DNA from: an uncultured Gemmatimonadales bacterium
Lineage (GTDB): Bacteria; Gemmatimonadota; Gemmatimonadetes; Gemmatimonadales; GWC2-71-9
DNA length: 20,403 bases
Assembly (NCBI GenBank): GCA_963695555.1
Contig: CAVOGR010000011.1
Location: 1-20,403 of the forward strand
Direction: 5' to 3'
Part shown: positions 1 to 20,403 of the stretch, one piece after another
Position numbering within the stretch: position 1 is the stretch's first letter
Layout: the number at the start of each line of letters is the position of its first letter
Notes under the pieces: generated by a model
The model's input: only the letters and a program-made list of their open reading frames with translations
Told to the model about the DNA's origin: nothing
Database searches by the model: none
Made by a program: the position numbers and the translations under genes

Positions 1-316
1 ACCAGATCATCTGCGCGAACACGATCAGGACCAGCACCGGATTGAACACGCGCAGAAACGCCGAGAGCCTGTAGAGCCGCGGGTCATCCAGCCGAGTGCT
101 GGCTCCGGTATACAGAAACCGCTGCATCCTCCAGCTCTTGATGACCGAGCGGTTCCAGATGGTGGGCGACCCGAGCGCCTCGTATTCGGCCGCGTGGTCA
201 TCGCGGAGGATGCCTAGAAACCGCCGATACACCGGCACGCCGATCGCGACACCGGCGATGACCGTCAGCACCATGACCGTGAGCTTGAGTGGCAGATCCT
301 GGATGAGGTTCTCCAT
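1..316 (-). CDS. Small membrane protein, UspB-like architecture (3' end runs off the window)
   Basis: Hand-translated, not in the ORF track: ATG at 316, MENLIQDLPLKLTVMVLTVIAGVAIGVPVYRRFLGILRDDHAAEYEALGSPTIWNRSVIKSWRMQRFLYTG...FLRVFNPVLVLIVFAQMIW, open to position 1. N- and C-terminal hydrophobic helices flank a soluble loop. Confidence 0.7.
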   Translation of the reverse strand, partial: MENLIQDLPLKLTVMVLTVIAGVAIGVPVYRRFLGILRDDHAAEYEALGSPTIWNRSVIKSWRMQRFLYTGASTRLDDPRLYRLSAFLRVFNPVLVLIVFAQMIW

Positions 317-394
317 CAATGATCCCACGATGGGTGCATGCTAGGAGGCCCTCCCTGAGAGGATCGTGAAGAAACCTTGAGAGTCACCCCTCAA

Positions 395-1093
395 CTAGAA
401 CGGCTGCCCCACCGCCTTGGTGAGAAACGCCATGAACGGCTTGGTTTGGGCCAGCTGCTTCGCCACGTAGTCCAACAGGTCCGGCCGCATCACGTCCTTG
501 GTCTTCAGGTTCAATACCGCGATGTGGTCCTTTCGGCGGAGCGCGTCGATCAAGGGGTGCTCGGGGTCGTACCCCTTCGGTGCCCGGGTCAAGCTATCGC
601 CCTCGAGGGCAAAGCCGGCCTTGAACGCCTTGGCCCGGAGCGCAGCTCGGTAGGCCTTGGGATCGTCGACGATCGCCTCGCGGATCGCGGCCAACGCATC
701 GGGCTCCGGGTGCCACATGCCGGCGCCGAGGAACACTGACTTGGGATCGATGTGGAAGTAGAACCCGGGCGCGTGGACGTCCTTCCCCGCCTTGTGGCGG
801 AACTGGATACCAAGGTTGGTCTTGTAGGGCCGCTTGTCCCGGGAGAACCGGACGTCGCGGTGGACCCGCATGAGCGAGCCCCCGACCTTCTTGTCACTCG
901 CCACCAGGTGCTTCGAGATCTTCTGGACGCGAGGACCCATCAGCCGGATGAACTCCAGCGCCGGCTCGCGCACCTCCGCCTCGTAGCGGTGCTTGTTCCG
1001 CTCGAACCAGGTGCGGGTGTTGTTCCGGTCGAGTTCCCTGAGGAATGTGAGCAGGCCCGGGCCGAAAGGGTTGCTACCGGATTTGGCCGCCAT
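395..1093 (-). CDS. DUF2461 / TIGR02453 family protein
   Basis: Motifs FLRELxxNNxRxWFxxNKxRYE, RVHRDVRFSRDKRPYKT, APGFYFHI, GAGMWHP, L.RAPKGYDPEHP. GGAGGT SD lies just upstream of ATG 1093. Confidence 0.9.
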   Translation of the reverse strand: MAAKSGSNPFGPGLLTFLRELDRNNTRTWFERNKHRYEAEVREPALEFIRLMGPRVQKISKHLVASDKKVGGSLMRVHRDVRFSRDKRPYKTNLGIQFRHKAGKDVHAPGFYFHIDPKSVFLGAGMWHPEPDALAAIREAIVDDPKAYRAALRAKAFKAGFALEGDSLTRAPKGYDPEHPLIDALRRKDHIAVLNLKTKDVMRPDLLDYVAKQLAQTKPFMAFLTKAVGQPF

Positions 1094-1184
1094 GGACACC
1101 TCCGCATTTGTGTTTCAAGGTCGGGGGGCCCGCTTTCTCAGTCTGCCCCCAGAGGAGCGCATTCACACGTTGGCACCACGGCTG

Positions 1185-1844
1185 TCATTCGGCGCTGGCC
1201 GGGCAGCGCGGCGGGTCGGGGTCGAGGCTGTTCGCGGACGCGAGCGCGGCGCGATCGGCTGGCACCCAGCCCTCCTGGCCGGAACCGTTTCGCACCTGAA
1301 TCCAGAACGCGGCGTCCCCCTGTTGGATCACTTCCCCACCGTACTCGTAATCCTTGGCTGGGAACCAGTTCTCCCACGGCCAGAAGATCTCCGTCTCGAT
1401 GATCGAGTCGCGATACCAGACGTCGAAGAACCCCTCCCCGATGTAGCTCAGCACGTACAGGGTATCACCGGGCTGGAACACGACCCCGCTCTTCTGAAAC
1501 CCTATCTGGTGCGTCGGGCGCGACACGACCACGACCTCGGGCCGGGTCACGTGGACCGCGCCGGACAGAACCTCAAACGGCTCGTCACGCACCAGATTGA
1601 AGGCCCGCTCCGTGGTGTCTGCTTCGCGCGCGTAGACCGTCACGGCATCGCAGGCGAGCCAAGTGCCGTAGTCACAACCCTCGCCAGGACAGGCCGGGCG
1701 TTTGACAAACGGGAATGCGAGGTTGGCAGGGAGTATCGGTGCGTTGGGCACGTCCGATGGATTCCCTCGGTCGCGGGCGGGTGAGACTCCGCACGCGGCC
1801 ACCGACACAGCGAGGACCACAGCCGAAACAGTTTTCAGCCGCAT
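1185..1844 (-). CDS. Hypothetical lipoprotein with SH3-like C-terminal signature
   Basis: MRLKTVSAVVLAVSVAAC signal and lipobox; CPGEGC motif; GDTLYVL...GEG and WIQVRNGSGQEGWVP resemble SH3b-like strands. The start could also be 1859 or 1865. Confidence 0.7.
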   Translation of the reverse strand: MRLKTVSAVVLAVSVAACGVSPARDRGNPSDVPNAPILPANLAFPFVKRPACPGEGCDYGTWLACDAVTVYAREADTTERAFNLVRDEPFEVLSGAVHVTRPEVVVVSRPTHQIGFQKSGVVFQPGDTLYVLSYIGEGFFDVWYRDSIIETEIFWPWENWFPAKDYEYGGEVIQQGDAAFWIQVRNGSGQEGWVPADRAALASANSLDPDPPRCPASAE

Positions 1845-1869
1845 GCTCTGGCAGCTCATGTCCATCCGC

Positions 1870-2406
1870 TCACTTGCTCGACTGCCCCTCTCGATGGGGA
1901 ATCTGATTGATCTCCTGGAACAGCTCGGCCAGGGAGTCACCACTCAGGGACACGTGGCTGACGAGAACGTAATCCTTCCCATCGAACACGAACGTCCCAT
2001 ACGTGCCGCTGTCGGCGGAGCTGTGGCCGTAGGCGTTGATCACCGGGTAGCCGTTGATCAGCTGATGGCGCACCACGATCGGATTGCCGAACACCTCGCC
2101 CAGGCGCTCGCCCCGCTTCCCGTCAATCAAGGCGTAGGGACACCCCGCGGTGCCGCAGAGCCGGGTGGACGATCGGATCACGTAGTCATCGGCGCCGTCC
2201 CGGTTGAGATCGGCTAGGACCCCTACCACCGGCTCGCCCGGGAGGTACTCGAGGTAGGCGAGGGCGGCCTCGACACTCGGACTGTTTGGAAGCTCGAGTG
2301 CCGCACCGGACCTCACGGTGAAGGCCCAATCGCCCTCTTGGGCGTAAAGGCTCACGCCAAAGGTTAGAAAGAGTACGGTAACAGCAAGACCAAACTCGGA
2401 GCTCAT
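1870..2406 (-). CDS. Secreted hypothetical protein with DLNxDG...CGxxGC motif
   Basis: Signal peptide MSSEFGLAVTVLFLTFGVSLYA-Q from ATG 2406; ADLNRDGADD (DxDxDG-like loop) followed by CGTAGC. The longer upstream extension in the ORF track overlaps the opposite-strand gene. Confidence 0.7.
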   Translation of the reverse strand: MSSEFGLAVTVLFLTFGVSLYAQEGDWAFTVRSGAALELPNSPSVEAALAYLEYLPGEPVVGVLADLNRDGADDYVIRSSTRLCGTAGCPYALIDGKRGERLGEVFGNPIVVRHQLINGYPVINAYGHSSADSGTYGTFVFDGKDYVLVSHVSLSGDSLAELFQEINQIPHREGQSSK

Positions 2407-2513
2407 GGACCAGCCCTTTGGCCGGGTCACGGCCAGGGAACGCGTGTGGATTACCATGTTCCCGCAGAATCGGGTTGCGCGATTCGGATTGAGTCGATTC
2501 CGGAGGAGGGACA

Positions 2514-2930
2514 ATGCCAAAACTATCACGATGCCTGATCCTCGCTGCCCTGGCGTTTCCCTTTGCGACACGGCCCATCTGGGCGCAGGGCCCGCGTGCC
2601 GTACCGACTCCCATCGCTTACGAAGTCGAACGCTTAGGACCAGGGCCGCAGATTCTCCAGATCCAGCCGCTGCCACGACTTGTGAATGCTCGTGACTACC
2701 GCTCCAGCCACTGGAAGGAGGGTCTGGCGACCGGGGCCGCGCTGGGCGGTGTGATTGGCGGCCTCGGGACGTACGCATTTTGCCGCGAAATGGGGGACAG
2801 CCCAGGAGAACATTGCGGGTTCACTGCCCTCATGGGCGGGGCGATGAGCGCCGCGGTCGGTGGCGGCCTCGGAGCCTTGATCGGGGGGCTGTTCCCGAAA
2901 CCCGTCGCCGAAGAGGACGCGGCGCCTTGA
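2514..2930 (+). CDS. Glycine-zipper membrane/secreted hypothetical protein
   Basis: Strong SD GGAGGAGG before the ATG; signal peptide; two GxxxG-rich hydrophobic segments (GLATGAALGGVIGG, AVGGGLGALIGG) separated by a Cys pair. Confidence 0.75.
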   Translation: MPKLSRCLILAALAFPFATRPIWAQGPRAVPTPIAYEVERLGPGPQILQIQPLPRLVNARDYRSSHWKEGLATGAALGGVIGGLGTYAFCREMGDSPGEHCGFTALMGGAMSAAVGGGLGALIGGLFPKPVAEEDAAP

Positions 2931-2964
2931 TTCTCCAGAAGACGCTACCTCGCTCCGGCGCTGG

Positions 2965-3360
2965 TCAGGGAAACGATGGGCTGAGCAGCTGCACCTCGAA
3001 CCCGATGCCGAGCCGTCGGCAGGCCTGTGCCAGTGCGTCATGATACGGTCTCCAGCCGGCAGTCGAGCGAGGCCGGGCATAGAACAGGACGGCACTAACA
3101 CACCGGGAGTGGAGCTGCTCGACGAGCTGCGGCACAAGCGTCTCTACGTCGTCTGAGGTCAAGGCCTGGTCGTACCATGGAATGCGATCGTCGGGAGCGA
3201 GCAGCCCATACCGGCCCGAGAGGATAACGGCGGGCCGGCTGGTTCGGTCTGCAAGGTCCAACACGTAGCGAATCCGTTTGCTCAGATAACGATGCCGTGC
3301 CGGCAAGAGGCCGGGTGCCCGGCGTTTCCGCTTACTGCACGTAGTACAGATCAGTTCCAT
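2965..3360 (-). CDS. DUF6884-like protein
   Basis: N-terminal CSKRK, then PAxxRY and [22 protein letters not shown], typical of this family; starts 18 nt after the ppa stop. Confidence 0.7.
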
Positions 3361-3378
3361 GTCGGACTGCTGCCGGTC

Positions 3379-3993
3379 TCAGCCCGCCCCGAACGCTTCG
3401 ACGTAGTCCTCCATCGCGGCCGTCACCACCGTCAGGGCGTGTTCCCGGCCGTAGGCAGGACCGATGGAGACATGGGGCGGCTCGCCGGGTACCAGCTTGT
3501 AGGTCGTGAAGTAATGCCGCAGCCGCTCGATCAACGCCTGCGGCAGCCCGGTAATGTCGTCGACCGTGGACCAGAAGTTGTCGTTGGCCAAAACGGCAAT
3601 GATCTTGTCGTCCGCCTCGCCGCCGTCGAGCATCGGAAGGCCGCCGACCACGTGCGAATCGAGAATCACCTCGCCGCGCGTGATCGGCCGCTCGCTCACC
3701 ACACAGATGTCTAGCGGATCCCCGTCGCCCCGGGTGGCCCCGGACATGAGCCTAGCCGTTCGCACCCCGCAATAGGTCCGGGGGATGAGGCCGTACAACG
3801 TGGGATGCTGCGACGAGCTCCGTTGCGGCCGGTCCACCCGGAGATAGCCGGTCTCCTTGTCGAGTTCGTACTTGACCAGGTCGAACGGGGTGATCTCGAT
3901 GTAGGCATGGACCAGCGCCGGCGGGTCGGGGCCGACGGTGAGACCGTGCCAGGGATGTGGCCTCCACCGATAGAAAGGTGCAGGAAACGTCAC
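3379..3993 (-). CDS. ppa: Inorganic pyrophosphatase (family I)
   Basis: HPWHG, IEI...[42 protein letters not shown] motifs; GTG start preceded by GGAG. Confidence 0.95.
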
Positions 3994-4019
3994 GGTCAGA
4001 TCTCCGTTGGGCGCAACGT

Positions 4020-4035
4020 CTAAAGGATCCTTTAG
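4020..4035. promoter_or_regulatory. Perfect 16-bp palindrome, putative operator
   Basis: CTAAAGGATCCTTTAG is its own reverse complement and lies in the divergent ppa / M28 intergenic region. Confidence 0.4.
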
Positions 4036-4184
4036 GCTTCCGTAACCTGGGCCGGCGGCATGGGGTGACGCAAGGTGTCGAGGGCGAGGTTGGCGAAGAA
4101 TTCGTCGTTACCACGTGCGGCACGTTGGAGTATCTTTCCGAGTGTCATCCGCTCGGAGATCGGCAGTCCTCAAAGGAGCCAACG

Positions 4185-5744
4185 ATGAAGTCCGTACGTC
4201 TGGCAGTACTCGCTTTCCTCTTCGCCTTTGCCGCCCGACCCGCTCTTCTGCCCGCACAAATGGTCCAGGAACGGCTGGACATGGGCGCGCTCGAGAAGAT
4301 CCGGCACGAGGGTCTCGAGAACTCTCGGATGGATTCGCTGGCGGGACACCTCATGGACGTGATCGGTCCACGGCTCACCGGCTCGAATGCCATCAAGCGC
4401 GGTAACGAGTGGGCGGCGGGCATGTTCAAGCAGTGGGGAATGGCCAACGTCACCATCGAGCCGTGGGACAGCGCATTCGGCCGCGGCTGGGAGCAGGTGT
4501 CCTACGCCGGCCGCATCATCGAGCCGTTCGTCCAGCAACTGAATGCCACGTCACAAGCGTGGAGCGGCAGCACACGCGGCACGGCCACCTGCCCCGTGGT
4601 CCTGATGGACGTGAAGGACACCACCGATTTCGCCAAGTACGACGGCAAGGTTCGCGGCGCCTGTATCCTCATCAGCGCCCCACAGGAGATCGGCCCCGAG
4701 TTCGAGGAGCAAACCCGGCGCTACGATGCCGACAGCCTGGTGGCCTGGATGAGCCAGCCCCAAGCCGAACGCCAGCGGGGGCGGTACACACCGGAGCAAC
4801 TGGCCGAGTTCCGCGCGCGACGGGCGCTCCAGCAGGCCGGCATGCGCTGGGTGCGCAGCCAGCGGGCCGCCGCCCTGCTGATGCCGTCCGGCTGGACCTA
4901 CGGCATTCTCCGGACCGGCGGGCATCCCGACGGACGGACCGCGCGCGACAGCGTCTACAACCCGATTCCGGCGCTCTTGGTGGGCCACGAGCAATACAGT
5001 CTGATGTACCGGAACGCGCTCCGCGGTGTTCCGGTGCGGCTCGAACTCACTGTCCAGAACCGGTTCCTCGACGACCGGAATTCCTACAACGTGCTCGCCG
5101 AGATCCCCGGCAGCGACCTGGCCGACCAGGTGGTGATGGTGGGAGCCCACTTCGACAGCTGGCACAGCGGCACGGGGGCCACCGATGATGGCGCGGGCTC
5201 GGTGGTCATGATGGAAGCGATGCGGATCTTGAAGACGCTCGATCTGCCCATGCGCCGCACCGTCAGGATCGGACTCTGGAGCGGTGAGGAGCAGGGACTG
5301 ATCGGCTCCCGCACCTACGTCCGCATGCACAAGAACGAGCTGGACAACATCTCGGCCTATTTCAACATCGACAACGGCACGGGACGGCTCCGGGGGATCT
5401 GGAACCAATCCAACCCCAACGTGAACGAGATCTTCGAGCAGATCCTGGCCCCGCTCCGCGACCTGGGCGTCATGGGTGTCCGGAGCGGCAACACCGGCGG
5501 CACCGACCATCTCGCGTTCGATGCGGCCGGGGTGCCCGGCTTCAACTACATCCAGGATCCCATCGAATACGGGTTCCGCACCCACCACTCCAACGTCGAC
5601 ACCTACGAGCGGCTGGTGCTCGACGACCTGCGCCAGGCCGCGACCGTGGTGGCCTGGACCGTGTACACCGTGGCCAACCGGGACGAGATGATGCCCCGGA
5701 AGCCGGCCGCCGAGGAGCCGCCGCAGGCGGGAGGCGGCAACTAG
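4185..5744 (+). CDS. Secreted M28 family metallopeptidase (carboxypeptidase Q / aminopeptidase-like, with PA-like insert)
   Basis: AAGGAG SD and signal peptide from ATG 4185; IGPRLTGS, GAHFDSW, GATDDGAG, SGEEQGLIGS, NIDNG, GTDH and HHSNVDTYE zinc-site motifs. Confidence 0.92.
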   Translation: MKSVRLAVLAFLFAFAARPALLPAQMVQERLDMGALEKIRHEGLENSRMDSLAGHLMDVIGPRLTGSNAIKRGNEWAAGMFKQWGMANVTIEPWDSAFGRGWEQVSYAGRIIEPFVQQLNATSQAWSGSTRGTATCPVVLMDVKDTTDFAKYDGKVRGACILISAPQEIGPEFEEQTRRYDADSLVAWMSQPQAERQRGRYTPEQLAEFRARRALQQAGMRWVRSQRAAALLMPSGWTYGILRTGGHPDGRTARDSVYNPIPALLVGHEQYSLMYRNALRGVPVRLELTVQNRFLDDRNSYNVLAEIPGSDLADQVVMVGAHFDSWHSGTGATDDGAGSVVMMEAMRILKTLDLPMRRTVRIGLWSGEEQGLIGSRTYVRMHKNELDNISAYFNIDNGTGRLRGIWNQSNPNVNEIFEQILAPLRDLGVMGVRSGNTGGTDHLAFDAAGVPGFNYIQDPIEYGFRTHHSNVDTYERLVLDDLRQAATVVAWTVYTVANRDEMMPRKPAAEEPPQAGGGN

Positions 5745-5769
5745 ACGCCATCTCTCAACAGGCATCGTT

Positions 5770-5809
5770 CGATCGAGGCTCGCTCATGGGGCGGGCCTCG
5801 ATCGTTTCC
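5770..5809 (+). terminator. Putative intrinsic terminator
   Basis: CGATCGAGGCTCGCTC-ATG-GGGCGGGCCTCGATCG forms a 16-bp stem with two G-U pairs, followed by TTTCC, 25 nt after the peptidase stop. Confidence 0.65.
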
Positions 5810-5878
5810 GGGCCAGGATATCTTCCTGTGACCGGCGCTACAGATCGGGCCGCCGGTAGGCCTTACCTATTGGTGACC

Positions 5879-6778
5879 ATGGCGATGACACTCTGCCGCG
5901 CAAAACGCTCGGGCGTGCTCATGGCGGTCCTGCTCGGGGCGCTCGGCTGCGAGACCGACCAGCCGACCGCCCCGGGCCCGGACACTGACACCCCCGCCGT
6001 TTTGGTGGGTGCCGGCGATATCGCGGTCTGCGGCAGCGACGGCGACGAGGCCACGGCACTCCTGCTCGATACAATAGCGGGCACGGTGTTCACCACCGGC
6101 GACAACGCCTACGAAGACGGCACCGCCCAGGAGTTCACCGACTGCTACCACCCGACCTGGGGCCGCCACCGGTCACGCACCCGTCCGTCGCCCGGCAACC
6201 ACGACTATCACACCGCAGGCGCGTCGGGCTACTACGACTACTTCGGCGCGAGTGCGGGCGACCCGGCCCAGGGCTACTACTCCTATGACCTGGGCGCCTG
6301 GCACATCGTGGCCATCAACAGCAACATCGACCTGTCGGCCAATTCTCCCCAGCTCCAGTGGCTGGCCGCCGACCTCGCCGCCCATCCTACCGTGTGCGCG
6401 GCCGCCTACTGGCACCACCCGCGCTTCAGTTCGGGCATGCACGGTGACGACACGGGCATGCAGGATCTCTGGCAGGTGCTGTACGACGCCGGGGTGGACC
6501 TGGTCGTGAACGGGCACGATCACGACTACGAACGGTTCGCGCTGCAAGATCCGGCCGGTAACGCCGATCCGGCCCGTGGCATTCGCGAGTTCGTGGTGGG
6601 AACCGGCGGCAGGTCACTCAGGAACTTCGGGACCGTCGCCGCGAACAGCCAGGTGCGCAACAGCGACACCCACGGCGTGCTGAAGCTCACGCTCTACGAC
6701 TCGCGGTATGAGTGGGAGTTCATTCCGGTGGCGGGCCAGACGTTCAGCGACTCCGGCACCGCCGACTGCCACCAGTAG
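5879..6778 (+). CDS. Lipoprotein metallophosphoesterase (calcineurin-like / purple acid phosphatase-like)
   Basis: Lipobox ALGC; motifs GDIA, GDNAY, GNHDY, HHP, GHDHDYER. Start at 5879 or 5885; the ORF-track start at 5786 lies inside the terminator hairpin. Confidence 0.88.
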   Translation: MAMTLCRAKRSGVLMAVLLGALGCETDQPTAPGPDTDTPAVLVGAGDIAVCGSDGDEATALLLDTIAGTVFTTGDNAYEDGTAQEFTDCYHPTWGRHRSRTRPSPGNHDYHTAGASGYYDYFGASAGDPAQGYYSYDLGAWHIVAINSNIDLSANSPQLQWLAADLAAHPTVCAAAYWHHPRFSSGMHGDDTGMQDLWQVLYDAGVDLVVNGHDHDYERFALQDPAGNADPARGIREFVVGTGGRSLRNFGTVAANSQVRNSDTHGVLKLTLYDSRYEWEFIPVAGQTFSDSGTADCHQ

Positions 6779-6787
6779 CCGGCCCTC

Positions 6788-7123
6788 CTACTTCTTACTC
6801 CGCGCTCTCCTCGGCGTCCAGCCGTACCTAGCCAGGTCCACCCGCCCGTTCAAATCGAAGTAGACGCCCTCGGCCTCGAGCAGCATGCGCTGGGTCAACT
6901 CGGAGCCGGGAACCGTCCGCCGGCTGATCGTCCCCTTCGCGTTGACCACCCGGTGCCAGGGCACGGTCGTGCTGTTCGGTAGCGCGTGGAGCGCATAGCC
7001 GACCTGACGCGCCGCACCCGGGATACCCGCAAGCCGCGCGATTTGTCCATAGGACGCCGCACGCCCGGATGGGATGCGGCGGATGACGGCGTAGATCCGG
7101 GCGTAGGTGTCAGATCGGGACAT
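6788..7123 (-). CDS. Alkyltransferase-like protein (ATL, YbaZ/Atl type; MGMT DNA-binding fold)
   Basis: IPxGxxxSYGQIA, ARQVGYAL, VPWHRVVN (Trp in place of the catalytic Cys), QRxLLEAEGV. Confidence 0.9.
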   Translation of the reverse strand: MSRSDTYARIYAVIRRIPSGRAASYGQIARLAGIPGAARQVGYALHALPNSTTVPWHRVVNAKGTISRRTVPGSELTQRMLLEAEGVYFDLNGRVDLARYGWTPRRARSKK

Positions 7124-7145
7124 GAGGGCACATGGGTCGCCACAT

Positions 7146-8561
7146 TTACGGGGTGGGATCGATAAAGCAACCCGCGTTCGCCTCGTACCGCTCGGCCACC
7201 ACGATCTGCCCATCATCGGCCAGGTAGCTCGGTGCGCCGGCCCTCACCACGCACAGAACCTGGCCGGTGCGGAACGCGAAGGCCGTGGTGCCGGGGCCAT
7301 CCGCCGAATAGCGCAGATCGTCGGTCCAGCCCAAGGCCGCGAGACGCGTCCGCAGTTGTTCCGCCGGGTCGCTGGCTTCATTCAGCGATGCGGTCGGACC
7401 GGATGTGACGACCCTGCAGCCACGCCTCCAGGAACGAGCCGGGTCATCGAACACCCTGCCATCGAATCGGTCGACGGCCCAGCCGGTGACCCCACGCACG
7501 ATGGTGTCGATCGCCGCACACGCCGCCTTCACCTCGGCGGTGATCGGTCGCGGGTCCGCTGCCAGTGCTGCAGCCGGTTGGGCAAGGAACCAGGCAACCA
7601 GTTCCCCGTTGTCCACGAACGACCAGGTGTGAGGAGACGTTCGCTCCCCGACCCCGTCCCGAGCCTCGTGCGTCGTGATCAGCTCCGCGCGATCGTTGCC
7701 CTGGAGTTTGAGTTCGTTGATCATTGCGGCAAGGTCGATCGAGTTCATGCCGTAGTAGTCCTTCCGCCGCTCCTCGATCCACCAATCGACGTCCGGCTCG
7801 TGGTAGGCCCTAATGGGGACGTCGCGCAGAAAGAAGGCATTGCCACCACGCCCCCCTGGCGCCGAGTAGGTGAACGGCGAATACTGGACATAGCGACCGT
7901 ACTCTTGGTCTGGCGTTCCGCCTAGGTTCGTTTCCAGGAGATAGCTCACCCACCGGCCCTCATCGGCCGCCGTCGGATTGAAGTCTCGTCGGATGGCCCG
8001 CTGCTCGGCGCGCCACAGGCGCGCCATGTCGAGCGGTGCATCCACCACCGCCACGGCGGCCGGGGCAATCCAGAACTCGCCCGCATGCTGTTTCAGAAAC
8101 ACCGTGAGCTTGAGTGCCCGGGTGCCGCCGAGGGAGAGCCCCGCGAAGTAGAGCAGCACATCGTCGAGCTGGTGCGACGTCAGGACGCGCTGGATGCGGT
8201 CGGCGACCGAGTGGAGTGTCGCGTCGTCGAAGTAGAAATCCAGCGGATTCCCGGTGGTGATACGTAGGATGCCCACGCCCCGGGCGAGTGCTGCGTGGTC
8301 GAACATTCCCGCCGGTGGCATGCCCGCCGAAACGGCCACCCGCCACCCGTCGAAGAACACCGCGAGGCCCACCGGCCTTCCCTCAGCCGGCAGGATCAGG
8401 GTGTAACCTTTGTCGGTCAGCTCGATGGCGCGCTCCGGCTCGGGGCCGATCCGGAGAAGCCCGGGCGTGGGCTGGTACTCCTCACTCACCACCTGCCCAC
8501 TCACTACTGCCGGGCCGACCATCAGCACAAGAGCAGCCAGGAGTACCTGCAGTCTATTCAT
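7146..8561 (-). CDS. Secreted alpha/beta-hydrolase-fold protein with an extra Cys-containing C-terminal domain
   Basis: Signal peptide; GLSLGG nucleophile elbow; candidate catalytic His in SPHTWS; Ala/Pro linker, then a domain of about 130 aa with four Cys. ATGA overlap with the upstream GNAT stop. Confidence 0.7.
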   Translation of the reverse strand: MNRLQVLLAALVLMVGPAVVSGQVVSEEYQPTPGLLRIGPEPERAIELTDKGYTLILPAEGRPVGLAVFFDGWRVAVSAGMPPAGMFDHAALARGVGILRITTGNPLDFYFDDATLHSVADRIQRVLTSHQLDDVLLYFAGLSLGGTRALKLTVFLKQHAGEFWIAPAAVAVVDAPLDMARLWRAEQRAIRRDFNPTAADEGRWVSYLLETNLGGTPDQEYGRYVQYSPFTYSAPGGRGGNAFFLRDVPIRAYHEPDVDWWIEERRKDYYGMNSIDLAAMINELKLQGNDRAELITTHEARDGVGERTSPHTWSFVDNGELVAWFLAQPAAALAADPRPITAEVKAACAAIDTIVRGVTGWAVDRFDGRVFDDPARSWRRGCRVVTSGPTASLNEASDPAEQLRTRLAALGWTDDLRYSADGPGTTAFAFRTGQVLCVVRAGAPSYLADDGQIVVAERYEANAGCFIDPTP

Positions 8562-9412
8562 TCGAAGTTATAATCCTCGACGTCGCACACGGGTTGATAG
8601 CCCATCCGTTGGTAAATCGCGTTGGAAGTCGGATTGGCCAGATCGGTGTACAGAAAACAGAACTGTCGGCCCTGACCCAGGTAGTGCTGGCTGAGAGCCG
8701 CGACACAGGCGGACGCGTACCCGCGTCGCCTCGCCTTTGGGGGAGTATACACAAACCCGACCCGGATCCCGTTAGGGGTTTCCGACATACCCGCCGCCAT
8801 TGACACGGGCCCCTGGTCTTCCCAGAAGAAGAGCCTGCTCTCGTCGATTAGCCGACGGGCCAGCGGGTCGGGCTCTCCGACCTCCTGCCCGACGTCGGCG
8901 GTGAACCCACGGGTCCACGCGGTCGCAAGCTCGAGGTCGCCGAGGGTAGCCGGATGCATGTGGCCAGGAGCGGGGTTGGCGGGAGGCACGACCCGGTCCA
9001 GCTGGAAGATCCGCATCCGCATCCCAACCGTGAAATCGATGCTGAGCCTGGCGCTCCATTGCTCGGCGAAAGGTCGAGCCGCGGAGGCGGGGCCCATGAC
9101 GGCCGGAATCGCGGGGTAGACAGCGCCGACCTCGTCGACCAGCGATGGAATGGCCGCTTTCGGCATGCGGGTCAGGCCCAACTTGAAGGGCGGCGTCCGA
9201 AAGGCGGAGCCGGCTACGCCCTCCGACCCTTCGACCGTGGCAAGGAAGACGGGCTCCTTATAGGAATGCCGACCGGTACGGAGCTGGTCCGCGATGCCGA
9301 GCAGGAGGTTGTGTTCCGCCTCGGCGCTGAGGAGCCAGGGCCCGGCCCGATCGAGGAAGGCTTCGGCATCGGTGAAGCGGCGGACGCAAATCGGGGGCTC
9401 TGAGCTAGTCAT
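8558..9412 (-). CDS. GNAT family N-acetyltransferase (two-domain, FR47-like C-terminus)
   Basis: EAEHNLLLG N-terminal motif; VYTPPxxRRRGYA acetyl-CoA motif A; LYTDLANPTSNAIYQRMGY. Confidence 0.92.
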   Translation of the reverse strand: MTSSEPPICVRRFTDAEAFLDRAGPWLLSAEAEHNLLLGIADQLRTGRHSYKEPVFLATVEGSEGVAGSAFRTPPFKLGLTRMPKAAIPSLVDEVGAVYPAIPAVMGPASAARPFAEQWSARLSIDFTVGMRMRIFQLDRVVPPANPAPGHMHPATLGDLELATAWTRGFTADVGQEVGEPDPLARRLIDESRLFFWEDQGPVSMAAGMSETPNGIRVGFVYTPPKARRRGYASACVAALSQHYLGQGRQFCFLYTDLANPTSNAIYQRMGYQPVCDVEDYNFE

Positions 9413-9524
9413 CGTGCGAATGATCCGGTATGGCCGATTCTCCTGTCAAGCCGGTCGTGCTAAATTGTTCCGACGCCTGAACCCACTACCTGTCGCCATC
9501 GCGCCCTTGCGTGGGAGTTACTCG

Positions 9525-10028
9525 ATGATTCCGGATCCCCTGCACCCTGCCGTCGTGCACTTCCCCATCGTCCTTGCGACGCTGCTTCCGCTCGCGGCCG
9601 TCGTGGCCCTGATCGTGATTGCCCGCGGTGCGAACGCCCGAAAGACATGGGCCTGGGTGGTGGTCCTTTCCGCCATGCTCGCGGCGGCCTCATGGGCCGC
9701 GGTCGAGACTGGGCAGGACGAGGAAGACACGGTGGAGAAGGTCGTCGCGGAGGAACCGATCCACGAGCACGAGGAAGCCGGCGAGCGCATGCTCATCTTC
9801 TCTGGCATCGGGGTGCTGCTCGTCGGACTAGGCTTGGCCAACGGCAAGGTGGGTCAGGCGGGGCGTTGGATTGGGACCGCCGCCGCGGTTGGGCTCCTGG
9901 TGGCCTCGTACCAAGTTGGCAAGTTGGGCGGTGAGCTGGTCTATGAGCACGGCGCGGCCGGTGCCTATACCGACACGCTGCCGGCCCGGGGGGTGGAACT
10001 GGAACGGGGCGAAGCGGAAGACGACTGA
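9525..10028 (+). CDS. DUF2231 domain membrane protein
   Basis: GGGAG SD before ATG 9525; LHPAVVHFPIVL, TG...HEE, GxLGGELVYEHG; four hydrophobic helices. Confidence 0.85.
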   Translation: MIPDPLHPAVVHFPIVLATLLPLAAVVALIVIARGANARKTWAWVVVLSAMLAAASWAAVETGQDEEDTVEKVVAEEPIHEHEEAGERMLIFSGIGVLLVGLGLANGKVGQAGRWIGTAAAVGLLVASYQVGKLGGELVYEHGAAGAYTDTLPARGVELERGEAEDD

Positions 10029-10155
10029 CCTCTGGGCGGCACCGGACAGAGTTTCGTCCGATATCCCGCCCTGATCGAGATGCCGTATTGCGCCGCTGCG
10101 CCTGTTCCGCTGCGGGCCTTCCGGTGCGGGCATCACCGTACGGCGGCGTGCCAGG

Positions 10156-12087
10156 TCAGTGGACGATTCGTACCGCTCGGACTCGGTTGTCGAGAAAGGT
10201 CGGGATGAAGAGGAGGTCACCCTCCGGAAGGAACTCGAAGTCTGCGGTGTTCCAGCCCCGGGATCCGGCGTCCAGAATCTCCACCAGCTCCCGATCCGGC
10301 GTTATCCGGTAGAGCTTTCCATCCCAATGGGACACCAGCAGGTTCCCCGCGACGTCAACACGAATCCCATCGATGATGCCGGCGCCCAGCGACAGGACAT
10401 CCTCGGTTCTCCCCGACTTCAGCTCTATCCGTTTCAACATCCCGTCGCCCGAGTTCCCCACGAGGAGCCATCCGTCGCGGATCCAGAGGCCATTGGCCTG
10501 GTTGATACCCGCCTCGGCGAAGATCTCGAAGGTCCCATCCCGGAACCGGTAGATCCTGGACTCGGTCGGCTTGCCGGATCGGGTATCGGAGATGTATATG
10601 CTACCGTCCTCGTCGATGACGAGATCGTTGGGGAAAATCGCGTCGGGGATGGACCACCGGCCCGCGATCGTCCCCGAAGCCAGGTCGATTGCCACCACGT
10701 GCTGCCGCTCGGCTACGAATAGGGTATCCCGCCAAATGTCCATCCCCGTCGGCGCGTTCAGCCCCTCTACCCAGCGCAGGTCGAGCACCTCGCCGTCCAC
10801 GGACAGACGCGAGAGAAACCCGCTCGCCTCGGGCTTCCTCCCGTAATCAACATCGAAGTTGGTGACGTAGAGCACATCCCGAGTGGGGTCTTTCAGGACC
10901 GACTCGGGTGTGAGGAAGGTGTCGGGCGTTGCCCAGGCCTCTTCCGTGGCAGAATAGTCCACGGGCTTCGACTGCAGTGCGCGATCGGCCTGCACCATGA
11001 AGCCCCAGCCGCCGAAATACTCCGATACCATAAGGAGAATCTCATTCAATCCATGCCGAGCCTGAACTCCCACAGCATCGTGCAAGCCCAGAATGCCGAG
11101 GAACGACGGATCTCGGCCTTGATAACGGCTCTTTCCGCTGAATACCCGGCGTCCGTTGAAGAAGAAGTCGACTTCGTCGGAGTATCCGAATGTGAAGGTG
11201 ATCGCCCGGTCTTCATCGCTGTAGAAGATGTGGCGGGCGACGACCAGATCGCCGTTCTGATTCTGCCGCGCGGTCCGATCGGCGATGTCCACCAGCCCTC
11301 TGACATCCGCATCGACGTCCTGCCACTCGGCGAGGAACAGCGAAAAGAAGCCGGGATAGGCCTCCCGGTTGACCCGATCGGCGGGGAACGCCTGCGACAG
11401 GGCCCAGCTCCGGACCACGCCCTCCGGAGTCACGCGCTCGGGCGATGGCTCGAGTGCCAGTTGCCCGGCGGTGTCGTACCGGAAGTTTGAAAACCAAGCG
11501 GATCCATCCCGTGGTCCGCTCAGGGCGAGAGCGCCATTGCTGGCCGGTCCCTCGAGATACGGCATGACCAGAGCCGGTTGCGTGAGATCCTCGATGAACA
11601 CGCGGGCCCGGGTTCCCTGAACCTCGAGCCGGACTGGAATCCAGTTGTCTTCGGGAAACACGCCTGCAGCCGTGTAGCCTGCCCCGTTGTGAAGCTGCCA
11701 TTCCGCAATGCCGTTCACAACCGGCGTGTATTGGAGGGCGTCCGGATACAGCCCCGCGCGGTGAGGGCGAATGTAGAAATGCTCACCGTTATTTCGGTCG
11801 GAGAGGCGGAAGTAGATGCCCGGATAGGACCGCGCTCCCGTGACGTAGAGATCGAACTCGATGATCCCGTCCTGGAATACTGCGTCCTGCAGGACGGCCG
11901 TTCCCTGAAGCGCTTCCCGGCCTCCCACCTCCGAAACCTCGGCACCGGCGAGATCCCAGTGGAGCGAGTCGAACGGGACTGCTTCCTGGGCACGTGCCGA
12001 TGTCGCTGCTGCCGCAAGCGCGGCCAGGGCCGACACGGCGATCAGGAAGGTCTTCGGATGGCACGTCGGATTGACTCGCGTCCTCAT
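10156..12087 (-). CDS. Secreted three-domain protein: DUF1080/ConA-like domain, second beta-sandwich domain, and SMP-30/gluconolactonase-like beta-propeller
   Basis: ATG 12087 overlaps the DUF1003 stop (ATGA); signal ends in ARA-QE; DGIIEFD/GIYFR/WxxVRLEVxG; FGYSDE...NG...GLNE; propeller motifs PESV, GLNAPxGM, FPND, ANGL, IDGI, TAD. Confidence 0.75.
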   Translation of the reverse strand: MRTRVNPTCHPKTFLIAVSALAALAAAATSARAQEAVPFDSLHWDLAGAEVSEVGGREALQGTAVLQDAVFQDGIIEFDLYVTGARSYPGIYFRLSDRNNGEHFYIRPHRAGLYPDALQYTPVVNGIAEWQLHNGAGYTAAGVFPEDNWIPVRLEVQGTRARVFIEDLTQPALVMPYLEGPASNGALALSGPRDGSAWFSNFRYDTAGQLALEPSPERVTPEGVVRSWALSQAFPADRVNREAYPGFFSLFLAEWQDVDADVRGLVDIADRTARQNQNGDLVVARHIFYSDEDRAITFTFGYSDEVDFFFNGRRVFSGKSRYQGRDPSFLGILGLHDAVGVQARHGLNEILLMVSEYFGGWGFMVQADRALQSKPVDYSATEEAWATPDTFLTPESVLKDPTRDVLYVTNFDVDYGRKPEASGFLSRLSVDGEVLDLRWVEGLNAPTGMDIWRDTLFVAERQHVVAIDLASGTIAGRWSIPDAIFPNDLVIDEDGSIYISDTRSGKPTESRIYRFRDGTFEIFAEAGINQANGLWIRDGWLLVGNSGDGMLKRIELKSGRTEDVLSLGAGIIDGIRVDVAGNLLVSHWDGKLYRITPDRELVEILDAGSRGWNTADFEFLPEGDLLFIPTFLDNRVRAVRIVH

Positions 12088-12791
12088 CGTGCCCGACCTC
12101 GCTCCCCGAGCAGCTCCAATTGTATCTGCTGGATCTCGACCAGCCGCTCCCACTGGTGCGACAGCAGGTGGTCCATCTTCTCGTGAAGATGCCGGATTTC
12201 GAGTTCGGCCTTCAGGTTGACTTGATAGTCGTGCTGGGCCCGGATCCGGTCTTTGGCCTCCTGCCGGTTCTGGCTCATCATGATCACGGGCGCCTGGATG
12301 GCTGCCAGGGTCGAGAGCACCAGGTTGAGCAGGATGAACGGGTACGGGTCGACCGGCCGACGGTAGAGCACCACCGAGTTCATGATGATCCACCCGGCCA
12401 GGAAGGCCCCGAAGATCAGCAGGAAGGTCCAGCTCCCCCCGAACGTTGCGATGCGATCGGCCAATCGCTCCCCCAACGTCCATTCCTGTTCGAACTCGGC
12501 GTCGACGTTGCTCGCCAAGAGCTCATGTTGCCTGAGGCTCTCCAGCACTACTTGGTCGAGGCTGTTCAACTCGCCCTTCTCGGATTCGAGCATCGACTGG
12601 ATGTATTGGCCTCGGTAGCGCGCCAGGTCGACCCGACAGATGAACTTCTCCGGCGACCACTCCGGAATATCAGTGCTGATGAGATCGCTCACCGACGGGC
12701 GCACGGTGCCACCCGCTATTCCTTCCCGAGCGGAAACGCTTCGGCCGCACACGGCGCAAATGCGATGAGTCGGGTGCTTGTTCGAGCTCAT
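12084..12791 (-). CDS. DUF1003 domain membrane protein
   Basis: GERLADRIAxFGGSWTF, DPYPFILLNLVLS, QAPVIMMSQNRQ, NLKAELEIRxLHEKMD; N-terminal CxxC; GAGGAG SD. Confidence 0.93.
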   Translation of the reverse strand: MSSNKHPTHRICAVCGRSVSAREGIAGGTVRPSVSDLISTDIPEWSPEKFICRVDLARYRGQYIQSMLESEKGELNSLDQVVLESLRQHELLASNVDAEFEQEWTLGERLADRIATFGGSWTFLLIFGAFLAGWIIMNSVVLYRRPVDPYPFILLNLVLSTLAAIQAPVIMMSQNRQEAKDRIRAQHDYQVNLKAELEIRHLHEKMDHLLSHQWERLVEIQQIQLELLGERGRAR

Positions 12792-12828
12792 GCGTAACTC
12801 CTCGCTCTCGTGGACCGACTCGTTACCC

Positions 12829-14274
12829 TCAAAAGAAGACGAAGCTCACCAGCACCCAGATCGGGAGCAGGACGGCCGTACTGTACAGCATATAGTGGAA
12901 GAAACTCGGCATCTTGATCCCGGACTCCTCCGCGATCGCCTTGACCATGAAGTTGGGACCGTTCCCAATGTAGGTGTTGGCACCCATCAGGACCGCGCCA
13001 CAGGAAATGGCGACGAGCAGGCGCCCGGCCTCGGGGCCCTGCTGGAGCAACACTCCCAGGAACCGCCCGGTGACGGGCACGTGCTCCAACCCGGCCGCCG
13101 TGGCGGAGAAGGTGAGATAGGTCGGTGCGTTGTCCAGAAAACTCGACAGCGTTCCCGTGGTCCAGAAGAAATGCCACGGTTTGCTTAGATCGAACGCCAT
13201 CCCCAATACCTCACGTTGTCCCTGCCCCCACGCGTTCAAGATCTGGAGCGCCGGTGTCATGGTGATGAAGATGCCGATGAACAGGACGGCCACCTCGATG
13301 ATCGGGCCGAAGGTGAATCCGTTCCGGGTTCGGTTGATCTCTGCCGTCAGGAAATACGCGCCGATGGTCAGTCCGGCCATGGCGGCTTCCTTCCAGCCGA
13401 ACGGCCACGGCTCGCCTCCAGTGCCGAGCCCGTAGCCGGATGCGATGACCGCGGCGATGACCCCGCCCAAAAACAGGAAATTGTGCAGCCCGTGCATGCG
13501 GAACGGCTCGTGCTGCATGACCTCTTCCAGCTGTGAGCCTGGGCGTTCCTTTTCTTCCCGGTTGAAGACGACCTGATCCCACAAATTGAAAACGACGAGG
13601 AGAATGCCGTTCACCAAGAGCCATTGCGGCCAGAGCCGCAGGGTCCACGCGAAGGGAACGCCTTTCAGGAAACCCAGGAAGAGCGGTGGGTCGCCGATGG
13701 GCGTGAGCAGCCCGGCGCAGTTCGACACCACGAAGATGAAGAAGACGACGATGTGGGTCTTTCGCTGGCGCGGCCGGTTGGCTCGGAGAAGCGGCCGGAT
13801 GAGAAACACCGAGGCACCCGTCGTCCCGATGATGTTGGCGAGCACCGCCCCGATCGCCAGGAAGATGGTGTTGACCAAGGGTGTGCCCGACAGGGAACCC
13901 TGGATGTAGATCCCCCCGCTGATGACGAACAGCGAGGTGAGCAGCATGATGAACGACGTGTATTCCCGAAGCTCTTCGCCCAGCACCATCGTGCCTTCAC
14001 TGCCCCACATTAAGACGAGGGACAGCACGATGGGCAGCGACAGGAACAGGGATACGATCGCCTTGTTCCGGTTGTCCTCCCACCAGTGCCCATGAACCAG
14101 CGGAAAGATGGCGATCGAAAGGAGCAGCAAGGCGAAGGGAACCACCGTCACCATCGACAGCTGCTGCCCAAGGTTGGACGCGTGGTGCGCGTCCTGGGCG
14201 AGCAGGGGTGTGATGAGGGTCGGGAACACCAGCAGGAGGCTACTCAGCGCTGCCGATCGGCGGAGGATGGTCAT
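12829..14274 (-). CDS. IT-superfamily cation:proton antiporter / putative citrate transporter family
   Basis: Many TM helices; IGTTGAS, VSNxAGLLTPIGDPPLFLGFL, SSFLDNAPTY, GANTYIGNGPNFMVK motifs. Confidence 0.88.
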   Translation of the reverse strand: MTILRRSAALSSLLLVFPTLITPLLAQDAHHASNLGQQLSMVTVVPFALLLLSIAIFPLVHGHWWEDNRNKAIVSLFLSLPIVLSLVLMWGSEGTMVLGEELREYTSFIMLLTSLFVISGGIYIQGSLSGTPLVNTIFLAIGAVLANIIGTTGASVFLIRPLLRANRPRQRKTHIVVFFIFVVSNCAGLLTPIGDPPLFLGFLKGVPFAWTLRLWPQWLLVNGILLVVFNLWDQVVFNREEKERPGSQLEEVMQHEPFRMHGLHNFLFLGGVIAAVIASGYGLGTGGEPWPFGWKEAAMAGLTIGAYFLTAEINRTRNGFTFGPIIEVAVLFIGIFITMTPALQILNAWGQGQREVLGMAFDLSKPWHFFWTTGTLSSFLDNAPTYLTFSATAAGLEHVPVTGRFLGVLLQQGPEAGRLLVAISCGAVLMGANTYIGNGPNFMVKAIAEESGIKMPSFFHYMLYSTAVLLPIWVLVSFVFF

Positions 14275-14448
14275 GGCAGGTCACAGAGGGTAGGAGTACA
14301 CGTCTCGACATTCCGCTCGGGAAGCCAGGACGTAGCAAATAAGGCCCGAAGTTAGACCATTCAGCATGAAGCGATCGTGAAGGGATCCTTCCGACTTTCT
14401 TTGCAATCCCGGAGATGGGGAACACTGGTGCAATCCCCGAACGGGACT

Positions 14449-15171
14449 CTACGCTTCGGGAGCGTTCGAACGCTCGGCGCTCTCGTCCACAGCCTGCGAC
14501 AGCCCGCGCATCAGATTGTCGATCCGAATCCGGAATTTCGCCGTGGTCGCCTTCCAGATGGTGCGACCGGTCAGCCACGCGCCGCCCAACGATACCCCGA
14601 TGAGTGACCCGACGCCCACCAGAGTGGTGGGTTCCAAGATGGCGCCCCCAATCCCGATGCCCAACAGGCCCGCAATGCCCGGCAGGAGATAGGTCAGGAG
14701 ACCGGCTGACCCACGATCGGCAAAGACCCGCACCGCTGTGCGGCCGTCGCGCGGGCTTATCGTGACGTGGATCTGGCTCGGATCACCAACGGTCTGCCAT
14801 TCGAGCGACCCAAGGAGTTCGGTTACCTGGCCCTGGTGCCCCGCCGCCCGGCGAATGGCCTCCACCAATTTCCCATAGTCCTCTCGCGGCACTTCCCCAT
14901 CGGCCGAATGCAGCAACTCGTAGATCGTCGGTCCGCCGAACAGGCGGCCAAGCGTCCCGATCGAATGCTGTTGCACCAGGGCCGCAGCCCGTTCCACTAC
15001 AGCCGGATCGAGCCCGACCTCCCGGGCCACCGCCTGGATTTCCGCCAGCGACATGCCGTCTGGGGGAGTGGTGCCGGAGTCTGGGTCCTGCATCTCAAAC
15101 GCCTTCCGCAGGATCACCGCGAAATCCTGATCCGAGTAGCGACGCTCAGGAGGTGCTATGAGAACCTCCAC
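14449..15171 (-). CDS. Hypothetical membrane protein (N-terminal helical domain, two C-terminal TMs)
   Basis: RRYSDxDxxxILRKA...GMSLAEIQAVAREVGLDP helical signature and two hydrophobic segments. The start codon is uncertain (GTG 15171). Confidence 0.75.
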   Translation of the reverse strand: MEVLIAPPERRYSDQDFAVILRKAFEMQDPDSGTTPPDGMSLAEIQAVAREVGLDPAVVERAAALVQQHSIGTLGRLFGGPTIYELLHSADGEVPREDYGKLVEAIRRAAGHQGQVTELLGSLEWQTVGDPSQIHVTISPRDGRTAVRVFADRGSAGLLTYLLPGIAGLLGIGIGGAILEPTTLVGVGSLIGVSLGGAWLTGRTIWKATTAKFRIRIDNLMRGLSQAVDESAERSNAPEA

Positions 15172-15223
15172 ACAATGGTCCTACGGTGACTGCCGGTGTT
15201 GCATGCCGATCCGGCGTCAAGCG

Positions 15224-15496
15224 TCATGGCTCGGGAAGGCGCCGTGTCTGGTCGCCCTGGGACAGCATTCGCTCGGCAAAGTCGAGTCGTTCCTGGGTTT
15301 CGGTCAGCTCATGGCGCACGATGTCCAGTTCCTGCTCCAACGCGTCGAGCCGGCCGCGGAGTTCGCCGCCACCTTCGGCACCGCCCTCCATGGCCCGATA
15401 TTTCGCGACCTTGACCAGTCCATTGATGATGATGGCCACCACGGGAATCGAAAGCGCGATGATGGGAATCAACAAAGCGAGCGACTGACGATCCAT
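15224..15496 (-). CDS. Small single-TM coiled-coil protein (PspB/PspC-like architecture)
   Basis: LALLIPIIALSIPVVAII TM segment, followed by the heptad-rich LRGRLDALEQELDIVRHELTETQERLDFAERML. Confidence 0.75.
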   Translation of the reverse strand: MDRQSLALLIPIIALSIPVVAIIINGLVKVAKYRAMEGGAEGGGELRGRLDALEQELDIVRHELTETQERLDFAERMLSQGDQTRRLPEP

Positions 15497-15550
15497 GACC
15501 TGGCATCCCTTCTGTCGGATTCTGTCACGAGTCCAGGGTGCTGCCCGTCG

Positions 15551-15577
15551 GACGGCGATCGACTGTTTCGAGTTTCA
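15551..15577 (-). promoter_or_regulatory. Putative ECF sigma factor promoter
   Basis: The minus strand reads TGAAAC-N17-CGTC about 55 nt upstream of the small membrane-protein gene. Confidence 0.35.
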
Positions 15578-15600
15578 ATCGCACCCAGTGTAGGATAACA

Positions 15601-15636
15601 CGAAAATACCGCGGCGGGACATTCCCCGCCGCGGTA
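15601..15636 (-). terminator. Intrinsic terminator of the carotenoid operon
   Basis: Perfect 12-bp stem TACCGCGGCGGG / CCCGCCGCGGTA (15607-15636) with a 6-nt loop, followed by TTTT on the minus strand. Confidence 0.8.
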
Positions 15637-15644
15637 AGCACTAA

Positions 15645-15664
15645 CTCCCTACTCCCTACTCCTC
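15645..15664. repeat. CTCCCTA heptamer tandem repeat (2 full copies plus a partial copy)
   Basis: CTCCCTA CTCCCTA CTCCTC between the cruF stop and the terminator. Confidence 0.7.
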
Positions 15665-15669
15665 AATCT

Positions 15670-16509
15670 CTACCCTCCCGCAACGCTCCCCGCCACTCGT
15701 CCCACCCCACCCGTGCGCCGCAGCGCAACCGCAACAACGGGGACCACCACCGCAAGGCCGCCGACGATCAGGGCCGGAACCATGCCGCGGACCAGCGAAA
15801 TGCCCAGCGGAAGCACCGCGGAGAGGATCCACAGACGTATCGGCCAGGAGGAGGCAATAGGTTTGAGCCCACCGCCCAGAAACTCGTATCCCCACGCGAT
15901 GGCCGCACCAGTGAGGAACCACCCAATGAGATTCTGCGCCGGCATGCCGTAAAAGCCGGCGGCCGGCTCGGCCCACTGCCACACCGGGAATCCGTGGCCC
16001 ATCGCCGGGTCGAGGGCCAAGTCCCAGCACACCATGTAGAGCGCGGTGACGAGAATGCGCTTGGGCCGGTCGAGTCCGAGCCGCCCGGCCAGATCGAGCG
16101 ACAGGCTCGACATCGCGAACCACGAGAGCGGAATGAGATACGGCACCAGGCCCAGGATCTTCGGGCCGAGGAACTCGGTATAGCCATACCCACCGAACGG
16201 GATACCCGTGCTGGTGCCGAGCAGTTCGGCGCCCAGGCCCACAGCACTGCCCCACATGACGAAGAAGACGGACCGGCGGAACGACCGTGTGGGCGCGTAG
16301 AGCAGGAAGACCAAGAGCGGCAGCGCCGCCATGTAGACCCATGTGGGGATCTTCATGAGCCACGGCAACAAGAGCCCGGCCCGGGCCACGGCGGCGGGAA
16401 AATGGAGCAGCATGGCGGTTCCCGCTACACTCATCGCTACCGCCCCCGCGAGCAGTGCCGCGATCAGTTGGAACGCCCTGCTCTGGGACCCCACGCTCAG
16501 CAGCTTCAT
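15670..16509 (-). CDS. cruF: Carotenoid biosynthesis protein, CruF-type 1,2-hydratase (DUF422)
   Basis: ELLGTSTGIPFGxYxY, LGPKxxGLVPxxIPLSWF, WDLALDPAM, FYGMPxQNxxGW; multi-TM; ATGA-coupled to the upstream gene. Confidence 0.85.
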   Translation of the reverse strand: MKLLSVGSQSRAFQLIAALLAGAVAMSVAGTAMLLHFPAAVARAGLLLPWLMKIPTWVYMAALPLLVFLLYAPTRSFRRSVFFVMWGSAVGLGAELLGTSTGIPFGGYGYTEFLGPKILGLVPYLIPLSWFAMSSLSLDLAGRLGLDRPKRILVTALYMVCWDLALDPAMGHGFPVWQWAEPAAGFYGMPAQNLIGWFLTGAAIAWGYEFLGGGLKPIASSWPIRLWILSAVLPLGISLVRGMVPALIVGGLAVVVPVVAVALRRTGGVGRVAGSVAGG

Positions 16510-18347
16510 GCCAGGGAGACCACCTGCCGCATTGGTCGGGGAGCGGCAACTTGCGGCTCAGCGTGATGGGCGAAGCGTGCGAGCAGGGCCGCCACCTGCT
16601 GTCGCAGTTCCCCGCGTCCCGCGCATGGCGGGATGGACTCGATCGCGCGCTGGGCGTAGGTGTCCAACGTTGTCCGACCGCGCTGGTAACCGAAGTGGTC
16701 CACCAAGTTGGGACGGCCAAGCAACGCGTCGGTCGCGGGTCCGTCATCGGCCCGGTCGGCAAAGTCATCGGCGGCCTGATACGTCATTCCTATCCACCGG
16801 CCCAATGGGGTCCACTGCTCTGGGTCGCCCCCTGCAACCAGCGCCCCGGTGGCCGCCGCCGCCTCGAACAGGGCGGCTGTCTTCGCAGCGTGGTACTCGG
16901 CCAGGTCGGCTTCGGACTCCGCCTCCCACCCTTGCCCCGCGACCAGGCCGCCGCGCGAACCGACCGCACGAGCCAGCCGACGGATCACCTCACGTTGGCG
17001 CTGGTCGACCCCCGACCTACCGGTCGCGAGGGCCAGTTCCTCGAAGGCGCCGACAATGAGTGCGTCGGACGCGAGCACCGCGAGCGACTCGCCGAAGACC
17101 CGATAAACCGAGGGCCGGCCGCGCCGCATCCCCGCGTCGTCGAAGCTCGGCAAGTCGTCCTGAACCAGCGAGGCGCAGTGGAGCAGCTCGATGGCCACGG
17201 CGGTCGGCTCCAGCAACGGAGCGGAGGAATTGCCGAGGGCTTCTGCAACCGCGTGGCATAACGTTGGCCGCAAGCGATGGCCCGCGGGAAACACCGCGTA
17301 CCGAATCGCCCGCGCGAGGCGCGGTGGGCAGCCAGAACCAGTCAAGCGATCCACGGCCCGTTCGAGCGCAGCTTCAATTCGCGTGGCCGTTCCCGGGGTC
17401 GTGTCCTTCTCGCTGACGGCTTGAATCAAGAACCGGCCACTCGACACCGTCGCCGCGCTCACGCGCGAATCTGGGTTCGCCCCCAAGAGCAGCGCCGAGG
17501 CGGATCTGAGCGCAAGCCAGGTCTTCCGGGTTCCGCTGGTGACGGCACGCTGCGTCACCGAGTCGTAGCCATTGGAGGCAATCACCCGCCCGATGTCCGC
17601 GTAGACCAGTCTCGCAGTCTGGACCGCCACACGGCAATCGGCCGGGAGCAGGCCGACGCCCCGCTCTGCGCGCAGGTACAGCCGATCGGCCTCTTCGAGG
17701 AGCCGCTGGACGACCCCGCCGAGAGCGGGAGAGAACACCGGGTTGGTCAGCCACTCGTCGGGATCGAGCCCGGCTTCGCGCATCCAGGTGCGCGGGAGGT
17801 AGAGCCGGCCGCGGCCGGCGTCCTCGCCCACGTCCCGGGCGATGTTGGTGAGCTGCATGGCGACGCCGAGATCGCAGGCGCGCGACAGCGTCTCCTGGTC
17901 ACGACGCCCCATGATTGCCGTCACCATCACTCCGACCGTTCCGGCCACCCGCGCGGCGTAGGCATGGAGTTCGTCGAGCGTCTCGTAGCGACGCCGCTCG
18001 ATTTCCCAGGAGAACCCTTCCAGCAGCGCGTCGGGCAACTCGCGGGGAATACGAAAACGTTCGACCACCTTCGACAGCGCCCTGTCCTCCGGATGCGCCA
18101 TCGGGCGGCCCGTGTACATGCGGTCGAGCCGCCCGCGCAGCGCATCGACGGCCGCGTGCGTCACGGCCCCGTGATCGATGATGTCATCGGCCATGCGGCA
18201 GAAGGCATACAATGCCGTGACCGGGCCACGCACCCTGGCCGGCAAGAGGCGAGATGCGCGGAAGAAACTCCGCGAGCCGCGCCGAAGCATCTCTTCGCAC
18301 ACCTTTGCATCGTGCGGCGCGATGGCCGGCGGCTCAGTGGAGATCAT
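16506..18347 (-). CDS. crtB-crtE: Bifunctional phytoene synthase (CrtB, N-terminal) - geranylgeranyl diphosphate synthase (CrtE, C-terminal) fusion, about 613 aa
   Basis: CrtB motifs: GSRSF, LYAFCRxADDxID, YAARVAGTVG, LGVAMQLTNIARDVGEDAxRGRLYLP. CrtE motifs: RLRP, ELLHCASLVQDDLPSFDDAxxRRGRPS, GQ, KTAALF, YQxADDxxD. No stop codon between the two. ATG 18347 overlaps the crtI end by 14 nt. Confidence 0.9.
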   Translation of the reverse strand: MISTEPPAIAPHDAKVCEEMLRRGSRSFFRASRLLPARVRGPVTALYAFCRMADDIIDHGAVTHAAVDALRGRLDRMYTGRPMAHPEDRALSKVVERFRIPRELPDALLEGFSWEIERRRYETLDELHAYAARVAGTVGVMVTAIMGRRDQETLSRACDLGVAMQLTNIARDVGEDAGRGRLYLPRTWMREAGLDPDEWLTNPVFSPALGGVVQRLLEEADRLYLRAERGVGLLPADCRVAVQTARLVYADIGRVIASNGYDSVTQRAVTSGTRKTWLALRSASALLLGANPDSRVSAATVSSGRFLIQAVSEKDTTPGTATRIEAALERAVDRLTGSGCPPRLARAIRYAVFPAGHRLRPTLCHAVAEALGNSSAPLLEPTAVAIELLHCASLVQDDLPSFDDAGMRRGRPSVYRVFGESLAVLASDALIVGAFEELALATGRSGVDQRQREVIRRLARAVGSRGGLVAGQGWEAESEADLAEYHAAKTAALFEAAAATGALVAGGDPEQWTPLGRWIGMTYQAADDFADRADDGPATDALLGRPNLVDHFGYQRGRTTLDTYAQRAIESIPPCAGRGELRQQVAALLARFAHHAEPQVAAPRPMRQVVSLA

Positions 18348-19890
18348 GGGGACTCGGAACGACGCGGTCGAGGACCTTGGCCGATGAGAGGACGCCCGGG
18401 ACTCCGGCGCCGGGATGCGTGCCGGCGCCGACCAGATAGAGGCGGTCGACATCTTCACTCCGATTGTGAGGACGGAAATAGGCGCTTTGCGTGAGCAGCG
18501 GCTCGAAGCTGAATGCCGCACCCTTGGGTGACAGCAATTCGTCCCGAAACTTCAGCGGCGTCAGCAGGCGAGACGTGACCAGCTCGGCCTCGAGGCCGGG
18601 GAGAACGGATCGATCGAGGTACGTGGCTATGCGCTGCCGATAGGACTCTGCCTCGCGTACCCAGTCGACCTCGCTTTCGAGGTTCGGCACCGGCGAAAGG
18701 ACATAGAACGCGTCACACCCGGCCGGAGCCAACGACGGATCGGTCGCCGTGGGGCGATGCAGATAGAGGCTGAAGTCTTCCGCGAGGACCTTCCGGTGGA
18801 AGATGTCCTTCAGAAGCCCCTCATAGCGAGGGCCCATGAGAATCGTGTGGTGGGCCACGTCGTCGTACCTGCGTCGGGTACCGAAATACCACACGAAGAG
18901 ACTCATCGAGTAGCGTGCACACCGCAGCAGCGACCGGTTCCACTCGGACGTGGCGGATGGGGGAAGCAGCTTCCCGTAGGTCCAGCCCGGATCGGCGTTG
19001 GATACCACCAGATCGGCCGCGATGTGCCGGCCGGACGCGAGCCTGACACCGGTGGCGCGCCGGCCCTGAAGGGTGATCTCGCGCACGTCTTGATTCATCA
19101 GCACCTGCCCGCCCAAACCCTCGATGAGGCGGACCATCCCCTGCACCAGGACACCGGTCCCGCCCATCGGGAAATGAACGCCCCACCGCCGCTCGAGATA
19201 GGCGATCAGTGAATAGATGGAGGTGGTCTCGAACGGATTGCCGCCCACCAGCAGAGGATGGAAGCTGAGGATGCTTCTGAGCCGTGGGTCCTTGACGTGT
19301 TTGGCGACCAGTCCGAACACCGAGCGATAGCTCTCGAGCCGGATCATGGCGGGAAGGATCTTGGCCATATCCCACAAGGACGAGAACGGAACGTCGGCCA
19401 GCTGCTCGAAGCCAACCCGGAAGATCCGCTCGCTGGTTCGGACGAACGATTCGTAGCCGGCCACGTCACCCGGAGAGAGCCGGCCGACCTCCCGGCGCAT
19501 CGCTTCGGCCGAGCCGGTGTAGTCGAACACCGTCCCGTCCTCGAACCGGATCCGGTAGAAGGGCGACACCGGACGGAGGTCCACATCGTCCGCCAAGGAC
19601 CGACCGGCGAGGGCCCAGAGCTCCTCGAACAAGTGGGGAGCCGTGATGACCGTAGGGCCGGCGTCGAAGGTGAATCCGTCCTGGCGGAACACCCGGGCTC
19701 GCCCGCCGGGCTGATCCAACCGCTCGAGCACCGTCACCCGGTAACCCCGGGCGGCCAGCCGGATAGCGGCAGCTAGCCCGCCGAAACCGGCCCCAATGAC
19801 CACGGCATGGCAGCTGGACGCGCCTGTTCCTGGCTTCCGGCCCTCGAGAGGTATGGATCCAGGTTCCTGAGTTGGATGGTTGTCTATCAT
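18334..19890 (-). CDS. crtI: Phytoene desaturase
   Basis: VIGAGFGGLAAAIRL FAD-binding motif, GGRA...FDAGPTVIT, SFHPLLVGGNPF, DFSLYLHRP, LYLVGAGTHPGAGVPGV; AAAGGA upstream of the ATG. Confidence 0.96.
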   Translation of the reverse strand: MIDNHPTQEPGSIPLEGRKPGTGASSCHAVVIGAGFGGLAAAIRLAARGYRVTVLERLDQPGGRARVFRQDGFTFDAGPTVITAPHLFEELWALAGRSLADDVDLRPVSPFYRIRFEDGTVFDYTGSAEAMRREVGRLSPGDVAGYESFVRTSERIFRVGFEQLADVPFSSLWDMAKILPAMIRLESYRSVFGLVAKHVKDPRLRSILSFHPLLVGGNPFETTSIYSLIAYLERRWGVHFPMGGTGVLVQGMVRLIEGLGGQVLMNQDVREITLQGRRATGVRLASGRHIAADLVVSNADPGWTYGKLLPPSATSEWNRSLLRCARYSMSLFVWYFGTRRRYDDVAHHTILMGPRYEGLLKDIFHRKVLAEDFSLYLHRPTATDPSLAPAGCDAFYVLSPVPNLESEVDWVREAESYRQRIATYLDRSVLPGLEAELVTSRLLTPLKFRDELLSPKGAAFSFEPLLTQSAYFRPHNRSEDVDRLYLVGAGTHPGAGVPGVLSSAKVLDRVVPSPHDLH

Positions 19891-19928
19891 CTGTCCTTTA
19901 CAATACTATGACAGATGAGATTTGTCCA
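19881..19928 (-). promoter_or_regulatory. Putative crt promoter with an overlapping inverted-repeat operator
   Basis: The minus strand reads TGGACA-N17-TATTGT. A perfect 9-bp inverted repeat TCATCTGTC-N14-GACAGATGA spans 19887-19918 in a locally AT-rich patch. Confidence 0.55.
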
Positions 19929-19933
19929 GCCCT

Positions 19934-19969
19934 GAAAAGGCCAGGGGCCCGCCGCCTGGTCGGGCCCCC
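19934..19969 (-). terminator. Putative terminator after the USP gene
   Basis: GGGGCCCG / CGGGCCCC stem (19944-19968), followed on the minus strand by TGGCCTTTTC. The U-tract is slightly displaced from the stem. Confidence 0.55.
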
Positions 19970-19988
19970 GAAGAGTCACTGCGCCTTC

Positions 19989-20023
19989 CTCTCTGCTCCC
20001 TACTCCCTACTCCCTACTCCCTC
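19989..20023. repeat. CTCCCTA heptamer tandem repeat (3 perfect plus 2 degenerate copies)
   Basis: CTCTCTG CTCCCTA CTCCCTA CTCCCTA CTCCCTC immediately after the USP stop codon. Confidence 0.8.
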
Positions 20024-20025
20024 AC

Positions 20026-20403
20026 TCACCCCTGCGGCCTACACACCAGCACAGGAACGCTCGCCCCCCGAATCACCTTGTCGGTAACGCTGCCCAGCGC
20101 CAGCAGGCGGATGCCTTTCTCGCCGTGGGTGGCGATGGCGATGGCGTCCGCCTCGAGGCGGTCGACCTGTTCGAGGATGGTGCTCGCGACGTCGCCTCCT
20201 TGCACTACCTCGGGCGTGTCCACGTCGACCCCGCGTACCCGGAGGTCGCTCGCGATGTTGCGCAGGTAGGTTGCGGCGGCTTCAGTGCCGAGGCCGATAG
20301 TGGAGAGCTCGTCGGCGCCAGGCTTGAACGTAAAGGAAGGCCGGTCGATACCGGACGGGCCCTCGACGACGTGGAGCGGGATCACCGCCGCCGAGAAGAT
20401 CTC
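20026..20403 (-). CDS. Universal stress protein (5' end outside the window)
   Basis: LHVV...ADAIAIATHGxxG...LGSVTDKVIRGASVPVLV signature; the frame stays open to the window end (EIFSAAVIPLHVVE). Confidence 0.9.
   Translation of the reverse strand, partial: EIFSAAVIPLHVVEGPSGIDRPSFTFKPGADELSTIGLGTEAAATYLRNIASDLRVRGVDVDTPEVVQGGDVASTILEQVDRLEADAIAIATHGEKGIRLLALGSVTDKVIRGASVPVLVCRPQG

Follow-up and report, generated by a model that had tools for sequence, protein, structure and literature searches.

Natural and engineered fusions around GGPP

The supply of GGPP and its competition with other pathways are a recognised bottleneck in carotenoid engineering, against which GGPP synthase and phytoene synthase have been fused by hand. 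In the engineered plant PSY-GGPPS (Camagna et al. 2019, as told in PMC9399743), GGPP synthase was placed on the C terminus of phytoene synthase, and IPP was converted to phytoene almost quantitatively, as compared to about 60% with the separate enzymes. Natural carotenoid fusions include CruF-CrtB of Rhodothermus marinus, whose CrtB part is inactive alone (PMC7414004), as well as fungal CrtYB and thraustochytrid CrtIBY (PMC10016063).

We analyzed a 20,403-nucleotide stretch of DNA (hereafter the window) from the metagenome-assembled genome (MAG) of a sediment Gemmatimonadota bacterium (G000), in which crtB and crtE form a single gene. As far as PSY-GGPPS is described in the cited account, its domain order and two activities (predicted here) are the same as in the window's protein; however, PSY-GGPPS is man-made from plant enzymes, while the window's fusion is natural, bacterial, and joined by a short native linker. 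Nature has made a fusion of this type in the engineered order and kept it over about 50% sequence divergence. Like CruF-CrtB, CrtYB, and CrtIBY in their published descriptions, it covalently links a phytoene synthase domain to an enzyme of the same pathway. In those proteins, however, the partner works downstream of phytoene, as a hydratase, cyclase, or desaturase, whereas here it is the preceding enzyme, which makes the substrate of CrtB.

Fungal bifunctional terpene synthases of the PaFS type carry the GGPP consumer at the N terminus and the prenyltransferase at the C terminus. Fusicoccadiene synthase PaFS, for example, combines a GGPP-forming prenyltransferase with a cyclase through a long flexible linker (PMC8190136, PMC11474042). 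To the extent covered by these sources, it resembles the window's fusion in having a GGPP-forming prenyltransferase and a GGPP-consuming domain of the class I terpenoid-synthase fold in one chain. In contrast to PaFS, the consumer in the window is a head-to-head condensing synthase (SQS_PSY) and the linker has about 7 residues; the two sequences are unrelated beyond the shared folds. Because of its SQS_PSY partner and short linker, the window's protein is an analogue of the PaFS type and not a member of it. We found no description of a natural CrtB-CrtE fusion, bacterial or other, in the literature, although the list of carotenoid fusions in Table S2 of PMC2889829 may name more.

One open reading frame encodes a CrtB and a CrtE domain

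The fused gene lies within an overlapping crtI/crtB-crtE/cruF operon. The features of the locus are as follows:

19900..19928, minus strand: sigma-70-like promoter match 5' of crtI; weak, consensus only (9 of 12 positions; 1 site versus 0.6 expected in shuffles)
18334..19890, minus strand: crtI, phytoene desaturase, 518 amino acids (TIGR02734 crtI_fam, 630 bits, cut-off 238; Amino_oxidase, 1.6e-40)
16506..18347, minus strand: fused crtB-crtE gene, single open frame of 613 codons plus stop
17535..18287, minus strand: phytoene synthase domain (Pfam SQS_PSY, PF00494), residues 21-271 (E 1.7e-74, 251 bits, cut-off 26)
17391..17414, minus strand: junction, residues 312-319 (SEKDTTPG); DNA read against the ATGA junctions in split relatives
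16509..17402, minus strand: CrtE-type polyprenyl diphosphate synthase domain, residues 316-613 (Pfam match and fold)
15670..16509, minus strand: cruF, carotenoid 1,2-hydratase family, 279 amino acids (Caroten_synth, 3.3e-38; TIGR03460, 148.8 bits, slightly under the cut-off of 154.7)
15607..15636, minus strand: terminator-like hairpin of 13 pairs with a T-rich tail, 34 nucleotides past cruF; strongest of 4 terminator-like sites (2.9 expected)

The fused gene starts with an ATG at 18347, ends with a TGA at 16508-16506, and is translated without an internal stop into 613 residues; a GTG at 18521 is a second potential start in the stop-to-stop frame, but this position falls within crtI. An earlier note on this DNA had described one uninterrupted frame carrying CrtB and then CrtE, and had proposed a profile scan for both families on one protein. 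Both were matched, far beyond chance: in addition to SQS_PSY, polyprenyl_synt (PF00348) was found at residues 342-535 (nucleotides 16743-17324; E 3.5e-36, 125 bits, cut-off 27). The linker that the note had quoted, FLIQAV-SEKDTTPGTAT-RIEAAL, is the exact translation at residues 306-328, and its observation that no in-frame ATG precedes the CrtE part is borne out by the absence of Met codons between residues 189 and 406. The source labels for the protein read only "phytoene synthase" or "hypothetical protein".

Both domains had been described as apparently complete. This holds for CrtB, in which profile positions 1-260 of 263 were matched. The CrtE domain was matched by Pfam only at profile positions 2-194 of 251; however, its predicted structure aligned over 294 columns to 7my0 (Synechocystis CrtE; TM 0.82 by target length). 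Because the CrtE half aligns to whole solved CrtE chains, it is complete in fold despite the partial Pfam match. The AF2 model of the whole 613-residue protein, each half of which superposes on whole solved enzymes, had a mean pLDDT of 93 and a pTM of 0.81, the latter a hint of a fixed inter-domain assembly.

The CrtB half has the fold of 8is8 (TM 0.93) and 5iys (TM 0.88; both by target length), with model pLDDT mostly above 90. Its Asp-rich motifs, D54 D55 D58 and D172 E175 D176, which we take to be Mg-binding, are invariant among 11 fused proteins. It missed the cut-offs of the NCBIfam CrtB equivalogs (NF045921, 385 bits versus 500; NF042419, 200 versus 480), and the CrtB models ranked first, followed by HpnD (198 bits) and HpnC (148 bits). 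The predicted product, 15-cis-phytoene from GGPP, is supported by the operon context with crtI and cruF.

The fusion recurs in independent assemblies

A single frame could arise artefactually, through a false indel joining two genes. The window comes from a MAG (14 contigs, 87% complete), and only a small shift of frame separates the split relatives described below from the fusion. Against this, independent assemblies of several origins contain the same fusion. It is present in a genome of the same genus (G023, 95% identical) and in two further genera (G546 and G455, 54% identical, each with one 617-amino acid open frame), which amounts to 4 of 401 genomes of one Gemmatimonadota family, in three genera. 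Both Pfam domains also occurred in 10 of the 120 protein clusters listed, at 50-78% identity. The window protein's cluster counts 7 members (NCBI, ENA, JGI, and Logan), and that of P0004 counts 19. In an ESM Atlas cluster of 110 members, both families were present in 100%, and the commonest phylum was Gemmatimonadota.

The junction was further examined in the contigs of four public runs. Three of them, from different studies, cross it in frame. A contig from an RNA library spans 16892-18200 with 0 gaps; it does not prove transcription because such libraries can contain DNA. A DNA contig spans 16494-17608; its -1 and +1 gaps lie 4 nucleotides apart and compensate each other, so that the frame is kept. 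A second DNA contig, spanning 17283-17453, is identical. The fourth run (X2) had no contig across 17290-17481 and was uninformative. Thus, recurrence across assemblies together with the in-frame junction contigs rules out an assembly or sequencing artefact, which we regard as vanishingly improbable.

The earlier note had raised the possibility that the architecture is novel. It is indeed rare, and no natural bacterial description was found in the literature; however, it is not unique to the window, as it is conserved within a small Gemmatimonadota clade and also occurs in a second, unrelated lineage (P0264). The protein is a real, rare, and uncharacterised variant of known enzymes, with about 110 unstudied members in databases. 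A profile search of genome contigs with the fused alignment gave no new fused genomes among the 80 of 80 loci kept, which were mostly proteobacterial CrtB. Only two of these, L085 and L074, reach past residue 343, and in L074 the part beyond belongs to an unrelated gene on the opposite strand.

Split relatives point to a merger of coupled genes

Among the family genomes with strong matches, 10 of 18 carry crtB followed directly by crtE in a different frame. In sister genera, all five split junctions that were read show an ATGA stop/start overlap after a GGAG/AGGA-like motif. In a Thiocystis violascens MAG, crtI, crtB, and crtE are separate and in the same order, with a gap of about 100 nucleotides between crtB and crtE. 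The split genes of sister genera g19 and g27 and of Thiocystis share the gene order of the fusion, with the same crtI upstream; the split state in relatives represents the ancestral-type arrangement. The split orthologues are 54-60% identical to the CrtB half and 47-57% identical to the CrtE half. In contrast to the single polypeptide of the window, they are two polypeptides, with the ATGA overlap or the gap between their genes, and have some 23 additional residues in the CrtB tail.

Because the sister genera keep separate crtB and crtE in the same order with an ATGA overlap, the fusion most likely came from a merger of coupled neighbours. Its origin was probably mundane: in adjacent, translationally coupled crtB and crtE, small deletions would have removed both the stop and the frame offset, giving a single gene. 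The junction contains the purine-rich stretch GAGAAGGAC and, where the split relatives carry the crtE ATG, an ACG (T316). We infer that GAGAAGGAC is a remnant of the former crtE ribosome-binding site, a homology suggested by these few bases.

The persistence of this remnant, together with a GTG (V330) and a TTG shortly 3' of the junction, would suit a gene that yields two proteins in vivo, by internal initiation or linker cleavage, so that the fusion is functionally meaningless. However, the old start codon position is an ACG, and the Met-free interval noted above extends well to either side of it. Initiation at V330 would cost the CrtE domain its first helix (residues 320-335 in the AF2 model), while the linker offers just about 7 coil residues (313-319) between confidently modelled helices. 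The retention of the fused frame over a sequence divergence of about 50% also argues against two products, and we consider them quite improbable.

Trees and linkers were also compared for the number of fusion events. In the CrtB tree, the fused groups and the split groups collapse into a polytomy. In a quick CrtE tree, all fused forms fall together (SH-aLRT 85), along with one short E-only sequence, and an AU test did not reject a single fused clade (p 0.496, for a group chosen after viewing the tree). The linker, measured from FL to CPP, is 34, 36, or 47 residues long among fused forms. Trees and linker lengths fit one event as well as several.

The CrtE half is conserved and is the only GGPP synthase candidate in four genomes

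The CrtE half carries a first Asp-rich motif, DDLPSFD, at 397-403 and a second, DDFAD, at 527-531. D397 D398 D403 R408 R409 K489 D527 D528 D531 are invariant in the 11 fused proteins; thus, the catalytic motifs of both domains are retained across a set that includes one member only 35% identical. The nearest solved relatives of the domain are GGPP synthases. It missed the cut-off of the NCBIfam GGPPSynCrtE equivalog (139.6 bits versus 460) and scored 150.9 bits with the FPPsyn subfamily model (cut-off 275).

After the second motif, the CrtE half diverges. The stretch is shortened and ends in GRPN, whereas solved GGPP synthases have a Lys-containing loop there, GK...K(A/S)T; the substitution means that substrate binding may differ. 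The GRPN form is conserved in the clade, with D540 A541 G544 P546 N547 kept among the fused proteins. Five positions ahead of the first motif, the domain has Ala (LLHCASLVQDD), as compared to Met in solved GGPP synthases. A small or non-aromatic residue at this position generally goes with products of C20 or longer, and the Ala could permit products beyond C20.

The divergent loop, the Pfam match that stops short of the profile end, and the low equivalog score would suit a fused protein with one catalytic half, in which the C-terminal domain is a degenerate scaffold, a substrate-binding module, or a producer of something other than GGPP, and GGPP comes from elsewhere. Yet neither of the Asp-rich motifs nor the RR pair nor K489 varies among the 11 fused proteins, even in the 35%-identical member, and the free-standing CrtE of split relatives has the same divergent C-terminal stretch, with a related RPS form in Thiocystis CrtE. 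Purifying selection acts on both halves: between G000 and G023, dN/dS was 0.146 over the whole gene, with values of 0.13 in the CrtB half and 0.128 in the CrtE half.

Nor is there an evident other source of GGPP. The four fusion-carrying genomes (G000, G023, G455, and G546) each have exactly three polyprenyl_synt matches. In G000, the other two are a long-chain synthase and an FPP synthase (NF045485, 284 bits, cut-off 275), the latter with Tyr five residues before its first motif. We found no GGPP synthase candidate besides the fused C-terminal domain in these four genomes. Another could be missing from the assembly of G000, which is 87% complete, but G023, at 98%, has the same three paralogues. 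Being the third paralogue in all four, the CrtE half presumably makes the C20 product. Taken together, a protein with only one catalytic half seems improbable.

A predicted bifunctional GGPP and phytoene synthase

The explanation that we consider probable is a natural bifunctional GGPP synthase and phytoene synthase derived from merged coupled genes; bifunctionality itself is likely. The C-terminal CrtE-type domain would probably extend FPP, supplied by the separate IspA-like enzyme of the genome, with IPP to GGPP. The N-terminal CrtB domain would then condense two GGPP to 15-cis-phytoene, and the products of the overlapping flanking genes, CrtI and CruF, would convert phytoene to lycopene and further to hydroxylated acyclic carotenoids. 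The protein would be expected to dimerise via its CrtE domain. We infer both activities, the C20 chain length, and any benefit of the fusion. If there is such a benefit, it would likely lie in a fixed 1:1 stoichiometry and proximity, with substrate channelling as a possibility; the fusion could also be selectively neutral.

A stronger form of the bifunctional reading would have the two domains in a fixed, specific assembly that passes GGPP directly to the phytoene synthase site and bypasses the cellular pool, an evolution-tuned counterpart of PSY-GGPPS. We hold this to be doubtful. No reaction-centre genes were found in the source genome (87% complete); therefore, GGPP may have few other consumers in this organism, and the argument that channelling would be an advantage is weaker for it. 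Were channelling to occur, carotenoid flux might be raised by borrowing the compact native linker.

Each of the two domains is a textbook enzyme, and fusions of pathway genes are common in carotenogenesis, so that the locus represents no new kind of biology. It is nevertheless a clean example of an ATGA-overlapping gene pair turned into a multidomain enzyme. Because close split versions exist in sister genera, it also offers a matched fused/split pair for testing the effect of linkage on flux, stoichiometry, and leakage of the intermediate.

Within the operon, the end of crtI, including its stop, shares 14 nucleotides with the start of the fused gene, and the cruF ATG overlaps the stop of the fused gene (ATGA). 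The hairpin at 15607..15636 likely marks the end of the operon.

One open frame carries CrtB and CrtE domains

Translation of the window yielded one uninterrupted frame of 613 codons, confirming the gene coordinates of the earlier note, its linker text, and its statement that no ATG precedes the CrtE part. The profile check that it had suggested placed SQS_PSY and polyprenyl_synt on the one protein encoded by this gene. It is flanked on one side by crtI and on the other by a gene for a cruF-type hydratase, as follows:

18334-19890, minus strand: crtI (crtI_fam, 630 bits)
16506-18347, minus strand: fused crtB-crtE gene
Residues 21-271 of its product, minus strand: full SQS_PSY (squalene/phytoene synthase) domain (Pfam E 1.7e-74)
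Residues 342-535 of its product, minus strand: polyprenyl_synt domain (Pfam E 3.5e-36)
15670-16509, minus strand: cruF-type hydratase gene

At its 3' end, crtI runs 14 nt into the start of the fused gene, whose own stop overlaps the cruF start within an ATGA. Upstream of crtI there is a weak promoter-like site, and cruF is followed by a hairpin of 13 pairs and a T-rich tail. The remaining genes of the 20.4-kb contig are of housekeeping type and unrelated. Two ORFs downstream of the terminator-like hairpin, 14449-15171 (minus strand, 240 aa, its C-terminal part hydrophobic and rich in Gly) and 15224-15496 (minus strand, 90 aa), gave no Pfam match.

The fused frame recurs in independent data sets

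The window is an entire contig from an assembly of 14 contigs that is 87% complete. The same fusion is present in G023, a genome of the same genus (95% identical, open frame of 612 aa), and in G546 and G455, which represent two other genera of the family (54% identical, open frames of 617 aa). In a search of 5.8 billion protein clusters, 10 of the 120 matches listed carried both Pfam domains (50-78% identical, with lengths of 564-615 aa), while the remaining 110 carried CrtB only. The 90% cluster of the window protein has seven members drawn from NCBI, ENA, JGI, and Logan, cluster P0004 has 19, and one 110-member cluster of the ESM Atlas contains both families in 100% of its members, with Gemmatimonadota as the commonest phylum.

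We also aligned contigs of four public runs to 16400-18500. Contigs from three of them cross the junction without a lasting frame break: one from an RNA library (16892-18200, zero gaps), a DNA contig from another study (16494-17608), and one from a third study (17283-17453) that is identical to the window; the fourth run had no contig across the junction. The sole indels in the DNA contig, -1 at 17441 and +1 after 17445, compensate each other inside two codons. Since the fusion recurs across independent data and contigs cross the junction, we rejected an assembly artefact. The RNA-library contig further suggests, short of proof, transcription of the fused gene in an estuary community.

The fused protein is predicted to be bifunctional

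Across an alignment of 11 fused proteins, both Asp-rich motifs of CrtB were invariant, as were both Asp-rich motifs, the RR pair, and K489 of CrtE. The dN/dS between G000, the genome of the window, and G023 was 0.146 (609 codons), with 0.13 for the CrtB half, 0.128 for the CrtE half, and 0.21 for the 35 codons of the junction region. In a Foldseek search, the N-terminal half resembled CrtM-like/dehydrosqualene synthase structures (8is8, TM 0.93; 5iys, TM 0.88) and the C-terminal half whole Synechocystis CrtE chains (7my0, 294 columns, TM 0.82 by target); no solved chain covered both halves.

GGPP synthases are the nearest solved relatives of the C-terminal half (1e-38). As a rule, an aromatic residue at position -5 from the first Asp-rich motif restricts the product to C15; this position is Ala in the fused domain, Met in solved GGPP synthases, and Tyr in the IspA-like enzyme of G000. 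The only other polyprenyl synthases in G000 are one FPP synthase (284 bits against a subfamily cut-off of 275) and one long-chain enzyme, and the same three paralogues occur in G023 (98% complete), G455, and G546. Thus, judged by sequence, the fused CrtE domain is the only candidate GGPP synthase in these four genomes. Two observations speak against activity. The halves, for which CrtB models and FPP/GGPP synthase models, respectively, top the NCBIfam ranking, both score below the equivalog cut-offs, and the loop past the second Asp-rich motif, which has Lys residues in solved enzymes, is shortened to a conserved GRPN. On balance, the protein probably has both CrtB and CrtE activities.

The C-terminal domain would convert FPP from the IspA-like enzyme and IPP to GGPP, and the N-terminal domain would condense two GGPP to phytoene, which CrtI would convert to lycopene; CruF would then yield 1-hydroxy derivatives. 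The fusion would secure 1:1 stoichiometry and proximity. The AlphaFold2 model (mean pLDDT 93, pTM 0.81) has residues 313-319 as the sole coil between two helices at the junction; its high pTM is a hint that the two domains are held in a fixed arrangement, although just 11 of the 53 rows of the input alignment span both halves. True channelling of GGPP between the domains, as put forward in the earlier note, appears rather unlikely. No reaction-centre gene was found in the 87%-complete G000, so there may be little competition for GGPP, and the fusion may be neutral.

The second SQS_PSY gene of G000 (L005, G000:C7:802287-806168) encodes a squalene-synthase-like protein of 361 aa (151 bits, below cut-off) and lies directly 3' of a geranylgeranyl reductase family gene, in a separate isoprenoid locus.

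Distribution and origin of the fusion

Strong matches (E <= 1e-60) were found in 18 genomes of a 401-genome sample of the family. Four of these carry the fusion; 10, from genera g19 and g27, have crtB followed directly by crtE in another frame; two have crtB alone at the locus; one has the two halves at separate contig ends; and in one (G616) the frame is broken by frameshifts. This patchy distribution suggests that crtI-crtB-crtE was acquired horizontally. In a phylum-wide sample of 401 genomes, the fusion was found in G000 and G023 only; that tally counts four unpublished genomes (G182, G157, G097, and G057) as lacking it, and none of the positive claims uses them. In a Thiocystis violascens MAG, crtI, crtB, and crtE (290 aa) are three distinct genes arranged in this order, and the CrtE is 47% identical to the C-terminal half of the fused protein.

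In all five split junctions read, an ATGA holds both the stop of crtB and the start of crtE, with a GGAG/AGGA-like motif 6-9 nt upstream, an arrangement that at the sequence level looks like classical translational coupling. The window junction (GAGAAGGACACGACC) retains a purine-rich remnant at the position of the relatives' ribosome-binding site and has ACG (T316) in place of their ATG, and the CrtB tail is ~23 residues shorter than in the split relatives. Read most simply, the stop codon and frame offset would have been lost through small deletions. The origin of the fusion is clear and ordinary. Fused and split groups form a polytomy in the CrtB tree, the fused forms group together in a quick CrtE tree (SH-aLRT 85), a single fused clade is compatible with the AU test (p 0.496), and linkers measure 34, 36, and 47 residues across the fused groups; together, these do not decide between one and several fusion events.

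The broken copy in G616 (L116, G616:C8:131354-135010, genus g15) matches CrtB over residues 46-258 only, has its CrtE part in two frames, and is probably a degraded pseudogene. At the G023 locus (L007, contig C9), the 37 conserved residues of the N-terminus lie in frame without a preceding ATG, GTG, or TTG; the product has 575 aa when read from the first listed start, and 562 aa in one database entry. This points either to an unusual start codon or to truncation of CrtB by annotation. Compared with the CrtB of most other Gemmatimonadota (34-47% identity), sequences from Pseudomonadota are nearer to both halves of the fused protein; identity of the CrtB half to sequences of Burkholderiales, Rhodocyclaceae, and similar taxa is 50-62% (window 16506-19890 against loci L026-L105).

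Relation to known fusions

Fungal CrtYB is a natural fusion of CrtB with a later pathway enzyme. Others are CruF-CrtB of Rhodothermus marinus (PMC7414004) and thraustochytrid CrtIBY (PMC10016063). Our full-text literature search found no description of a natural CrtB-CrtE fusion, in line with the earlier note, which knew of no characterised bacterial example; the source records name such proteins "phytoene synthase" or "hypothetical protein". In function, the closest analogue is an engineered plant PSY-GGPPS fusion of identical domain order, which is reported to convert IPP to phytoene almost quantitatively (PMC9399743), bearing out the earlier mention of such constructs. The fungal prenyltransferase-cyclase enzymes (PaFS) are analogous but differ in their long flexible linkers and cyclase partner (PMC8190136, PMC11474042).

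The CrtB-CrtE fusion is real, conserved, and rare, joins two textbook enzymes, and is unstudied in print within the reach of our search. It is of moderate interest, is no new kind of system, and offers a natural test case for the effect of enzyme fusion on carotenoid flux.

A far more distant fused protein, P0264 (589 aa, 37% identical to the window protein), has a first Asp-rich motif of a different type, without the two-residue insertion, and its lineage gives a stronger Pfam match (196 bits). With its partial relative P0291 (a 379-aa fragment), it makes up two clusters in all, whose sequences show at least one independent CrtB-polyprenyl synthase fusion in another, unrelated lineage. Further natural CrtB-family fusions among the top matches (P0125, P0135, P0193, P0258, and P0268) are CrtI-CrtB (793 aa), CrtB with an RPE65 carotenoid-oxygenase-like part (995 aa) or a fatty-acid-desaturase-like part (723 aa), and proteins with a doubled SQS_PSY domain (574 and 617 aa).
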